Position numbers and translations under genes: made by a program | Part shown: in pieces, positions 1-64,000 of the stretch | Layout: the number at the start of each line of letters is the position of its first letter | Numbering within the stretch: position 1 is the first letter of the stretch | Assembly: GCA_003354135.1 (NCBI GenBank) | Contig: PIVK01000006.1 | Location: 7,743-71,742, forward strand | DNA: 64,000 nt | Source of the DNA: Rhodospirillales bacterium | GTDB lineage: Bacteria; Pseudomonadota; Alphaproteobacteria; Rhodospirillales; GLO-3 | Direction: 5' to 3' | Notes under the pieces: generated by a model | The model's database searches: none | What the model saw: the letters and a program-made list of their open reading frames with translations, nothing else | What the model was told of the DNA's origin: nothing

Positions 1-156
1 CTGACGGCAAAGGTCTTCGCGGACGTCAAGGGACCGGGCGTCACCTTGGACGAGGTGACCCAGCAGGTGGTCGTCCTGACGAACGAGGCGCGGCGCCGGA
101 TCGAAGCCGAGTTCCCCGCCGCGCTGGCGGCGGATCACGCGCGGGTCGGGGACTGA
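1..156 (+). CDS. 3' end of an unidentified protein-coding gene (partial, enters from outside the window)
   Basis: Frame open from position 1 to TGA at 154-156 (...VVLTNEARRRIEAEFPAALAADHARVGD*). Codon usage resembles neighbouring genes. No family recognised. Confidence 0.35.
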   Translation: MTAKVFADVKGPGVTLDEVTQQVVVLTNEARRRIEAEFPAALAADHARVGD

Positions 157-1551
<1,395 letters not shown>

Positions 1552-1643
1552 CGACAAACTCTCAATCGTACAGCAAGGTGCGGTTCCGAAGGCGCGGAGT
1601 TTAGGGGAAGCCGACGCGGGGGGAAAGACTCTATACTTCCGTC

Positions 1644-1959
1644 ATGACCGAAACCGGCTACCCTGAAATTCCGCTCTTCGAGGCCTGAAATTCCGCTCTT
1701 CGAGGTAGGCAAGGCCGGGCCGATCCTCCTGATCGAGGAGGCGCCGGAGAAGCTGGACGATCTGGTCCGCTCGACCATGGCGCACTGTGGGGAAAGGATC
1801 GTGGCCCTGGGTGACTGGGCTTCGCGCCTCTGGCTGGTCCGCAGCCACAACCCCTACCTGCCCGAGATCGCCACCATCGCCGACCTTGCCGCCCCCGAAG
1901 TCGGCGGCAACCGGGGTCTTCTTTCTCTCTCTTCTCTAATTCCTCCCGATGTCTGCTAA
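1644..1959 (+). pseudogene. small ORF disrupted by a 22-bp tandem duplication; 3' end probably also truncated
   Basis: ATG 1644 reads MTETGYPEIPLFEA then TGA. Removing one copy of the 22-bp repeat puts it in frame with ORF 1777..1959, giving MTETGYPEIPLFEVGKAGPILLIEEAPEKLDDLVRSTMAHCGERIVALGDW... The tail runs into AT-rich sequence next to the kinase gene. Confidence 0.45.
1662..1705 (+). repeat. perfect 22-bp tandem duplication (cctgaaattccgctcttcgagg x2)
   Basis: Copies at 1662-1683 and 1684-1705 are identical on direct reading. Confidence 0.95.
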
Positions 1960-1996
1960 TGACCCTACGCAGACGGTTAGGAGAGAATCTAATTTC

Positions 1997-4900
1997 TCAC
2001 AAGCTCCTAATATGCGCGAAAACTTCCTCGCAAATAGGTGCTAATTTTGGATGTAGCTGTTCCACTTCGTGCCAATTTTTCGCTTTACCGGCGTCTTCCA
2101 AAGCTGCACATATGTCCGCTAAACTGTGAGCACCAACGGCACGTGCCGATGATTTTAGCTTGTGTGCCGCCGCGCCGAGATCGGTGGGCTGTTTGGCATT
2201 ATACGCGGTATCGATTTCGCCCTGAATGTCCTGCGCCGGGGCGGCGAAATCCTTCAAAATGCCATTGATCAAGTCGTCGTCGTCACCGAACGATTCGCGC
2301 AGATACGTGGTGTCGACCACCTGTTCCGCATCGTCGCCGTCCGTGTCTTGGGTATCCTCCGGTATTTCGTGTGCCTTGCCGTCACCGGCGACCGACATCC
2401 ATTTCGTCAGAGCCCGCTTCAACTTGGACATTTCCAATGGCTTGGACAAGTAATCGTCCATGCCTGCGGCCAGACACCGGTCGGCCTCGCCCTGTAGCGC
2501 GTTGGCGGTGATGGCGACAATAGGGATGTGATCGGTACCACCCGCCTTGTCTTCCAGTTTGCGGATCTCACCGGTCATCTCATAACCGTCCATGTTGGGC
2601 ATGTGGCAGTCCGTCAGAACCAGAGCGTAGCGCCCGGATTTCCATCCTTCCAGCCCCAAAGCGCCGTCGTCAAAGGCTTCACAGGCATAACCCAGCGAAT
2701 TCAATTGACGTTTGATGACGTCCTGGTTGGTGGGGTTGTCTTCGGCGATCATGATCAAGCGGCCCTGGGCGGCAGCCTCGTCGGGTGACGGCGCGCGCAC
2801 CCGTCCAGACGTCATCTGTTTGTAGGCGGAGTCTACGTCGGGGCTGGCCCGACCGCTGGCGATGCCAAGTGCGCGATAGAAGCTGGAACGGTTCATGGGT
2901 TGAGCGTCGACCACCACCATGTCCGGCTGCACCAGCCCCTTCTTGGCCTTGCGGTCGGAGAGAACGACAACGTATCGCAGATGTTTAGCGTTCTCGTTTT
3001 TCCGCATTAACTTGATGATTTTATTGACGGCGGTGCGGTCCTGATCGGGCCCGAACACCACAATGTCGAAGGACCGGCCTTCACCTTGGGCAGTGGTCAC
3101 GGTTTCTTCGATGGCGGACAGGTCGCTGCCGATATCGTAGGTTCCGTCGCGCCCGGTAATGTAGGGCGGGATGTGGTCCTGGAACAGGGGATCGGTGCTG
3201 ATCAGCAGGATATGGAGACCCTCCAAGCTGGGTTCGTCCATGGGTGGGGGGTAGTTGAAGTTAACCACAAAGGTCAGCGTCACGGTGAAAGTTGATCCTT
3301 CGTCCTTGATGCTCGTGACCCCAATCTCACCGTCCATAATGTCGATGAGGTTCTTGGAAACTGACAACCCCAGACCGGTTCCGCCAAACCTCCGGGTGGT
3401 AGAGCTTTCCGCCTGAGTAAACGGTTTGAACAAAGTGGTCATTGCGCTTTTGGACATGCCGATGCCGTTGTCGATGATCGAGAACTTTACCGTCGCAGTG
3501 CCGTTTTCGACCGTTCCGATAAGGTCTGCGCGCAGCAGCACAACACCTTGATGGTCATTGGTGGTTTCGGTGAACTTCACTGCGTTGCCCAGCAGATTGA
3601 ACAGGATCTGGCGCAGGCGAACTTGATCGCTCATCACCCAGTGCGGAATCGCAGGATCGATGAAGTTGACGAACCGAAGTTTCTTGGCGTTGGCGTTGGG
3701 GATCAGGGTCTCCGATACGCCCTCAACCACGTCGCGGATGGAAATCGACACCGATTCCACTTCCAGCTTGCCGGCCTCGATCTTCGAGAAGTCGAGAATG
3801 TCGTTGATGATCTGCAGCAGGGAGAAGGCGCTGTCGCGCACGGTGTTCATCATCTGGCGCTGTTCGGAATCTAGGCGGGTTTCACGCAGCAGGTCGATCA
3901 TCCCCACCACGCCGTTCATCGGGGTGCGAATCTCGTGGCTCATGGCGGCGAGGAAAGACGATTTTGCGCGGGTTCCGCTTTCTGCGGTGTCCTTGGCGTC
4001 TTTCAGTTCTTCAGCAAGACTGACAAGGGTCTGCTGAGACTTTCTCATTAATAAGGCAAGAAAAATGAGCCCTGCTGCGAACGCCACACCAATAGGCACC
4101 AAAACTCCGGCCCATGCCCGCGCTGTGGAAATGTCATCCAAGCGTGCTTCCTGTGCTATATTCAACAGACGATCTGTCTCCAGGGCAAATGCCACCATAG
4201 ATCGACCTGTTTCTGCAGCTTTTTGGGAAACGTCTACGACATGAGTAAAGTTTCTCAGGTAGGCCTGGATACTGGGCAACACACCTTTGAAGATCGATTT
4301 CTCGTCTTCTTCAATCAGCAAATTTTGAATTTCGATTGAACGACCGATGACCTCTCCTAGGAGAGATTTGACCCGCAGAGAATGAAATTTACGTTCCTCG
4401 TCCGTCCGGGCAAGAGAGAAATCACGATCACTTTGTCTGGCGTCGCTGACACCGATCAGGATTTGGTCGACTTCTTCAGACAACGCTAGGCGCCGTGCCA
4501 TCAATTCCTGAGTATCGGCGACTTTTCGTTGGATTTCGGAAAGAACGGACCGTTCATTGCTACGCAAGGCAAATGCAGTGTCGCGCATAGCAAAAGCGGT
4601 GTGGTCCAAGTTGATCGCCTCTTGGGAGTCTAGTGAAATTTTGCGTTTGTTGGCGACAGCCTGTTCTAGGGCACCTAAAGCCGCAAGATAGGCATCTTTC
4701 TCTTTGTCGATCTTTTCGAGCAGATCGATACTTCGTGGATTGCGAATGCGGCGTTTGAGCTCACTTACAGTATCTGTGAGTTTAGAAATTCCGCTGCGGG
4801 CTATCTCCAATTCCCGAAATTTATGGGATACCAGGAAGTTCTTTTCATTTTCACGTGCTTGTTCAGCGAAAATCACAATTTCATAAGAGTTAGCTGCGTT

Positions 4901-5461
4901 CTCAGATATATCCTCCATCTGGTAGCGAAACTTCCGCACAGATTTTGTGTCAAGACGAACGTACTTTTCTTGAATGCGCTGTAGGCCGATAGCTTTGTCG
5001 GATGCCTGAACGGCTGCGGTTACCATGCCATTACGCGCAACTTTCGTTTGGAGACGAAGATCAACGAACTTTTCAAATCTATTTTGGTACGCACGAACGG
5101 CTTCAATCACTTCACGCAACCGTTCTTTGCGCCCTTCGTCGGCAACAGAACCCTCCAATGCCATAGCCTTATTCAGCGTTTCCTGAGTAAGGAGGTTTGC
5201 AGATTTCACCACTTCCATATTTTCATCGCGTGTGAAAATTAACTCGTAAAGCCGAGCATTATCCATCAGTTTGACTAGATCTCCAGTTTCTGAGAACCGG
5301 TCAATAGACCTCGACTGTCCGGACAAGACAAACCACCCAGCCAAACCAACACAAAGCAACAAAACTATCACGGATCCGAACCCAACCACCAAAAATTGGC
5401 TTTTGACAATTGGATCGCGATTGGAACTGTTGAATATGGAGGCAAAACCATTCAACCCCAT
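1997..5461 (-). CDS. hybrid sensor histidine kinase / response regulator with C-terminal HPt domain
   Basis: 1154 aa. Two TM segments flank a ~400-aa coiled-coil-rich sensor region. H-box [10 protein letters not shown], HATPase_c boxes ([14 protein letters not shown]), a pseudo-receiver, a receiver ([11 protein letters not shown]...SKP) and HPt ([12 protein letters not shown]) follow. Confidence 0.9.
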
Positions 5462-5531
5462 TTCGAACTCCTCTCATAAATTTTGTTGCCAGTGTAGATA
5501 TGATGGGTGTCATTACAAGTACAAGGTCATA

Positions 5532-6776
5532 CTAATCCCTCCGGTAGAGTCCGTACCAGACGAAAGCGACTACCTGCAACAGCGTCGTCACGGCAAAGGC
5601 CGCCTGGTAACCCTCGGGGGCGTAGCCGCCCATAGGCGTCTTCGGCCAGAGGTCGATGATGCCGCCGATGGCCCACTGCCCGGCGAAGGCGAAGGTAAAG
5701 ACCATCATGTTGAGCCCTGTGTTGACGCGGCCCGCCAGATTCCTGGGGAACCGACCCGAGAGGATGGCGTAGGGGACGACGCCGGCGGAGCCGAAAAACC
5801 CGAAAGCCACGGCGAGGAGCAGAACCGAGGGAATCCATCCCACCACCATCATCGCCTGGACGCCGAGGAATACCCCCATGCTGAGGAGCGCCACGGTGAT
5901 CGGCTTCAACCCTATCCGCTCGGCCCGCGTCGTCAGCCAGCCGATGACGACGAACCCCGCCACCATGGCCGCAGCGATGATCAAGAGGTGGCTCGCCACG
6001 CCTGCCCGGTCGAGCCCCGCCACGTCCTTGAGCCAGGGGCCTGTCCACAGGCTCTGAATGGCGAGGAAGGCGGCTTGGGAAAAAACGGTGATGGGGGCGA
6101 TGCGCCAGAATACGGGACTGGTGAAAATTTCGCCGACACCGCGCAGTTGGCGGGCGAGTGTCTGCCCGTCCCCTCCCTCCCCCCGTCGGGGAACCACCAC
6201 GAAGACCAAGGCCGCGATGACGAGAGAGAGGAGCCCGAGCCCGAAGAACAGGCCCCGCCAGTCGATGACGCCCAGCAGAATCTCGACCGGGGCCGTAGCG
6301 GAGAGCGCGCCCAGCCCCCCCGCCGCCATCTGCAGCCCGTTGATGAAGGGCAGGCGGTCCGGCGGGAACCAATAGACATAGGCCCTGAAAGCCGCCATCA
6401 AGCACGCCGACACGCCGAGTCCGATGAGTGCCCGCCCCACCACCAGGCCGGCTGTTCCTTCCGCCGCCCCATAGACAACGGCCCCGACGGCGGCAAACAG
6501 GAGCAGGGAGGCCTCGACCCGACGCGACCCGAAACGGTCGAGCAAAACGCCCAAGGGAATCTGAAAGGCGGCGAAGGTCAGAAAATAGGCACTGGTCACC
6601 AGTCCCAGGTCGGCGCCCCCCAGCCCCAGGTCGGCCACAAGATCCGGCGCAATGACCGCATTGACAGTGCGGAAGAGGTAGGAAATCCAATACCCAAAGG
6701 CAAACGGCAGGAACACCCGGACGACAACAGTCAGGCGTTTTCCGTCTTGTGGTGGTTGATGCGAATGCAAGGTCAT
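5532..6776 (-). CDS. MFS transporter
   Basis: 414 aa, about 12 hydrophobic helices, with an MFS-like loop motif between TM2 and TM3 (LDRFGSRRV). Confidence 0.85.
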   Translation of the reverse strand: MTLHSHQPPQDGKRLTVVVRVFLPFAFGYWISYLFRTVNAVIAPDLVADLGLGGADLGLVTSAYFLTFAAFQIPLGVLLDRFGSRRVEASLLLFAAVGAVVYGAAEGTAGLVVGRALIGLGVSACLMAAFRAYVYWFPPDRLPFINGLQMAAGGLGALSATAPVEILLGVIDWRGLFFGLGLLSLVIAALVFVVVPRRGEGGDGQTLARQLRGVGEIFTSPVFWRIAPITVFSQAAFLAIQSLWTGPWLKDVAGLDRAGVASHLLIIAAAMVAGFVVIGWLTTRAERIGLKPITVALLSMGVFLGVQAMMVVGWIPSVLLLAVAFGFFGSAGVVPYAILSGRFPRNLAGRVNTGLNMMVFTFAFAGQWAIGGIIDLWPKTPMGGYAPEGYQAAFAVTTLLQVVAFVWYGLYRRD

Positions 6777-6828
6777 GGCATGAACATCCAGGGTCTATGA
6801 TAGCGCTGATTAGAGGATATGGCGAGAC

Positions 6829-7413
6829 GTGTCCAAACACCGCCACCACACATTTCTGGAACGCACGCAGCGTCAGTTGCATTACAGGCTGGTGATTCCA
6901 TTAAAACGCAGCCACCATTCGCCGGAGCATTCGGCGATGGCCGTGGCCGTCGGGGTGTTCTGGGCCTTCACGCCACTGGTCGGCATCCAGATGTATCTCT
7001 GCCTGATGACCTGGCTGCCGTTCCGGTATTTTCGGCGCCTCAACTTCAACCTCATCATCGCCTGGGCCTGGACCTGGATCAGCAACGTTTTTACCATGCT
7101 GCCCATCTATTATATCTTCTACGTGACCGGGCAGGTCATGCTGGGGCGCTGGGACGACCTGTCGGGGTACGATGGCTTCGTCGGCGCCTGGGACGAGATC
7201 TTCACCACCCACGAGGGGTTCTGGGAATCGCTCGCCGCCTACGCCAAGCTGGTGGCGCTGGAACAGGGCCGGGCGTTGATCATCGGCTGTCTCCCTTACG
7301 CCATCGGCTTCGGCTGGTTAAGCTATGTCTGGTCGCTCAAGTTCGTCCGCCACCGGCGGAGGGAACGCCGCAACCGCCTGCAGCAGAATTCTGAAACTCA
7401 AAAGGGAGTGTGA
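6829..7413 (+). CDS. DUF2062 family membrane protein
   Basis: GTG start with a GAGGA 11 nt upstream. The sequence RSHHSPEHSAMAVAVGVFWAFTPLVGIQMYL is typical of DUF2062. Confidence 0.7.
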   Translation: MSKHRHHTFLERTQRQLHYRLVIPLKRSHHSPEHSAMAVAVGVFWAFTPLVGIQMYLCLMTWLPFRYFRRLNFNLIIAWAWTWISNVFTMLPIYYIFYVTGQVMLGRWDDLSGYDGFVGAWDEIFTTHEGFWESLAAYAKLVALEQGRALIIGCLPYAIGFGWLSYVWSLKFVRHRRRERRNRLQQNSETQKGV

Positions 7414-7418
7414 TTGCC

Positions 7419-8072
7419 ATGCATCTCGTGGTGCGCCTCGTCCTGCCGGCCCTTCTTCTCGCCGTGCTCGCCGCCTGTGGCGACAACGGATCCGGCAACG
7501 TCTACCCCCGGCCGCCGGCGAAAATATCCAACCAGGCGGCCTACGTCTTCTACCTCCACGGCCGCGGGGCCGGCGAAGACGCAGCCCAAGCCCTGGCGGC
7601 AAAGGGTTTCGAGGTCATCGCCCCCCGGCGGACGGCGGAAACGGACCCGGACTTCCACGCCATCGCCGTGAAGGAGTGGCTGCGCGAGTTGCTGGCCCGC
7701 GGGGCCCGCATGGACCACATTGCCCTGGTCGGCACCGGCGAGGGGGGGCGTCTGGCGATGATGGTCTCGGGTCTCACCCAGGTCCCGGCCTCGGCCTTGG
7801 TCGTGCTTGCCGCCTGCCCAAAAACCGGTGCACCCGAGCGACAGGCCTACGAAAGGGTGCTGCGGCTCCATGCGGCGACCATCAAGGGCCGTTTTCTGTC
7901 CGTGGTCGCCGGGAACGACACCGAAACGGGCACCTGCGCCGAAGCATTCGGCAAGGCCAACGGCGCCAACCCCTGGGAGATCGCGCTGCCCGGAATCCCT
8001 AAAGACGCGCCCTTCACCACGTCCGACGAAGCCTGGGTGACCGAGACGGTATCCTGGATTCTGGAGCGTTGA
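7419..8072 (+). CDS. lipoprotein, alpha/beta-hydrolase-like
   Basis: ATG 7419 follows GGGAG. Signal peptide has a lipobox (LLLAVLAAC). The remainder is loosely dienelactone-hydrolase-like. Track start 7410 is GTG. Confidence 0.55.
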   Translation: MHLVVRLVLPALLLAVLAACGDNGSGNVYPRPPAKISNQAAYVFYLHGRGAGEDAAQALAAKGFEVIAPRRTAETDPDFHAIAVKEWLRELLARGARMDHIALVGTGEGGRLAMMVSGLTQVPASALVVLAACPKTGAPERQAYERVLRLHAATIKGRFLSVVAGNDTETGTCAEAFGKANGANPWEIALPGIPKDAPFTTSDEAWVTETVSWILER

Positions 8073-8075
8073 TCC

Positions 8076-9335
8076 ATGGCTCACATGTCGCTTTTCAACA
8101 CTGCGGCCCTCATCCTCACGTTGGCTGCCCTGTTCGGTTATGTGAACCATCGCTGGATCAAGGCACCGCAAACGACCGGGCTGGTGATTGTCGCCCTGCT
8201 GGCCTCGCTCGGCGTCATCGTCTTCGACATCCTGGTGCCGGGGCTGGGGTTGCGCGACGCGGTGGTGGGGGCGGTTGCAGGGATCGACTTCCACGAAGTT
8301 CTGATGAAGGGCATGTTGAGTTTCCTGCTCTTCGCCGGCGCGCTGCACGTGGACCTGGACGAACTCCTGAGCCGCAAGTGGGCCATCGGCTCGATGGCCA
8401 CCCTGGGCGTGCTGCTGTCGACCGCCATCGTTGGTTTCGGGTTCTACGGCCTGAGCAGTTGGCTGGGCCTTCACATCCCGCTCATGTCCTGCCTGGTGTT
8501 CGGGGCACTGATTTCACCCACCGACCCGGTGGCCGTGTTGGGCATCCTGAAGACGGTCGACATCCCGCGCTCGCTTGAGGCCAAGATCGCGGGGGAGAGC
8601 CTGTTTAACGACGGGGTTGGCGTGGTGGTGTTTACGGTGCTGGCCGCCATGGCCTTCGGGGACGGCGGACACGGAGCCATGACCGGGACCGAGATCGCGA
8701 TTCTGTTCCTTCGCGAGACCGTTGGCGGAGCCCTGTTGGGACTCGGCGCGGGGTGGCTCGCATACAGGACCATAAAATCCATCGACGACCACAACCTCGA
8801 AGTCTTGATCACACTGGCGCTGGTCATGGGAGGCTATGCGCTGGCGTTCGCGCTCCATGTTTCGGGCCCCATCGCGGTCGTGGTGGCCGGACTGCTGATC
8901 GGCAATCACGGCACCCGATTCGCAATGACGGGAAAAACGCGGGATCACATGCACAAGTTCTGGTCCCTTCTGGACGAGATTCTCAATGCCGCGCTGTTTC
9001 TGTTGATCGGTTTCGAGGTCATAACACTGAACGTCACCGGCGGAACCATCCTCGCGGCGGCACTCGCCATCCCGTTGGTGCTGGGCGCCCGCTTCATCAG
9101 CGTGTCGACACCCATCATGCTTTTGGGGCTCAAACGCACTTTCACCAGGGGCGCCATTCCCGTTCTGACGTGGGGCGGCCTGAGAGGCGGTATTTCGGTG
9201 GCGCTGGTGCTGTCCCTGCCGAATGTTCCGGACAAGCAGGCACTGCTGAGCGTCACCTATGCGGTGGTGGTGTTTTCTATCGTCGCCCAGGGACTGACCG
9301 TGAAACAGGTCATCCGGGCAACGGTGAAGAAATAG
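8076..9335 (+). CDS. Na+/H+ antiporter (CPA1, NhaP-type)
   Basis: 419 aa polytopic membrane protein. Motifs FGALISPTDPVAV and ESLFNDG are characteristic of CPA1 exchangers. Confidence 0.85.
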   Translation: MAHMSLFNTAALILTLAALFGYVNHRWIKAPQTTGLVIVALLASLGVIVFDILVPGLGLRDAVVGAVAGIDFHEVLMKGMLSFLLFAGALHVDLDELLSRKWAIGSMATLGVLLSTAIVGFGFYGLSSWLGLHIPLMSCLVFGALISPTDPVAVLGILKTVDIPRSLEAKIAGESLFNDGVGVVVFTVLAAMAFGDGGHGAMTGTEIAILFLRETVGGALLGLGAGWLAYRTIKSIDDHNLEVLITLALVMGGYALAFALHVSGPIAVVVAGLLIGNHGTRFAMTGKTRDHMHKFWSLLDEILNAALFLLIGFEVITLNVTGGTILAAALAIPLVLGARFISVSTPIMLLGLKRTFTRGAIPVLTWGGLRGGISVALVLSLPNVPDKQALLSVTYAVVVFSIVAQGLTVKQVIRATVKK

Positions 9336-9344
9336 ACCGGGAGC

Positions 9345-10046
9345 TTAAAACAATCCCAAGCTTTTGAACGAGGCGGAGCCCGACCGGCCGACGACCACAT
9401 GGTCATGCAGGCTGATCCCCAAGGCCTCCGCCGCCGCCTGCACTTCCCGGGTCATCTCGATGTCGGCACGGGACGGCTCGGGATCGCCGGAGGGGTGGTT
9501 GTGAACCAGGATCAGTGCCGTAGCCCCGAGTTCCAATGCCCGTTTAACCACCTCGCGCGGATAGACGGGCGTGTGATCGACGGTGCCCTTCTGCTGCACC
9601 TCGTCGGCAATGATCGCGTTCTTCCTATCGAGGAACAGGACGCGGAATCGTTCCGTATCGTCATAGGCCATGGCGGCACGACAGTAGGAAACCACGGCTT
9701 CCCAACTGCCGAAAACCGGCTTTGTCCCCACATCCTCGCGGGCTAGCCTCAGCCCCGCCTGGCGGGCCGCCCTTAGGAGCACCACCGTGCTCTCTTTGAC
9801 CCCTTCGATCTCCATCAGCCGTTCCGGGGCCGCCGACAGGACGGCCGCCAACGTGCCAAAACGGTCGATCAGCGCCTTGGCCAACGGTTTCACGTCGCGA
9901 CGTGAAATGGCATAGAACAGAAGCAGTTCCAGAATCTCGTAATCCGGAAGCGAGTCTCCGCCCTCGCCTAGGAAGCGCGACTTCAGCCGTTGCCGATGTC
10001 CGTGATAATGGGGTTTGGGATTCCGTTTCTCTCCCGCCCCAGCCAT
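9345..10046 (-). CDS. radC: RadC-family JAB/MPN domain protein
   Basis: JAMM motif [17 protein letters not shown] and the N-terminal HhH-like region typical of RadC. Confidence 0.9.
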
Positions 10047-10048
10047 GA

Positions 10049-10870
10049 TCAGCTCCGATACGGCGGCCGGTCGAGGCCGGCAGGCGACAGGGTGAACACT
10101 TCACAGCCGTCGGCGGTGACGCCGATGGAATGCTCGAACTGGGCCGATAGCTTGCGGTCCTTGGTCACCGCCGTCCAGCCGTCGGCCAGGACCTTCACCT
10201 CGTGGCGCCCGGCGTTGATCATGGGTTCGATGGTGAAGAACATGCCCTCGCGCAGACTCAGCCCCTCCCCCGGATTGCCGAAGTGCATGACGTTAGGGGC
10301 GTCGTGAAACACCCGGCCCAATCCATGGCCACAGAAATCGCGCACAACGGAAAAGCGGTGCTTTTCGGCATATTCCTGGATGGCGTGCCCAATGTCCCCC
10401 AACGTGTTGCCTGGCTTGACCGCTTTGATCCCCCGCCACATGGCATCGAAAGTCACATCCACCAGACGCTCGGCCTGGCGTTTTACCTTGCCGACAAAAA
10501 ACATGCGGCTGGTATCCCCAAACCAGCCGTCCAAAACCGCCGTAACGTCGATGTTTATGATGTCCCCGTCTTCCAGCGTCTTGTCTCCGGGAATACCGTG
10601 GCAGACCACGTGGTTGACCGAGGTGCAGGAGGACTTCGGGAAACCGCGGTAGTCGAGCGGAGCCGGCACCGCCCCATGCTCGACGATAAACTTGTGACAG
10701 AGATCGTCCAGCGCGCCGGTCGTCACTCCGGGCATCACCTGCGGAGCAATGTAGTCGAGCGTCTCCGCCGCCAGGCGTCCAGCACGGCGCATGCCTTCGA
10801 AGTCCTCGGGCGCATAGATGACAATGCGCCGGCTGTTGATCATAATATGATCCGTATCCATGTCGTTCAT
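10049..10870 (-). CDS. map: type I methionine aminopeptidase
   Basis: ATG at 10870 ([19 protein letters not shown]...). Full-length MetAP-I similarity ([33 protein letters not shown]). The longer track ORF runs into the upstream REP-like element. Confidence 0.9.
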
Positions 10871-10904
10871 GGTCGCGTCACGTTGTAAGGGTTCGAGACA
10901 AAAT

Positions 10905-10976
10905 AACCACTCCGCCCTGCTTGTCTTTATTGTCCGTCCGCCGCGTTGCGGACGAACAAAAATCCGGCGCAATCCG
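10905..10976 (-). repeat. REP-like intergenic hairpin element, single-unit copy
   Basis: Reverse-complement match to both ends of 43298..43437. Contains the hairpin GTCCGC-cgcgtt-GCGGAC. Lies between the sfsA stop and the map start. Confidence 0.85.
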
Positions 10977-11000
10977 TGTCTCGAATCCTAAGCGAACGGC

Positions 11001-11711
11001 CTACAGAGTCAAGGGCAGGGGCGCATCCACCTCGATCGATTGCGCCGAGACCCGACAGATATAGCACAAGGTCTCGACCCCGGCCGCCCGCGCCGTCCCA
11101 AAGGCCCGGCCATACGTCGGATCGATATCGGCGGCAATGGAGAAACAGGTGCAGTCCGGCCTCTGAACCAGATAGAGCATCACGCCCCGGTGTCCCTGGC
11201 GGACCATTTCCGAGAGTTCGGCCAAATGCTTGGTCCCACGCGCCGTCACCGCGTCGGGGAACTCGGCCAGGCCGTCCGGGCCGGGATCGCGTCTGAGGGT
11301 CACGTTCTTCACTTCGACATAACATGCGGGCAGTCCGCCGCCTTCCAGCAACAGATCGATGCGGGAGTTCCTGCCGTACTTCACTTCGCGACGAACGGTC
11401 TGGTAGCCCCGCAGTTCGGCAATGGTGCCGTTTGCAACGGCTTCCTCGACCAGACGGTTGGGGTGCTGGGTGTTGATCCCGACCAAAACCCCTCCAATCC
11501 GTATTAGTTCCCAGGTCCATTTGAGTTTCCGGTCGGGATTTCGGGCAGGCGACAGCCAGACCTCGGCCCCCGGCGTTTTGACGTTCAGCATGGAACCGGA
11601 ATTGGCGCAGTGCGCCGTCACCACCTTGCCGCCACCCAAATCCACGTCGGCAAGGAACCGTTTGTAGCGTTTGACAAGGGTGCCCTGCACCAAGGGGACG
11701 GAGAATTCCAT
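11001..11711 (-). CDS. sfsA: sugar fermentation stimulation protein / DNA-binding nuclease-like SfsA
   Basis: ATG 11711 gives MEFSVPLVQGTLVKRYKRFLADV, the canonical SfsA N-terminus. Similarity is full length. Confidence 0.9.
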   Translation of the reverse strand: MEFSVPLVQGTLVKRYKRFLADVDLGGGKVVTAHCANSGSMLNVKTPGAEVWLSPARNPDRKLKWTWELIRIGGVLVGINTQHPNRLVEEAVANGTIAELRGYQTVRREVKYGRNSRIDLLLEGGGLPACYVEVKNVTLRRDPGPDGLAEFPDAVTARGTKHLAELSEMVRQGHRGVMLYLVQRPDCTCFSIAADIDPTYGRAFGTARAAGVETLCYICRVSAQSIEVDAPLPLTL

Positions 11712-11783
11712 GATCCGGTTCCTACACCGGGCCACCGGGCAGATGCAAGGAAACAGCCCGATCCGTTGGGAAGATGCGAATGA

Positions 11784-12659
11784 TCAGGATTTGGCCTCGG
11801 CCGGACTGACCTCACCACAGCCGCGTTCCCGCGGCTGCGGCTGGGAGGGATCGGGGGCCCATGCGGTCAGCGTGATGATTTGGAAGGTGGCCGGTATGCG
11901 GCCGTCCTCGTCGCCGAAGAGGGCACGGTAGCGTTCGGCCGCAGCCATCAGGGTCGCGCGACGGGTAGGGCGGCGTCGGCGCTCCGTGACGGCATTGCTT
12001 TCCCCCATGCCCCGGAGATCAGCCATCAGCCGCAACGGATCGGCATAGGACACGGTGAGCGTCTCCATATCGGCCACAGGCAGGGCGAATCCGGCCCGGG
12101 CCAGAAGATCCCCCGCATCCCGCACGTCGGCGAACGGCGATACTCGCGGGCTCACCCCTCCCTCCTCGGCGGTTTCGGCCTCGGAAAAGGCTTGGCGCAG
12201 TTCGGTCAGGGTCTCCCCGCCCAGCATCGTCCCCAGAAAAAGACCGTCCGGTTTCAGGGCTCGGCGAATCTGAACCAGGGCCCCCGGCAGGTCGTTGACC
12301 CAGTGAAGCGAGAGATTGGACAGCACGAGAGCGAGGGTTCCATTTCCGAAAGGCAATGCCTCCTCGTCGGCGGCCACCGCCAGTCCGCCGATCCCGGCCC
12401 GCGCCGCCATGGCCGGGGATAAATCAGCCTGGACCAAGGTTTCAATCCCACCCCGTCCCCGCAAACGGCGCGCCAGGATTCCGTCATGGCAGCCGAGATC
12501 GAGGGCACGCGGAAATTTCCTTTTCACGTCGTCCAGGCGATCGAGCAGGCGCTCCGCCGTCTCCTCGAACAGGAAGCCGCACTCCCCCAGGCGCTTCGCC
12601 GCCCGGCCACGGCGAAGACTTAAGAGACTGCGGTTGAAGACCTCTATGGATTCCGACAT
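11784..12659 (-). CDS. class I SAM-dependent methyltransferase (NDUFAF5/BioC-like)
   Basis: Motif I ALDLGCHDG, and the conserved position next to comF-grxC seen in Alphaproteobacteria. Confidence 0.75.
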   Translation of the reverse strand: MSESIEVFNRSLLSLRRGRAAKRLGECGFLFEETAERLLDRLDDVKRKFPRALDLGCHDGILARRLRGRGGIETLVQADLSPAMAARAGIGGLAVAADEEALPFGNGTLALVLSNLSLHWVNDLPGALVQIRRALKPDGLFLGTMLGGETLTELRQAFSEAETAEEGGVSPRVSPFADVRDAGDLLARAGFALPVADMETLTVSYADPLRLMADLRGMGESNAVTERRRRPTRRATLMAAAERYRALFGDEDGRIPATFQIITLTAWAPDPSQPQPRERGCGEVSPAEAKS

Positions 12660-12668
12660 GCTCCCCTT

Positions 12669-13439
12669 ATGACACAGGGTGAGCCCGTCTTGAACCGCTC
12701 AGGACTCGCGCTCGGGAGGATTCTCGACCTCCTGCTGCCGCCCCAATGCCTGCTCTGCGACGGCATCGTCGCGGGAGATAGTGTGTTGTGTCCCGATTGC
12801 TGGGGTCAGGTCGTTTTTCTATCGCCGCCCCAGTGTGCGGTCTGCGGCCTGCCCTTCGAGTTCGAGGCCGGGTGCGATGTTGCTTGCGGCGCCTGTACCC
12901 GTCACCCGCCGCCCTACCGCCGGGCACGGGCGGTGATCTCTTACGACGAAATCAGCCGCAAGTTGCTGCTTGGCTTTAAGCACGGCGACCGCACCGACGC
13001 CACACCGTCGTTTGCGCGCTGGCTGCTGCGGGCGGGGGCAGATCTTCTGGACGCTAACGACACGATCGTTCCGGTGCCCCTGCATTGGACCCGGCTGTTT
13101 GCCCGGCGCTACAACCAGGCGGCGCTTCTGGGACGTCAAGTGGCCCGCGTCAGCGGCCTTCCATTCGCGCCTGAAATCCTGGTCCGCACGCGCCGCACGG
13201 CGTCGCAAGGGCATTTGAGGGCACCCCAGCGGCGCGACAACGTCCGCGGGGCCTTTGCCGTGCCGCAGGTCCAACGGGACCGCATCGAAGGGCAGCGTGT
13301 CCTCCTCATCGATGACGTCATCACCACCGGGGCGACGATTTCGGCCTGCACGCGGGCCCTGACCGCGGCAGGTGCGGCCAGTGTCGATGTGCTGGCCCTG
13401 GCACGGGTTGCCCGTCCCGCTCCCGAGTTGCCCCTTTAA
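12669..13439 (+). CDS. comF: ComF family protein (phosphoribosyltransferase domain)
   Basis: N-terminal Cys pairs (CLLC, CPDC, CAVC, CGAC) and PRTase motif VLLIDDVITTGAT. Confidence 0.85.
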   Translation: MTQGEPVLNRSGLALGRILDLLLPPQCLLCDGIVAGDSVLCPDCWGQVVFLSPPQCAVCGLPFEFEAGCDVACGACTRHPPPYRRARAVISYDEISRKLLLGFKHGDRTDATPSFARWLLRAGADLLDANDTIVPVPLHWTRLFARRYNQAALLGRQVARVSGLPFAPEILVRTRRTASQGHLRAPQRRDNVRGAFAVPQVQRDRIEGQRVLLIDDVITTGATISACTRALTAAGAASVDVLALARVARPAPELPL

Positions 13440-13515
13440 ACGGGTGGATCGAAGGCATATCTTGGGATAGAACTTACAAAGGAATTAGGGGGGACAGAAC
13501 AGAGGAACCCGAACC

Positions 13516-13779
13516 GTGGCAGATGCCGAAGTGGAGATCTACACGACCCCGACATGCCCATTCTGTATCCAGGCCAAGCACCTGCTGAATAAGAAAGGTG
13601 TGGTCTTTGCGGAAATCGATGTCTCCGACCCGGGGCTCCGGGCGACAATGAAGGAACGTACCAATGGCCTCCATACGGTGCCGCAGGTTTTCATCAACGG
13701 CGAGCATGTCGGCGGCTGTGACGATCTTTACGATCTCGAATTTGACGGCGAGCTCGACCTCAAGATCCGTCTCGCCTGA
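13516..13779 (+). CDS. grxC: glutaredoxin 3
   Basis: GTG start. 87 aa with active site CPFC and TVPQVFI...GGCDD. Confidence 0.9.
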   Translation: MADAEVEIYTTPTCPFCIQAKHLLNKKGVVFAEIDVSDPGLRATMKERTNGLHTVPQVFINGEHVGGCDDLYDLEFDGELDLKIRLA

Positions 13780-13788
13780 GCCCCTCCC

Positions 13789-14637
13789 ATGACCACCCCT
13801 TTCACGGCCGCCTGCATCCAGATCAACGCCGCGCGCGAGATGGAGCCCAACCTGGTAACGGTGCGCGAAATGGTGTTGCGCGCCCGCGAGGCCGGTGCCG
13901 ATCTGATCCTGACGCCTGAGAACGTGACCATGCTGGAGCCCCGGAACAGTCTCTTGCGGGAAAAGGCCCTGCCCGAGGACGGACATCCGGGGGTGGCGCT
14001 ATTCTCGGACTTGGCGCGAGAAACCGGAGCCTGGATCCTGGCCGGTTCCATCGCCATCAAGCTCGATGCGGCCTCCGAAAAGAGCAAGGTCGCCAACCGA
14101 TCTTACCTCTTCGACTCGCGGGGCAACGTTGCCGCGCATTACGACAAGATCCACATGTTCGACGTCGACCTCGACGACGGCGAAAGCTATCGTGAGTCCA
14201 ACGTCTTCGAACCCGGAACCCAGGCGGTGATCGCCGAGACGCCTTGGGGGCGGCTGGGCCTTACGGTCTGTTATGACCTGCGCTTTGCCTACCTGTACCG
14301 CAAGCTGGCCCAGGCCGGGGCCGAGATGCTGGCCGTACCGTCGGCCTTTACCCATCAGACCGGAGAGGCCCATTGGCACGTGCTGAATCGGGCACGTGCC
14401 ATCGAGACCGGCTGCTTCGTCTTCGCCCCCGGCCAATGCGGCACCCATGCCGAGGACCGCCAGACCTTCGGCCATTCGCTCATCATCGATCCGTGGGGAC
14501 GGGTCCTGGCGGACGTCGGGGACGAGCCCGGCATCGCCATGGCCGAAATCGATATGACGCAGGTGTCGGAGGCGCGGCGCAAGATCCCGGCCATCACCCA
14601 CGACCGGAGCATCGACGGACCCGTTCCGTCCGCCTAG
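13789..14637 (+). CDS. carbon-nitrogen hydrolase family protein (Nit/omega-amidase-like)
   Basis: E-K-C triad context (TPEN, YDKIHMFD, GLTVCYDLRF). Confidence 0.85.
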   Translation: MTTPFTAACIQINAAREMEPNLVTVREMVLRAREAGADLILTPENVTMLEPRNSLLREKALPEDGHPGVALFSDLARETGAWILAGSIAIKLDAASEKSKVANRSYLFDSRGNVAAHYDKIHMFDVDLDDGESYRESNVFEPGTQAVIAETPWGRLGLTVCYDLRFAYLYRKLAQAGAEMLAVPSAFTHQTGEAHWHVLNRARAIETGCFVFAPGQCGTHAEDRQTFGHSLIIDPWGRVLADVGDEPGIAMAEIDMTQVSEARRKIPAITHDRSIDGPVPSA

Positions 14638-14678
14638 CGTCCCTGATCAGATTTACGAACTCACGGAAAGCCTGAAAC

Positions 14679-15983
14679 TCAACGGCCCCTAAGCCGGTTG
14701 AGCCGGATCGATACCGAAAGCCCGTGGCCGTCCAGGCCCTCCGCCTTGGCCAGGGTCACCGCCGCCGGGCCGATGGCGTTCAGGCTGTCGGCATCCGCCT
14801 GGATGACGGAGGTTCTCTTCATGAAGTCGGGCACGCCCAGGGACGACGAAAACCGCGCCGTGCGTGCCGTCGGCAGCACGTGGTTGGGACCCGCCACATA
14901 GTCCCCCAGGGCCTCGGGCGTATATCGGCCGAGGAACATCGCCCCGGCGTTGCGGATCCTCTCCGCCAGGGAACCTGGGTCTTCCGTTGCGATCTCCAGG
15001 TGTTCGGGCGCAATGCGGTCGACGAGCGGAACCGCCTCGTTCAGGCTGTCTACGGCAATCACGCAGCCAAAGGTCTCCCAGCTCTCCCGCGCAATATCGG
15101 CGCGCGGCAGAGTTTCAAGGTAACCGTCCACTGCCGCCGTTACGGCATCGGCAAAGCCGCGGTCATCGGTGATCAGGATGGCCTGGGCTGCCGTATCGTG
15201 CTCGGCCTGGGACAGCAGGTCGGCGGCAATCCAGGAGGGATCGTTGTCCCCGTCCGCCAGCACCAGGATCTCCGACGGCCCGGCGATCATGTCGATGCCG
15301 ACGGTTCCGAACACTTGGCGTTTGGCCGCGGCGACATAGGCATTGCCGGGGCCGACGATGATGTCGACCGGGCGGATGGTCGCGGTCCCGAAGGCCAGCG
15401 CCCCCACGGCCTGGGCCCCGCCGATGCGGTAGACTTCGTCCACGCCCGCCATATGGGCCGCGGCAAGAACCAGCGGATTGAGCCGGCCGTCCGGCGACGG
15501 CACCACCATGACCAGGCGATCAACACCGGCCACCTTGGCCGGCAGTGCATTCATGAGCACCGAGGAAGGATAGGCGGCCGTCCCCCCGGGAACGTAGAGC
15601 CCCGCCGCCGAGACCGCCGTCCAGCGAAAACCCAGGCGCAGACCCTGTGCATCCGTGTAATCGAGGTCGGACGGCACCTGTTTGGCGTGGTAGCTGGAAA
15701 TCCGTTCGGCCGCCACCTTAAGCGCCGCGATGGTCTCGGGCGTGCAGTGTTCGCTCGCCGAGGCCAATTCGCCCGCCGGGATCCGCAGGGTCCCGGGTGT
15801 CAGGTCCAGGCGGTCGAACCGTTTGGTGTACTCGACCACCGCCGTGTCGCCCCGCGCCTTCACGTCGGCCAGGATTTCGGAGACCGTGTCGTTGACGTCG
15901 GCCTCGTTTTCCCGCTTGACCGACAGCAGGGCACGGAAGGCTTCTTCAAAGCCGCTGTCGCGGGTATCAAGACGCTGTGGCAT
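14679..15983 (-). CDS. hisD: histidinol dehydrogenase
   Basis: ATG 15983 ([16 protein letters not shown]...) overlaps the hisG stop by 17 nt. Full-length HisD similarity ([19 protein letters not shown]). Confidence 0.92.
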
Positions 15984-16635
15984 GGACGGCCTCCCGGAAA
16001 CGTTCGATCCACCGTCCGATTTCCTCGGGACGGGTTTTCCAGGCTGTCCGGTTGATGGCCAGCCTGGACGAAATGTCGGCAATGTGTTCGATCTCCACCA
16101 GGCCGTTGGCCTTCAGAGTCGCCCCACTGGAAACCAGGTCGACGATCCGCCGGCAGAGCCCCAGCTTCGGCGCCAGCTCCATGGCACCGTTGAGCTTGAT
16201 GCATTCGGCCTGAACGCCGCGCCGGGCGAAGTGACGCCTGGTGATGCCGGGATACTTGGTGGCCACGCGGACATGGCTCCAGCGGCTCGGATCGTCGTCG
16301 GCCACCATATCCTCCGGCTCCGCCACCGCCATGCGGCACTTGCCGACGTCGAGGTCGAGCGGCGTGTAGATCTCGTCGTAGTCGAACTCCATCAGCACGT
16401 CGCTGCCGGCGACCCCCAGGTGCGCGGCCCCGAAGGCCACAAAGTTGGCGACATCGAAACTACGCACGCGGATGATGTCCACCTCGGCCAGGTTGGTTGC
16501 GAAGCGGAGCTGGCGGGCCCCCTTGTCCTCGAAGGCTGCTTCGGGTTCGATGCCGGCGGCGCGCACCAAGGGCATGACCTCTTCGAGGATCCGGCCTTTC
16601 GGCAGCGCCAGGATGATCTTTTGGTCGTCGGTCAC
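15967..16635 (-). CDS. hisG: ATP phosphoribosyltransferase, short form
   Basis: GTG 16635 follows AAGAGGGA, giving (M)[18 protein letters not shown]. Track start 16671 is another GTG. The short (HisGS) form lacks the C-terminal regulatory domain. Confidence 0.88.
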
Positions 16636-16889
16636 GGGGTTTCCCTCTTGGAGCGCGCGGATTAATGCCACGTTTCGATGCGGATCGCCAGCCTACTCTT
16701 GGCAACCGCCCCTCGCGCGTGGGACAACGTTTCCATGGCACGCGAAATTCCGATCCTGCTTCTGGCTACCGCGCTCTTGGCGCGCGTTTATGGAGGAACG
16801 GCCGGTTTTCCGGTCAGCGCCTTCGCTCACAGCGAGATCGCCAGGACAAAGTTATCGACGCTCCCGCACCTTCGCGGTAAGCAAACGAA

Positions 16890-18005
16890 ATGAACTCAGA
16901 CGCAGATTTCGAGATTTTCCTCATTACGGCTCCTGGGCTGGAAACCCTTCTTTGCCGGGAAGCGGCGGAAAAGGGGTTCCGGGAGCCCGCGCCCGTTAAG
17001 GGGGGCGTGACGGTCAGAGGAGGCTGGCCGGAGGTCTGGCGGGCAAATCTCGAGATCCGCGGCGCCAGCCGGGTTCTGGTTCGAATTGGTGCTTTCCGGG
17101 CCCTTCATCTCGCGCAACTCGACAAACGTGCGCGTCGTCTGCCCTGGGCCTTGACGCTTCGGCCGGATATTCCCGTCCATGTCGAGGCGTCCTGCAAAGC
17201 CTCTCGCATCTATCATGCGGGGGCCGTGGTGCAGCGGATTACAAGAGCCATCCAGGAGGAGCTTGGCGCTTCCGTCTCACGGGACGCCGAGGTCCGAATC
17301 AAGGCGCGGATTCACGACGACATGTGCACCGTTAGCGTCGATGCCACCGGCGAAGCCCTCCACAAGCGCTGCCACAAGGAGGCCATCGGCAAGGCACCCA
17401 TGCGGGAGAATCTGGCTTCCCTTTTTCTGCGTCATTGCGAATATGACGGTGGCGAACCGGTTGTCGATCCCATGTGCGGATCCGGCACGTTCATTATCGA
17501 AGCCGCCGAAATTGCCGCTCGCCTCCAACCTGGCCGATCACGGCGTTTCGCGTTCGAGCATCTCGCAAGTTTCGATGCGGAGATGTGGCAGCGTATTCGT
17601 ACAAGCGGAAGTCCCGTAACTCCTGCTGTCCGATTTTTTGGCTACGACCGTGATGCTGGGGCGGCCCGTATGAGCCATGCCAATGCCGAGCGGGCGGGAG
17701 TCGATGCACTGACGGAGTTCCGGCAACAGTCCATCAGCGAACTTGTTCCGCCGGACAGCCCTCATGGCCTCGTCATCGTCAACCCGCCTTATGGCGGCCG
17801 GATCGGGAAAAAGAAAAGTCTTTATCCTCTCTACCATTCCCTCGGACAGACGCTGATCACGCGTTTTCTTGGCTGGCGGGTCGGCCTGGTGACGAATGCC
17901 GGCTCCTTAGCCAAGATGACGGGGCTCCCCTTTGTGAAGGAAAGCGCTCCCGTGTCCCATGGGGGGATCCGCGTCAAGGTGTATTCGACGGGACCGCTGA
18001 AATGA
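16890..18005 (+). CDS. THUMP-domain class I SAM-dependent RNA methyltransferase (RlmL/UPF0020-like)
   Basis: Motif I VVDPMCGSGTFIIEAA and motif IV VNPPYGGR, with an N-terminal THUMP-like region. Confidence 0.8.
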   Translation: MNSDADFEIFLITAPGLETLLCREAAEKGFREPAPVKGGVTVRGGWPEVWRANLEIRGASRVLVRIGAFRALHLAQLDKRARRLPWALTLRPDIPVHVEASCKASRIYHAGAVVQRITRAIQEELGASVSRDAEVRIKARIHDDMCTVSVDATGEALHKRCHKEAIGKAPMRENLASLFLRHCEYDGGEPVVDPMCGSGTFIIEAAEIAARLQPGRSRRFAFEHLASFDAEMWQRIRTSGSPVTPAVRFFGYDRDAGAARMSHANAERAGVDALTEFRQQSISELVPPDSPHGLVIVNPPYGGRIGKKKSLYPLYHSLGQTLITRFLGWRVGLVTNAGSLAKMTGLPFVKESAPVSHGGIRVKVYSTGPLK

Positions 18006-18140
18006 GATTAGGGCGTCCCCTGTTTCCGCAAATCAATCTTGCATCAGTGGGGCGCAAAAAAAACATTTCCGCACAGCCAGGGGCGGTCGGGCGGCGGTTG
18101 ATCCGGATCGGTTTAGCGAATCTCTCTGTGTTCGGTTTCA

Positions 18141-18275
18141 TCAGTGGTAATCTTCCAGGTTCTGGATGACGACCTCGCCGTCGTCGTAGGTGAAGACGAT
18201 CACCCAATTGCCGGTGACGGTCGCTCAGTGGCCCGAGCTTCTCTTCGAGCCAAAGGAAAAGACGCGAGTGATCGT
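18141..18275 (-). pseudogene. relic of a HigB-type (killer protein) toxin, with only the first codons of higA following
   Basis: Minus-strand frame reads ...FGSKRSSGH*ATVTGNWVIVFTYDDGEVVIQNLEDYH*. The C-terminal GNW..F...DG.....DYH matches the HigB/PF05015 tail. There is an internal TGA where W is expected, and the N-terminal half is missing. An ATG overlapping the stop (TGATG) starts MKPNTERFAKPIR and then loses any HTH similarity. Confidence 0.4.
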
Positions 18276-18278
18276 GCT

Positions 18279-19565
18279 TTAATCGCGGAGCCGCTCGATA
18301 TCGGCTCCACAGGCGGCCAGCTTCTCCTCCAGGCGCTCGTAGCCCCGGTCCAGGTGATACACCCGGTTGACCATGGTCTCGCCCTCGGCTGCCAGCCCGG
18401 CCAGGACGAGCGAGACCGAGGCCCGGAGATCGGTGGCCATCACCTGGACGCCCGAGAGGCGCTCCACCCCGCGCACGATCGCCGAGGCCCCGTGGACGTT
18501 GACGTTGGCCCCCATGCGGGCCAGCTCGGGGACGTGCATGAAGCGGTTTTCAAAGATGGTCTCCGTGATCATCGATGCCCCCTCTGCGGTTGCCAGGAGC
18601 GCCATCACCTGGGCCTGCATGTCGGTGGGAAAACCGGGGTAGGGCTCGGTCATGACGTCGACTCCAGAGAGACCGTTGCGGCGCGACACCTTGAGGCCAT
18701 CGTCGGTCTCGGTGATCTCGACGCCGGCCTGACTGAGAATATCGGCCACCGAATCGATCAGCCCCAACGACGCGCCTTTAAGGGTCAGTTCGCCGCCGGT
18801 GATGGCCGCCGCCACGGCATAGCTTCCCGTTTCGATGCGGTCGGGGACGACGGAATAGTCCGCACCCGTCAAGGACGGAACCCCTTGGATCTTCAGGGTA
18901 TCGGTGCCGACGCCCTCGATCTTCGCCCCCATGGTGATTAGGCAGCGGGCCAGGTCCGCCACTTCCGGCTCCCGGGCGGCGTTGAAGAGCACCGTCTCAC
19001 CCTCGGCCAGAACCGCCGCCATCAGCAGGTTCTCCGTCGCGCCCACACTAACCATGGGAAAGACCACGTTCCCGCCCTTGAGGCCGCCCTTGGGCGCCCG
19101 CGCCTCGATATATCCCTCCTGGAGGTCGATCTCGGCCCCCAATTGCGCCAACCCCTTGAGATGGAGGTCGACCGGCCGGGCTCCGATAGCGCATCCGCCG
19201 GGCAGCGAAACCCGCGCACGGCCGAAGCGGGCCACCAGCGGCCCCAGGACCAGGACCGAGGCGCGCATGGTCCGAACCAGGTCGTAGGGCGCCGTTGTTT
19301 CCGTGACCCCTGCAGCGTTCAATTCGAAGACCCGCCCCATGTGGCCGCCGCCGACCGCATCCCCGTTCATGCCCATGCCGACCCCGAGCTCCGCCAGCAG
19401 GTGGGCCATGGTGGAGATATCGGCGAGATGCGGCAGGTTGGAGAGTGTGAGGGTGTCCTCAGTCAACAGGCTGGCCGTCATCAGCGGCAGCGCCGCGTTC
19501 TTGGCACCGCCGATGTGGATGGAGCCAGAGAGCGGCTTGCCGCCCCGTATGCGGATACGATCCAT
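18279..19565 (-). CDS. murA: UDP-N-acetylglucosamine 1-carboxyvinyltransferase
   Basis: 428 aa with full-length MurA similarity (GGAKNAALP, active-site loop [14 protein letters not shown]). Confidence 0.95.
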
Positions 19566-19667
19566 GAAGGGGTCCGTTGCGTGATGTGGTGTCGTTATCG
19601 GAAGGCGGTTTTACCCCGCGCCCTGTCTCGCCACAAGCGGTGATGTCGCAGATGCAAAAATGGGCTC

Positions 19668-19835
19668 TCAGGCCTTCTCGCGCTTCGGCGATGACGCCGC
19701 CCCCGTGGCCCGGCGGCGGGCCTGCTGCCTGCGCTTCTTCAGATTGGCCCTGAGCGCCTCGGCCAGCCGCGCCTTGCGGGGATCGGCCGGCCGGGCCTCG
19801 GTTTTCGGGTCTTTGCTCTTGTCGCGCTCGGACAC
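19668..19835 (-). CDS. small basic hypothetical protein (55 aa)
   Basis: GTG start 7 nt after GAAAGG. Translation is VSERDKSKDPKTEARPADPRKARLAEALRANLKKRRQQARRRATGAASSPKREKA*. Below the ORF-track size cut-off. Resembles small Lys/Arg-rich proteins seen in Alphaproteobacteria. Confidence 0.4.
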   Translation of the reverse strand: MSERDKSKDPKTEARPADPRKARLAEALRANLKKRRQQARRRATGAASSPKREKA

Positions 19836-19950
19836 GGGGCCGCCTTTCGGATGATGGTTTCCGGGGAATGGTGGGCTGGGCGAGAAGGGCAGTCAAGGGT
19901 TCTTGCCTTGTCAGAGTCGCTGTGGCATGTTGCGCGCCTCTTCCGACAGG

Positions 19951-20025
19951 GCCGCCGTAGCTCAGGGGTAGAGCGCGCCCTTGGTAAGGGCGAGGTCGTA
20001 AGTTCGATTCTTACCGGCGGCACCA
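19951..20025 (+). tRNA. tRNA-Thr (anticodon GGU), CCA encoded
   Basis: Cloverleaf read by hand: acceptor gccgccg/cggcggc, D arm gctc-aggggta-gagc, anticodon arm cgccc-ttGGTaa-gggcg, T arm gtaag-ttcgatt-cttac, then A-CCA. Confidence 0.93.
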
Positions 20026-20214
20026 TTTTCTTAATTTATATCAAAATGTTAGCCTGCCAATAATGAAACGGTTTTTTATTGAAAAAGCGAAGTGTGCCTG
20101 TTTTTGTGTCGCTGCCGTTTTTTCAACTCCCCCCCAAGCCTACGCGACCGGCCGTGACGGGGGGCCCGTGGATATGATAAATAGAATCTTGGCGGCATGA
20201 TCAGGCAGCGGAGT

Positions 20215-20264
20215 ACACCTTTAACTTCGCCGCCAAACTGTCCAACGATGCGGGACCACCTCAG
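20215..20264 (-). repeat. copy A of a 50-63-nt dispersed repeat (inverted relative to copies B and C)
   Basis: The reverse complement ctgaggtggtcccgcatcgttggacagtttggcggcgaagttaaaggtgt aligns with 27448.. and 30549.. Sits in an AT-rich scar about 190 bp downstream of tRNA-Thr. Confidence 0.85.
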
Positions 20265-20395
20265 CAATATCCGTTCTTAAAGTAACGAAGTCATCAACTG
20301 AATTTTGACGCGTCCAGCGTGGCCGGATCGGCCCTAAGGCGCAATCGGAATAATCCGAGTCATTTCGGAACGCGGTTTATTCCGTGAATCTCCCT

Positions 20396-20974
20396 CTAAA
20401 GGGGCTGCGGTTGATCCTCGCGATCGATGGCGCAGATGCGCTGCACGACACCCGGGCATGGCCTTTTATCGACCAGCCCCTGTTCGAAGGCGACCACGTG
20501 AAGGCGCCCGGCGACGCATTCCAGAAGCTCCCCCTCCTCAAGCAGATGGGCCGGGTTGCGGGGCCGGGAATAGAGTTCGTTCCCTCTGGCGAAAGTCTCG
20601 TAGATGAGCACACCGCCAGGTTCCAGGGCCTCCATCAGATGGGGGAACAAAGGGCGGTACAGGTAGTTGGCCACCACGATGCCGGCGAATTGGCGTCGCG
20701 GGAAAAGCCACGGCCCGCCGTCCTCGAGGTCATGCTCTATGATTTCGGCATCATCCAGGCCCCGAATATGCGAGACGTCGCGATCCACCGCAGTGACGGT
20801 ATGGCCGCGTCCGAGCAGGAAACGGCTGTGACGTCCGGCACCGCAGGCAACGTCGAGAACGCTTCCTCCCGTGCGGATCAGCGGCGCGAAGCGGACCACC
20901 CAGGGAGAGGGCTCGGTGATTTTCAGATGGCCCGTCTTGGGCGGCAGTCCGTTTTCGTTCGTAGTGTTAATCAT
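20396..20974 (-). CDS. class I SAM-dependent methyltransferase
   Basis: 192 aa with motif I VLDVACGAGRH and a TehB-like small-MTase layout. Confidence 0.75.
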   Translation of the reverse strand: MINTTNENGLPPKTGHLKITEPSPWVVRFAPLIRTGGSVLDVACGAGRHSRFLLGRGHTVTAVDRDVSHIRGLDDAEIIEHDLEDGGPWLFPRRQFAGIVVANYLYRPLFPHLMEALEPGGVLIYETFARGNELYSRPRNPAHLLEEGELLECVAGRLHVVAFEQGLVDKRPCPGVVQRICAIDREDQPQPL

Positions 20975-21073
20975 TGTAACAAATTGACCTTATGCTTTAG
21001 ACTCTGCCGATGGGTTGAAGTGAAATAGGCACCCCCAATCGGGGACGCCGATAGAACGGCGACTGTTTGTGCC

Positions 21074-21508
21074 ATGATTTTGTACCAGTTGAAATGCTCT
21101 GGCGAGCACGAATTCGAGGCTTGGTTCCGCGACAGCGCCACCTATGAGCAACAGGCGGCGGACAGTGGCATCGCTTGCCCCTTTTGCGGCGACACCAGCG
21201 TGTGCAAGGCCCCCATGGCGCCCAACATCTCTACCGGCGGAACCCCGGCCGTAGAGAACAAGGCAGAGGACCGGGCCCGCCTCGTGGCCGAACAGATCCT
21301 CAAGGCCGTCGACCGGCTGCGCAACCATATGGCTGACGAATGCGACTATGTCGGCGATCGATTTGCCGACGAGGCGCGCCGCATCCACTACGCCGAGACC
21401 GAGGAGCGGGGCATCTATGGCGAAGCCGGCGAGGACGAGGCCTGCGAACTGGAAGAAGAAGGCATCGAGTTCTACCGCCTGCCTGCGGGGGTGCGGAAAA
21501 ACGACTAG
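21074..21508 (+). CDS. DUF1178 family zinc-ribbon protein
   Basis: MILYQLKCSGEHEFEAWFRDSATYEQQ...CPFCGDTSVCKAPMAPNI is the typical DUF1178 N-terminus. Confidence 0.8.
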   Translation: MILYQLKCSGEHEFEAWFRDSATYEQQAADSGIACPFCGDTSVCKAPMAPNISTGGTPAVENKAEDRARLVAEQILKAVDRLRNHMADECDYVGDRFADEARRIHYAETEERGIYGEAGEDEACELEEEGIEFYRLPAGVRKND

Positions 21509-21935
21509 GGTCTCCGTTATCCGCAAGGACAAGCTTCGGACCAAGTCCGACTGTCCCTGATCCGGGCGTTTGCCGGGATTACGGGGTTTCGCATGATGGC
21601 GCGTGTTGTTGGCGGTCTCATGCTCCATCCTCCGGAACATGCAGGCGCGGTAACGATCAAGCTACCCGATGATGGTTGACGAAATCTCCACGCCGCGGCG
21701 AATTGCGATTCACGGCCGTCGATCGAATTGTTTTGGTGGTGAACACCAATTCATCTATTCTGCACTTTAGCAAATACCGAAATGCTGTAGTACTGTTCGT
21801 AACTTAGATTACGACAAACAAACAAACCTGCCATGCAAAAAAATCATGCCTCCTATCTTCGCAGTTGCGGTAATATTTTTGCAGTTCCGCTCGGATTCGA
21901 GGGGGCATGTCGACCCAAAAAGAGGCCCGCACGTC

Positions 21936-22097
21936 ATGCAAAAGCCGACAGATGATCAGGATTTCGAAGATCTGGAAGCCATCTACGCCGTTGAAGACCA
22001 CGCCTTGGCGGCGGTCCACTGCGACATCGGTAGCATTGAGAACCAGATATTCGCCGAGCAGGAAATCGAAAAGCACATCAACGACACCACGCACTAG
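21936..22097 (+). CDS. small acidic hypothetical protein (53 aa), weakly supported
   Basis: ATG 21936 lies 10 nt after AAAAGAGG. Translation is MQKPTDDQDFEDLEAIYAVEDHALAAVHCDIGSIENQIFAEQEIEKHINDTTH*. Lies in an AT-rich 0.5-kb patch. No family recognised. Confidence 0.25.
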   Translation: MQKPTDDQDFEDLEAIYAVEDHALAAVHCDIGSIENQIFAEQEIEKHINDTTH

Positions 22098-22218
22098 TCG
22101 TCAATATCTCTTAAATTGCGGGGTATATTGACTTCAGCTTAATTTGCGCGTCATCGGTTGCGACGCGCCTCGGCAGCCGGGGTCTTGACCCCTCCGTCCC
22201 GTAGCGTCACAAACGGGC

Positions 22219-23058
22219 ATGGCCGTTTTCCTGACCCTCAATACCTTCCTGCACGAGGTGCGCCTGTTCGGGGTGATCCCAGTTTGGCAGACAGCGCCGG
22301 CGATTTCGGCGCGTCTCGACGCCCTGCCCGCTGCCCTGGCCGAAACCGGGGCGGACGTGATCAGCCTGCAGGAAGTCTACCGCCGCCCGCACCGGGACCG
22401 CCTCGTCCAAGCCCTCAAGGAGAGCCATCCCTGGAGTGTCGGGCTGAAGCAGCCGGGGCTGCCGCTGGGAACCGGGTTGTTGATTCTGTCACGCCATCCG
22501 GTTCGGAACGTCAGTTTTCACGAATTTCGCGCCGCCGTCTTCGAGGAGCGCATCGCCGTCCGTAGCGGACTCCTGGCCTGCACCATAGACTTTCCGGATC
22601 TAGGAGAAACGCGGGTGGTCAACACCCACTTGAGCGCCGGTGGTCTCAAGCACCATCCGGAATCTGAGGCGGCGACAACACTGCGCAGGCACCAGATCGG
22701 GGAACTGTTGGATGTCTGCAATCAGGTTGCCCCCGGGCCGGTGGTGATCGCGGGCGACCTCAATTCCGGTCCCCATACTTCGTCGGAAAACTATCACCAA
22801 ATCCTAGAAGCGGATTTCCACGACGGCTTCGACACGGCGGATGGGTCGGGCCGAACCGTGACCTGGGACCCGAAGAACCCCGTCATTGCCGGAGAGCGCA
22901 ATCGCAAGCTGCCGCCACAGCGGATCGACCATGTGCTCTTCAAAGGAGAAGGCCTCGCGGCAACAGCGGCCGAAGTCGTACTGCACGAAGCGCGGACCGC
23001 GGACGGCCTGCCGGTTTCGGATCACTACGGGCTTCTGGCGAGGATCGAAACCGCTTAA
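22219..23058 (+). CDS. endonuclease/exonuclease/phosphatase (EEP) family protein
   Basis: LQEV near the N-terminus, GDLN, and a C-terminal SDHYGL motif typical of EEP/sphingomyelinase-like enzymes. Confidence 0.8.
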   Translation: MAVFLTLNTFLHEVRLFGVIPVWQTAPAISARLDALPAALAETGADVISLQEVYRRPHRDRLVQALKESHPWSVGLKQPGLPLGTGLLILSRHPVRNVSFHEFRAAVFEERIAVRSGLLACTIDFPDLGETRVVNTHLSAGGLKHHPESEAATTLRRHQIGELLDVCNQVAPGPVVIAGDLNSGPHTSSENYHQILEADFHDGFDTADGSGRTVTWDPKNPVIAGERNRKLPPQRIDHVLFKGEGLAATAAEVVLHEARTADGLPVSDHYGLLARIETA

Positions 23059-23394
23059 TCCGTGGCGCGATCGGCTCCGCTCACCGCAGCAGAGATGCAG
23101 GAGAACAGCGCCGCCGAGCGTTCCTTCAAAGCCGGCACCACCACCCGCGCCCGTAGCGCGCCCTCCCCAGTCGGCCACAGGTAGAGCATCACGGTCTTCC
23201 TTATCTTTTGCATGCAACGTGGGATGCTTCCGCTTACAGTGCAAGGGCTTGCGGCGGGCTTCCTCCCCGCGATACACTTCCGGCGCGGGTTGGGGCGGAG
23301 AGCTGCTGGCGACGAACGACAGACCGGACAACTCGCGAGAAGAACGCGGATCACTTGCGGACTGACCGGCCCCTGGTGAGTTGGCGGGAGACCC

Positions 23395-23406
23395 GGGGGG
23401 GGGGGG
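23395..23406 (+). repeat. G12 homopolymer in the nikR leader
   Basis: Twelve consecutive G ending 10 nt before the nikR ATG (23417). Confidence 0.95.
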
Positions 23407-23416
23407 ACGCCATACC

Positions 23417-23893
23417 ATGGAACGCATCACTATCAGCGTCGACGACGATCTGCTGGCGCAGTTCGATTCGTTTATGGAACGCAACGGCTACGGCAACCGG
23501 TCGGAAGCCTTCCGTGACCTGCTGCGCGAGAAGTTGGAGAGCGAGCGCCTGGAGACGGACGAAACGGGCCAGTGCGTGGGCTGCCTAACATATATATACG
23601 ACCATGCGTCGCGGGAGCTTGCGAGCCGAATCACCCATACCCAGCATGCCCACCACGACCTCGGCGTCTCGACCCTGCATGTCCACCTAAGCCACGAAGA
23701 CTGCCTGGAGACGGTGATCCTGCGCGGCGAGATCAAACGGGTAAAGAGCTTCGCCAACGCCGTCGTCTCGCAGCCCGGGGTGCGGCATGGCAATCTACAC
23801 TTGGTGCCGACCGAGGTGGAGGTCGGACGCCATCGTCACGGGACAAACGGGCCGGGTTCGACGGCTCACGTCCACAGTCGCCCCAAGACCTGA
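23417..23893 (+). CDS. nikR: nickel-responsive transcriptional regulator NikR
   Basis: MERITISVDDDLLAQFD (RHH domain) and a C-terminal metal-binding region HTQHAHHD...HVHLSHEDCLE. Confidence 0.85.
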   Translation: MERITISVDDDLLAQFDSFMERNGYGNRSEAFRDLLREKLESERLETDETGQCVGCLTYIYDHASRELASRITHTQHAHHDLGVSTLHVHLSHEDCLETVILRGEIKRVKSFANAVVSQPGVRHGNLHLVPTEVEVGRHRHGTNGPGSTAHVHSRPKT

Positions 23894-23907
23894 GCCCAGA
23901 GAACATC

Positions 23908-24564
23908 ATGTCCGACAACCAAACCCTCGCCATCGGTTCCTATGAGATCACCGTCGTGATCACCAGCCCGCCCTGGTACGAGAACTGCTGCCTGGTCCGC
24001 CACATGGACAGCGGCGACCTGGTCATCGTCGATCCTGGCGGGGACGCGGAACGGATCGCCGCAGCGGCAACGGACAGCGGCGGTACGCTCAGGGAGATCT
24101 GGTTCACCCACGGCCATCCGGACCACATTGGCGGCGCCAAGGCGCTCCAGGACAGGTTCGGCGTCTCTTGCCGCGCCCACGAGGCCGAAGCCCCGGTGAT
24201 AGAAAACGCTCCGGATTTCGCTTCGGCCCTCGGCAACGTCTCGCTCGACCTCCCGGAAGACCTGTCCTTCTTCTCCGGCGAGCCGATGATCGAAGCGGAA
24301 CAGGTGCGCTGCAAAGTCCTGCACACACCCGGGCATACGCCCGGCGGGGTCTGTTTCCTGTTCGACGGTTTCGCATTAACCGGTGATACGCTCTTCAACC
24401 ACGGGATCGGGCGCACCGATTTCCCGGGCGGCGACGGACATACGCTTTCCGTGTCCATCACCCGCCTTCTGGAGACGGTACCGGAGGAGACGGTTCTGTT
24501 CTCCGGCCACGGCTCCCCCTGGCAAGCGGGGGAGGCAAAACACTGGTGGGAATGGATGGTCTGA
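23908..24564 (+). CDS. MBL-fold metallo-hydrolase (glyoxalase II-like)
   Basis: THGHPDHIGG motif, a later HTPGHTPG and GDTLF. Confidence 0.85.
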   Translation: MSDNQTLAIGSYEITVVITSPPWYENCCLVRHMDSGDLVIVDPGGDAERIAAAATDSGGTLREIWFTHGHPDHIGGAKALQDRFGVSCRAHEAEAPVIENAPDFASALGNVSLDLPEDLSFFSGEPMIEAEQVRCKVLHTPGHTPGGVCFLFDGFALTGDTLFNHGIGRTDFPGGDGHTLSVSITRLLETVPEETVLFSGHGSPWQAGEAKHWWEWMV

Positions 24565-24602
24565 ACTTTGACATTTCCGGCGCGACCTCCTATGTGCGTA
24601 AC

Positions 24603-24655
24603 CTAGTGGTCCAAATCAGACATACGGGTGCCATATGTCTGATTTGGACCACTAG
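24603..24655. repeat. perfect 22-bp inverted repeat (hairpin with 9-nt loop); possible terminator or protein-binding palindrome
   Basis: ctagtggtccaaatcagacata-cgggtgcca-tatgtctgatttggaccactag, 39 nt after the MBL hydrolase stop. No clear U-tract follows. Confidence 0.8.
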
Positions 24656-24678
24656 CCCTTTAGATTGTTGAGGCTCCC

Positions 24679-25047
24679 ATGACAAAGTCTTCCGTTCCCA
24701 CACCACCCGCCACCAAGACCAATCTTCCTGCGACGGAGAAAGACGTTTCCAATACCGAGATTTTGAACGTCCTGATGGACCTCATGAGTAACATTCAGGA
24801 AGTTGTCCGCGAAACTCTGGACCAAAAGCTGCCCGCCCAGCAGACGGCCCCGGTTCTTGCGCGTCCCCTGCCGTTTCCCGACAGCATAGGTAAGGAACTG
24901 GCGGCCTTGAGGTTGGATGTGAATGCTGCGCGTGAAGCACTGACCGCCAGTACGGACGGCGACGTCCGCGAAGCGGTGGAACGGGCCGCGGAGCGGCTGG
25001 GCCGTCTCCTGGGGGACAAGCCAAAGAAATCGGGAGAATCCACCTGA
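24679..25047 (+). CDS. hypothetical protein (122 aa)
   Basis: ATG with an upstream GAGG. No recognised domain. May be the frame-shifted N-terminal remnant of the adjacent GGDEF relic. Confidence 0.45.
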   Translation: MTKSSVPTPPATKTNLPATEKDVSNTEILNVLMDLMSNIQEVVRETLDQKLPAQQTAPVLARPLPFPDSIGKELAALRLDVNAAREALTASTDGDVREAVERAAERLGRLLGDKPKKSGEST

Positions 25048-25223
25048 AACGGCGGAGCCACGGTTTGATTTATATCGACCTCGACAACTTCAAGCCGGTC
25101 ACCGACCGCCTGGGCCGCGAAGCCGGGGACAAGCTGCTCTGCGACGTAGCGGCGGCCCTGACGGGAACCATCGGCGCGGAGGACGGAGCCATCCGTCTGG
25201 CCGGCAAAGGCCGGGGCTGTTGA
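25041..25223 (+). pseudogene. internal fragment of a GGDEF diguanylate cyclase (relic)
   Basis: The frame reads HLKRRSHGLIYIDLDNFKPVTDRLGREAGDKLLCDVAAALTGTIGAEDGAIRLAGKGRGC*. It matches the GGDEF core up to where RxGGDEF should be (IDxDxFKxxND..GHxAGD.L), with His replaced by Arg and the GGDEF motif missing. Confidence 0.5.
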
Positions 25224-25678
25224 TGCCGGAAATCTATGTCGATGCCGATGCCTGTCCGGTCAAGGACGAGGTTCTGCGTGTCGCCGCCCGTCACAAGCTG
25301 GTGACCCATCTGGTGAGCGACGGCGGCATCCGGCCCCGGGCCGGCCCTCTCGTCCAGATCGTGGTCGTTGCCCAGGGTGCGGATGCAGCGGACGATTGGA
25401 TCGCCGAGCATATCGGCAAGGGAGATATCGCCGTCACCAACGACATCCCGCTCGCGGCGCGCTGCCTGGAAAAAGGCGCCCGGGCCTTGAAGCCCAACGG
25501 CGACGCCTTCACCGAAGACTCCATCGGCATGGCGCTGGCGACCCGCGACCTGATGGCAGGCCTACGCGAAACCGGCGAAATTACAGGAGGTCCGCGGAGT
25601 TTCACAAAGCGGGACCGCTCCCGTTTCCTCGGCACCCTGGAGGTGACGGTCCAGGCAGCGCTACGGGAAACGTGCTGA
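25223..25678 (+). CDS. yaiI: YaiI/YqxD family protein (UPF0178/DUF188)
   Basis: MPEIYVDADACPVKDE... and VTNDIPLAA, typical of the family. Track start 25220 is TTG. Confidence 0.85.
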   Translation: MPEIYVDADACPVKDEVLRVAARHKLVTHLVSDGGIRPRAGPLVQIVVVAQGADAADDWIAEHIGKGDIAVTNDIPLAARCLEKGARALKPNGDAFTEDSIGMALATRDLMAGLRETGEITGGPRSFTKRDRSRFLGTLEVTVQAALRETC

Positions 25679-25745
25679 TGGGGGTTTGTTTTCGCCGCTG
25701 GGTCGTGCAAAATTAAACGCTGAAAACAAAGAAGGGGATACGCCG

Positions 25746-26534
25746 GTGAGCGTGGCGAACCTCCTGGAAAAGGTGGAAAACCTTGAAGCGCGTTTCGGGC
25801 TGCGGGCGGACGGCCTCGCCTACAGCGACCGTCTGCTGGCGCTCATCGATGCGTTGGAGCAGACGGGCGGCGAGGTGCCGGATGAGACAGCCCCGGAACC
25901 GGCATTGGACCTGGCGGGACAACGGGACCGCCTGGAATCCATGGTGGGCGATGCCGAGCCCGTTGTACCCGAGGGCCGACCCGAGACCGTCGAAGGCGCC
26001 GTAGCGTCGATCGAAACCAAAGTCTACGACCGCCGCGCCACTGATGCCTGGAGCACCGAGGAGAAGATTGACTTCGTCGTCTTCCAGGAGAAGGTGCGCG
26101 GCACCAACATCAACGAGAACACCCTGCTGGCGACAGACTACCTTAACCACTTCAACGAGATCGTCATGACGCTGGAAATGGTGCCTATGATGCCGGAGAT
26201 CCTGGAAGAGGCAAAGGAATGGAAGCCCAAGTCCTACCAGGAGCATTTCCGCGACAGCGGATTCTCCGATAAGGATCTCGCGGTGGAAGCCTATGAGCAT
26301 GTTCCGGGGCGCTTCCTGGGGCCCTTTGAGACGACCATCGCCCAGATGAATGCATTGGTGGAGAGCACCATCACCCGCCTCGAAGCTCAGCTGGCGAATG
26401 CACCCGAACAGCTTGAGGAGACGGCATCAACCAACTCCAAGATCATACAGCGCCTGATCGACGTCGCCTCGGGTATCATCCACGGCGCCGAGAGCACCAT
26501 GGACCAGGGCGAGATCGACTCCTTCATTCTCTAG
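25746..26534 (+). CDS. conserved hypothetical protein
   Basis: GTG 25746 lies 6 nt after GAAGGGGA; the longer track ORF starts at 25686. Acidic, helical, no family recognised. Confidence 0.55.
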   Translation: MSVANLLEKVENLEARFGLRADGLAYSDRLLALIDALEQTGGEVPDETAPEPALDLAGQRDRLESMVGDAEPVVPEGRPETVEGAVASIETKVYDRRATDAWSTEEKIDFVVFQEKVRGTNINENTLLATDYLNHFNEIVMTLEMVPMMPEILEEAKEWKPKSYQEHFRDSGFSDKDLAVEAYEHVPGRFLGPFETTIAQMNALVESTITRLEAQLANAPEQLEETASTNSKIIQRLIDVASGIIHGAESTMDQGEIDSFIL

Positions 26535-27289
26535 GGCGCCTGCAGGACATGAAAAACGTAGCCGTAGACGTCATGGTAACGGCGAAATAGGCTGATCTCG
26601 GTCTCGCTTTCCTCAATGAGGACCTTGAGGTCCTGATCCGCGTCGGGCGCGATTTCCGAGATCAGTCGCTCCATGGGGGTGTAGAATTCAGATTCCCAGA
26701 CCTCCGCTGCCAGGGCCTCCGCATGCAGGAAACGCCATCCGGCAGTTTCGGCGGCAGCGAGGTTCCCGGCAGGGCTTCGCATGCCCGGATAAGCAATTTC
26801 CCAGAATTCCCGGACTTCGCTCGGTACGTCTGCTTGCAACCAGCTGCAATCCGACACGACAGCGACCCCGCCAGGCTTGAGCAGGCGTTTGAACTCGGTG
26901 AGTGCTGCGTCAAATCCGACCGTGTAGACCGCCCCTTCCGACCACACGAGATCGAGACAGTCATCGGCCAAGCCGGTGTCGGTCATGCTTACGCGCAACG
27001 TTTCGACCCGATCGCCCAACCCCCGTTCCGCAGCGGTGTCCCGGAAGGCATTCAGGAAAGGCTGGTGGAGATCAATGCCCGTTACCCGTGCCCCTTTCTC
27101 CGCCAACACCAGTCCAACGGCTCCGCAGCCGCAGCCCATGTCAGCGGTACTCGGGTTCTCGGGCAATTGGGGGCGGATGTGCCCATACAGTGCCGCCGTC
27201 ACCTCCGCCGATCCCGGCCCCTGACGGGGCATAGCTTCGAAGAAGGTGAAGACGGCGGGGGAAATATCGTCCGTTAGGTCGTCGCTCAT
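26531..27289 (-). CDS. class I SAM-dependent methyltransferase
   Basis: ATG 27289 follows AGGAGG. Motif I ADMGCGCGAVGL. Confidence 0.8.
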   Translation of the reverse strand: MSDDLTDDISPAVFTFFEAMPRQGPGSAEVTAALYGHIRPQLPENPSTADMGCGCGAVGLVLAEKGARVTGIDLHQPFLNAFRDTAAERGLGDRVETLRVSMTDTGLADDCLDLVWSEGAVYTVGFDAALTEFKRLLKPGGVAVVSDCSWLQADVPSEVREFWEIAYPGMRSPAGNLAAAETAGWRFLHAEALAAEVWESEFYTPMERLISEIAPDADQDLKVLIEESETEISLFRRYHDVYGYVFHVLQAP

Positions 27290-27447
27290 GGAGGGCCTCC
27301 TGGTTAAAAGGATGACAGGCAGGCCCATTCCTGGCAACCCGGAACGGGTTGCCTCTCTCACGGTGATCCGCTTGAACTTTCCGCTCTATCATATTGATGT
27401 AGAGGACGACTCACGAAACAAGCCGCGTCACAAAGGGACCCAGGAAG

Positions 27448-27510
27448 TGAGGTGGTCCCACATCGTTGAACAGTTTGGCGGCTCAGTTAAGGTGTTGTCT
27501 AATTCCGATT
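27448..27510 (+). repeat. copy B of the dispersed repeat; left direct repeat of the integrase islet
   Basis: tgaggtggtcccacatcgttgaacagtttggcggctcagttaaggtgttgtctaattccgatt. Confidence 0.9.
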
Positions 27511-27550
27511 TCCAGGACCACTTCAGATTCCGGCACATTTCCGCAGAATC

Positions 27551-27583
27551 AAAAAGCCCGCAACCATTTAAGGTTACGGGCTT
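27551..27583 (-). terminator. rho-independent terminator downstream of the tRNA-fMet 3' end
   Basis: On the minus strand: aagcccg-taaccttaaatggtt-gcgggc(tt) hairpin with inner AACC/GGTT pairing, followed by TTTTT. Begins 4 nt after the tRNA CCA end. Confidence 0.6.
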
Positions 27584-27587
27584 AATT

Positions 27588-27632
27588 TGGTTGCGGGGGT
27601 TGGATTTGAACCAACGACCTTCAGGTTATGAA
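27588..27632 (-). pseudogene. orphan 3' half of initiator tRNA-Met (anticodon loop to CCA)
   Basis: The minus strand reads ttCATaa-cctga-aggtc-gttgg-ttcaaat-ccaac-ccccgca-a-cca. This is near-identical in layout to the 3' half of E. coli tRNA-fMet. Sequence 5' of the anticodon loop cannot form the anticodon, D or acceptor stems. Confidence 0.8.
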
Positions 27633-27797
27633 TTAGCTTACATATCCTACGCTGAATTTCCACATATAGGCATACAGATACATATATCATTGTTTTATAT
27701 CAGTTTTTATCCATAAAGCTTAACATGCACTCCTCCGTATTTCCTTGCCAAACGCTCCCTACTGCTTCCACAGATAATTTTAGAAGCGGATTCATTT

Positions 27798-28901
27798 ATG
27801 CCTAAGTTGACCAAACGCACCATCGATGCCGCTCAAGCGGATACTGAGCGGGATTACTTCATTTGGGATGATGAGATGCCCGGCTTTGGTTTGCGTGTGC
27901 TGAGGAGCGGCAAGAAGACCTACCAAATTCAATACAGGCATGGCGGGCGGACGCGGCGCAATTCCATCGGCATGCATGGCACCATCACCCCGGATGAAGC
28001 CCGCAAGCTTGCCAAGGAAAAACTTGGGCGTGTGGCTAAGGGTGACAACCCGGCAGAAGAACGCGCCATTCATCGCGGCGCTTCAACCGTTGCGGACGTA
28101 TGCGAACGGTTCATGAATGAATACGTCCCCATTCATTGCAAGGAAACCACGACAAAGGAATACCGCCACTCGGTTGATATGTTTATCAAGCCCGTCATAG
28201 GCACCCGCAAAGTTCCCGATATCATCCGCACCTATATCGCCAAGCTACACCATGACCTAAGAGACAAACCCTATCAGGCCAACCGGACGCTTGGTGTCAT
28301 ATCCGTAATCTTTAACCAGTGCGAGATTTGGGGCCTACGCCCGGATGGTTCCAACCCCTGTCGCCACGTCAAAAAATACACGGAAAAGAAACGCGAACGC
28401 TTCTTGTCAGAAGAAGAACTCAAACGGCTTTGGGAAACCCTAGACGAATGCGAACGGGACGGAAGCGAAAGCCCCGCCGCATGCAACGCCTCCCACCTCC
28501 TCATCCTTACCGGATGCCGCTTAGGTGAAGTCCAAACGTTGAAATGGGATTACATCAAAGAAGACGGCATCTATCTGCCAGACTCGAAGACCGGGGCAAA
28601 GAAGGTCTATATCGGACAAGCCGTACACGACGCCCTCACCAAGGTCGAACGCACAGAAGACAACCCTTCCGTCATATCTGGCACTGTTGAAGGCCAACAT
28701 CTTAAAGACCGACAACGCCCTTGGCGGCGTATCCGTGGGAAAGCGGAACTCGGCGATCTGCGCATTCATGACCTAAGACATTCGTTTGCATCATTTGGAC
28801 TGGCAAGCGGATTGAGCCTTGCAGAGATTGGTAAACTGCTTGGACATTCTCAGGTGCAGACTACGGCACGGTATGCTCATTTGGCTGAGGAGATCGCCTA
28901 A
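27798..28901 (+). CDS. int: tyrosine-type site-specific integrase (P4-like, DUF4102 arm-binding N-terminus)
   Basis: MPKLTKRTIDAA...YFIWDDEMPGFGLRV (DUF4102), a catalytic region with HDLRHSFAS and LGHSQVQTTARYAH. Confidence 0.92.
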   Translation: MPKLTKRTIDAAQADTERDYFIWDDEMPGFGLRVLRSGKKTYQIQYRHGGRTRRNSIGMHGTITPDEARKLAKEKLGRVAKGDNPAEERAIHRGASTVADVCERFMNEYVPIHCKETTTKEYRHSVDMFIKPVIGTRKVPDIIRTYIAKLHHDLRDKPYQANRTLGVISVIFNQCEIWGLRPDGSNPCRHVKKYTEKKRERFLSEEELKRLWETLDECERDGSESPAACNASHLLILTGCRLGEVQTLKWDYIKEDGIYLPDSKTGAKKVYIGQAVHDALTKVERTEDNPSVISGTVEGQHLKDRQRPWRRIRGKAELGDLRIHDLRHSFASFGLASGLSLAEIGKLLGHSQVQTTARYAHLAEEIA

Positions 28902-29022
28902 AACTCTGCGAATAAAACAACACGCATGATTTCAAGCCTTATACGTTGAAACACAAAGTGTTACGCGCCTTGATTACGAATTAGAAAGACTAACGTGTTA
29001 TGTATCTTAAACAGGACAACAA

Positions 29023-30453
29023 GTGAGCGCTGAGATGGAAATACTAGCCCAAACACTTTGGAAAGAAAAAAAACATACTCAAGCTGTTGAAGTTGGCTTG
29101 GCTCAACCGCCTATTGAGAGCATGCGGTCAGAACATGACTTCACAGCAGTTCTTATGAACTTAATTTATTCCATATATTCTGCTTCTGAACTAAAGCTGT
29201 ATGATGAGTATCTAAAAATATTTGGTAAATACATTGCTATAATTAATAGAAACATTGATATTGAACCACCTAATGGTTACCACAATCACGCCGTCCTTAT
29301 GCAGCATAATTTGATGGCTGTACTTTTTCAGTATTATCGAGAAAATAAAAATGCAGAGGACGTCAAAGAGGCCATTGGTTTAGTTGAATTTTGGACAAAA
29401 ATGGCCCCAGAAAAAAATAAATTCGAAGAACCAAATTCAAAATTATTAAAACTATCAAACCTTATATTTAAATCAAAACATCCGTATTATATCGTTGATT
29501 TTCGACTCCCGCTTTCTCTCCCATTGCCTGATGGAGAATATGAAATCAATACGATTCACGGAGTCAAATGCATAAGCATTGAATCAGCAGAGTATAATGA
29601 CTTAACATCCTCAATTGGAGATAGGCATTTTTCTTTAGTTAAAATAACAGCAACAGGATTTACACATACAGATAATTACTGGAACGGTCCCGCAATAGGT
29701 GTCGTTGACGTCCCCTTCAATATCAACGTATGCCTAAAGGCATTAAATGAAATAATATTTCACGCAAAACTTATTCGTGAAGATTTTCGTTTAAAAACAA
29801 TTACGCATCAAGACATTGGAAGATCTACCACAACCCAATTCAATGGGGATGGTGAAATGTTTCATTTCAGCATGAGCTTAGGAATTGGCGGAGATGCCCT
29901 AGTTGATGTTATCAGCAAACAAATTCTTAATAACAATGAGGTTGAAGAATTAACGGAAAAATTAAAATCAAAAAAACTAACCCTTTCCGAAACTCTTTTC
30001 TCTGAATCTCTTATTGAGGCGTCTAATGAAAACAGAATAAGTGCGTTCTATTTATTGAACTCATCTTGCGAGGCCATGATTCAAAAATATATGTACATTG
30101 CGGCAAAAGAAAATGATAAAGAAAGTGAATATGAATTATTTATGGAAGGAAAATCTTTCTGTTTTTCCTGTGATTTATATAAATCAAAACCAGGCAATAT
30201 CGACCCTCCAAGAATAGTAATGCCTCCGTCTCTATTCACTCAATTGAAATTTCTTAAACAGATTGGGGTTTCAGACAATAGGGAGATAAAAGAAATGAAA
30301 CGTCTTTTATTGCAAGTCAAAAATGATGACCTAAGAAACTCATTGATTCATGGCCGGACGAATCATGTACCCCGTAATGCTATTGCAGAAGCTATTAATG
30401 GGTACAAAGAGTTAAAGGCAATGCTAGAGGCCATTGTTCATAGTCGCGCATAA
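29023..30453 (+). CDS. hypothetical protein with C-terminal HEPN-like RN-x3-H motif (possible Abi/ApeA-like RNase)
   Basis: 476 aa (GTG 29023; alternative ATG 29035). AT-rich codon usage. The only motif recognised is ...VKNDDLRNSLIHGRTNH... about 30 aa from the C-terminus (R-x4-H). Confidence 0.7.
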   Translation: MSAEMEILAQTLWKEKKHTQAVEVGLAQPPIESMRSEHDFTAVLMNLIYSIYSASELKLYDEYLKIFGKYIAIINRNIDIEPPNGYHNHAVLMQHNLMAVLFQYYRENKNAEDVKEAIGLVEFWTKMAPEKNKFEEPNSKLLKLSNLIFKSKHPYYIVDFRLPLSLPLPDGEYEINTIHGVKCISIESAEYNDLTSSIGDRHFSLVKITATGFTHTDNYWNGPAIGVVDVPFNINVCLKALNEIIFHAKLIREDFRLKTITHQDIGRSTTTQFNGDGEMFHFSMSLGIGGDALVDVISKQILNNNEVEELTEKLKSKKLTLSETLFSESLIEASNENRISAFYLLNSSCEAMIQKYMYIAAKENDKESEYELFMEGKSFCFSCDLYKSKPGNIDPPRIVMPPSLFTQLKFLKQIGVSDNREIKEMKRLLLQVKNDDLRNSLIHGRTNHVPRNAIAEAINGYKELKAMLEAIVHSRA

Positions 30454-30548
30454 CCACAAAAATTCTCAATTGCGTAGCTTAGTGCTTACAATAAAGTCAT
30501 TTGATCGTCTTCCAATTGCTTCCCTCCTCTTTGGAGCGCATTGCAACC

Positions 30549-30611
30549 TGAGGTGGTCCCATATCGTTGGACAGTTTGGCGGCTCAGTTAAGGTGTTGTC
30601 TAATTCCGGTT
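30549..30611 (+). repeat. copy C of the dispersed repeat; right direct repeat of the integrase islet
   Basis: tgaggtggtcccatatcgttggacagtttggcggctcagttaaggtgttgtctaattccggtt. Confidence 0.9.
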
Positions 30612-30701
30612 CTGCAGTCAAGCCCACCTCCTCAACGAGCGCAACCAACTTGATCATTTCTTCGGTATCCAAGATTCCCGCCATAGTAGGCTTCTCTTGT
30701 G

Positions 30702-31082
30702 TCATTCCTTCGCAGGAAGAACCCGCAGGTCGTATTTCATGACCATGTCATCGGCGGTCACAAACACCAACCCCTCGCAATTGGCCTGGGAGACCAACAG
30801 GCGGTCGAAAGGGTCCCGGTGGTGGCCGGGCAGGTCTCCCGTACCCTCGGCATGCTCGATCGTGACCGGCAGGCGATCGAAGCCACTATGATCGACGCCT
30901 TCGCCGAACGGTCCCGGTAACGTCAGCTTTCCAAGTCGGACCTTGATCGCACACTCCCAGGCCGACGCCGCGGAGACGTAAACCTGCCGGGCGTTCGTAA
31001 TGCGGTCCGTGGCGACGGGACCGATCCGCCTGCCGCCCCCGCGCCACCAAAGAAACACACGTGTATCGAGCAACAGCCTCAC
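30702..31082 (-). CDS. vapC: type II toxin, PIN-domain ribonuclease VapC
   Basis: GTG start overlapping the antitoxin stop (GTGA). (M)RLLLDTRVFLWW..., acidic PIN residues, and C-terminal HRDPFDRLLVSQA typical of this VapC subgroup. Confidence 0.88.
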   Translation of the reverse strand: MRLLLDTRVFLWWRGGGRRIGPVATDRITNARQVYVSAASAWECAIKVRLGKLTLPGPFGEGVDHSGFDRLPVTIEHAEGTGDLPGHHRDPFDRLLVSQANCEGLVFVTADDMVMKYDLRVLPAKE

Positions 31083-31318
31083 GGCGTTTCCCCTTCGAAG
31101 GCGGCGAGAACGGATTCGGGAAGGGGGGCGTCGAAATCATCTGCAATCACCAAGCCCGTCTCCCATCCGCCCGGCTTGCGCTTTGGTGGGGCAAGGGGCA
31201 CGAGGCGGGCCATCGGTTTCCGCCCCTTGGCAATGATAATCTCCTCTCCTGCCGCCGCTTCGGTGACCAAGGTCGAGAGATGTGTTTTCGCATCGTAGAG
31301 TTTGACGGTCTTCGTCAT
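31079..31318 (-). CDS. vapB: type II antitoxin (Phd/YefM-type)
   Basis: ATG 31318: MTKTVKLYDAKTHLSTLVTEAAAGEEIIIAKGRKPMARLVP is the classic Phd/YefM-like antitoxin N-terminus. Overlaps vapC by 4 nt. Confidence 0.8.
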   Translation of the reverse strand: MTKTVKLYDAKTHLSTLVTEAAAGEEIIIAKGRKPMARLVPLAPPKRKPGGWETGLVIADDFDAPLPESVLAAFEGETP

Positions 31319-31575
31319 AACAACCTCGCTTAACCAACTTGACCAAATTGTACTGAGCTTGGTTAAGTTGGTCAATTGCGAAATTTAGGGTTTCCCCCCC
31401 CTGCCGGGCTCCTTTTATGTGTTTGTGTCAGTGCACTCGCACCGAAATGGCTGTCAGATAGCCGTAACTCAAAGCGGGGCATGGACACCCCGCTTTCTTG
31501 TGTGTGTCTTACGCAAAGCTCCTTGACTCCAGTCTGAATGTTGTGTAAGATATACACACCCTCACAGAGGAAGTT

Positions 31576-31767
31576 ATGATCAGCAGTCGGGAAGCCATTA
31601 AGAAGATCAAAAAGGATGGATGGTTTTAGGTCGGCACCACCGGGGACCACCACCACTTCAAACACCCGACCAAGCCCGGCAAGGTCACCATTCCCCACCC
31701 GAATAAGGATTTGACCATCAGGACAATTCGGAGCATCGAAAAACAAAGCGGGGTCCGGCTCCGATAA
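31576..31767 (+). pseudogene. hicA: hicA toxin gene with in-frame amber codon at codon 18
   Basis: RBS GAGGAAG then ATG 31576: MISSREAIKKIKKDGWF-TAG(31627-31629)-VGTTGDHHHFKHPTKPGKVTIPHPNKDLTIRTIRSIEKQSGVRLR*. Apart from the stop, this is a full HicA (DGW.., G.HH.FKHP, PHP.KDL). Confidence 0.75.
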
Positions 31768-31803
31768 GAGAGCCCCCCCGTTGCAAGACAGGAGACTTCC
31801 AGC

Positions 31804-32196
31804 ATGCACCGCTACTATCCAGCCACCGTGGACCGCGAAGGCAGCGTCTTCGGTATCACCTTCCCCGACTTCCCGGGCTGCGTTTCCTCGGGGGCTTGCG
31901 CGGAAGACGCCATTGAAGCGGGGCACGAAGCCCTGTCCGGGCACGTGGCCGCGATGGCCTCGGACGGTGACACCATCCCCGACCCCACCCCGGTGGAACA
32001 GGTCACCTGGGAAGAGGATGAAGGCGTGATCTGCGTCACCTTGGTGCCGGTCAACCTGCCCGGCCGCGCCGTGCGGCTGAATATCTCCATGGAGGAAAGT
32101 CTGGTGGAAGCCATCGACGCGGCGGCTGGGCGCGGCAAGCGTTCCGCCTTCCTGGCCGAAGCGGCCAAGGCCGAATTGGCACGCAGGCACGCCTGA
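31804..32196 (+). CDS. hicB: HicB family antitoxin with C-terminal RHH/CopG-like domain
   Basis: MHRYYPATVDREGSVFGITFPDFPGCVSSG...AIEAGHEAL (HicB RNase-H-like fold) plus a C-terminal LNISMEESLVEAIDAAAGRGKRSAFL. Confidence 0.85.
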   Translation: MHRYYPATVDREGSVFGITFPDFPGCVSSGACAEDAIEAGHEALSGHVAAMASDGDTIPDPTPVEQVTWEEDEGVICVTLVPVNLPGRAVRLNISMEESLVEAIDAAAGRGKRSAFLAEAAKAELARRHA

Positions 32197-32319
32197 CCGC
32201 CTTGGCTGCCGCGTCCAGGGTGACCGTGCGTGCACGGATGGTAATCGTCGTCACCCAGGCACCGCGTGTTCGTAAACCACCCGCGCCACACCGCACCGAA
32301 ATGGCTGTCAGGCCGCCGC

Positions 32320-33987
32320 CTATTTTTTGGCGGCGTTGATCCCTGCCTCTGGATTGTCCAGGCCCAGCTTGTACTCCAAGGAGACATGGTGGAACCGGGC
32401 GAACGAATAGTCGTCATGGATGGCGAAGCCCAAGGTGTAGACATTGCCGGCCTCGATGTTGACGAACCCGGGGCTCCCCATGTTCAACGGGCGGGTCATG
32501 GTGACCACCCATTGGCCGTCCCGGAGACCGCCCTCGTACTTGATCTTTTCCGACGGTGCCAGGACACGTTGGTCAAGGACGTACCCCGCCTCGGATTTGC
32601 CCGACGACAGCCAGCGCGACAAATCCATAAAGGTGCCGGCCGCCTTCATGGCGTCGATGTCGGCCGCCGGCTTAAGCTTATCCCAACCGCCGCGCGGCCC
32701 TTCATTGCCGCGGATCTCCAACTCGGTCCGGCTGTCCACGGTGTACTTGGTGATGCCGTGCGAGACGTCGAGACGGCTCGCCGCGTCGCCCGCCGCAGCT
32801 TTGGGGTGGTCCGGCATGTAACGCGAGTCGTGATGACAGGTCACCCAGCAGCCGGCGTAAGAGGCATGTTCAGACTTGTCGTCGTCGATCATCACCGCCA
32901 GCTTGGACTGGTTCTCCGGGTCCATCTTTCCGCCATCAACGAACGGCGCCGGGGTATGGGCCGTATCCGGCCACCGGAAGTGCATGTACAGGTTGGCCCC
33001 GTCGTGCGCCGCCTTCACGTTGACCGCGAAACCGGGGCGCTTGTCCGGGATTACGAACGCCGGGTCCTCGGCCTTGGAACCGTCGACGATCTTGGCGCCC
33101 ATTTCGATCTGCTCACCCTCATGGCACTCGGCGCAGGGATCCTGGATCTTCTTGAGCGCCCGCGCGCCACCGTGATCGGAGCCCTTGAACACCCACTCGA
33201 AGGATGTCTGCCCGGGGAAGAAGACCGGGATATCCTTGCCCTCAACGCTCGCCCAATCGACGCCCGTGCTGTCGGTGCCCGCGCTGACCGGGGCCTCCGA
33301 AACCGCCGGGGCCTCCGCAACCTTGGTAGGCTGTTGCACGAACTTGGCCATTTCGGCACCCGGATCTTCGACCACCGGCAGGGCACGGTCATCGGCTTGG
33401 CCGTCGTAGGGGTCTTCTTCGTCGGCCAGCAGTTTGTGGATCGGCCGGTGGGCGATTCCCTTGTGACAATCAATGCAGGTCAGGCCGTCTTTTTTGGCAT
33501 CGGTGTGCTGCTTCCAGGCCCTGCGCTTTTGGCGCTTGTCCGTCATCGCCCGCCAGGCATGGCAGTTGCGGCATTCGCGAGAGTCCGTATCCTTCATCGC
33601 CTTCCAGACCTTTTTGGCCATGGTCAGGCGTTTGGCTTCGAATTCTTCCAGGGTGTCCACGGTGCCGAGCATCCAGTACCACAGTTCCTTCGTCGCCTGG
33701 ATCTTGCGCACGAACTTATGCACCCAGGGCCGGGGAACATGGCAGTCGGAGCAAATGGCCCGGACGCCGGAGCGGTTCTGATAGTGAACCGTCTGCTGGT
33801 ACTCCGGATAGACAGCCTGGTCCATCTCGTGGCACGAGACGCAGAATTCCAGGGTGTTGGTCGCTTCCATTGCGGTGTTGTAGGCCCCCCAGAACAGGAT
33901 GCCGACAACGAAGAACACCGCAGCAGAGCCAAGAGGCGCCCCTAGAATCTTGCTCTTCAGCAGATGGCCGAATGTACCCTCTTTCAT
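32320..33987 (-). CDS. nirT: NapC/NirT-type tetraheme cytochrome c fused to a C-terminal domain with a fifth CxxCH and an EB_dh/DMSO-reductase-gamma-like heme domain
   Basis: ATG 33987 (MKEGTFGHLL...), one N-terminal TM helix, CVSCH, CSDCH, CRNCH, CIDCHKGIAH (NapC/NirT layout). Then a linker, CAECH, and ...VKAAHDGANLYMHFRWPD...AVMIDDD...CWVTCHHD. Sits immediately downstream of nirS. Confidence 0.85.
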   Translation of the reverse strand: MKEGTFGHLLKSKILGAPLGSAAVFFVVGILFWGAYNTAMEATNTLEFCVSCHEMDQAVYPEYQQTVHYQNRSGVRAICSDCHVPRPWVHKFVRKIQATKELWYWMLGTVDTLEEFEAKRLTMAKKVWKAMKDTDSRECRNCHAWRAMTDKRQKRRAWKQHTDAKKDGLTCIDCHKGIAHRPIHKLLADEEDPYDGQADDRALPVVEDPGAEMAKFVQQPTKVAEAPAVSEAPVSAGTDSTGVDWASVEGKDIPVFFPGQTSFEWVFKGSDHGGARALKKIQDPCAECHEGEQIEMGAKIVDGSKAEDPAFVIPDKRPGFAVNVKAAHDGANLYMHFRWPDTAHTPAPFVDGGKMDPENQSKLAVMIDDDKSEHASYAGCWVTCHHDSRYMPDHPKAAAGDAASRLDVSHGITKYTVDSRTELEIRGNEGPRGGWDKLKPAADIDAMKAAGTFMDLSRWLSSGKSEAGYVLDQRVLAPSEKIKYEGGLRDGQWVVTMTRPLNMGSPGFVNIEAGNVYTLGFAIHDDYSFARFHHVSLEYKLGLDNPEAGINAAKK

Positions 33988-34146
33988 AACAACGAGCCCT
34001 CTACCAGATAGTTTGCCGAATGTTGTTTTTCGTTGCGCCGCCAACAACGGCCAAAGGTTCGATTAGATCCAATGAACACCTGCCGCGAACCGAAAAGAGG
34101 CGGGCATCGGGGATGCCCGCCTCTGTATTTCGGTGACACCACAATA

Positions 34147-35754
34147 TCAGGTGATGTGGTGCTTCCGGTTGTAGACGTTGAACTTGCCCGTCGGGGTCTC
34201 GAGGTTCTTGATGCGAGCCTTCTCTTCGAGAGTCTTCGAGTCGTAAATCACGATCTCGCCCTTCGACCAGTTTTTCTTGCCGCCACGGACCCAGACCGAA
34301 ATCCAAACCTCGGTGCCGTCCTTGTTGAACTCCTCGTGCACGGCCACGGCCTTTTCGGTCTTGGTCGGACGCAGAGTCTTCACGATCTTGCCGGTCTTTT
34401 TGTCGAGAACCTTGATCGACTGCTGGACGGCAGGCTCCGGGTGCTTCGTCTGGTCGGCGAAGACATACGGCGAGTTCGGGTGCGTCCGGATGAACAGGCC
34501 CGCGCCGTCGGTCGGGGTCTTGTAGCAGACCTTCCAAGCCTTGCCGGCGTTACCCTTGGGATCGTTGCCCCATGTGGTGATCATGCCCTCGCCGAGGTGC
34601 ACGGTGCCACCGACCGGGCCACACTTCGGATCGATCCAGTTGGCGCCCGGACCCGGGTGCGGCTTCTTGCCGGTCTCGATCGAGGCGACGAACTTACGAT
34701 CGACGGAGTCCATAATCTCGATACGGTTCGAGGCGTTGGCGGCGATCTGGAAGTAACGCAGCGTCGGATCGAAGAACCCGTCGTGCAGGAACTTGTGGCT
34801 GTTGATCATCTCGATACGCAGATTTTGAAGATCACTGTAGTCCACCTGCCAGAGCTGACCGAGTTCCTTCACCGCGACGATCCAGGTCGGAGCGTTCGGG
34901 GTGTTGTAGACAGCGGCCACGCGGGCCTCGTTGACATAAACGCCGTCAACGTTCACGCCTCGGGTCGAGACGACCTTCAGCGGGGCCATGGTCTTGGCGT
35001 CGAGGATCACGAAGTGCGGCGGCCAGTAACCGCCGCCGATGACGTACTTGTCTTTCCACTTGCCGTACTGGGCGACAGCCACGTCACGGGCGTCCGAGGC
35101 GACCTGCGTCTCGGCGACAACGGCCGGCGGATCCATCCAAAGGTCGATCTTGGTCATCTTGCCGTCACGGCCCATGGTGTACCAGAAGCGACCGCTCGAC
35201 GATTCCTTCATCACATGCACGGCGTAGCCGGTGTCGATCTTGGCGATGGTCTCTTTCTTGTCGCCGTCGATCACGCCGGCCATACCCGCGTCACGCAGGA
35301 TGACGATGAAGAAGTTCTCCCAGTTGCGGCCATGCATCGGCTTCGTCGGATACTTATCCGGCGCGATCTTGACGACATGGCGCTTTTTCATGGTGGCCAG
35401 ATCCATCTCGGCCGGCGGCGGTGCCGGCATCTGGATGTAGGTCGACATCTTGCGAATCTGGTCCTTGGTGAACAGATCGTCGAAGTTGTTCATACCACCT
35501 TCGGTACCAAGGGTGATGATCTTCTCCAGACGCTTTTGACCCAATTTCCTGGTGCTCTTCGGCTCGAGGCCCTTGCCAGTAGCTCCCTTACGCAGCACAC
35601 CGTGACAACCGGCGCAACGCTGGAAATAAAGGGTCTTGGCTTCCTCGAAGTCCGCTTCCGAAAGACTTGGCTCCGCTGCGGTGGCGGGGGTGGTGCCCAT
35701 GGAAAGGCTGGCCACCAGGCCGAGCACGGAGGCGGTGAGTGCGATTTTCCTCAT
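34147..35754 (-). CDS. nirS: cytochrome cd1 nitrite reductase
   Basis: 535 aa with signal peptide, heme c site CAGCHGVLRKGATGK, and full-length d1 beta-propeller similarity. Confidence 0.95.
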   Translation of the reverse strand: MRKIALTASVLGLVASLSMGTTPATAAEPSLSEADFEEAKTLYFQRCAGCHGVLRKGATGKGLEPKSTRKLGQKRLEKIITLGTEGGMNNFDDLFTKDQIRKMSTYIQMPAPPPAEMDLATMKKRHVVKIAPDKYPTKPMHGRNWENFFIVILRDAGMAGVIDGDKKETIAKIDTGYAVHVMKESSSGRFWYTMGRDGKMTKIDLWMDPPAVVAETQVASDARDVAVAQYGKWKDKYVIGGGYWPPHFVILDAKTMAPLKVVSTRGVNVDGVYVNEARVAAVYNTPNAPTWIVAVKELGQLWQVDYSDLQNLRIEMINSHKFLHDGFFDPTLRYFQIAANASNRIEIMDSVDRKFVASIETGKKPHPGPGANWIDPKCGPVGGTVHLGEGMITTWGNDPKGNAGKAWKVCYKTPTDGAGLFIRTHPNSPYVFADQTKHPEPAVQQSIKVLDKKTGKIVKTLRPTKTEKAVAVHEEFNKDGTEVWISVWVRGGKKNWSKGEIVIYDSKTLEEKARIKNLETPTGKFNVYNRKHHIT

Positions 35755-36002
35755 CGTTAGCTCCCAGTTTGTTGCCGTTGTTCCGAGACAACAATTTCCC
35801 GAAACGGTTTACCTGGCTCCCGGGGGGCATAAATGCAAGTCCACCGAGCAGCCGACTATGCCGGAAATGTTCACGAGAGCATCCCTAGAATCCCCGCCCC
35901 CGACACGCTTTTCACTTTATCCCCAGAAACTGCAAAAGCCAACTGTTGAATCCGTGAATTCCGCCTAGATCCATGAATTCCACATCAAATATTTGATGTA
36001 GA

Positions 36003-36016
36003 TCAAACGCGACCGG
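36003..36016. promoter_or_regulatory. FNR/Dnr/NnrR-type box (perfect TTGAT-N4-ATCAA)
   Basis: TTGATgtagATCAA in the nirS/nirC divergent intergenic region. Its left half also belongs to the 16-bp palindrome catcaaatatttgatg (35993-36008). Confidence 0.7.
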
Positions 36017-36033
36017 CGAAGGCTTGATCTTGG

Positions 36034-36047
36034 TCAAATTTCCTGAT
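36034..36047. promoter_or_regulatory. second FNR-type box (TTGAT-N4-GTCAA)
   Basis: TTGATcttgGTCAA, 31 bp centre-to-centre from the first box. Confidence 0.6.
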
Positions 36048-36363
36048 TGGAGAACCCGGTCGAGCAATTCGAAACCCCCTGTCATGCAGGCCAAAAATCA
36101 CCATCCCTTCGCCCGAAGCCCTCGGTCATATCGCCTAAAAATCTTATGAAACCAAGCCGATAATCCTGTTTCGCCACTTCCGGCGGCGTCCGCTCGGCGG
36201 GGGCTCGAATCGGCAACTTGCAGCGAGGGGGTGGCTCCCGGTGAGGAATCGTGCTTCATTATGCGCAACTTCAATACATCGTGGCGGAATGAAGGCGGCG
36301 GCCCCGAGAACCAGGAAAGTGCCGATCCCACCGCTTCCGATCCGAAAGAGGAGTATTCCGCCA

Positions 36364-36687
36364 GTGCGTAGGCTCCTTCTGATCGCAGCGTTCCTTGCCG
36401 CTTCCCTGCCTGCCACGGCCCGCACGGAGGTCGAACAGGCGCGCCAGGAAGAACTCCGTTACCTGCTCAAACACGACTGCGGGTCGTGCCACGGGATGAC
36501 TTTAAAGGGCGGCCTGGGCAAACCGCTGGGCACCGAACTTCTGAACCAGCGGACCGACCTGGATTTGGTGACGGCGATTCTCGACGGCATGCCGGGCACC
36601 CCCATGCCGCCCTGGCGCCCGCTGCTCACGCCCGAGGAAGCCCATTTTCTGGTCCGCGTGCTGCGCGAGGAAGCTCCGGGGCGCTGA
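36364..36687 (+). CDS. nirC: monoheme cytochrome c55X (NirC)
   Basis: GTG 36364 lies 10 nt after AGAGGAG: (M)RRLLLIAAFLAASLPATA signal peptide, then CGSCHG. First gene of the nirC-N operon. The track ORF starts upstream at 36241. Confidence 0.8.
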   Translation: MRRLLLIAAFLAASLPATARTEVEQARQEELRYLLKHDCGSCHGMTLKGGLGKPLGTELLNQRTDLDLVTAILDGMPGTPMPPWRPLLTPEEAHFLVRVLREEAPGR

Positions 36688-36748
36688 GACCTCCGGGACG
36701 CGAAAACGTCATTGATATGGTCAAAGGGCAGACAACGAGGGGAACCAC

Positions 36749-37945
36749 ATGACAGGCCGTCTTCGCGCGATACACCCCAATCCTATCCACCTCCTGGCCC
36801 TGACCTTTCTGCTGGCCGGCCTCGCCGCGTGCGTTCCGCTCCGGGCCACCGGCGATCTCGGCATCATCGTCGAAAGAGCCGACGGATCGCTGCTCGTCGT
36901 CAACACCACCCGCCACGAGAAACTGGCCCGCATCACGGGACTGGGCAACCTTAGCCATGCCTCGGCTGTCTACTCTCGGGACGAAAGGTACGCATACGTC
37001 TTCGGACGCGACGGCGGGCTGACCAAGGTCGACATGCTGAGCGGGTCCATCGCAAAAAGGGTCATCCAGAGTGGGAATGCCATCGGTGGCGCCATCAGCC
37101 AGGACGGAACCCTGGTCGCGGTCTCCAACTACAAGCCGGGCGGTGTAAGAATCTTCGACGCCGAGACCTTGGACATGGTCGCCGACATTCCGGCAAAGGG
37201 TCCCGATGGCACGGCTTCGAAGACCGTCGGCCTGGTTGACGCCCCGGGTCAGAAATTCGTCGTCAGCCTGTACGACGCCGGCGAGATTTGGGTCATCGAC
37301 ATGAGCAACCGCGCACGAGCCGTCGTCACCACGTTCGGCGACATCGGCACCCTACCCTACGATGCGCTCATCACACCGGACGGGCGTTATTACATCGCGG
37401 GGCTCTTCGGCGAGGACGGCATGGCCATGCTGGACCTTTGGAACCTGGACAAGGGTGTGCGACGGGTGCTCGACGGCTACGGCCGCGGAGAAAAGAAGAT
37501 GCCCGTTTACAAGATGCCGCATCTGGAAGGCTGGGCCATCGCCGGCAACGAGGCGTTTGTCCCCGCGGTGGGGCGCCACGAGGTCCTGGTGATCGACCTC
37601 AACACCTGGAAAGAAGTGGGGCGCATCCCCGTGCACGGCCAGCCGGTCTTCGTCATGGCCCGGCCGGACGGGCGTCAGGTGTGGGTCAATTTCGCCCTGC
37701 CCCGCAACGACACGCTGCAGATCATCGACACCCAGTCGCGCGCGATCACAAAGGAACTGAAACCCGGCAAGGGCGTCCTGCACATGGAGTTCGCCCCGCG
37801 CGGCCACCAGGTCTGGATCAGCGTGCGCGACAAGGACAAAGTGGTGGTCTACGACACCGAGACCTTCGAAACGCTGTCCGAGATGCCGGCCTTGAAGCCC
37901 AGCGGCATCTTTTTCACCCCGCGGGCCCACCGGACCGGGCTGTAG
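36749..37945 (+). CDS. nirF: heme d1 biosynthesis protein NirF (cd1-like beta-propeller, lipoprotein)
   Basis: 398 aa, lipobox LLAGLAAC, propeller similarity to the NirS/NirN d1 domain without a heme c motif. Sits in the position between nirC and nirD. Confidence 0.88.
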   Translation: MTGRLRAIHPNPIHLLALTFLLAGLAACVPLRATGDLGIIVERADGSLLVVNTTRHEKLARITGLGNLSHASAVYSRDERYAYVFGRDGGLTKVDMLSGSIAKRVIQSGNAIGGAISQDGTLVAVSNYKPGGVRIFDAETLDMVADIPAKGPDGTASKTVGLVDAPGQKFVVSLYDAGEIWVIDMSNRARAVVTTFGDIGTLPYDALITPDGRYYIAGLFGEDGMAMLDLWNLDKGVRRVLDGYGRGEKKMPVYKMPHLEGWAIAGNEAFVPAVGRHEVLVIDLNTWKEVGRIPVHGQPVFVMARPDGRQVWVNFALPRNDTLQIIDTQSRAITKELKPGKGVLHMEFAPRGHQVWISVRDKDKVVVYDTETFETLSEMPALKPSGIFFTPRAHRTGL

Positions 37946-37951
37946 ACGGCA

Positions 37952-38401
37952 ATGACCGATTTCGAGCGGCGGCTGTTGAACGAGTTCCAGCGGGACCTTC
38001 CGCTGACCCCACGCCCCTTCGCGGCCATCGCGGAGAAACTGGACTGCGAGGAATCCACCGTCATCGAAACCCTTGAGCGATTGACCGCCGACGGCACGGT
38101 GAGCCGGGTCGGCGCCGTCTTCAAGCCGGGCGGCGTCGGCGAGAGCACGCTGGCCGCGATGGCGGTGCCGCCGGAACGCCTGGAAGAGATCGCCGAACTG
38201 ATCAACGGCTTCGACGAGGTCAATCACAACTACGAACGCGAGCACCGGCTGAACTTGTGGTTCGTGCTCTGTGCGCCGGACCGGGCACGCATTGACAAGG
38301 CGATTGCCGAGATCGAGGCGCGGACCGGACTCACGGTCCTCGACTTGCCGATGATCGAGGACTACCACCTGGACCTGGGGTTCCCCATTCAATGGGACTG
38401 A
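37952..38401 (+). CDS. nirD: siroheme decarboxylase subunit NirD (AsnC/Lrp-like)
   Basis: One of four consecutive paralogous ~150-aa AsnC-like ORFs (RLLNEFQRDLPLTPRPFAAIA...NHNYERE...NLWFVL). Named by order. Confidence 0.8.
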   Translation: MTDFERRLLNEFQRDLPLTPRPFAAIAEKLDCEESTVIETLERLTADGTVSRVGAVFKPGGVGESTLAAMAVPPERLEEIAELINGFDEVNHNYEREHRLNLWFVLCAPDRARIDKAIAEIEARTGLTVLDLPMIEDYHLDLGFPIQWD

Positions 38402-38892
38402 CGGACAAGGACCGCCGGCTGATCACGGCCATCGGCAAGGGCCTGCCCCTGGTGCCCGAGCCCTATGCCGAGATCGGACGCCAAATCGGCATGACCGGGG
38501 ACGAAGTCATCCGGTCACTGGAGCGCATGCTGGACGCGGGACTGATCAAACGCCTCGGCATCGTGGTCCGGCATCACGAGTTGGGCTACCGTTCCAACGC
38601 CATGGTGGTCTGGAACATTCCCGACAATGAGGTGGCGGAGGTCGGACGCCGGGTTTCCGCCTTCGGCTTCGTGACCTTATGCTACCAGCGCCCGCGGCGT
38701 TTGCCGGACTGGCCCTACAACCTCTTCTGCATGGTGCACGGGCGCGAACGCGTACGGGTGCTGGAGCAAGTGGAACACTTGGCCGAAGCCTGCGGCCTGG
38801 AAGGCGTGGAACGGGATGTCCTGTTCAGCGCCCGGCGCTTCAAGCAGCGCGGCGCCACGTACTGTCTGAAATCCACGGAGTCCGCCGCATGA
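38392..38892 (+). CDS. nirL: siroheme decarboxylase subunit NirL
   Basis: Paralogue (RRLITAIGKGLPLVPEPYAEIG...CYQRPRRLPDWPYNLFCMVHG). Overlaps nirD by 10 nt. Confidence 0.8.
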   Translation: MGLTDKDRRLITAIGKGLPLVPEPYAEIGRQIGMTGDEVIRSLERMLDAGLIKRLGIVVRHHELGYRSNAMVVWNIPDNEVAEVGRRVSAFGFVTLCYQRPRRLPDWPYNLFCMVHGRERVRVLEQVEHLAEACGLEGVERDVLFSARRFKQRGATYCLKSTESAA

Positions 38893-39362
38893 GGGGCGGG
38901 AAGACGGGCGAAGTCCGGCTTGACGACACGGACCGGCGGATTATCAACACGTATCAGGGCGGCTTTCCCGTTTCGCCGGAGCCCTTCAAGGATGCCGCCC
39001 GCGCTCTTGGCCTGGAAGAAGAAGACTTCATGGAACGCATCCGGCGCATGCTGGATCAAGGGATACTCACCCGCTTCGGCCCCATGTACCACGCCGAAAA
39101 ACTTGGCGGAGGCCTGACCTTGGCCGCCATCAAGGTGCCCGAGGACCGCTTCGAGGAGGTCAACACCATCGTCAATGCCTTGCCCGAGGTCGCGCACAAT
39201 TATGCCCGCGAACACGCGCTTAACATGTGGTTCGTGCTGGCCACCGAGACCCCGGAAGGAATCGCGGAGGCCATAGAGCGGATCGAGGTGGCAACGGGCC
39301 TCCCCGTCTACAATATGCCCAAGAAGAAGGAATTCTTCATCGGACTCAGGTTCGAAGCATGA
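38889..39362 (+). CDS. nirG: siroheme decarboxylase subunit NirG
   Basis: ATG 38889 overlaps the nirL stop (ATGA). RRIINTYQGGFPVSPEPFKDAA...AHNYAREHALNMWFVL. Confidence 0.8.
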   Translation: MRGGKTGEVRLDDTDRRIINTYQGGFPVSPEPFKDAARALGLEEEDFMERIRRMLDQGILTRFGPMYHAEKLGGGLTLAAIKVPEDRFEEVNTIVNALPEVAHNYAREHALNMWFVLATETPEGIAEAIERIEVATGLPVYNMPKKKEFFIGLRFEA

Positions 39363-39838
39363 GTATCGACGCGTTGGATCGCGCCATCATCAAGGCGACG
39401 CAAGAGGGGCTGCCCCTGGTGGCACGCCCCTATGACGCCGTCGCCGAACAGGTCGGCACCAGCGCGGCCGAGGTCATGGCCCGCATGAGAAGCATGCTCG
39501 AAGACGGCATCATCCGGCGCATTGGCTGCGTGCCCAACCACTACGCGCTGGGATACAAGGCCAACGGCATGACGGTGTGGGACGTCCCCGACTCGCGCGT
39601 CGATGCCATCGGCGGGAAAATGGGAGCATTGGACTTCGTCAGCCACTGTTATCACCGCCCGCGCCACCTTCCCGAATGGCCCTACAACCTGTTCGCCATG
39701 GTCCATGCGCGCAACCATGAGACCGTGGACGCGCGGGTCGAGGAAATGGCGGCTTCGCTCGGAGAGGATGACCACGGCCACCGGGTGCTGTACAGTACCC
39801 GCATCCTGAAAAAGACCGGCCTGCGGATCGGCGGCTGA
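39359..39838 (+). CDS. nirH: siroheme decarboxylase subunit NirH
   Basis: ATG 39359 overlaps the nirG stop (ATGA). RAIIKATQEGLPLVARPYDAVA...CYHRPRHLPEWPYNLFAMVHA. Confidence 0.8.
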   Translation: MSIDALDRAIIKATQEGLPLVARPYDAVAEQVGTSAAEVMARMRSMLEDGIIRRIGCVPNHYALGYKANGMTVWDVPDSRVDAIGGKMGALDFVSHCYHRPRHLPEWPYNLFAMVHARNHETVDARVEEMAASLGEDDHGHRVLYSTRILKKTGLRIGG

Positions 39839-39866
39839 CCGGCGATAAGACTGCGAAAAACCGCTT

Positions 39867-41009
39867 ATGTTCCGGCTCACCCAGCTTCTCAACGAGTTCG
39901 ACCACCCCACCGAGCCCCGGCCGTACCGCGACCCGCCCGGCCCCGTCGTGGTGTGGAACCTGATCCGGCGCTGCAACCTTAGCTGCAAGCATTGTTATGC
40001 GTCCGCCTCCGAAAAGGACTTCAAGGGCGAGCTGACGACCCCCGAGATCTACGATGTCATGGACGACCTCCGGGCCTTTAGGGTGCCGGTCCTGATTCTG
40101 TCGGGCGGCGAGCCGCTATTGCATCCGGACATCATCGACATTTCCAAGCGGGCCAAACGAATGGGCTTCTACGTCGCGCTCAGTTCCAACGGCATACTGG
40201 TCTCTGACGACAATGTGGATGCCATTGCCGAGGTCGATTACGACTACGTGGGGATTTCCATCGACGGCATTGGTGCGACGCACGACAAATTCCGTGGCCA
40301 GGACGGTTCTTACGAGGCGGCGATGCAGGGCATCCGACTGTGCCGCGACGCGGGCCTCAAGGTGGGGCTGCGCTTCACCATGACCCAGGACAACGCGCAC
40401 GAATTGCCGCAGATCCTCGACCTTCTGGAGAGCGAGAGGATCGACAAGTTTTACCTCTCGCATCTCAACTATGCCGGCCGCGGCAACGCCAACCGCGAGG
40501 ACGACGCCTATTTCACCATCACGCGCGACGCCATGGACCTGTTGTTCGAGCGCTGTCTTGATTTCATGGCCAAGGGGGATGCGAAGGAATTCGTTACCGG
40601 GAACAATGACGCCGACGGCGTCTACCTTCTGCACTGGGTCAATAAACACCGCCCCGACAAGGCCGGCCATATGCAGGCCAAGCTGGAACAGTGGGGCGGC
40701 AACGCGACCGGAGTCAACGTCGCCAACATCGACAACCTGGGGAACGTCCACCCGGACACCATGTGGTGGCACCATATCCTCGGCAACGTAAAGGAGCGTC
40801 CCTTTTCCGAGATTTGGATGGACACGTCGGCGCCTTTAATGGCGGGATTGAAACGGCGTCCACGCAGGATCGCCGGACGCTGTGGGGCCTGCCGCCATTT
40901 CGCCATATGCAACGGAAACACCCGGGTCCGCGCCGAGAGGATGTCGGGCGACCCTTGGGCCGAGGACCCGGGGTGCTACCTCAGCGACGCCGAGATCGGG
41001 CTCGGGTAA
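39867..41009 (+). CDS. nirJ: radical SAM heme d1 biosynthesis protein NirJ
   Basis: CNLSCKHCY radical-SAM cluster motif and a C-terminal Cys-rich auxiliary cluster region (CGACRHFAICNG). Confidence 0.9.
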   Translation: MFRLTQLLNEFDHPTEPRPYRDPPGPVVVWNLIRRCNLSCKHCYASASEKDFKGELTTPEIYDVMDDLRAFRVPVLILSGGEPLLHPDIIDISKRAKRMGFYVALSSNGILVSDDNVDAIAEVDYDYVGISIDGIGATHDKFRGQDGSYEAAMQGIRLCRDAGLKVGLRFTMTQDNAHELPQILDLLESERIDKFYLSHLNYAGRGNANREDDAYFTITRDAMDLLFERCLDFMAKGDAKEFVTGNNDADGVYLLHWVNKHRPDKAGHMQAKLEQWGGNATGVNVANIDNLGNVHPDTMWWHHILGNVKERPFSEIWMDTSAPLMAGLKRRPRRIAGRCGACRHFAICNGNTRVRAERMSGDPWAEDPGCYLSDAEIGLG

Positions 41010-41025
41010 GGAAAGGTTTTCCATC

Positions 41026-42603
41026 ATGATGAAATCGGCCCTTGTCTTCGTTTTCGTGCTTATTGCGGCCTCGGCCGCCTCGGCGGAAGAGATCCACGCC
41101 AAAGCGCTGTATTACGCGCACTGCGCCGCCTGCCACGGCGCCAACCGCTTGGGCGGCATCGGCCCGGCGCTGCTGCCCCAGAACCTGAAGAAGTTGCGCA
41201 AGAAGAAAGCCTTCCAGGTTATCAGCGAGGGCCGCCCGGCGACCCAGATGGAAGGCGTCGGCGACACGCTCTCCAAGACGCAGATCCAGGCCCTGGTTGA
41301 CTACGTCTACTCGCCCTTGGGCTACGTGCCCCACTGGGGCAAGAAGGAGATGATGAAAAGCTGGACCGTGCATACCGAAATGCACGAATTGCCCGAAAAA
41401 CCCCAGTTCGATGCCGATCCCTTGAACCTGTTTACCGTCGTGGAGACCGGTGACCACCACGTGACCATCCTGGATGGCGACAAGTTCGAGCCCCTGTGGC
41501 GGTTCCGGAGCCGTTTCGCCCTCCATGGCGGGGCCAAATACTCTCCCGACGGGCGTTTCGTCTATCTGGCGTCCCGCGACGGCTGGGTGTCCAAGTACGA
41601 CCTCTACAGCCTCCAACCCTTGTATGAGATCCGTGCCGGCATCAACACCCGCAACATCGCCGTCTCATCCGACGGCAAATGGGTCATCGCGGCCAACTAC
41701 CTGCCCCACAGTCTGGTGGTGTTGAACGCGCATGACCTGACGCCCTTCAAGATCATCAAAGCCGACAACCGCAAGGGCGAGACCTCGCGCGTGGCGGCGG
41801 TCTACAACGCCCCGCCGCGCCGGTCCTTCATCGCCGCGTTGGCCGACTTCAAAGAAATCTGGGAGATGTCCTACGACCCGGAGGCGGCTCCGGTCTATGT
41901 GGGATTCTCCCACAACTTCAGGAAAGGCCAGGAGGAAGGCATCGTCGAGGAGGAGCAGCCTTTCGCGCGCAGGCGGATCAAGATCGAAGAGAACATGCGC
42001 GATTTCTATTTCGACCCCTATTACGCCGAGGTCATGGGCGCGTCCCGTGGCGGCAAGGGCGGCATGGTCTACAACCTGGATGCGCGCAAGAAAGTCGCCG
42101 AACTGGACCTCGAAGGCATGCCGCACCTAGGCAGTGGAATCGTCTTCGACTACGAAGGCCGGCCCGTCATGGCGACGCCGCATCTCAAGGGCGACATGAA
42201 GAAGGGCAAGGGCACGGTCAGCGTCATCGATATGGAGACCTGGAAAACGGTGAAGAAGATCGAGACCAAGGGTCCGGGCTTCTTCATGCGTAGCCACGAG
42301 CAGACGCCCTATGCCTGGGTGGATGTTTTCTTCGGCCCCCACAAGGACATCCTGCACGTCATCGACAAGAAGACCCTGAAGATCGTCAAGGACATCAACC
42401 CGGAACCCGGCAAGGTCAACGCCCATGTGGAATTCACCCGCGACGGGAAATACGCGCTGGTCAGCGTCTGGGACATGGACGGCGCGCTGGTGATCTACGA
42501 CGCGACAACGCTGGAAGAGGTCAAGCGCCTGCCGATGAAGAAGCCGTCCGGCAAGTACAACGTCCACAACAAGATCACGTATTCCAAGGGAACCAGCCAC
42601 TGA
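41026..42603 (+). CDS. nirN: cytochrome cd1-like dihydro-heme d1 dehydrogenase NirN
   Basis: ATG 41026 (MMKSALVFVFVLIAASAASA signal), heme c CAACHG, d1-type propeller paralogous to NirS. Last gene of the operon. Confidence 0.88.
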   Translation: MMKSALVFVFVLIAASAASAEEIHAKALYYAHCAACHGANRLGGIGPALLPQNLKKLRKKKAFQVISEGRPATQMEGVGDTLSKTQIQALVDYVYSPLGYVPHWGKKEMMKSWTVHTEMHELPEKPQFDADPLNLFTVVETGDHHVTILDGDKFEPLWRFRSRFALHGGAKYSPDGRFVYLASRDGWVSKYDLYSLQPLYEIRAGINTRNIAVSSDGKWVIAANYLPHSLVVLNAHDLTPFKIIKADNRKGETSRVAAVYNAPPRRSFIAALADFKEIWEMSYDPEAAPVYVGFSHNFRKGQEEGIVEEEQPFARRRIKIEENMRDFYFDPYYAEVMGASRGGKGGMVYNLDARKKVAELDLEGMPHLGSGIVFDYEGRPVMATPHLKGDMKKGKGTVSVIDMETWKTVKKIETKGPGFFMRSHEQTPYAWVDVFFGPHKDILHVIDKKTLKIVKDINPEPGKVNAHVEFTRDGKYALVSVWDMDGALVIYDATTLEEVKRLPMKKPSGKYNVHNKITYSKGTSH

Positions 42604-42650
42604 GTGCGCTATATTCGTGAGACAAGGGGTTCCGCAGAGAAAGGTCGATC

Positions 42651-43271
42651 ATGGCACATGACACCCGGCGTGAGCACTGGGAAGGGGTCTACGGCTCAAA
42701 GCTTCCCAACTCGGTAAGCTGGTTCCAGGAAAAGCCGCGCACTTCGCTCGACATGATCTTCGCCACGGGCATTCCCAAGAATTCCTGGGTTGTCGACGTG
42801 GGCGGCGGGACCTCGACGCTGGCCGATCATTTGTGGGGACAGGGATACCGCAACTTGACGGTGCTCGACCTCTCCTCCCACGCGCTCGATCACGCCAAAG
42901 CGCGGCTGGGCCATCAGGCCCAAGAGGTGGAATGGGTGGCCGGCGACGTGACCCTGTGGGAGCCACCGCGCACCTACACCTTATGGCACGACCGGGCAGT
43001 GTTCCATTTCCTGACCGAGGAAACGGCTCGCCGGGCTTACATGGAGGTTCTGCGTCGTACGTTGGAACCCGAGGGTCACGTTATCTTGGCCACCTTCGCG
43101 CTCGACGGCCCCGAGATATGCAGCGGCCTGCCGGTTAGGCGCTATGATGCCGAGGGACTGGCGGCGGAATTGGGCGCGGATTTCGTCCTCCAGGATACGA
43201 CACCCGAAAGTCACGTCACGCCGGTCGGAAAGACCCAAAAGTTCGTCTACTGCCGCTTCCGGCGGCAGTGA
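42651..43271 (+). CDS. class I SAM-dependent methyltransferase
   Basis: Motif I VVDVGGGTSTLAD. Not a uroporphyrinogen-III methyltransferase (NirE/CobA) fold. Confidence 0.75.
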   Translation: MAHDTRREHWEGVYGSKLPNSVSWFQEKPRTSLDMIFATGIPKNSWVVDVGGGTSTLADHLWGQGYRNLTVLDLSSHALDHAKARLGHQAQEVEWVAGDVTLWEPPRTYTLWHDRAVFHFLTEETARRAYMEVLRRTLEPEGHVILATFALDGPEICSGLPVRRYDAEGLAAELGADFVLQDTTPESHVTPVGKTQKFVYCRFRRQ

Positions 43272-43297
43272 TCAGGGCTCAAGACAAAACGACCGCT

Positions 43298-43437
43298 CCG
43301 GATTGCGCTGGATTTTTGCTCGTCCGCAACGCGGCGGACGGCGGTACACAACCCTTGCCGCAACGCGGCGGACGGCGGTACACAACCCTTGCCGCAACGC
43401 GGCGGACGGACAAAAAGACAAGCCGGGCGGAGTGGTT
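43298..43437 (+). repeat. REP-like element, expanded copy with a 34-nt unit present 2.5 times
   Basis: Both ends match the reverse complement of 10905..10976. Internal units ccgcaacgcggcggacggcggtacacaacccttg lie at 43324-43357 and 43358-43391, with a partial third at 43392-43409. Sits between convergent gene ends. Confidence 0.9.
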
Positions 43438-43442
43438 GTTTT

Positions 43443-44252
43443 TTAGTCGTCAAGGGCCTCGATCTGTTCGGGATGCGTCGCCTCGATCATCGGGCCATTG
43501 CGTTTGCGCAGCCAGCCGCGTACGCGGATGCGCCGACTCTCCCACGCCAGGGGGTCGACACCGGCGGTCGCGAAGACCTTCGCCGCCTTCGGGCCGATGG
43601 TGATCGTGAAGTCACTTCGCCATCGCGGCCCGAAGTTCAGATAGACCCGGTTCTTTACCCGGGCGGCGTCGATCACCGCGCCCTCGATGACCAGGAACGT
43701 GCCCGCTTCTCCGGCAAGTCCCCTTTCATCCGCGGCGTGGCGGACCCGATAAAAGGGATGCCCCCAGATCCCCCGTTTCGCGCTCCTGGCACTGCCTTCA
43801 AGCCGGAGCATGGGTGCGGCGAGCGCCCGGTTGTCGGGAAAGGTATAGACCCGGGCCATGCCCGACTTCAGCATCTCCCCCTGAACCCAGGTGCCTCCGT
43901 CCAGCGCCAGGTGGGCCAGCAGACGGCCGTACCGGTCCATGCGCTGCCCACCGAAACCGAGCCGAACCGCCTTTCCCAGGACCAGAGCTTCAAGGGCCGA
44001 CTTGGACTCCTTGGCCAGCGGCCATTCGACAAACCCTTTGCGGCCCAAAGGCAGTTTCGGAGCCTGCAGACCGACAAGCCGCACCTGCTTCTTGCCGAGC
44101 ACCGGCCGGTCCAGGACCACGGTATCGCCGTCCACGACCGCGCGGACGGTCGCCTCCCCCTCGAAATTCAGATCCTGCTGCCAGCCGGCCCCGTACGCAG
44201 CGAAGGGCGCGAGGAAAACCAGAACCAGAAAATGACGAAGTCCGCATGTCAT
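43443..44252 (-). CDS. thermonuclease (SNase-like) family protein, secreted
   Basis: DGDTVVL...VRLVGLQAPK...DRYGRLLAHL...GMARVY are SNase motifs. ATG 44252 gives a signal-like N-terminus; the track ORF uses GTG 44270. Confidence 0.8.
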   Translation of the reverse strand: MTCGLRHFLVLVFLAPFAAYGAGWQQDLNFEGEATVRAVVDGDTVVLDRPVLGKKQVRLVGLQAPKLPLGRKGFVEWPLAKESKSALEALVLGKAVRLGFGGQRMDRYGRLLAHLALDGGTWVQGEMLKSGMARVYTFPDNRALAAPMLRLEGSARSAKRGIWGHPFYRVRHAADERGLAGEAGTFLVIEGAVIDAARVKNRVYLNFGPRWRSDFTITIGPKAAKVFATAGVDPLAWESRRIRVRGWLRKRNGPMIEATHPEQIEALDD

Positions 44253-44338
44253 GGCCAAAAGAATGGCCACGGCCGGGCGGTTCCGTCCAGCCCCCTTTTG
44301 GCTGCGTTTTCCGGATGCGGTTCCCTATAATTGAAGCC

Positions 44339-45331
44339 ATGGACCTCACAATCGACCAATTCGACCTCTATCCCTTGGTCGAGCCCTTCCAGACCGGGCG
44401 CCTCGATCTCGACGGGCGCCACGTCATGTATTGGGAGCAATCCGGCAACCCCCAGGGGCAGCCGGTTGTTTTTGTCCACGGTGGCCCGGGCGCGGGGGCC
44501 GGTCCCAATCACCGCCGGTTCTTCGATCCCGGACATTACCGCGTCATCGTCTTCGACCAGCGCGGGGCCGGCCGATCGACCCCTTTTGCCGAGACGGAGG
44601 ACAACACGACCGCGCATTTGGTGGCCGATATGGAACACCTGCGCCGGCATTTGGGCATCGAGTGTTGGATGCTCTTCGGCGGTTCCTGGGGGGCGTCGCT
44701 GGCCCTGGCCTATGCCATCGCCCACCCGGATCGCTGTTCCGCCCTGGTCCTCAGAGGGATATTCCTGTGCCGGCAGCGCGAGGTCGACTGGTTTCTTTAC
44801 GGAATGCGCACCATCTTCCCCGAGGCATGGCAAGACTTTGCCGGTTTCCTGCCCGAGCCCGAGCGGGATGACCTGTTGGAAGCGTACTGGCGGCGCCTGA
44901 TCTCTCCCGACCCGGAAATCCATCTTCCCGCGGCCCGTGCCTGGAGCCGCTACGAGATCCGGTGTTCGACCCTTCTGTCCCCGCCGCCCGATATCCTGCG
45001 GGTCTACGAAAGCAAAAACGTCTTGGCGCTGGCTCGTTTAGAGGCCCATTACTTCCGTCATGTCATGTTCATGGAGGAAGACTACCTGCTGAAAGGGGTC
45101 GGGAAGCTCGCCGCGATTCCCGCGGCCATCGTGCAAGGCCGCTACGATATCATCTGTCCCATCGTCAACGCCGACGAACTCGTGCGGGCATGGCCGGGGG
45201 TTGATTACGTGGTCGTACCGGATGCCGGCCATTCCGTGATGGAACCGGCAATATGCCGCGCCTTGGTGGCGGCGACCAACCGGGTCAGGGAACACGCCGT
45301 CACCCCTGGTTGTTTTGTCACGAGCCCTTAA
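44339..45331 (+). CDS. pip: prolyl aminopeptidase (proline iminopeptidase)
   Basis: YWEQSGNPQGQPVVFVHGGPGAG, nucleophile elbow GGSWGASLAL, and C-terminal PDAGHS. An alternative in-frame ATG lies at 44315. Confidence 0.88.
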   Translation: MDLTIDQFDLYPLVEPFQTGRLDLDGRHVMYWEQSGNPQGQPVVFVHGGPGAGAGPNHRRFFDPGHYRVIVFDQRGAGRSTPFAETEDNTTAHLVADMEHLRRHLGIECWMLFGGSWGASLALAYAIAHPDRCSALVLRGIFLCRQREVDWFLYGMRTIFPEAWQDFAGFLPEPERDDLLEAYWRRLISPDPEIHLPAARAWSRYEIRCSTLLSPPPDILRVYESKNVLALARLEAHYFRHVMFMEEDYLLKGVGKLAAIPAAIVQGRYDIICPIVNADELVRAWPGVDYVVVPDAGHSVMEPAICRALVAATNRVREHAVTPGCFVTSP

Positions 45332-45403
45332 CGCCGGTTCCCTTGAATTTCGGGCGTTTCCACGTATGATGCGGGCCTCGGGGATGATCAAAGGGGCAGG
45401 GCC

Positions 45404-45925
45404 ATGTCAGGCCGCATGTTGACGACCTTGATGGCACTGGGTTTGGGCCTATGTGTCTCGGGTGGGGCGAAGGCCGACGATCCGGATTTCCTTTCGATCT
45501 CCGCCGGCTGGTTCGACTTCAACCGCCAGAAGGACCCCGGTGCCGAGTTCCGGATCGAGTATCGCTCCGATTACAAGGTCCCCTACGTTCAGTTCAAACC
45601 CTTCTTGGCGGCGGGCGGCGCCACCAGCGGCCACGGTTTCATCGGCGCCGGGGTGTTGTGGGATATCTATTTAGGCCGCCGCGTCGTGATGACGCCGAGT
45701 TTCGCCCCCCACTACTACATCGGTGGCGACGACGACCTGGACCTGGGCCATAAACTGGAATTCCGCTCCCAGCTGGAAGTGGCCTACAGGTTCGACGATC
45801 GGTCGCGCCTGGGACTCGCCGTCTCACACTATTCCAACGCCTCGATCGGCGACAAGAATCCCGGGACCGAGACCCTGTCGCTTTACTACTCGATGCCGCT
45901 GGACAAACTGGGAAAGTGGTTCTAG
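45404..45925 (+). CDS. acyloxyacyl hydrolase / lipid A 3-O-deacylase (PagL-like) outer-membrane protein
   Basis: Signal peptide, beta-barrel-like alternation, and the HYSNASIGDKNPGTETLSLYY motif (His-Ser catalytic region of PagL-like proteins). Confidence 0.75.
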   Translation: MSGRMLTTLMALGLGLCVSGGAKADDPDFLSISAGWFDFNRQKDPGAEFRIEYRSDYKVPYVQFKPFLAAGGATSGHGFIGAGVLWDIYLGRRVVMTPSFAPHYYIGGDDDLDLGHKLEFRSQLEVAYRFDDRSRLGLAVSHYSNASIGDKNPGTETLSLYYSMPLDKLGKWF

Positions 45926-45988
45926 ACCCCCTTTCTTTGATTGCGGGAACAGGCTAAACCTTTTGGGGTATGACTGCTTGCCAGTCCC

Positions 45989-46065
45989 GCGCCCGTAGCT
46001 CAGTCGGATAGAGCACCAGATTCCTAATCTGGGGGTCACAGGTTCGAGTCCTGTCGGGCGCACCA
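45989..46065 (+). tRNA. tRNA-Arg (anticodon CCU), CCA encoded
   Basis: Acceptor gcgcccg/cgggcgc, D arm gctc-agtcggata-gagc, anticodon arm ccaga-ttCCTaa-tctgg, T arm acagg-ttcgagt-cctgt, then A-CCA. Confidence 0.93.
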
Positions 46066-46159
46066 TTTTTTCTATGAAATTTAGGTCAGGCTTTAGCCGA
46101 AATCATAACAACCGATAGGTCTTCACCAAACCAACCCCTCCAACTTGGAGAAACGCGTA

Positions 46160-46888
46160 TCACAATTTAGTTAACCGGCGACACTTGAAAGTTACGATTG
46201 GCGGAACGTGCCAACATTCTTTTAGTCGATCAGAACTATTATCCGCCACTATCGGGGTAGGCTCACATAGATCAAGAATTTCGAACTTGGAACTTCGAAG
46301 GCTAGAAAAAATCGTCGAAAGAGTACGGTGGTAATTATGTGTCTCACAATCCAACCACGTGAAGACCCTTTTACTCTCTTCGAAATATCGTTTTACCAAC
46401 CAATCGTTGGAATTAATCCCATTTGATACTTCTGGATTGCTCGTTCGAACTGGATGTCTCTGAGAAAAAACAAAAACTCCCCCCTCTACCAGCCGTTCAT
46501 AAACGCCGTTAAAAAAGCTTTCAATATCCTCAACGAAATGGGCGGCAAGAGAGCTGACAATTATGTCATATGTGGGATGTTTTTCCACATCATTTAATTT
46601 TTTGCTTATTAAGCAGTTCGAAAGTTCTGGGTGGCGCCTTATCGCCTCCGTCACCATATCTGACGAAATATCAATTCCAAGGAAATCTTCTGCATCCTTA
46701 CTCAATACAATCGAAAGGTCGCCCAAACCGCACCCAATTTCCAAAACACGAAGACCTCGAAGGTCGCCAAGCAGAGCAAGAATCTGAGGTTCATCCACAC
46801 ACCGGTTCACGCTATCAGGCGCATCCCTCCGTTCCGCGAACTTTGCTATAAAGTCTTTGTCATTGAACAATCGTGTTTTGTCAGACAT
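46160..46888 (-). CDS. class I SAM-dependent methyltransferase (islet-encoded)
   Basis: ATG 46888 (MSDKTRLFNDKDF...); the track start 46909 is TTG. Motif I VLEIGCGLGDL. No DPPY/NPPY-type DNA-MTase motif seen. Confidence 0.75.
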   Translation of the reverse strand: MSDKTRLFNDKDFIAKFAERRDAPDSVNRCVDEPQILALLGDLRGLRVLEIGCGLGDLSIVLSKDAEDFLGIDISSDMVTEAIRRHPELSNCLISKKLNDVEKHPTYDIIVSSLAAHFVEDIESFFNGVYERLVEGGVFVFSQRHPVRTSNPEVSNGINSNDWLVKRYFEESKRVFTWLDCETHNYHRTLSTIFSSLRSSKFEILDLCEPTPIVADNSSDRLKECWHVPPIVTFKCRRLTKL

Positions 46889-46936
46889 CTGGATTGTCAC
46901 TTGCTGCAAACCCCTTTTCTCTTTTAAGGTAGGCGC

Positions 46937-47899
46937 ATGCCGGATACGTACATAGATTTAGCCGTTAAAGCACTTCGCTACCATAAAGCGCCCCTTAGCG
47001 CTAAAGAAATCATGAAAATAGCGGATGAAATTGGGGCTATTCCACCACACACGCATGGCAAGACCCAACACAAAACCCTTCAAGCACGATTGAGCGAGCA
47101 CATTCTTAGGGATCGTGAAAATTCTCTAGTATATCGAGTAAGTCCAGGAAGGTTTTTTCTTCGTGAATTTATGCTTGAAACATCAATAGATGACAAATTC
47201 AAGATTGAATTCCACGCCCGCAGAAGAAAAAAGGATTTAACCAATGAGAACGTATTAGTCTTGCCGGCAAAACCGCTGAAAGAGGCCGGAGTATACGGAT
47301 ACATAGACGATACAAACCAAATTATTTCTCTCCTAAAGAAGGCCAAATCAATATACAAACCCCGCAAAAATGCCGAAACCGATTTCAACTGCAAGCAAAT
47401 TATTACCTATGTTTTAGTCGCTAAAGGAAGTAAAATCCTAAGCTATCGTCGCGGGAAATTCTCAAATGCTGGCCAAGAGATATTAGGCGCAAGAAGCGTC
47501 GGGTTTGGTGGTCATGTATCCGATACAGATGCTGATTTTCTCGATCAGGAGACATTTGGGATTAGAAACAATGCGTCGCGAGAACTCCTTGAGGAATTAT
47601 GGTTAGAACGCGAAGAACAAATGAACCTACAAAAATCAAAGTCTCTAAGGCTTTTCTCATTCATAAATGTTGATGACACAGAAGAAGCAAAGAAACATAT
47701 TGCAGCGATCTTGCTCTACTATTGCACTCCCAAGTTCGAACCCAAGAAAGGGGAGCTTTCCATCAACGACCTAAATTGGCTAGACATAACTCATAGGCCA
47801 AACAATCTCGATGATTTTGAGTTATGGTCGAGAATTATCATAAATAAGTTGAGAGATCCAAAATTTAGAAAGCATTTTGGGGGGTTAAAAGCCGGTTGA
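46937..47899 (+). CDS. HARE-HTH (winged-helix) domain fused to a divergent Nudix-like hydrolase domain
   Basis: RBS AAGGTAGG. The N-terminus YIDLAVKALRYHKAPLSAKEIMKIADEIG...GKTQHKTLQARLSEHI...VYRVSPGRFFLREF matches the HARE-HTH pattern. The C-terminal half has VLVAKGSKILSYRR...GFGGHV...(insert)...RELLEELWL, a Nudix-box-like REUxEE with longer spacing. Confidence 0.65.
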   Translation: MPDTYIDLAVKALRYHKAPLSAKEIMKIADEIGAIPPHTHGKTQHKTLQARLSEHILRDRENSLVYRVSPGRFFLREFMLETSIDDKFKIEFHARRRKKDLTNENVLVLPAKPLKEAGVYGYIDDTNQIISLLKKAKSIYKPRKNAETDFNCKQIITYVLVAKGSKILSYRRGKFSNAGQEILGARSVGFGGHVSDTDADFLDQETFGIRNNASRELLEELWLEREEQMNLQKSKSLRLFSFINVDDTEEAKKHIAAILLYYCTPKFEPKKGELSINDLNWLDITHRPNNLDDFELWSRIIINKLRDPKFRKHFGGLKAG

Positions 47900-49773
47900 T
47901 GATCGAAGACATTTACACTGATTTTTCGACGACAAATGGGCGACCAATTTTTTGCCATTTTTTGAACCGAGAACTTCATGATTCTCTAGGAAACGAGTTC
48001 AATGGAGACTTATATACGCGCCACTTACAGTATCTTTCCATCACCAACACAGAACCCATGTTTTGCAACGTATCCCAGATATTTGAAGCGAGCTCAACTC
48101 ACGTCCCACTAATAAATGAAATCAAAGAATTAGCCCAAGGTGGGTTGTTTTACGCCCACTCTGAGTATTTTAGAATCAAAGAATTCCTTGAATCTCGTCA
48201 GAATTTATACAGCCATGACACTGAGAGATATCCTATATATTTCAATAGCCCCCCAAAAAACGTGCACTCCATCAAATTACGAAACTTCGGAAATGAAGGG
48301 AGCACAACCGGCTATATTGAACAAAACATAAGGGCCTGGGACCCATTAAATCAGTCTCAAACTGCTACAAAATTGATCCAGCCAAATGACAAGCTTATCC
48401 TTGCGCCCCATGCGTCCAAAATTCAAAACGTAACTTCTAAGCGAGGTGATCTTGGTTTGACAATCGCCCTTTTTCGTCAACAGAGCCCAGATGTACTCTC
48501 TGATCCGATGGTTGATGGTGGATTAAGGCGTTTACTAAGCGCATTGTATGTCTCTCACTATTGTGACGAGTTCAATGCTGTGCGCAGTTGGGGTCTTCCG
48601 TCTATTTCTTACTTCGACGATGGCTATCGACTTCCACTGCTTAACAACATTTTACTCTCCACTTTGATCAATCTAACCGGGCTGAACAGCTTTCTTTCGG
48701 CACAAGATGGGTACGGAATACGTGACAGAATAGATCAATTCTTTTCTTTCGAGAAAAAGATATTTTCGATTCACGCAAAGGATTTTTCTGATGCCCTGAA
48801 AATGGCCTTCTTTTCCTCAGATCAAAAGCACGAAATTCTTGGAGGCTTTTCCCGGGCGATTCAATCGATTCACGCGTTCTCAGATAACACCTGGTCTGAA
48901 CGTGTTCCAAAAACTTACAAAGATGCGCTTAGTGAAGCTACTTTTAGAATCCAAACGATCTCTCATAAACTTTCAGAAAGCAATGAGGGTTTCCGAGAAG
49001 CTATGGAAGTAAATAGATGCACAACACCAAAAATCATAATAGCAACCGCCACTGACCTTGAAGACAAGGTCCTTTTCCAGATTTTTGAAGAAAATGGTAT
49101 CCGAAAAGTTGGATCGGACTACTCAGGAATAAGTTCAATTAGACATTTTGGTGAGCACGGCGGAGTAACAGTATTTCACGTAAGAAGCTCCGCAGGCTCA
49201 ACCGGTTCTTCAGGTGCCCAAGAAACGATAACCGACGCACTAAACCACGTCGGCGCACATATGATCATATCGGCGGGAATCTGCTTTGGTCTGAATGAGA
49301 GCAAGCAAGAGTTAGGAGACATAGCCGTTTCAAGCAAAGTACGGCTGTACGAGCAACAACGGATTAACGAAACACGGTGGCCGTTTTCAAAACCGAACAT
49401 TAATCTTCGGGGAGACTTGATCCCCGCGAGCGCTTTATTGCTCGACCGGATGCGCGAGAAACGGCAGGGTTGGGATAGATGCTCGATCCACGAAGGAGTT
49501 TTCCTCTCCGGCGAGAAACTGGTGGACAACAAACATTTTGTTAAACAGCTTAAATATATTGAACCAGAAGCAGTTGCTGGAGAAATGGAAGGGTCTGGGG
49601 TTTCTTCGGTTGGAGTCCGGAATCGCAAGGATTGGATTGTAATAAAAGGCATATGTGATTGGGGCCACGGCAAGGAGAGGTCTTTTCAGAATGTTGCCGC
49701 AAAAAATACATTTCAGTTTGTTACTGAGGTTATTAAGTCCGGTGGCTTGAATTCCAAGTCGGTCTTAAAATAA
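47899..49773 (+). CDS. large protein: unassigned ~375-aa N-terminal region + C-terminal PNP/MTAN-type nucleosidase domain
   Basis: ATG 47899 overlaps the upstream stop (TGATG). The C-terminal ~245 aa align by eye to E. coli MTAN: KIIIATATDLEDKV / SSAGSTGSSGAQETITDAL...MIISAGICFGL / LGDIAVSS / AVAGEMEGSGVS / WIVIKGICDWGH. The catalytic Glu of xEME and Asp of I(S/C)D are conserved. Confidence 0.75.
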   Translation: MIEDIYTDFSTTNGRPIFCHFLNRELHDSLGNEFNGDLYTRHLQYLSITNTEPMFCNVSQIFEASSTHVPLINEIKELAQGGLFYAHSEYFRIKEFLESRQNLYSHDTERYPIYFNSPPKNVHSIKLRNFGNEGSTTGYIEQNIRAWDPLNQSQTATKLIQPNDKLILAPHASKIQNVTSKRGDLGLTIALFRQQSPDVLSDPMVDGGLRRLLSALYVSHYCDEFNAVRSWGLPSISYFDDGYRLPLLNNILLSTLINLTGLNSFLSAQDGYGIRDRIDQFFSFEKKIFSIHAKDFSDALKMAFFSSDQKHEILGGFSRAIQSIHAFSDNTWSERVPKTYKDALSEATFRIQTISHKLSESNEGFREAMEVNRCTTPKIIIATATDLEDKVLFQIFEENGIRKVGSDYSGISSIRHFGEHGGVTVFHVRSSAGSTGSSGAQETITDALNHVGAHMIISAGICFGLNESKQELGDIAVSSKVRLYEQQRINETRWPFSKPNINLRGDLIPASALLLDRMREKRQGWDRCSIHEGVFLSGEKLVDNKHFVKQLKYIEPEAVAGEMEGSGVSSVGVRNRKDWIVIKGICDWGHGKERSFQNVAAKNTFQFVTEVIKSGGLNSKSVLK

Positions 49774-49926
49774 GCGTAACTGCCCAAGTTGCCGGTTGAG
49801 GATTGGGTTGAGAGAACAGGTTTTGTAGGTTTGGAGCTCTGACCTGAGTTTGCGGCCTGTGGGCGACGTCTTTATATTCGCCAACAAAAACAGCGCCCTA
49901 CAGGATGTGCAGAAAACCGGACACCC

Positions 49927-50688
49927 TCAGTCCTTGACGGCGTAGGCCAGGTAGTTGACGTCCAGGTTGGCGGTCAGGAACCACTCGTCGACCAGCGGGG
50001 TGTAGCCGAGCCCCTTGAGGTCCTCCATCTCCAGGCCGTGCGCCGCCAGGCCGCGCGCCAGTTCCGACGGTTTGACGAACTTTGAGAAGTCGTGGGTGCC
50101 CCTCGGCAACCAACGCAGAATGTATTCGGCGCCGATCTTGGCCAGGGCGAAGGCCTTCACGGTCCGGTTCACCGTCGAGGCCAGCAGCACACCGCCCGGT
50201 TTCACCAGGGCGCACGCCGCTTCGAGGAAGGCGTTCAGGTCGGGCACGTGCTCGACCACCTCCATGACCGTCACGATGTCGAACTGCCGTCCTTCGGACG
50301 CCAGGTCCTCGGGCAGCATGTGGCGGTAGTCGATGTCGAGACCTTCCTGTTCGGCGTGGGTGCGGGCGATACCGATATTCTTCTCGCCGGCATCGATGCC
50401 GGTCACGGTTGCGCCCAGGCGGTGCATCGGTTCCGACAGCAGCCCGCCGCCACAGCCGACGTCCAACAGCGTCAGGCCTTCGAAGGGCCGGTTTCCGGCG
50501 AGATCGCGGGCGAAACGGCGCACCACGTGCGCCCGGACGAAATCGATGCGCGGCGGATTGAGTTGATGCAAGGGCCGGAACTTGCCGTGGGGGTCCCACC
50601 ACTCTTCCGCCATGGCCGTGAAGCGGGCCACCTCGTCTTCGGATGCCGTTCCCGTTGGACCCTCCGCTGCGGCGGTCTTTTCGCCCAT
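49927..50688 (-). CDS. ubiG: bifunctional 3-demethylubiquinol 3-O-methyltransferase / 2-polyprenyl-6-hydroxyphenol methylase
   Basis: ATG 50688. ARFTAMAEEWWDPHGKFRPLHQLNP and LLDVGCGGGLLSE are typical UbiG. Confidence 0.9.
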   Translation of the reverse strand: MGEKTAAAEGPTGTASEDEVARFTAMAEEWWDPHGKFRPLHQLNPPRIDFVRAHVVRRFARDLAGNRPFEGLTLLDVGCGGGLLSEPMHRLGATVTGIDAGEKNIGIARTHAEQEGLDIDYRHMLPEDLASEGRQFDIVTVMEVVEHVPDLNAFLEAACALVKPGGVLLASTVNRTVKAFALAKIGAEYILRWLPRGTHDFSKFVKPSELARGLAAHGLEMEDLKGLGYTPLVDEWFLTANLDVNYLAYAVKD

Positions 50689-50821
50689 ATTCCTGCTCCG
50701 GCTTCGCTTGCCTCTAGGGATCGTTGAGAGTATGTATACGCGCTCACCCCACCACAGCAAGCGTCGGATGCCTTTTCATGCGTTCCGGGGTCTGGCGGAC
50801 TGTCATCCGGGAAGGTTGATC

Positions 50822-52042
50822 ATGGCCCGTATCGTCATGAAATTCGGCGGCACCTCGGTCGTCAACATCGAGCGCATTGAAGCGGTCGCCGACAAGGTCA
50901 AAGGTGAGGTGGACGCTGGCAACCAGGTCGGCGTCGTGGTTTCGGCCATGGCCGGCGTTACCAACCAGCTGGTCGCCTATGTGGACGAGATTTCGACGCT
51001 CTACGACGCCCGCGAATACGACGTAGTGGTCTCGACAGGCGAGCAGGTGACGTCGGGGCTCCTGGCCCTGGCCCTACAGAAACGCGGCCTCGATGCCCGG
51101 TCGTGTCTCGGCTGGCAGATTCCGGTCGAGACCGACGACGCACACGGCAAGGCCCGCATCACCGCCATCCGGGCGGACCGGGTGGTCGAGTGGATGGAAA
51201 AGGGAAAGGTGGTGGTCGTGCCCGGCTTCCAGGGCGTGGCCCCGGACGGTCGCGTGACCACGCTGGGCCGAGGCGGCTCGGACACCAGCGCCGTGGCGCT
51301 GGCGGCTGCCGTCGAAGCGGACCTGTGTGACATCTACACCGACGTGAGCGGCGTCTATACCAGCGATCCCCGCATCGTTGCCAAGGCCCGCAAGCTGGAT
51401 AAAATCACCTATGAGGAAATGCTGGAGATGGCGTCCGTCGGCGCCAAGGTCCTCCAGACCCGCTCGGTCGAAATGGCCATGAAACATGAGGTGCGTCTCC
51501 AGGTGCGCTCGAGCTATTCGGACGAACCGGGAACCCTTGTCGTCGGAGAGGACGAAATCGTGGAACAGGAACTCGTTAGCGGAATTACCTGCAGTCGGGA
51601 CGAAGCCAAGATCACACTAACCTGTGTGGCCGACCGCCCCGGCGTCGCCGCCACCATATTCGGCCCCCTGGCCGACGCGGCCATCAACGTGGACATGATC
51701 GTCCAGAACGTTTCGGCCGACGGCAAGTCCACCGACCTGACGTTCACGGTAGCCGAGGCCGACCGCGAGAAGGCGGTCCAGACCCTGAAAGCGGAAAAAT
51801 CCGAACTCGGCTTCCTGGAGATCCTGTCCGATTCCGATGTGGTCAAGGTCTCGGTGATCGGCATGGGCATGCGTTCGCATGTCGGCGTGGCACAGAAGAT
51901 GTTCTCGGCCCTGGCCGACAAGGGCATCAACATCCAGGTCATCTCGACCTCGGAGATCAAGGTTTCCGTCCTCATCGAAGAGGAATACACGGAGTTGGCG
52001 CTGCGGGCACTCCACCACGCCTACGGCCTGGACGCGAAGTGA
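50822..52042 (+). CDS. lysC: aspartate kinase
   Basis: [13 protein letters not shown]... with full-length similarity and two C-terminal ACT domains. Confidence 0.93.
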
Positions 52043-52051
52043 GCAAGAACC

Positions 52052-53071
52052 ATGTCACCTGAAAACCGGCTCGACCAACTGTGGAAACGCGGGCGCGATT
52101 TCCTGGGCACCCATTATGCCATCCTGGGCGGCGCCATGTCCTGGATCTCGGAGCGCCACCTGGTGTCTGCCATTTCCAACGCCGGGGGCTTCGGAGTCAT
52201 CGCCTGCGGCTCCATGACGCCCGACCTCCTGGACAAGGAAATCGCCGCCACCAAGGCGATGACGGAGAAGCCGTTCGGGGTCAACCTAATTACCATGCAC
52301 CCCGACCTGGAGGCACTGATCGACGCCTGTATCGACCATGGCATATCCCATGTGGTGCTTGCCGGCGGACTGCCGAGCGCCAAGGACATCAAGCGGATCA
52401 AGGATTCCGGGGCCAAGGTCGTCTGTTTCGCTCCGGCTTTGGTTCTCGCCAAACGCTTGATCCGCAACGGCGCCGACGCGCTGGTCGTCGAAGGCTCGGA
52501 GGCCGGCGGTCACATCGGCCCCGTGTCAACCAGCGTCCTGGCCCAGGAGATCCTGCCGCAGATCAAGGACGTACCGGTCTTCGTCGCCGGCGGCATCGGC
52601 CGCGGCGAGGCTATGCTGTCCTACCTCGAGATGGGTGCGGCGGGCTGCCAGCTCGGCACCCGCTTCGTCTGCGCCACCGAATGCATCGCGCACCCCAAAT
52701 TCAAGCAGGCCTTCGTCAAGGCCCATGCCCGAGACGCCATTCCCACCGTTCAGGTGGACCCCAAGTTCCCCGTCATCCCCGTGCGCGCATTGAGCAACGA
52801 GGGCACCAAGCACTTCGCCGAGATCCAGATCGAGGTCATCGGCAAGGTGAACGCCGGTGAGCTCGACCAGAAAGCGGCTCAGCTCGAGATCGAGCGCTTC
52901 TGGGCCGGCGCCCTCAAACGGGCAGCCATAGACGGCGACGTGGAAACCGGATCAGTCATGGCTGGGCAGAGCGTCGGGATGGTAACCTCGGAACAGCCGG
53001 CCGCCGAAATCATGCGGGATCTGGTCGACCAAGCCTTGACGGCCCTGGCGGAACGCGACGCAGACGGTTGA
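52052..53071 (+). CDS. NAD(P)H-dependent flavin oxidoreductase (nitronate monooxygenase / FabK-like TIM barrel)
   Basis: ILGGAMSWISERHLVSAISNAGGFGVI..., ALVVEGSEAGGHIG, FVAGGI. Confidence 0.85.
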   Translation: MSPENRLDQLWKRGRDFLGTHYAILGGAMSWISERHLVSAISNAGGFGVIACGSMTPDLLDKEIAATKAMTEKPFGVNLITMHPDLEALIDACIDHGISHVVLAGGLPSAKDIKRIKDSGAKVVCFAPALVLAKRLIRNGADALVVEGSEAGGHIGPVSTSVLAQEILPQIKDVPVFVAGGIGRGEAMLSYLEMGAAGCQLGTRFVCATECIAHPKFKQAFVKAHARDAIPTVQVDPKFPVIPVRALSNEGTKHFAEIQIEVIGKVNAGELDQKAAQLEIERFWAGALKRAAIDGDVETGSVMAGQSVGMVTSEQPAAEIMRDLVDQALTALAERDADG

Positions 53072-53095
53072 CGCCAGTCGCCGAGTTCAACCAAG

Positions 53096-53137
53096 CCCGT
53101 AGTTTGGCGCATATGGCCCGCAGTTTGGCGCATATGG
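53096..53137 (+). repeat. 21-nt tandem duplication (cccgYagtttggcgcatatgg x2)
   Basis: Copies at 53096-53116 and 53117-53137 differ at one position. Lies at the 5' edge of the ptsP relic. Confidence 0.9.
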
Positions 53138-53139
53138 AA

Positions 53140-53440
53140 TGGCAGCGCGAAGAGGCGCGGGGCACGCCCATGCTCACATTCCTGCACCAGATCCTCGATC
53201 ACTGCCGGACGACCGCCCCCCCCGTCAGCCTTTGCAGCGAAATGGCCAGCCGTCCGTTGGAGGCTATGACGTTGATCGGATTGGGTTTCCGTGACCCCGG
53301 CCGCCGTCGGCCCGATCAAGACCATGATCCGCAGCCTGCACACTCCTGTCCTGGCCGAGTACGTGGATCATCTGTGCCTGTCCACAGATCACAGTCTGCG
53401 CGAGACCATGGTATCCTGGTGTAACGGGACCCGTGCTTAG
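53140..53440 (+). pseudogene. ptsP: relic of the 3' end of ptsP (PTS-Ntr enzyme I)
   Basis: ...HQILDHCRTTAPPVSLCSEMASRPLEAMTLIGLGF matches the EI C-terminus (..vsvCGEMAg.P....LiGLGf..lSm). After a frame shift it continues as SVTPAAVGPIKTMIRSL...*. Only about 100 of the ~750 expected codons remain. Confidence 0.55.
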
Positions 53441-53624
53441 GTCGACCTTCAAAGGGAATACGCTAAGTCATTGGAACACGCGGCTTGTTCGCTGCTGTTT
53501 CCGGGTTGAATTTTTCAAGCAGTCTGGCAGAATAGCCGCGCCGAACGGTCGATAGGACAACATACGGTCCTGAGATCGGTCAGCGGACCCCTGATCAAAA
53601 TCCTGGAAGAACTTCTGGCACCAC

Positions 53625-54917
53625 ATGAGCGAAAGCCACTCCATTCCTGAAGCCGACAAAGCGACCGAGACGGCCCCAGATTCCGAAGAGACGGCGGGAG
53701 GTGTCGGCGGATTGCTGAAGGCGTCCCGCGAGCGTTGCGGCGAGGATCTCCGCGAGGTGGCCGGAGCATTGCATATCCGCTTTGCCTTCCTGGAAGCCAT
53801 CGAGGCTGGACGGTTCGAGGAATTGCCCGGCTCCACCTACGCCTTCGGGTTCATCCGCTCCTACGCCGAGTATCTCGGCCTGGACGCTGACGAAGTCGTC
53901 CGACGTTTTCGCGCCGAGGCTACCCCGTCAGCCCAGAAAGCCGGCAGCCTGTCCTTCCCGACGCCCGTTGCCGAAACCGGAGTGCCCAAGGGCGCCGTCG
54001 TCTTCGTCGGTCTCCTTATGGTGTTGATGGCCTACGGCATCTGGTATGTCAGCACATCCGAGCAAGATCCGATCGCGGCCCAGGTCTCTCCGGTGCCGGA
54101 ACGGATGGGCGAAAGCGCCGCGCCGCCTAAGCCGGTAGACACGCCGACCCAGGTTGTAGAATCCGCCAAACCGACACCGGAAGAGAGCACGGAGGTTCCC
54201 CGGATATCCGAGGCGACGCCCGAGCCGGCGCCGGAAGAGAGCACGGAGGCTCCCCGGATATCCGAGGCGACGCCCGTGCCGGCGCCGGAAGAGAGCACGG
54301 AGGCTCCCCGGATATCCGAGGCGACGCCCGAGCCGGAGCCGGAAGCGGCCGCACAGGCCGCCGTGGAACCGCAGCCGGAGCCGGAGGAGACCACGACGCC
54401 GGCGACGGAGCCGGAAGAGCCCGCGCCTGTCGCAGAACCCGCCCCAGTGGCAGAGGCGTCGCCGGAATTTGAGGCCACACCAACTGAAGAGACGACACCG
54501 GAGGAACAATCCACGACGGAGGGTGCCTCCGTCCCGGAACAAACCACTCGGCCGGAAGAGAGTGGAGCGCCCGAGACCGAGGCGGCCGTGGCAGCGGACG
54601 CCGAAGATCAGCCGGTCCGTGTCTTCGGTGCCGAAGAAGATGAGTCCCGAATCACCGTACGTGCCACCGCCGATAGCTGGATCCAGGTGCACGACGATAC
54701 AGCCAACAAACTTTTGCTCACCCGGTTGCTCAGGTCCGGCGACATCTACCGGGTGCCGGACCGCGAGGGCCTGATGCTGCTGACCGGAAACGCGGGCGTG
54801 CTCGAGATCATGGTTGACGGCGAACAGGTTCCCTCCATCGGACCCGTTGGTGCGGTCCGGCGCAATGTGTCGCTGGACGGCGAGCGCCTCAAGGGCGGCA
54901 CGGCCGTCGACAATTAG
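53625..54917 (+). CDS. rodZ: RodZ-like cytoskeleton protein (HTH + TM + Pro/Glu-rich linker + DUF4115)
   Basis: N-terminal XRE-type HTH ([33 protein letters not shown]), a single TM helix, a repetitive acidic linker and a C-terminal DUF4115-like region ([10 protein letters not shown]...). Sits upstream of ispG-hisS as in many Proteobacteria. Confidence 0.8.
54178..54339 (+). repeat. 3 x 54-nt in-frame tandem repeat (PEESTE[V/A]PRISEATP[E/V]PA)
   Basis: Unit starts at 54178, 54232 and 54286, with a partial fourth at 54340. Nearly identical at the DNA level. Confidence 0.9.
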
Positions 54918-55018
54918 CCAACCTTGCGAACCGACCAGACCCGGCTCGACCTGTTTTCGTCCGGCCGTATCTCGGGGATTTAATCCGCTGGGATTTTCTG
55001 AAAGAGACGCCACACCCT

Positions 55019-56257
55019 ATGAATTCCGGCCCCAGCCATTCGATCCAGAAGCGCAAAAGCGTTGCCGTCGATGTCGACGGGGTCATCATTGGCGGTGAGG
55101 CCCCCATCGTCGTCCAGTCCATGACCAATACCGACACGGCGGACGTTGATGCCAGCGTGGCCCAGGTAGCGGCCTTGGCCCGAGCCGGATCCGAACTGGT
55201 CCGTCTTAGCGTCAACAGCAAGGAGGCCGCCGAGGCGGTGCCCCGTATCCGCGAAAGGCTGGATGCCTTGAACATCGGTGTCCCGTTGATCGGCGACTTC
55301 CACTTTATCGGCCACAAGCTTCTGGCCGAACATCCATCCTGCGCCGAAGCCCTGGCCAAGTACCGGATCAACCCCGGAAATGTGGGCCGGGGGGCCAAGA
55401 AAGACGCATATTTTTCGGCCATGATCGAGGCCGCGATGAATTACGGCAAACCGGTCCGTATCGGCGTCAACTGGGGCAGCCTCGACCAGGAACTGGTGGC
55501 GCGAATGATGGACGGGAATGCCCGCTCGTCCCACCCCCGCGATACCGCCGAGATCACCCGCGAAGCCCTCGTGGTGTCCGCCGTCGAGAGTGCGAAACGG
55601 GCCGAGGAACTGGGCCTGGGCCGCGACAAGATCGTGCTGTCATGTAAGGTAAGCGGCGTACAGGACCTGATCGCCGTCTACCGCGACCTCGCCGGCCGCG
55701 GCGATTACGCCCTCCATTTGGGACTCACCGAAGCAGGCATGGGCTCTAAAGGCATCGTGGCCTCCAGCGCCTCGATGGGCGTTCTTCTGCAGGAAGGGAT
55801 CGGCGACACCATCCGTATCTCGCTGACCCCCGAACCCGGAGGGGCGCGGACCCGAGAGGTCATCGTTGCCCAGGAACTTTTGCAGACCATGGGGCTGCGT
55901 GCCTTCTCGCCGCAGATCACGAGCTGTCCCGGATGTGGGCGCACCACATCGAGCTTCTTCCAGGAATTGGCTAACGAAATCCAAACCCACATCCGCGACA
56001 GCATGCCCGAATGGCGAAAGGCCTATGCCGGCGTCGAGAACATGACGCTGGCCGTCATGGGCTGCGTGGTCAACGGCCCGGGCGAAAGCAAACATGCCGA
56101 TATCGGCATCTCCCTGCCAGGCACCGGAGAAGACCCCTCGGCACCGGTCTTCATCGATGGCAAAAAGGCGATAACGCTGAAGGGGACGAACATCGCCGCC
56201 GAGTTCCGCAAGACCGTCGACGACTACGTCGCCACCCACTATGAGAAGCGAGGTTGA
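55019..56257 (+). CDS. ispG: 4-hydroxy-3-methylbut-2-en-1-yl diphosphate synthase (flavodoxin)
   Basis: 412 aa with full-length GcpE similarity. Fe-S cysteines include SCPGCGRT and [10 protein letters not shown]. Confidence 0.93.
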
Positions 56258-56263
56258 ACCGTC

Positions 56264-57508
56264 ATGGTATCTCTGCAGCCCGTTCGCGGCACCCACGATC
56301 TTCTGGTCGATGACAAGCGCCGCCATGTGCACGTCGAGGAGACGGCGCGGGCCATCGCCGCCCGTTACGGCTTCGAGGAGATATCTACCCCCATCTTCGA
56401 ATTTACGGAGGTGTTCGCTCGCACGCTCGGCGAGACATCCGACATCGTGACCAAGGAGATGTATACCTTCGATGACAAGAGCGGAGAGAGCATCACCCTC
56501 CGTCCCGAAGGCACGGCGGGCGTGGCGCGGGCTTTTATCTCGGGCGGTCTGCAGCAGAGCCTGCCGCTGAAACTCTTCTACCGGGGCCCCATGTTCCGCC
56601 GCGAGCGCCCGCAGAAGGGCCGCCAGCGCCAATTTCACCAAGTGGGCGTAGAACTGCTGGGCCCCGACAAGCCGATGGCCGACGCCGAGGTCATCGCCAT
56701 GGGTGCCGACTTCCTGGCCGAACTGGGCCTGGCGGGGAAGATCGTCTGCGAGATCAACACGCTCGGCGATACGGAAAGCCGCAACGCCTACCGTGACATT
56801 CTGGTCGGCTATTTCAATGACTTTCACGACCGCCTGTCCGAGGACAGCCTGATCCGCCTCAAAAAAAACCCCTTGCGCGTTCTCGATTCCAAGGATGAAG
56901 AGGACAAGGCCGTAGTCGCCGGCGCGCCCACCATGGCCGACAGCCTCAACGACGCCTCAAGGCGGTTCTTCGACGACCTGCTGGCCAGCCTCGAAGCTGT
57001 CGGCGTCGCCTACGAGATCAACCACAAGCTGGTCCGCGGCCTCGACTATTACTGCCATACGGCCTTCGAATTCACCACCGACGCCCTGGGCGCCCAAGGA
57101 ACGGTTCTGGCGGGCGGACGCTACGACGGTCTGATCAAACAGATGGGCGGACCTCCGACGGCGGGGGTTGGCTGGGCGGCAGGCGTCGAGCGTCTGGCCA
57201 TGCTGGTGGACGAACCGCCGGCCAGGCCGCGTCCGGTGGCCTTGGTGCCCGTGGGCGCCGACACCCAGGACAAGGCTTTCACCATCGCCTTCGAACTGCG
57301 TCGTGCCGGTCTGACCGTCGACATGGGGTACTCGGGCAACCTGAAAAAACGCATGAACCGCGCCAACAAGGTGAACGCCGTTGCAGCCGTGATCTTGGGG
57401 TCCGAGGAGATGGAACGGGGTCTCGCCACCGTCCGCGACATGGAAAGTGGCGAACAGACCGAAGTGCCGTTCTCCGAGTTGCTTCCCCACATGGCCCGCT
57501 ACCGCTGA
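56264..57508 (+). CDS. hisS: histidine--tRNA ligase
   Basis: Class II motifs (FRRERPQKGRQRQFHQ, GGRYDGL) and a C-terminal anticodon-binding domain. Confidence 0.93.
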   Translation: MVSLQPVRGTHDLLVDDKRRHVHVEETARAIAARYGFEEISTPIFEFTEVFARTLGETSDIVTKEMYTFDDKSGESITLRPEGTAGVARAFISGGLQQSLPLKLFYRGPMFRRERPQKGRQRQFHQVGVELLGPDKPMADAEVIAMGADFLAELGLAGKIVCEINTLGDTESRNAYRDILVGYFNDFHDRLSEDSLIRLKKNPLRVLDSKDEEDKAVVAGAPTMADSLNDASRRFFDDLLASLEAVGVAYEINHKLVRGLDYYCHTAFEFTTDALGAQGTVLAGGRYDGLIKQMGGPPTAGVGWAAGVERLAMLVDEPPARPRPVALVPVGADTQDKAFTIAFELRRAGLTVDMGYSGNLKKRMNRANKVNAVAAVILGSEEMERGLATVRDMESGEQTEVPFSELLPHMARYR

Positions 57509-57518
57509 CGGAGCCACC

Positions 57519-58796
57519 ATGACCGAGACCTCCAGCCTCCCTCTGAAGCCCATCGTCGTAGGAGCCAACCATCGCTCCAGTTCCATGACCATGCGCGACC
57601 GCCTGTTCGTGGAGGAGGCCCACGTCTCACGGTTTTTGGAAGCCCTCAGAGCCGAGGGAATCGACCAGGCAATCATGTTGTCCACCTGCGACCGTGTCGA
57701 GGTTCAGGTCGTGCACGCGGACCACGGCGCGGCGGCGCGCGGGATCACCGTCGCGCTGGCGAAGCATGCCGGGCTGGACGTGGACGCCCTGGAAGGCCAG
57801 GTCTATGTTCATTCGGGTGCGGATGCGCTCCGCCACATCTTCGCTGTCACGGCCTCCCTTGACAGTCTGATGATCGGCGAGCCCCAGGTTCTTGGCCAAG
57901 TCAAGGACGCTCACCGCACCTCGCGGGACGTCGGCATGGTGGGGCCGGAGCTGGAAGGCGTTCTCCAGGCGGCATTGGGAACGGCCAAGCGGGTGCGCCG
58001 CGAGACCGCTATCGGGGAAGGTCCCGTTTCCATTGCCGCCGCGGCCGTCCAACTGGTCCGCGACCTGCACGGGGATCTCGATACCTGCAGCGCGCTTTTG
58101 ATCGGTGGCAGCGAGATGGGAGAGCTTGTCGCCCGAGACCTGGTTTCGGGTGGAATCGGCCATCTCACCGCCACCCATCCGGTGGAAGCCCGGGCCCAAG
58201 CCGTCGCCCGCAGCCTCGATTGCCATCGCGCCGAGATCACCGTACTGCCCGACCTGCTGGCGGACGCCGACGTCGTCCTGACTTCGCTGGGCACCCGCAG
58301 CCATGTGATCACCGGAAACCTGGTGACCGAGGCCCTGGAACGGCGGCGCAAGAAACCCATGTTCTTCATCGACACCGGCATTCCCGGCGATGTGGAGCCG
58401 GCGGTTGACAAGATGGACGGTGCCTTCCTCTACGATCTCAACGACCTGGAAACCATCGCCATGAAAGGCCGGGCGTCACGTGAGACCGAGGCCCGAGACG
58501 CCTGGCGCATCGTCGACGAGGAACTGTCCGCCTTCAAACGCGACCGGGCGGAGCGCGCGGCCGTTCCGGCGTTGACCCGGCTACGCAGCCAATTCGAACA
58601 GGCTCGGGAGCTGGCCCTAGAGGATGCCGGAGGTGATGCCGGGAAGGCCACCCGGCTGCTGGTGAACCGGCTGCTCCACGACCCTTCCGAAGTCATGCGA
58701 ACGGCAGCTGCGGCAGGCGACAGGTCGGACTGGCAAGCCATGGAACGATTGCTTGAGCGGCTGTTCCGCCTTGATATCGGAGGGCCGGGCAAATGA
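57519..58796 (+). CDS. hemA: glutamyl-tRNA reductase
   Basis: ATG 57519. VGANHRSS...LSTCDRVEV (catalytic Cys), an NAD-binding region [10 protein letters not shown], and a dimerisation helix. Confidence 0.9.
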
Positions 58797-59866
58797 GTCT
58801 GGAAAAAAACCTGCCGCGGGTCGTGGCCCGGCACGAGGAACTCGCCGCCATCATGTCCCGCGGCGGCGGCGGCAGCGACGACTTCGCCCGCATGTCCAAG
58901 GAGTACGCCGACCTTACACCGGTGGTCGAGGCGATCCAGGCTCTCGACAAGATCAAGTCGGATCTGACCGAGGCCACTGACATCCTCGCCGATCCGGACG
59001 CAGATGCGGAGATGCGCGAACTGGCCGAGGCCGAGGTGCAGGAACTCAGGGAGAAAGTCCCCGTCCTGGAGCGCGAGGTTCAGATCATGCTCCTGCCCAA
59101 GGACGAAGCGGACGAGAAGAATGCCATCCTGGAGATTCGCGCCGGAACCGGTGGTGACGAGGCGGCGCTGTTTGCTGCCAACCTTTTTCGCATGTATCAG
59201 CGATACGCCGAGAACCGGCGCTGGAAGCTGGAAATTATGCAGGCCAGCGAAACCGGCATCGGCGGTTTCAAGGAAATCATTGCCTCGGTGTCCGGCAAGG
59301 GTGTCTTTGCCCGGCTCAAGTTCGAATCCGGCGTGCACCGCGTCCAGCGGGTTCCGGCGACCGAGTCCAGCGGACGTATTCACACCTCGGCAGCTACCGT
59401 CGCGGTGATGCCCGAAGCCGAGGAAGTGGACATCAACGTGGATCCGAATGATCTTCGCATCGACGTCTTCCGTGCCTCCGGCCCCGGCGGTCAGTCGGTC
59501 AACACGACGGATTCTGCGGTCCGCATCACCCACCTACCGACCGGCATCGTGGTTTCCCAGCAGGACGAAAAGTCCCAGCACAAGAACAAGGCCAAGGCCA
59601 TGCGCGTGCTGCGGGCTCGACTCTACGAGCACGAACGCCAGCAGTTGGACGCCGAACGGGCTGCCCAGCGTAAGAGTCAGGTCGGGTCGGGGGATCGCTC
59701 AGAGCGAATCCGCACCTACAACTTCCCGCAAGGAAGGGTCACGGATCACCGCATCAATCTGACTCTCCACAAGCTGGATCGCGTCCTCGACGGAGACCTG
59801 GACGGGATGGTTGACGCACTGAGTGCCGAGGAACAGGCGGAACTGCTGGCCGAAATGGCCCAGTGA
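58793..59866 (+). CDS. prfA: peptide chain release factor 1
   Basis: PAT tripeptide (RVPATES) and GGQ motif ([11 protein letters not shown]). The start overlaps the hemA stop. Confidence 0.95.
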
Positions 59867-60846
59867 GCGATACGTCAATGGACGACGATCTTGATCCCAC
59901 AGTCGGCGAAGTTCTGGCCGAGATTACCCGACGCTTAGAGATGACCGGCATCGAGACGGCTCGTTTGGACGCCCGAATTCTCGTCGGCATCGCATTGGGG
60001 ATCGACGAAACCGCGGTCTTCGGCTATCCCGAGCGCCGGCTGAACGTTAACGAACTCATACGCCTCGATGGCTTGGTCGCTCGGCGGTCCGGGCGCGAAC
60101 CCATGGCGAGAATCACCGGCACCCGGGAATTCTGGAGCCTGCCCTTCAAGGTCACCGACGACACTCTGGTCCCGCGGCCGGATTCCGAAACCCTCGTGGA
60201 GGCCGTTCTAGAGCGGATCATGAATCCGCTCTGTCCTTTTGAACCAGAGGGCGATTTACGACATAAGCCGAGTCACGGCAATGACCCGGCTTATGTCGAT
60301 CGTGCTCTAGCCACCATCGACACCCGGGACGCCCGGCTCGAGATTCTTGACCTCGGCACGGGAACCGGCTGCCTGTTGTTGGCCCTGCTGAGCGAACTGC
60401 CCCAGGCCCGGGGCATGGGCGTCGACATCAACCCCGGCGCCATTGCCACGGCGCAGGGCAATGCCGAAGCCTTGGGACTGGCGGACCGGGCCCGGTTTCA
60501 AACAGGGACCTGGAGCGCCGGTGGCGCGGGCACCTTCGACATCGTTGTCGCCAATCCGCCCTATATCCCGAGCGCCGAAATCGAGGAACTGATGCCCGAG
60601 GTCGCCTGGTTCGAGCCGATCGTGGCTCTCGACGGCGGCAACGATGGACTTGATTCGATCCGTGAAATCGTGGCCGACCTGGGACGACGATTGGCGGTGA
60701 ATGGTATTGTCTGCATCGAGGTCGGTCAGGGACAGGCCATGGGGGCCGCTCGGATTTTACGGGACGCATGTCTACAACGCATTGAAATAAAAAGAGATCT
60801 TGCCGGAATCGAACGCTGCGTCCTGGGATCAGCCTCGAAGCTGTGA
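59863..60846 (+). CDS. prmC: release factor glutamine N5-methyltransferase, with a ~35-aa internal insertion
   Basis: [18 protein letters not shown] ... ILDLGTGTG ... VANPPYI. GTG 59863 overlaps the prfA stop; an alternative ATG is at 59878. Confidence 0.9.
60259..60298. repeat. 40-nt near-perfect palindrome inside prmC (12-bp + 4-bp stems)
   Basis: cgacataagccg-a-gtca-cggcaa-tgac-c-cggcttatgtcg. Located in the segment absent from E. coli PrmC. Confidence 0.9.
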
Positions 60847-61073
60847 TTTTTCAACAAAAAGGGGTTGGAAATACGGCGCCAAGAGACTACTTTGAACTGA
60901 CTGATGACCTTTCGGGGTCGTCGATGGCCGGGGCACAAGGGGCACCGGTCGCCCGTTTCCCTCAACACCGGTACCCGTGCCTTTGGTCGGATTGTCGTTG
61001 TACGGGCAGCATGCCGACTATCGGTGATGCGCGCGGGGGGATTTTACAAAGCCTATCTATAAAGAACGATGTT

Positions 61074-61682
61074 ATGAAACACGGTTCAAACCCAAGGCGG
61101 GGACGTTCCCGCGGAAATGGTAAACGGCATACGCCGTCCAATAATCAGAATTTCGAGAGCAACGGCCCCAACGTCAAGGTTCGGGGAACGGCGCAGCAGG
61201 TGCTGGACAAGTACCTGTCGCTGGCCCGTGACGCTTCTTTGTCCGGCAATCGCGTCGCTGCGGAAAGCTACCTGCAGTTCGCCGAGCACTATTATCGTGT
61301 GTTGACGGCGAACCAGCCGGAAGGTGTCCCCGGACAGCACAGCCGTCCGGCATCGGTCGCACTCGATGGCGAGGTTCTGCTGCTGGAAGACGACGACAGG
61401 TACGGACGGCCACAGTCACAGGGCGAGGGGCCCCGGAACGCCGACGAGAGCGAAGCTCCGAGCAAGGCCCCCGAGACTACGACGGCCCCCGAGACTACGA
61501 TGGCCCCCGAGACTACGATGGCCCCCGAGACTACGAAGGTCCCCGAGACTACGAAGGTCCCCGAGACTACGAAGGTCCCCGAGACTACGAAGGTCCCCGA
61601 GACTACGGAGGCCTCCGAGACTACGGAGGTTGCCAAGCCCAAACCCAAGCCCAAACCCAAACCCGAAGCGCTCTCCGCCTAA
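61074..61682 (+). CDS. DUF4167 domain protein with C-terminal PETT-repeat and KP-repeat tail
   Basis: [19 protein letters not shown]...[19 protein letters not shown]...[14 protein letters not shown] is the typical DUF4167 core. The track ORF starts upstream at 60843. Confidence 0.75.
61467..61628 (+). repeat. 9 x 18-nt in-frame tandem repeat ([A/V][P/S]ETT[T/M/K/E]), followed by (AAR CCC)5 KP repeats
   Basis: Unit gtccccgagactacgaag and variants, with period 18. The four central units are identical. Confidence 0.9.
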
Positions 61683-62437
61683 ATCCGGAGTGGGTCGCCG
61701 ACGTTGACGCGGCCCTCTTCCAGGACTTTTGCGTATACGCCGAAATTCATGTGTCCAAAGGCCGTGTTCAGGACCTTGGGTAGGTTCATGTTGCGCGCCC
61801 CGTTGACGGGGTCGACGTTGGTGGCGGCGCAACGCTCAGTCCTCTTAGTCACCTCTAGACGCACCCTCCCCACAGTGAGTTCACGTCCCACCCACGAGAG
61901 TTCCTCCCAGGGCATATCCGAGTCGAAATAGAAGTTGCCCCGGAAACGGACCGGATCGACCGGAGCCCCGACCACCCGCTCGAGGTCACGGGCCGAGGCC
62001 AGATTGATCAGCGACACCACCCGGTTCCTGTGGTCGGAGAACATGTGCCCGCCATGGGCCGCGACAAGATGAGGCCGGCCACCTTTTTCACCGGCGAGAT
62101 AGACGGCGAAAAAAGCCTCGATCTCTCGCCGACCATCCATCGTATCCAGACAGCCGGCGACCAGGACTTCGCCGTCCCGCGCCACGCTGAGACTCCGCGT
62201 CTCCGCATTGAATTCGGTCGCCAGCTCCGCCAAGCACGCGTTGCGCACCAGCATGAAGAAGTTGGTCTTGGGCTGCCACACGGGATTGTCAGGATCGAAC
62301 CGGGTCTCTTCCAGGGCCAGCGCGTAGACCCGGTCCCAAGGGAACCCGAGGCCGGGAATCAAGTCGACGGCATCCAGGTTCTCTGGGCCCAGGCCCTTTA
62401 CTGGATAGCGTTTCAGGTGAACAATCGTTGGCGTCAT
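61679..62437 (-). CDS. MOSC domain-containing protein (YcbX-like, with MOSC_N beta-barrel)
   Basis: [19 protein letters not shown]... N-terminal barrel and a C-terminal MOSC region with RCAATNVDP (conserved Cys). Confidence 0.8.
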
Positions 62438-62540
62438 AAATTCAATCTCTCCGGCGCAAGCTTGCGGTGCTTGTTTTTTAGGACATATTTAACCGAGACA
62501 GTAAGAGAATCATCCTCTGTCCGGTCGGGGAACACTCGCC

Positions 62541-64000
62541 ATGGATTTCGAAAAATTCACAGAACGCTCGAGGGGCTTCGTCCAGTCGGCCCAAACCCTG
62601 GCCATGCGGATGAACCACCAGCAGTTGACGCCGGTCCATCTGCTCAAGGTCTTGTTGGAAGACCCGGAGGGACTGGCGTCCGGTCTGATTAAGGACGCCG
62701 GGGGCGAGCCGGTGCGGGCACGGGAAGCCTGTGGCGCCGGACTTTCCAAGATTGCCCAAGTGGAAGGCCCGGGCGCCGAACAGATGTACGTGGCGCGCGA
62801 GACCGCCCGCGTGTTCGACCAGGCCGAACAGTTGTCCGGCAAGACCGGCGACAAGTTCATAACCGCTGAACGCATTCTGCTGGCGCTGGCCATGGCTCAG
62901 GGAACGGCCAGCGCCGAGATCCTCAAGGATTGCGGCGCTACCCCCAAAAACCTGAGCCGCGCCATCGATGACATGCGAAAGGGCCGCACCGCCGACACGG
63001 CGTCTGCCGAAGACGGTTACGAAGCACTCAAAAAATACGCCCGCGACCTGACCGCCGCCGCCATGGAAGGCAAGATCGATCCGGTCATTGGGCGCGACGA
63101 GGAAATCCGGCGTACCGTCCAGGTTCTGTCCCGACGCACCAAAAACAATCCTGTCCTGATCGGCGAACCCGGGGTCGGCAAGACCGCCATCGTCGAAGGT
63201 TTGGCGCAACGGATCGTCAACGGCGACGTGCCGGAAACGCTCAAGAACAAGCGCCTGATGGGGCTCGATCTCGGTGCGCTGGTGGCGGGGGCCAAGTTCC
63301 GAGGCGAGTTCGAGGAACGTCTCAAAGCGGTGCTGAACGAGGTTACGGCGTCGGAAGGCGAAGTGGTGATGTTCATCGACGAGATGCACACACTCGTCGG
63401 TGCCGGTGCGGCCGAGGGCGGCATGGATGCCTCCAACCTCCTGAAGCCCGCGCTGGCCAGGGGCGAGTTGCACTGCGTGGCCGCCACCACGCTTAACGAA
63501 TATCGCAAACATGTGGAGAAGGACGCGGCCCTGGCCCGGCGTTTCCTGCCGGTGATGGTCTCTGAGCCGACGGTCGAGGACACCATCTCGATCTTGCGTG
63601 GCATCAAAGAGAAGTACGAACTGCACCACGGGGTGCGCATCGCCGACAACGCCTTGGTCTCGGCAGCAACCCTGTCGGCGCGCTATATTTCCGACCGCTT
63701 CCTGCCTGACAAGGCCATTGACCTGGTGGACGAGGCAGCCTCCCGTCTACGCATGGCGGTTGACTCCAAGCCCGAAGAGATCGACGAGATCGACCGCCGT
63801 GTCATTCAGCTCAAGATCGAGCGCGAATCCCTGAAGAAGGAAGATGACAAAGCGTCCAGAGATCGTCTCGAGAAGCTGGAAAAGGAGATCATCAAGCGCG
63901 AGATCAAGTCCAAGGCCCTCACCAAGCAGTGGCAGGACGAGAAGAACATGCTCGCCAACGCTACCAAGTTCAAAGAGGAATTGGAACAGGCCCGGCTGGC
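62541..64000 (+). CDS. clpB: ATP-dependent chaperone ClpB (5' part; continues beyond the window)
   Basis: Not in the ORF track because there is no stop in the window. ATG 62541: [41 protein letters not shown]..., then [13 protein letters not shown], Walker [10 protein letters not shown] and the coiled-coil M-domain start. Confidence 0.93.

Follow-up and report, generated by a model that had tools for sequence, protein, structure and literature searches.

Directly downstream of nirS, the gene for cytochrome cd1 nitrite reductase, the 64-kb stretch of DNA analysed here (the window) carries a gene whose product continues, beyond a NapC/NirT-type tetraheme module, into a long C-terminal domain. 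The locus thus raises the questions of whether this is a single intact gene, what the second domain is, how many hemes the protein may hold and what it might do for NirS. The gene lies on the minus strand at 32320..33987, with an ATG at 33987 and the stop codon at 32320-32322, and encodes 555 aa; the open reading frame list, Pfam and homologues identify it as a NirT::NirB-type fusion cytochrome gene. An in-frame TTG at 34047 offers an alternative start that would give 575 aa, and an NCBI record holds an identical protein of 555 aa. The position after nirS (34147..35754, minus strand; matched by Cytochrom_D1 with E=6e-115, and with a cytochrome c domain as well), reported in a preliminary description of this DNA, was confirmed.

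The NirT module, its anchor and the linker

The NapC/NirT-type tetraheme module covers aa 1-185 (33433..33987, minus strand) and has the layout of this family, i.e., a single transmembrane helix at the N-terminus and, after it, four CxxCH motifs (33829-33843, 33739-33753, 33559-33573 and 33463-33477, minus strand). All five CxxCH positions given in the preliminary description stand: CVSCH at residue 49, CSDCH at 79, CRNCH at 139 and CIDCH at 171 in the module, and CAECH at 285 beyond it. The first motif reads CVSCHEM, and M55 is invariant in an alignment with 96 homologues. A hydrophobic stretch at about aa 17-40, LGSAAVFFVVGILFWGAYNTAM (33868..33939, minus strand), overlaps a helix that AlphaFold2 places at aa 19-42 and that would anchor the fusion in the membrane. 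Pfam PF03264 (Cytochrom_NNT) matches aa 22-182 with E=3.2e-70 and 235.8 bits against a cutoff of 24.1, whereas TIGR02161 (napC_nirT) scores 250.5 bits, below its curated cutoff of 310.6. Judged by these profiles, the module is a family member by Pfam and not a canonical NapC/NirT by the NCBI threshold.

The pentaheme cytochromes TorC/DorC share the general design, as they join a tetraheme quinol dehydrogenase to a reductase-docking domain; their C-terminal monoheme domain, in contrast, is unrelated to the C-terminal domain of the fusion. TIGR02162 (TorC) scores 215.9 against a cutoff of 478.2 and is matched only at model positions 23-179 of 387. A TorC-type cytochrome was therefore rejected, since the match stops at aa 181 and the domain that follows is unrelated.

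A disordered linker of about 58 residues, acidic and rich in Ala and Pro (aa 186-243; 33259..33432, minus strand) connects the two parts. Its length and sequence vary in the homologue alignment, and pLDDT falls below 50 at aa 219-230 of the AlphaFold2 model, which as a whole has a mean pLDDT of 81 and a pTM of 0.76. The 96 homologues of the same architecture align with the fusion over its full length at 50-76% identity; the nearest relative reaches only 76% over the full length (P0010).

The C-terminal domain and its putative hemes

The C-terminal region was expected from the preliminary description to resemble EB_dh, and Pfam PF09459 (EB_dh) indeed matches from aa 244 with E=2.8e-35 and 122.9 bits against a cutoff of 33.3. 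Together with Foldseek and hhalign, this match delimits a NirB-like (cytochrome c-552-like) domain of EB_dh fold at aa 244-555 (32323..33258, minus strand). The best Foldseek matches of the modelled domain are EbdC, the gamma subunit of ethylbenzene dehydrogenase (2ivf_C, E=2.3e-8), and NxrC of nitrite oxidoreductase (7b04_C, E=2.9e-7). For 2ivf_C the TM-score, normalised to the target, is 0.58, and the beta-sandwich fold is common to all three at a sequence identity of about 10%. A profile of the domain recovers both chains among PDB sequences with weak but significant similarity; they were reached only by profile and fold searches, and a sequence search of PDB chains with the full-length protein returned no match. 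EbdC and NxrC are molybdoenzyme subunits that bind heme b non-covalently. The domain of the fusion, unlike them, carries two c-type motifs and is joined to a quinol dehydrogenase, and no genes for molybdenum or FeS partners lie nearby. An identity as a type II DMSO-reductase gamma subunit was rejected on the same c-type motifs, the lack of alpha/beta partner genes and a TIGR03477 (DMSO_red_II_gam) score of 19.3 bits, far below the cutoff of 169.85.

Of the two motifs, CAECH is the fifth CxxCH (aa 285-289; 33121..33135, minus strand), in which C285, C288 and H289 are invariant. The second, CWVTCH (aa 380-385; 32833..32850, minus strand), is a CX3CH motif and a putative sixth c-heme site. The string CWVTCHHD had been noticed before and is present at aa 380-387; that it contains a heme-c-type motif had been overlooked. 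Residues C380, W381, C384, H385, D387 and M391 are invariant among the 96 homologues, and H272, M366, M391, H524, H533 and H534 are invariant candidates for distal ligands. In a tally of 238 family proteins by length class and motif counts, CxxCH and CWx[TS]CH each occur once per EB_dh-like domain. The domain thus probably carries two c-type hemes, on CAECH and CWVTCH, which would bring the fusion to a probable total of six; the CX3CH motif, an atypical one, would then be occupied by heme.

Stand-alone homologues of the domain are proteins of about 300-340 aa with a signal peptide; each has one CxxCH, most have CWx[TS]CH, and the motifs lie about 87 residues apart. The alignment of the fusion domain with them by hhalign runs end to end (probability 100%, E=4.6e-88). 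At one locus (P0396), a nirT of 204 aa is followed by an EB_dh gene of 341 aa and then by nirECFDLGHJN, beside a divergent nirS. The Rhodocyclus tenuis homologue of NirB reportedly described by Devreese et al. in 2000 (Arch Biochem Biophys 381:53) is said to have heme cysteines 41, 44, 128 and 132, that is, a CxxC and a CxxxC, and candidate ligands His29, Met114, Met139, His209 and His218. We take these spacings to match those of H272/C285, M366/C380, C380/M391 and H524/H533 in the fusion. The features by which we recognise a NirB-type domain, defined partly after that work, are all present: a CxxCH and a CxxxCH 87-95 residues apart, a domain of about 270-320 residues, conserved His/Met candidates, and homology to stand-alone proteins that adjoin nirT in nir clusters. 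We know of no structure of a diheme domain with the EB_dh fold.

In P. stutzeri, nirT is likewise followed by nirB, the gene for cytochrome c-552 (PMC13086519, PMC8954225). The order there, nirSTBM, resembles that of the window in that a tetraheme NapC/NirT-type membrane cytochrome and then a diheme periplasmic cytochrome are encoded directly downstream of nirS (PMC13086519, PMC8954225). NirT and NirB of P. stutzeri are separate proteins, whereas the window encodes one polypeptide with a linker, which is set beside NirB by description. Gene context, source names ("cytochrome C552") and statements in the literature are the grounds on which we call the C-terminal domain NirB-like; it may well correspond to P. 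stutzeri NirB itself. No Stutzerimonas appears among the best 80 of at least 550 genome matches, and a profile search from the stand-alone homologues returned metagenomic or generically named proteins only. The pairing of a CxxCH with an invariant CWx[TS]CH in each domain fits the published "diheme" NirB. Since the domain is homologous to the stand-alone EB_dh protein encoded beside nirT, as in P. stutzeri, the earlier remark that no nirB is present does not hold: nirB appears to be there in fused form.

Gene order, family and expression

At least 550 matches to the domain were found in species-representative genomes, and gene order was counted in the best 80 of these loci. The NirT module lies directly upstream of the EB_dh domain in 77 of the 80, and the remaining three end at contig ends. 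nirS is directly upstream of the fusion in 63 of 65 evaluable genomes, and a cupredoxin gene is directly downstream in 72 of 79 evaluable loci. The conserved cassette reads nirS, hairpin, fusion, cupredoxin; its gene order recurs on annotated plasmids of Azospirillum brasilense Sp7 (p4) and Ruegeria, as well as in Magnetospirillum, Terasakiella and Sedimenticola. Hundreds of protein clusters have the fusion architecture at about 555-580 aa, under database names such as "NapC/NirT family cytochrome c", "ethylbenzene dehydrogenase-related protein" and "cytochrome C552", and the C-terminal domain of Magnetospirillum sp. WYHS-4 is 64% identical to that of the window. Members of the family are common among Alpha- and Gammaproteobacteria of marine and sediment habitats, and sulfur-oxidising symbionts are among their carriers. 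Unfused pairs of NirT-like and EB_dh genes were also seen, on three gammaproteobacterial contigs without nir genes, where they adjoin genes for an MtrA-like decaheme cytochrome and an MtrB/PioB porin.

Longer forms of about 910-960 aa, in which NirT is followed by two tandem NirB-like domains, occur in Sedimenticola, Thiodiazotropha, Terasakiella and Magnetovirga. They share with the window protein the NirT module, the domain type with CxxCH and CWxxCH, and the cassette of nirS, fusion and cupredoxin. Because they carry two NirB-like domains, they would hold eight putative hemes as against six in the window fusion. The single domain of the latter resembles the first and the second of these domains to about the same degree.

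With such a distribution the fusion cannot be called rare. Moreover, a "fused NirTB" in Halomonas sp. 2A has already been published (Li et al. 2018, as cited in PMC13086519), and this protein, like similarly built database entries, shows the same architecture in the same position after nirS. In the literature searched, no characterisation of a NirT::NirB fusion was found. Because the same fusion lies beside nirS in hundreds of bacterial species, that of the window is a typical representative of a family that is common though little studied, and no discovery in itself. To our knowledge, no member has been purified.

Within the window, the gene belongs to a complete nir cluster. The window copy differs from its relatives in lacking the downstream cupredoxin gene: tblastn gave no significant match for it in the whole 64 kb, and toxin-antitoxin and integrase elements occupy its usual place. 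Of the ORFs called in the window, none was noted as nirM. A terminator-like hairpin with a 13-bp GC-rich stem followed by TTTTCGGTT lies between nirS and the fusion gene (34096..34124, minus strand), and hairpins of this kind occur in 48 of 77 related intergenic regions that separate nirS from the fusion, where shuffled sequences give an expectation of 0.15. Upstream of nirS, the divergent nirS / nirC-F intergenic region contains two FNR/DNR-type boxes (35993..36037): TTGATGTAGATCAA matches perfectly, as no other site in the 64 kb does, and TTGATCTTGGTCAA has one mismatch. Rfam gave no RNA family within 26.5-36.5 kb of the window, and a simple scan found no promoter of the fusion gene's own. 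It is probable that the gene is read from the nirS promoter with its FNR/DNR boxes, presumably by co-transcription with nirS, and that the hairpin lowers its level relative to nirS. The hairpin could also terminate transcription completely; the fusion gene would then have to be read from a separate promoter.

A proposed electron path and its alternatives

With good confidence, we regard the protein as a membrane-anchored multiheme c-type cytochrome that unites NirT with a NirB-type domain and feeds NirS from quinol. In the proposed path, the N-terminal helix would keep the fusion in the inner membrane, and quinol would give electrons to heme 1 (CVSCHEM). The electrons would then travel through the four NirT hemes and across the flexible linker to the NirB-like domain, which most likely bears two more covalent hemes, on CAECH and CWVTCH. 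From there they might pass straight to NirS or by way of a small soluble carrier. In most relatives this carrier is probably the cupredoxin whose gene comes next after the fusion, a gene that the window lacks. Quinol oxidation by the fusion and the electron path as drawn would skip the bc1 complex. A similar sequence, from NirT to NirB to NirS, has been proposed for separate proteins whose genes nirS, nirT and nirB share one mRNA (PMC8954225); NirT is tetraheme and NirB diheme (PMC13086519, PMC8954225), and NirT was reported to be needed for nitrite reduction in vivo (Jungst 1991, as cited in PMC13086519). A quinol-to-NirS electron wire, the role suggested in the preliminary description, is likely and fits the conserved gene order best. 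The further suggestion that the wire is self-contained and replaces soluble carriers fares less well, as a cupredoxin gene directly downstream in 72 of 79 related loci makes it probable that a soluble carrier still has a part in the usual system.

Other explanations were weighed against this one. It is improbable that the protein is a mixed c/b cytochrome, with five c-hemes and an EB_dh domain that binds heme b in the manner of type II DMSO-reductase gamma subunits, as the preliminary description had assumed in part. The sequence and fold likeness to EB_dh and NxrC, characterised members of which bind heme b, is compatible with such an arrangement; yet CWx[TS]CH is invariant in every domain examined and points to c-type attachment, and apart from that likeness nothing supports heme b. 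Moreover, published accounts give the related NirB as a c-type cytochrome with two hemes (PMC13086519, PMC8954225), yet the stand-alone homologues have a single CxxCH, and both the low TIGR03477 score and the finding of no molybdopterin or FeS subunit genes adjacent to the fusion point the same way. That a frameshift or lost stop codon joined a separate nirT and nirB can be considered negligible: separate nirT and EB_dh genes do occur in other genomes, but here an open frame crosses a linker that is found, variable in sequence, in 96 independent end-to-end homologues, the 80 loci are fused except where contigs end, and RefSeq annotates the fusion as a single CDS on finished plasmids. An artefact was thus rejected on comparative data, and the single NapC/NirT plus EB_dh-like polypeptide first described is borne out by Pfam, Foldseek and the gene-order survey.

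The role of the protein may also be seen differently. It might be mainly a reductive activator or regulator of NirS, with most electrons coming from bc1 through soluble cytochromes or cupredoxins; NirT has been considered a possible activating partner, perhaps tied to nitrate control of nitrite reduction (Zajicek et al., as cited in PMC13086519), and the hairpin implies a low stoichiometry of the fusion relative to NirS. We think this unlikely, for the conserved cassette with a cupredoxin resembles a complete electron-delivery chain, the need for NirT in nitrite reduction mentioned above speaks against it, and six hemes with a tethered domain seem to exceed what an activator would need. It appears very improbable that the protein serves a different pathway or runs in reverse, for example by carrying electrons of periplasmic or extracellular donors into the quinone pool, and that its adjacency to nirS is incidental. 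The split pairs beside MtrA-like and MtrB/PioB genes are in line with it, and so are the NapC/NirT relatives CymA and ImoA, which are proposed to be bidirectional in the abstracts of PMC9600427 and PMC6295460. Against it stand the fused form directly downstream of nirS in 63 of the 65 genomes and the location of the window copy in a complete nir cluster with an FNR/DNR box.

Beyond the wire from quinol to NirS, we would put forward a wider reading only tentatively and at somewhat less than even chances: that nirS, NirT::NirB and cupredoxin form a widespread, self-sufficient quinol:nitrite module that bypasses bc1. Its core could represent a class of c-type cytochromes with an EB_dh/CBM9-like beta-sandwich and two covalent hemes, one of them on CX3CH. 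The pair of NirT and NirB-like proteins also occurs unfused beside MtrA/MtrB-type porin-cytochrome genes, so that the NirB-like domain could have a more general role, as a periplasmic adaptor that would connect quinol dehydrogenases of the NapC/NirT type to various sinks or sources of electrons. If this is true, the window copy without a cupredoxin would be a test of whether the fusion serves NirS directly.

The way in which electrons get to cytochrome cd1 nitrite reductase bears on how much energy denitrification yields and on whether nitrite builds up. A recent Stutzerimonas study linked nirTB to strains with full nitrite accumulation (PMC13086519), and a route through NirT and NirB would leave out bc1, a complex that translocates protons. 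The existence of a fused form indicates that NirT and NirB act as one unit and offers a single-gene handle for genetics and biochemistry.

The fusion gene and its domains

The fusion is encoded by a single uninterrupted reading frame on the minus strand (32320-33987; ATG at 33987, stop codon at 32320-32322), which specifies 555 amino acids and starts 160 bases downstream of its upstream neighbour, nirS (34147-35754, minus strand). In these respects, as in the five CxxCH motifs that it listed (found at aa 49, 79, 139, 171 and 285), the preliminary description is borne out, and an NCBI record holds an identical protein of 555 aa. An alternative start at an in-frame TTG (34047) would add 20 residues, but it lies close to the hairpin that follows nirS and is without homologue support. 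A divergent operon on the opposite strand comprises nirC, nirF, nirD/L/G/H-like genes, nirJ and nirN.

Judged by Pfam, the fusion is a member of both the NapC/NirT (Cytochrom_NNT, PF03264; aa 22-182, E=3.2e-70) and the EB_dh (PF09459; from aa 244, E=2.8e-35, 122.9 bits against a cutoff of 33.3) families. By the NCBI subfamily threshold, it falls below a canonical NapC/NirT protein. Neither of two other identities is tenable: NCBIfam similarity to NapC/NirT/TorC-type proteins is confined to the N-terminal 181 residues, which argues against a TorC-type cytochrome, and the model for the gamma subunit of type II DMSO-reductase enzymes gives a negligible score (19.3 against a cutoff of 169.85). At the level of the fold, the earlier EB_dh assignment was nevertheless right. 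A 96-sequence alignment gave a confident AlphaFold2 model (mean pLDDT 81, pTM 0.76), with aa 219-230 of the linker disordered, and the top PDB structural matches of this model are the ethylbenzene dehydrogenase gamma subunit (2ivf_C, E=2.3e-8) and the nitrite oxidoreductase subunit NxrC (7b04_C, E=2.9e-7), both of which are also recovered by a sequence profile of the C-terminal domain. CBM9 carbohydrate-binding modules are likewise among the best structural matches.

Heme motifs and the relationship to NirB

The string CWVTCHHD, previously taken as heme-b-like, is a CX3CH motif: among 238 family proteins, CxxCH and CWx[TS]CH each occur exactly once per EB_dh-like domain. Residues C285, C288, H289, C380, W381, C384, H385, D387 and M391 are invariant in the 96-sequence alignment, as are H272, M366, H524, H533 and H534; in the NirT module, M55 of the heme 1 motif (CVSCHEM) is also invariant.

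Many stand-alone relatives of ~300-340 aa, with signal peptides and both motifs ~87 residues apart, were found when 1.84 billion representative proteins were searched. Profile-profile comparison joins fused and stand-alone domains with 100% probability (E=4.6e-88, 289 columns). One stand-alone member of 341 aa is encoded between a 204-aa nirT-like gene and nirE, nirC, nirF, nirD/L/G/H, nirJ and nirN, with nirS divergent; this nirT-like/EB_dh pair is the split form of the window gene. In P. stutzeri, the genes for tetraheme NirT and diheme NirB (cytochrome c-552) lie downstream of nirS (PMC13086519, PMC8954225), a single polycistronic mRNA covers nirS, nirT and nirB, and the proposed path runs NirT -> NirB -> NirS (PMC8954225); PMC13086519 adds that nitrite reduction in vivo requires NirT and that a 'fused NirTB' is seen in Halomonas sp. 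2A. By published description and gene context, NirT and NirB would be the same pair as the split form, and family members are named 'cytochrome C552' in several database sources. Since a protein described as 'diheme' but bearing a single CxxCH must hold its second heme elsewhere, the CX3CH motif would be that site. A NirB homologue from Rhodocyclus tenuis reportedly (Devreese and colleagues, 2000) has heme cysteines 41, 44, 128 and 132, with His29, Met114, Met139, His209 and His218 said to be candidate sixth ligands; the invariant residues of the 96-sequence alignment match the spacings reported for these sites. The fusion probably works like NirT plus NirB.

Four loci (L089, L090, L091 and L092, ~6300-11400 in each) have four-gene clusters with no nir genes nearby, ordered NirT-like tetraheme (~203 aa), EB_dh (a stand-alone NirB-like protein of 308-321 aa), MtrA-like multiheme (~325 aa) and MtrB/PioB porin (~760 aa). 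Porin-cytochrome conduits apparently make further use of the NirT and NirB-like pair.

Distribution and gene order of the family

Queries with the whole protein, and with its C-terminal 331 residues, yielded two length classes, both containing PF03264 and PF09459: a shorter one of ~555-580 aa, to which the window protein belongs and which has a single EB_dh-like domain, and a longer one of ~910-960 aa with two in tandem. Over their full length, 96 single-domain homologues can be aligned with the window protein, to which they are 50-76% identical. When the domain profile was run against one genome per species, at least 550 stretches encoding a relative were found. Among the matches listed, the main hosts are alphaproteobacterial (Rhodospirillales, Thalassospiraceae, Hyphomicrobiales, Sneathiellales, Kiloniellales, Azospirillum) and gammaproteobacterial (Sedimenticola, Thiodiazotropha, Chromatiales, Thiogranum, Aliikangiella). 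Within the best 80 of these at least 550 loci, the NirT module directly precedes the domain in 77 (the remaining three end at a contig edge), the gene immediately upstream is nirS in 63 of the 65 loci that could be evaluated, and a small cupredoxin gene follows directly in 72 of 79 evaluable ones (L007-L086). Single-domain forms account for 65 of the 80 loci and two-domain forms for the other 15. RefSeq likewise gives a single CDS, 'NapC/NirT family cytochrome c', in finished plasmids of Azospirillum brasilense Sp7 and Ruegeria, with nirS on one side and a plastocyanin/azurin-family gene on the other. Because the fusion recurs in full-length homologues, genome loci and RefSeq CDSs, a frameshift artefact joining two genes, which the preliminary description had named as a possible refutation, is ruled out. 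The family is large and annotated only generically, and its fused architecture is already in the literature.

The downstream cupredoxin shows a type-1 copper-like pattern (KRTSHSV...C.PH...M.G), and in many gammaproteobacterial loci it is followed by a second, nirN/nirF-like cytochrome-D1 gene. In some relatives, the nir neighbourhood of the fusion also holds a second, ordinary NirT-like gene of ~200 aa (L087, 11667-12263; L037, 1263-1781). Where a protein has two NirB-like domains (long forms among P0002-P0120; loci L004, L005 and L011), these are 67-89% identical to each other and usually agree in the middle residues of CxxCH (for example CTTCH/CTTCH or CASCH/CASCH), even though those residues vary from species to species; such a pattern suggests repeated duplication, or gene conversion between the tandem domains.

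Regulation, the downstream region and the proposed electron path

Of the FNR/DNR-type boxes in the 64-kb window, only TTGATGTAGATCAA, ~240 bp upstream of nirS, is perfect. It is the first (the only perfect TTGATNNNNATCAA) of two boxes at 35993-36037 in the divergent nirS/nirC-F promoter region; the second, with one mismatch, sits another 31 bp upstream. The spacer that separates nirS from the fusion gene contains a GC-rich 13-bp hairpin with a T-rich tail (34096-34124, minus strand). Of 77 related spacers, 48 have a comparable hairpin, often with a GGCGGG...CCCGCC core, 20-45 nt past the nirS stop codon, against 0.15 in mononucleotide shuffles. Such a hairpin would fit partial termination or transcript stabilisation, by which nirS might be held at a higher level than its electron donor.

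No significant cupredoxin homologue was found across the whole 64 kb. The place after the fusion stop codon is taken instead by a HicB-like cassette, a Phd/PIN pair and an integrase island. Two direct copies of a 27-nt repeat (31438-31464 and 32292-32318, 89% identical), the second of which ends one base short of the stop codon, bracket an 854-bp segment. This segment contains the gene for a HicB-like antitoxin (31804-32196, plus strand) and looks like a small cassette inserted at the relatives' cupredoxin position. The Phd/PIN toxin-antitoxin pair (30702-31375, minus strand) adjoins a low-GC segment (~3.1 kb, 43% GC) flanked by a 63-nt direct repeat (27448-27510 and 30549-30611, 95% identical) that holds a tyrosine integrase (27798-28901) and a 476-aa ORF; this is probably an integrated element, although a search at the repeat turned up neither a tRNA nor an Rfam family. 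The carrier gene may have been displaced or may be located in another part of the genome.

The model with the best support is a membrane-anchored six-heme chain, in which quinol oxidation would take place at heme 1 in the NirT module, and electrons would pass through the four NirT hemes to the tethered two-heme NirB-like domain and on to NirS, directly or via a soluble carrier. The preliminary description envisaged a self-contained wire; because the cupredoxin is conserved downstream in most relatives, a soluble carrier is more plausibly a normal part of the system. The interest lies with the family rather than with the window locus: in an EB_dh-fold domain that would be a diheme c-type cytochrome, in a nirS - nirTB - cupredoxin cassette proposed as a bc1 bypass, and in the apparent reuse of the split pair beside MtrA/MtrB-type genes.

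Follow-up and report, generated by a model that had tools for sequence, protein, structure and literature searches.

A HARE-HTH/Nudix fusion protein in a candidate anti-phage gene cassette of a Rhodospirillales bacterium

The protein described here joins an N-terminal HARE-HTH domain to a Nudix fold of the TM1382/COG4112 lineage, and its gene lies between those of a SAM-dependent methyltransferase and a nucleosidase-domain (PNP) protein. Comparison with related loci suggests that the Nudix and methyltransferase genes form the conserved core of an undescribed mobile three-gene cassette, in which the third gene is an interchangeable cell-killing effector; this in turn suggests a phage-defence system. 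Judged from the sequences, there is about an even chance that the cassette (SAM methyltransferase, HARE-HTH/Nudix protein and helical-domain/PNP protein) is an undescribed abortive-infection-type anti-phage system built around a modified nucleotide. Positions below refer to the window, which is the whole stretch of 64,000 nucleotides that was analysed (contig PIVK01000006.1).

The HARE-HTH/Nudix protein

The gene occupies 46937..47899 on the + strand and encodes 320 residues. It has an ATG start, a TGA stop and an AAGG ribosome-binding site 7–10 nt upstream, and with 233 full-length homologues and an AF2 model of pLDDT 93.2 the open reading frame picked out in a preliminary description of the DNA proves to be a genuine gene. 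The Nudix domain searched alone retrieves 2086 cluster representatives (E<=1e-3); given these and the full-length homologues, the fusion is not a product of chance. The homologues form two subfamilies: A, which includes the query and keeps the Nudix box, and B, a sister subfamily which has lost it. Their records are labelled only ‘winged helix-turn-helix domain-containing protein’ or, in JGI entries, ‘predicted NUDIX family phosphoesterase’. PADLOC v2 holds no model for the protein, its sole hit being a weak match to PDC-M57B (E=0.02) over the HTH; NCBIfam gave no match, and a full-text literature search for HARE-HTH and Nudix in one paper found none.

Residues 4–78 (46946..47170, + strand) are a HARE-HTH winged-helix domain, predicted to bind DNA. 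The PF05066 profile matches this segment over positions 2–71 of its 71 (E=5e-8), and at 33.7 bits against a gathering score of 25.9 the match bears out the domain named in the preliminary description. In the AF2 model (pLDDT 90–98 here) three helices (4–16, 22–31 and 44–62) are followed by a beta-hairpin (strands 65–69 and 72–75), which is the winged-helix topology. Residues G41, T43, T47, A50, R51, I56 and R67 are invariant in both subfamilies.

The C-terminal half, from about residue 101 to 306 (47237..47854, + strand), is an alpha/beta/alpha Nudix fold of the TM1382/COG4112 lineage. A phmmer search of the PDB finds 3E57 (TM1382, a ‘putative Nudix hydrolase’) at E=2e-6, with query residues 101–260 aligned to 13–161 of 3E57, and the same structure heads the Foldseek matches to the AF2 model (E=1.5e-11, TMt 0.79). 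Dozens of bona fide Nudix enzymes follow, including YfcD, NUDT15 and MutT, as does the Nudix domain of NrtR (3GZ8); the PDB matches at E<=1e-3 number 90, and the 50 of these that were listed are all Nudix-clan proteins. The domain also matches phrog_8902 (E=1e-21) and other phage Nudix models, BFVD phage Nudix proteins among them. A match to Staphylococcus phage SA 1306 Kay was considered as a sign of phage origin and set aside, as bacterial housekeeping genes surround it. Pfam NUDIX (PF00293) does not match the query even at E<=1, so that of the two expected profile matches only that to PF05066 was obtained directly. The link to PF00293 is transitive, running through a kinase-fused relative (0.0084, sub-threshold) and through stand-alone relatives (3.6e-7 and 6.5e-6, above the gathering score). 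These stand-alone proteins are 200–220 residues long and match the query from about residue 102; one is encoded beside IF3 and trigger factor (L178) and another beside a class II RNR (L176). Taken together, the sequence, structural and transitive profile matches uphold the divergent Nudix domain that had been proposed from the sequence alone.

The expanded Nudix box spans residues 189–223 (47501..47605, + strand), as delimited by the sequence, the AF2 helix, a MutT alignment and subfamily-A invariance. The surrounding sequence, 186-RSVGFGGHVSDTDADFLDQETFGIRNNASRELLEELWLERE-226, consists of a GFGGHV segment, a 15-residue loop and the helix N212-A-S-R215-E-L-L-E219-E220-L-W222. In the AF2 model the GGHV lead-in lies on a strand (190–193) and R215-E216-L-L-E219-E220, with the metal-binding glutamates of the Nudix motif, on a helix (209–220), as had been anticipated for the GGHV and REUxEE motifs. 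An hhalign alignment pairs query residues 209–226 with MutT 46–63, such that R215, E216, E219 and E220 fall on R52, E53, E56 and E57, and W222 on G59. The box does not follow the canonical GX5EX7REUXEEXGU: its spacing is G192-x12-E205-x9-R215 in place of G-x5-E-x7-RE, and the terminal Gly is absent. Thus both irregularities pointed out earlier are real: nine residues, rather than seven, separate E205 from R215, and the Gly after EE is replaced by W222. This last position is W, F, D, N or E across the subfamily, and TM1382 itself (GGHV...REVNEEVD) shares the long loop and the missing Gly with the whole query subfamily. The deviations are, by this comparison, lineage traits of TM1382/COG4112 and are not peculiar to the query.

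Residues R215, E216, E219 and E220 are invariant in 66 subfamily-A members, H193 and N212 are at least 90% conserved in the same set, and about 15 further polar residues are invariant in subfamily A, for example E104, R143, E147, K153, Q154, R172, D198, N244, H254 and E273. The preliminary description had suggested that the domain either binds a nucleotide rather than hydrolysing it, or acts on an unusual substrate. The binding-only half of this proposal is made less likely by the invariance of the catalytic and pocket residues, which argues that the domain is more likely an active pyrophosphohydrolase than a mere binder. Position -8 of the box carries no conserved acidic residue; as the first Glu of E-x7-RE is thus not conserved, the catalytic geometry may differ. 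In subfamily B both the Nudix box and the catalytic and pocket residues of subfamily A are lost.

The island and its partner genes

The gene lies in an island of 3.8 kb (46066..49880, delimited by its composition profile) which contains three genes only and has a GC content of 38–50% against 60–67% for the genome. Its left edge is formed by a tRNA-Arg(CCT) gene (45989..46065, + strand, ARAGORN). No att-type direct repeat or repeat of the tRNA 3'-end was found at the island ends, no integrase was found inside the island, and no known defence gene flanks the cassette within the window. Promoter and terminator scans gave background levels only. Signs of mobility are seen in relatives: at one locus (L087) an integrase and a DUF3987 gene adjoin the cassette, and others lie on plasmids and prophage contigs. 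That the cassette is horizontally acquired and mobile is part of the reading given above, and is held with the same even confidence.

On the - strand, at 46160..46909, lies the gene for a class-I SAM-dependent methyltransferase (Methyltransf_12/25/11, E=1e-11 to 1e-13; PDB 3G5L, E=3e-28). It is divergent from the Nudix gene, and its alignment to 3G5L begins at residue 9; the true start is likely the ATG at 46888, which gives a protein of 242 residues. The divergent intergenic region is 27–48 bp. An orthologue occupies the same position at eight related loci (L001, L081, L087, L088, L090, L091, L092 and L105), with fragments at another (L082). Cassette methyltransferases are class-I enzymes, small in size and of the kind that modifies small molecules; they lack a DNA-target domain.

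Downstream, at 47899..49773 on the + strand, is the gene for a 624-residue helical/PNP protein, a candidate effector (PF01048, E=1e-10; PADLOC ‘Effector PN-superfamily’, 5e-12). The start codon (ATG) of this gene and the stop codon (TGA) of the Nudix gene overlap, an arrangement indicative of translational coupling. The protein consists of a helical domain (residues 1–372) and an MTAN-like PNP_UDP_1 nucleosidase domain (378–613). Its AF2 model has a pLDDT of 91 and matches MTAN structures at about 1e-13 in Foldseek; PNP-domain matches fill the list, and the best solved relatives of the domain are housekeeping MTA/SAH nucleosidases. The scores of the domain are 43 bits for the PADLOC effector model, 47 bits for NCBIfam MTAN (far below the cut-off) and 42 bits for Pfam. 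Residues R504, M563, E564 and D587 are invariant, the catalytic Asp being retained. The fusion has only 38 homologues in 5.8 billion clusters, in none of which does the N-terminal domain match a Pfam family; nor does it match any PDB sequence. That PNP domains serve as ATP-nucleosidase effectors in immunity is proven (bioRxiv 10.1101/2023.01.24.525353).

Related loci

A methyltransferase gene adjoins the Nudix gene at 30 of the 39 subfamily-A loci, against 1 of the 129 subfamily-B loci. The cassette is patchily distributed across taxa, and the two conserved genes are joined by one of several partners in the translationally coupled third position: the PNP fusion, a membrane protein (8xMP), or SIR2 with a dead HAM1. 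The methyltransferase, Nudix and PNP set is found in the window, in Methylocystis (L001) and at L081, L087, L092 and L105, and more or less complete at a further six loci (L082, L088–L091 and L113). At 17 loci the third gene is instead the 8xMP membrane protein, which has no obvious ligand-sensing domain; a literature search on 8xMP or octameric membrane protein found nothing relevant. In the remaining form (L086, L112, L117, L153 and L158) a Nudix-kinase is encoded together with a TehB/TPMT-like methyltransferase, SIR2_2 and Ham1p_like. The kinase domain fused to the Nudix domain here is adenylate-kinase-like, of the nucleoside-monophosphate-kinase type. Genes of the 8xMP and SIR2/HAM1 forms are co-directional, with overlapping stops and starts, and a Dam-type D12 methyltransferase gene precedes the cassette at three loci (L086, L117 and L123).

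In the Kongming system, KomA is an adenosine deaminase, KomB a dead HAM1 and KomC a SIR2, and the messenger is dITP. The HAM1 of the kinase-fused loci carries EH(A/G)GL in place of DDSGL; on the strength of this motif it is predicted to be catalytically dead, and the SIR2 and HAM1 pair is predicted to be the KomBC effector of Kongming. The Asp-to-His change is the hallmark of defensive HAM1/KomB, and there are KomBC modules that are associated with SAM methyltransferases and NTPases (both bioRxiv 10.1101/2024.12.20.629578). The text of the Kongming supplement does not name the domains of the candidate types.

The cassette methyltransferases belong to three unrelated class-I lineages, in three gene orders. 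The possibility that they form one family was rejected, their mutual similarity being no greater than their similarity to UbiG; since the three lineages are not orthologous, a common methylated product is an assumption. In subfamily B the partner protein carries a PNP domain that alternates with a CHAT protease, without a methyltransferase, an observation in favour of an effector role for PNP in the cassette. All-against-all clustering at first made the downstream gene appear to be a tandem paralogue of the query in most loci; a single wrongly assigned ORF (L062) had produced this impression, and the downstream partner in these loci is a HEAT-like protein unrelated to the query. The partners in subfamily B have a HEAT-like N-terminus, to which BLASTP found nothing related in the N-terminus of the PNP protein.

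Proposed function and known systems

In the proposed defence system, the Nudix domain would act as a pyrophosphohydrolase. Together with the methyltransferase it would make a base-modified nucleotide, probably a methylated purine, or hold one below a threshold; the pair would thereby fill the role that the KomA deaminase has for dITP in Kongming. The HARE-HTH domain may make this nucleotide chemistry respond to a nucleic acid, for instance to DNA that invades the cell or that carries different modifications. The signal, or direct contact with the Nudix protein, would then switch on the PNP nucleosidase, which would destroy adenine nucleotides and so stop the infected cell. A more specific version is that the methyltransferase and HARE-HTH/Nudix protein generate or gate a SAM-dependent methylated nucleotide, which serves as an immune second messenger for interchangeable suicide effectors (PNP here; 8xMP or KomBC elsewhere). 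This version is tentative, and we regard it as rather doubtful.

The architecture of the protein also invites comparison with NrtR, in which a winged helix is likewise combined with a Nudix domain, and whose Nudix domain (3GZ8) Foldseek recovered. The protein might be a ligand-responsive transcription factor. Its winged helix would then occupy an operator between the divergent genes and keep the toxic PNP gene and the methyltransferase gene repressed, until repression is relieved by a nucleotide that the Nudix domain detects and possibly also uses up; no diffusible signal would be involved. Divergent genes with a very short intergenic region are typical of autoregulated cassettes, and subfamily B, with a box as dead as that of NrtR, has nevertheless kept its effector partner. 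However, a pure sensor would not need the catalytic residues which are invariant in subfamily A, the domain order is opposite to that of NrtR and the HTH is of a different family, no repeat or operator-like feature is evident, and the co-directional 8xMP and KomBC forms mean that a divergent promoter is not conserved. We consider such a regulator unlikely. Nor do we give much weight to a trigger that acts without a messenger, in which the HARE-HTH domain reads a DNA modification (for example N6-methyladenine) and activates the coupled effector by contact, with the methyltransferase and Nudix domain serving self-protection or nucleotide-pool editing. No part of the protein is better conserved across the family than the HARE-HTH domain, which is kept in subfamily B, where the Nudix domain is dead and there is no methyltransferase; the overlap of Nudix stop and effector start suggests a complex; the Dam-type D12 genes ahead of three of the cassettes also fit; and the reading of 6mA by HARE-HTH and related winged helices is under discussion (PMC6591016 and PMC11037411). 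Against it, the cassette methyltransferases are of the small-molecule type and have no DNA-target domain, and it leaves unexplained both why an active Nudix domain and a methyltransferase always occur as a pair and why an NMP kinase and a dead HAM1 that senses nucleotides are added to them; it seems quite improbable.

An ordinary metabolic or house-cleaning operon, in which a methyltransferase works alongside a Nudix domain that removes methylated or non-canonical nucleotides and a nucleosidase of the MTA/SAH type that recycles the by-products, with no role in conflict, would account for the closest solved structures of the PNP domain, SAH being the product of the neighbouring methyltransferase, and for the housekeeping or nucleotide-metabolism genes beside stand-alone Nudix relatives. 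TPMT, NUDT15 and ITPA act in purine-analogue detoxification, and the TPMT-like, Nudix and HAM1 set resembles these. Such an operon would not be expected as a low-GC insertion at a tRNA gene with a patchy taxonomic distribution, next to an integrase or on plasmids and prophages; its nucleosidase would not be expected to be so rare a fusion, to be swapped in relatives for a membrane protein or SIR2 with a dead HAM1, or, in subfamily B, to alternate with a CHAT protease where the methyltransferase is absent. We therefore think this explanation very improbable.

Bacterial immune signalling was long believed to be limited to cyclic nucleotides and ADP-ribose derivatives. The dITP of Kongming demonstrates that a base-modified nucleotide can serve as messenger, and the cassette offers a testable candidate for a second, chemically different one, with effectors partly common to both systems. 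If the methylated-messenger version of the defence reading is true, signalling by base-modified nucleotides would gain a second class beside that of dITP, one that relies on methylation for the first time, and the inactive subfamily B would be a messenger-free derivative. The cassette would moreover assign a function for the first time to the TM1382/COG4112 Nudix lineage, so far uncharacterised, and to its homologues in phages, which could be counter-defence enzymes, and the active and inactive subfamilies provide a natural experiment in the passage from enzyme to scaffold or sensor. Should the defence reading fail, a widespread fusion labelled only ‘winged helix-turn-helix protein’ would still have gained a clean annotation.

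The best match to the query in both sequence and structure is TM1382 of Thermotoga maritima (PDB 3E57; COG4112 ‘predicted phosphoesterase, MutT family’), whose function is entered as undetermined in PMC5389931. The two share an N-terminal extension, the GGHV strand, RE-x2-EE and a longer loop leading into the Nudix helix, and both lack the final Gly; TM1382, however, is a stand-alone protein of about 200 residues without a HARE-HTH domain, and keeps the canonical E-x7-RE spacing. The query resembles other HARE-HTH proteins (the RNA polymerase delta subunit, restriction-enzyme N-termini and ASXL) in its PF05066 match and GKT..T..A.L signature. With NrtR it shares the combination of a winged-helix DNA-binding domain and a Nudix-fold domain, and subfamily B shares the degenerate box. 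In NrtR, however, a degenerate N-terminal Nudix domain precedes a C-terminal winged helix, whereas in the query this order is reversed, the HTH family differs and the box residues are intact; the partner genes, moreover, are putative effectors and not genes of NAD metabolism.

The candidate effector resembles the ATP-nucleosidases Cap17 (CBASS) and DtcC (Detocs) in its C-terminal PNP_UDP_1 domain, catalytic Asp, Met-Glu motif and non-catalytic N-terminal domain, a likeness of fold and motifs. It differs from them at the N-terminus, where about 370 residues form a helical domain in place of a SAVED/CBASS sensor or a receiver domain. The likeness to Kongming is both of genes and of logic: the genes of kinase-fused relatives are accompanied by a pair for SIR2_2 and HAM1 (Asp to His), as in KomBC, and both arrangements would join an enzyme that modifies a nucleotide base to a nucleotide kinase and to an exchangeable effector that depletes NAD or ATP. 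The island in the window, however, has no KomA, KomB or KomC, genes like KomB and KomC occurring only in the kinase-fused loci, where no deaminase was seen. Here the base would be modified by a methyltransferase, not by a deaminase; the cassette has Nudix and DNA-binding domains in addition, and its effector would be a PNP nucleosidase.

The HARE-HTH/Nudix protein and its expanded box

The open reading frame at 46937..47899 (+) has 320 codons, with an ATG start and AAGG just upstream. Its N-terminal HARE-HTH domain, proposed in the preliminary description, is borne out by Pfam PF05066, which covers residues 4–78 (E=5e-8, exceeding the curated threshold). In an AlphaFold2 model built from 118 homologues (mean pLDDT 93.2) these residues form three helices and a beta-hairpin, a topology that fits the assignment.

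The C-terminal half contains the segment 186-RSVGFGGHVSDTDADFLDQETFGIRNNASRELLEELWLERE-226. In the model, GFGGH is carried by a strand at residues 190–193, and N212 to E220 by a helix at residues 209–220. Profile comparison places residues 209–226 on the Nudix helix of MutT, with R215, E216, E219 and E220 corresponding to MutT R52, E53, E56 and E57, and W222 to G59. The canonical Nudix box is GX5EX7REUXEEXGU. Here, 12 residues rather than 5 separate the Gly from the nearest Glu (E205), 9 rather than 7 separate E205 from the Arg, and the final Gly is replaced by Trp. The lead-in, the RE and EE pairs, the longer spacing and the Gly-to-Trp change are thus all present as previously claimed.

A check of both domains against Pfam profiles had been suggested; PF05066 matched significantly, whereas the NUDIX profile gave no match to the protein even at E<=1, and nor did NCBIfam. 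Relatives that stand alone, about 200 aa long, do exceed the NUDIX profile's own threshold, and a kinase-fused relative matches below it. A phmmer search of all PDB sequences matched residues 101–260 to 3E57 (T. maritima TM1382, ‘putative Nudix hydrolase’; E=2e-6). The same structure was the top Foldseek match to the model (E=1.5e-11, target TM 0.79), followed by YfcD, IPP isomerase, NUDT15, MutT, NUDX1, RppH, Dcp2 and NrtR. Among viral structure models the best named matches were phage Nudix proteins, and phrog_8902, annotated as of unknown function, matches residues 137–306 at 1e-21. With a significant HARE-HTH match, a predicted Nudix fold and an RE-x2-EE helix, the protein counts as a HARE-HTH protein and a member of the Nudix superfamily, so neither of the outcomes named earlier as refuting the proposal has come about; it departs from the canonical box spacing and from the Pfam NUDIX profile.

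Like this protein, TM1382 has a longer loop and no final Gly (GGHV...REVNEEVD); relatives carry W, F, D, N or E where that ‘Gly’ would stand. Because these features are shared, the expanded box is a trait of the TM1382/COG4112 lineage, to which the protein belongs and for which PMC5389931 still lists the function as undetermined. Stand-alone Nudix proteins of this lineage with GxGGH and RE-x2-EE (compare phrog_8902) are also encoded by phages, jumbo phages among them, as in three collected loci (L175:1438-2061, L176:5908-6561, L177:5857-6528); these could be enzymes of nucleotide metabolism or counter-defence. The L176 gene, on a 314-kb viral contig, adjoins a class II ribonucleotide reductase. 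In locus L178 (OR844993.1 123474-131938, ‘Staphylococcus phage SA 1306 Kay’, UNVERIFIED_ORG), IF3 and trigger factor surround the Nudix match, and this sequence resembles bacterial chromosome more than phage. Two further relatives, P0176 and P0183 (378 aa), fuse a Nudix domain of the same lineage to a P-loop kinase without HARE-HTH; the Nudix–kinase pairing is therefore independent of the DNA-binding module.

Two subfamilies and their predicted activity

The 233 full-length homologues split into two subfamilies, A, which includes the protein described here, and B. In an alignment of 66 subfamily-A members, E104, R143, E147, K153, Q154, R171, R172, G189–G192, D198, R215, E216, E219, E220, N244, H254, E273, W281, W297 and S298 are invariant, and H193 and N212 are at least 90% conserved. 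Such a set of residues suggests an enzyme that has a defined pocket. Nearly all of them are lost from subfamily B, where GGH becomes S/T-x and RE-x2-EE becomes x-A-x2-x-D. Since A keeps and B loses these residues, the earlier suggestion that the domain binds rather than hydrolyses a nucleotide would suit subfamily B, not the present protein, judging from sequence conservation. The canonical first Glu of the box is conserved in neither subfamily; D198 may replace it.

The island and its relatives

The gene lies in a three-gene, low-GC island (3.8 kb, 38–50% GC in a 60–67% GC genome) which begins directly after tRNA-Arg(CCT) (45989-46065) and ends ahead of ubiG and aspartokinase. A class-I SAM methyltransferase gene (46160-46909), whose start is probably the ATG at 46888, is transcribed divergently from the Nudix gene. 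Two TTGTCA hexamers, 16 nt apart (46878-46899), sit at the methyltransferase gene's 5' end, beside the divergent intergenic region. They may act as a promoter element or as an operator; a scan for consensus promoters did not pick them out. The third gene, whose ATG overlaps the TGA of the Nudix gene, encodes a 624-aa protein (model pLDDT 91). Its residues 1–372 (47899-49014) are helical in the confident model and matched no Pfam family and no PDB sequence. Residues 378–613 form a PNP_UDP_1 domain most like MTA/SAH nucleosidases, with R504, M563-E564 and D587 invariant, and the PADLOC CBASS ‘Effector PN-superfamily’ model matches the protein at 5e-12. The same helical domain occurs at two other loci (L090:5920-7509, L091:2026-3669) with a different C-terminal domain in place of PNP, and may thus be the adaptor or sensor part of the effector. 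Three ordinary chromosomal genes of high GC, recognised by eye in the translations, lie to the left of the tRNA (43443-45925): thermonuclease-like (-), proline-iminopeptidase-like alpha/beta hydrolase (+) and small outer-membrane-type protein (+).

Related loci (80 genomic, 80 metagenomic and several contig loci) were classified by seed searches, and three architectures recur among 39 subfamily-A loci. The first, a divergent methyltransferase with Nudix and helical-domain/PNP genes, is that of the window, Methylocystis L001, L081, L087, L092, L105 and others. In the second (17 loci) a co-directional methyltransferase and Nudix gene are joined by a small 8xMP (PF24838) membrane protein (for example L002:7947-8705, L003:3276-3842, L083:3362-4039, L085:1964-2512); a literature and structure search returned no paper and no solved structure for this family. 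In the third (L086, L112, L117, L153, L158) a 510-aa HARE-HTH/Nudix protein carries a C-terminal adenylate-kinase-like domain and is followed by a TehB/TPMT-like methyltransferase, then SIR2_2 and Ham1p_like. A Dam-type (D12) DNA adenine methyltransferase often precedes it, directly upstream of the kinase-fused gene in three loci (L086:4564-6001, L117:397-1221, L123:602-1576), which is of note given the proposal that HARE-HTH-like domains read 6mA. L086 also has an AAA_28 protein upstream of that gene.

In subfamily A, 30 of the 39 loci have an adjacent methyltransferase; in subfamily B, 1 of 129 does (Fisher test 4e-24, for loci that are not phylogenetically independent). None of the three methyltransferase types is closer to another than to UbiG, which indicates repeated assembly of the pairing. 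The large subfamily B (L005-L079, L106-L167, e.g. L006:6998-9615, L013:6944-9368), with its predicted inactive Nudix box, has a HEAT-like protein downstream in 104 of the 112 loci with room for one, with a C-terminus that is a CHAT protease in 28, PNP in one and unidentified in 75. These pairs are also found on plasmids (L179:5998-8606) and prophage-like contigs, and resemble a two-gene conflict system carried by the chromosomes, plasmids and prophages of alphaproteobacteria.

Proposed mechanism and comparison with Kongming

Domain architecture, residue conservation, gene linkage, effector swapping and mobility are established. The Nudix protein and methyltransferase may form a conserved nucleotide-processing module, which would make a modified (probably methylated purine) nucleotide or hold that nucleotide below a threshold. 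HARE-HTH would couple this processing to a nucleic-acid cue, and the variable third gene would be a suicide effector, in the window the PNP nucleosidase. The Nudix domain might supply an NMP substrate, mature the signal or degrade it, roles between which sequence cannot decide. That enzyme may be of the PNP kind that has been shown to deplete ATP/dATP in CBASS and Detocs (bioRxiv 10.1101/2023.01.24.525353). A role confined to SAH recycling is unlikely for the PNP domain: on the partner of subfamily B, which lacks the methyltransferase, it alternates with CHAT.

Three other explanations can be weighed against this one: an NrtR-like, nucleotide-responsive repressor of a toxic neighbour; a trigger that senses modification and switches on its partner through contact; and a plain metabolic or house-cleaning operon. 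All are weakened by the invariance of the catalytic residues in subfamily A, by the methyltransferase pairing in that subfamily, and by the exchange of the nucleosidase for membrane, SIR2/HAM1 or protease effectors. A defence cassette with an active Nudix enzyme stands at about even chances; a genuine methylated-nucleotide messenger, an idea open to direct test, is rather improbable.

The window cassette matches no known PADLOC v2 system, and a search of one full-text library found no paper naming HARE-HTH together with Nudix; database records say only ‘winged helix-turn-helix domain-containing protein’ or ‘predicted NUDIX family phosphoesterase’. We regard the cassette as a candidate modular, nucleotide-centred abortive-infection system. 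It is distinct from Kongming, as it has none of KomA, KomB and KomC. The HAM1 protein of the third architecture has EH(A/G)GL in place of DDSGL in E. coli RdgB, and its closest plasmid homologues are HAM1–SIR2 pairs. A His where the catalytic Asp should be is described as the hallmark of defensive HAM1/KomB, a sensor of dITP that switches on the SIR2 NADase KomC (bioRxiv 10.1101/2024.12.20.629578). KomBC modules without the KomA deaminase are reported to be associated with nucleotide-modifying genes, SAM-dependent methyltransferases and NTPases among them, which are proposed to make other nucleotide signals (bioRxiv 10.1101/2024.12.20.629578). In Kongming the messenger comes from a base-modifying enzyme and a phage nucleotide kinase; the third architecture brings its own base-modifying candidate, the methyltransferase, and an NMP-kinase-like domain fused to Nudix.
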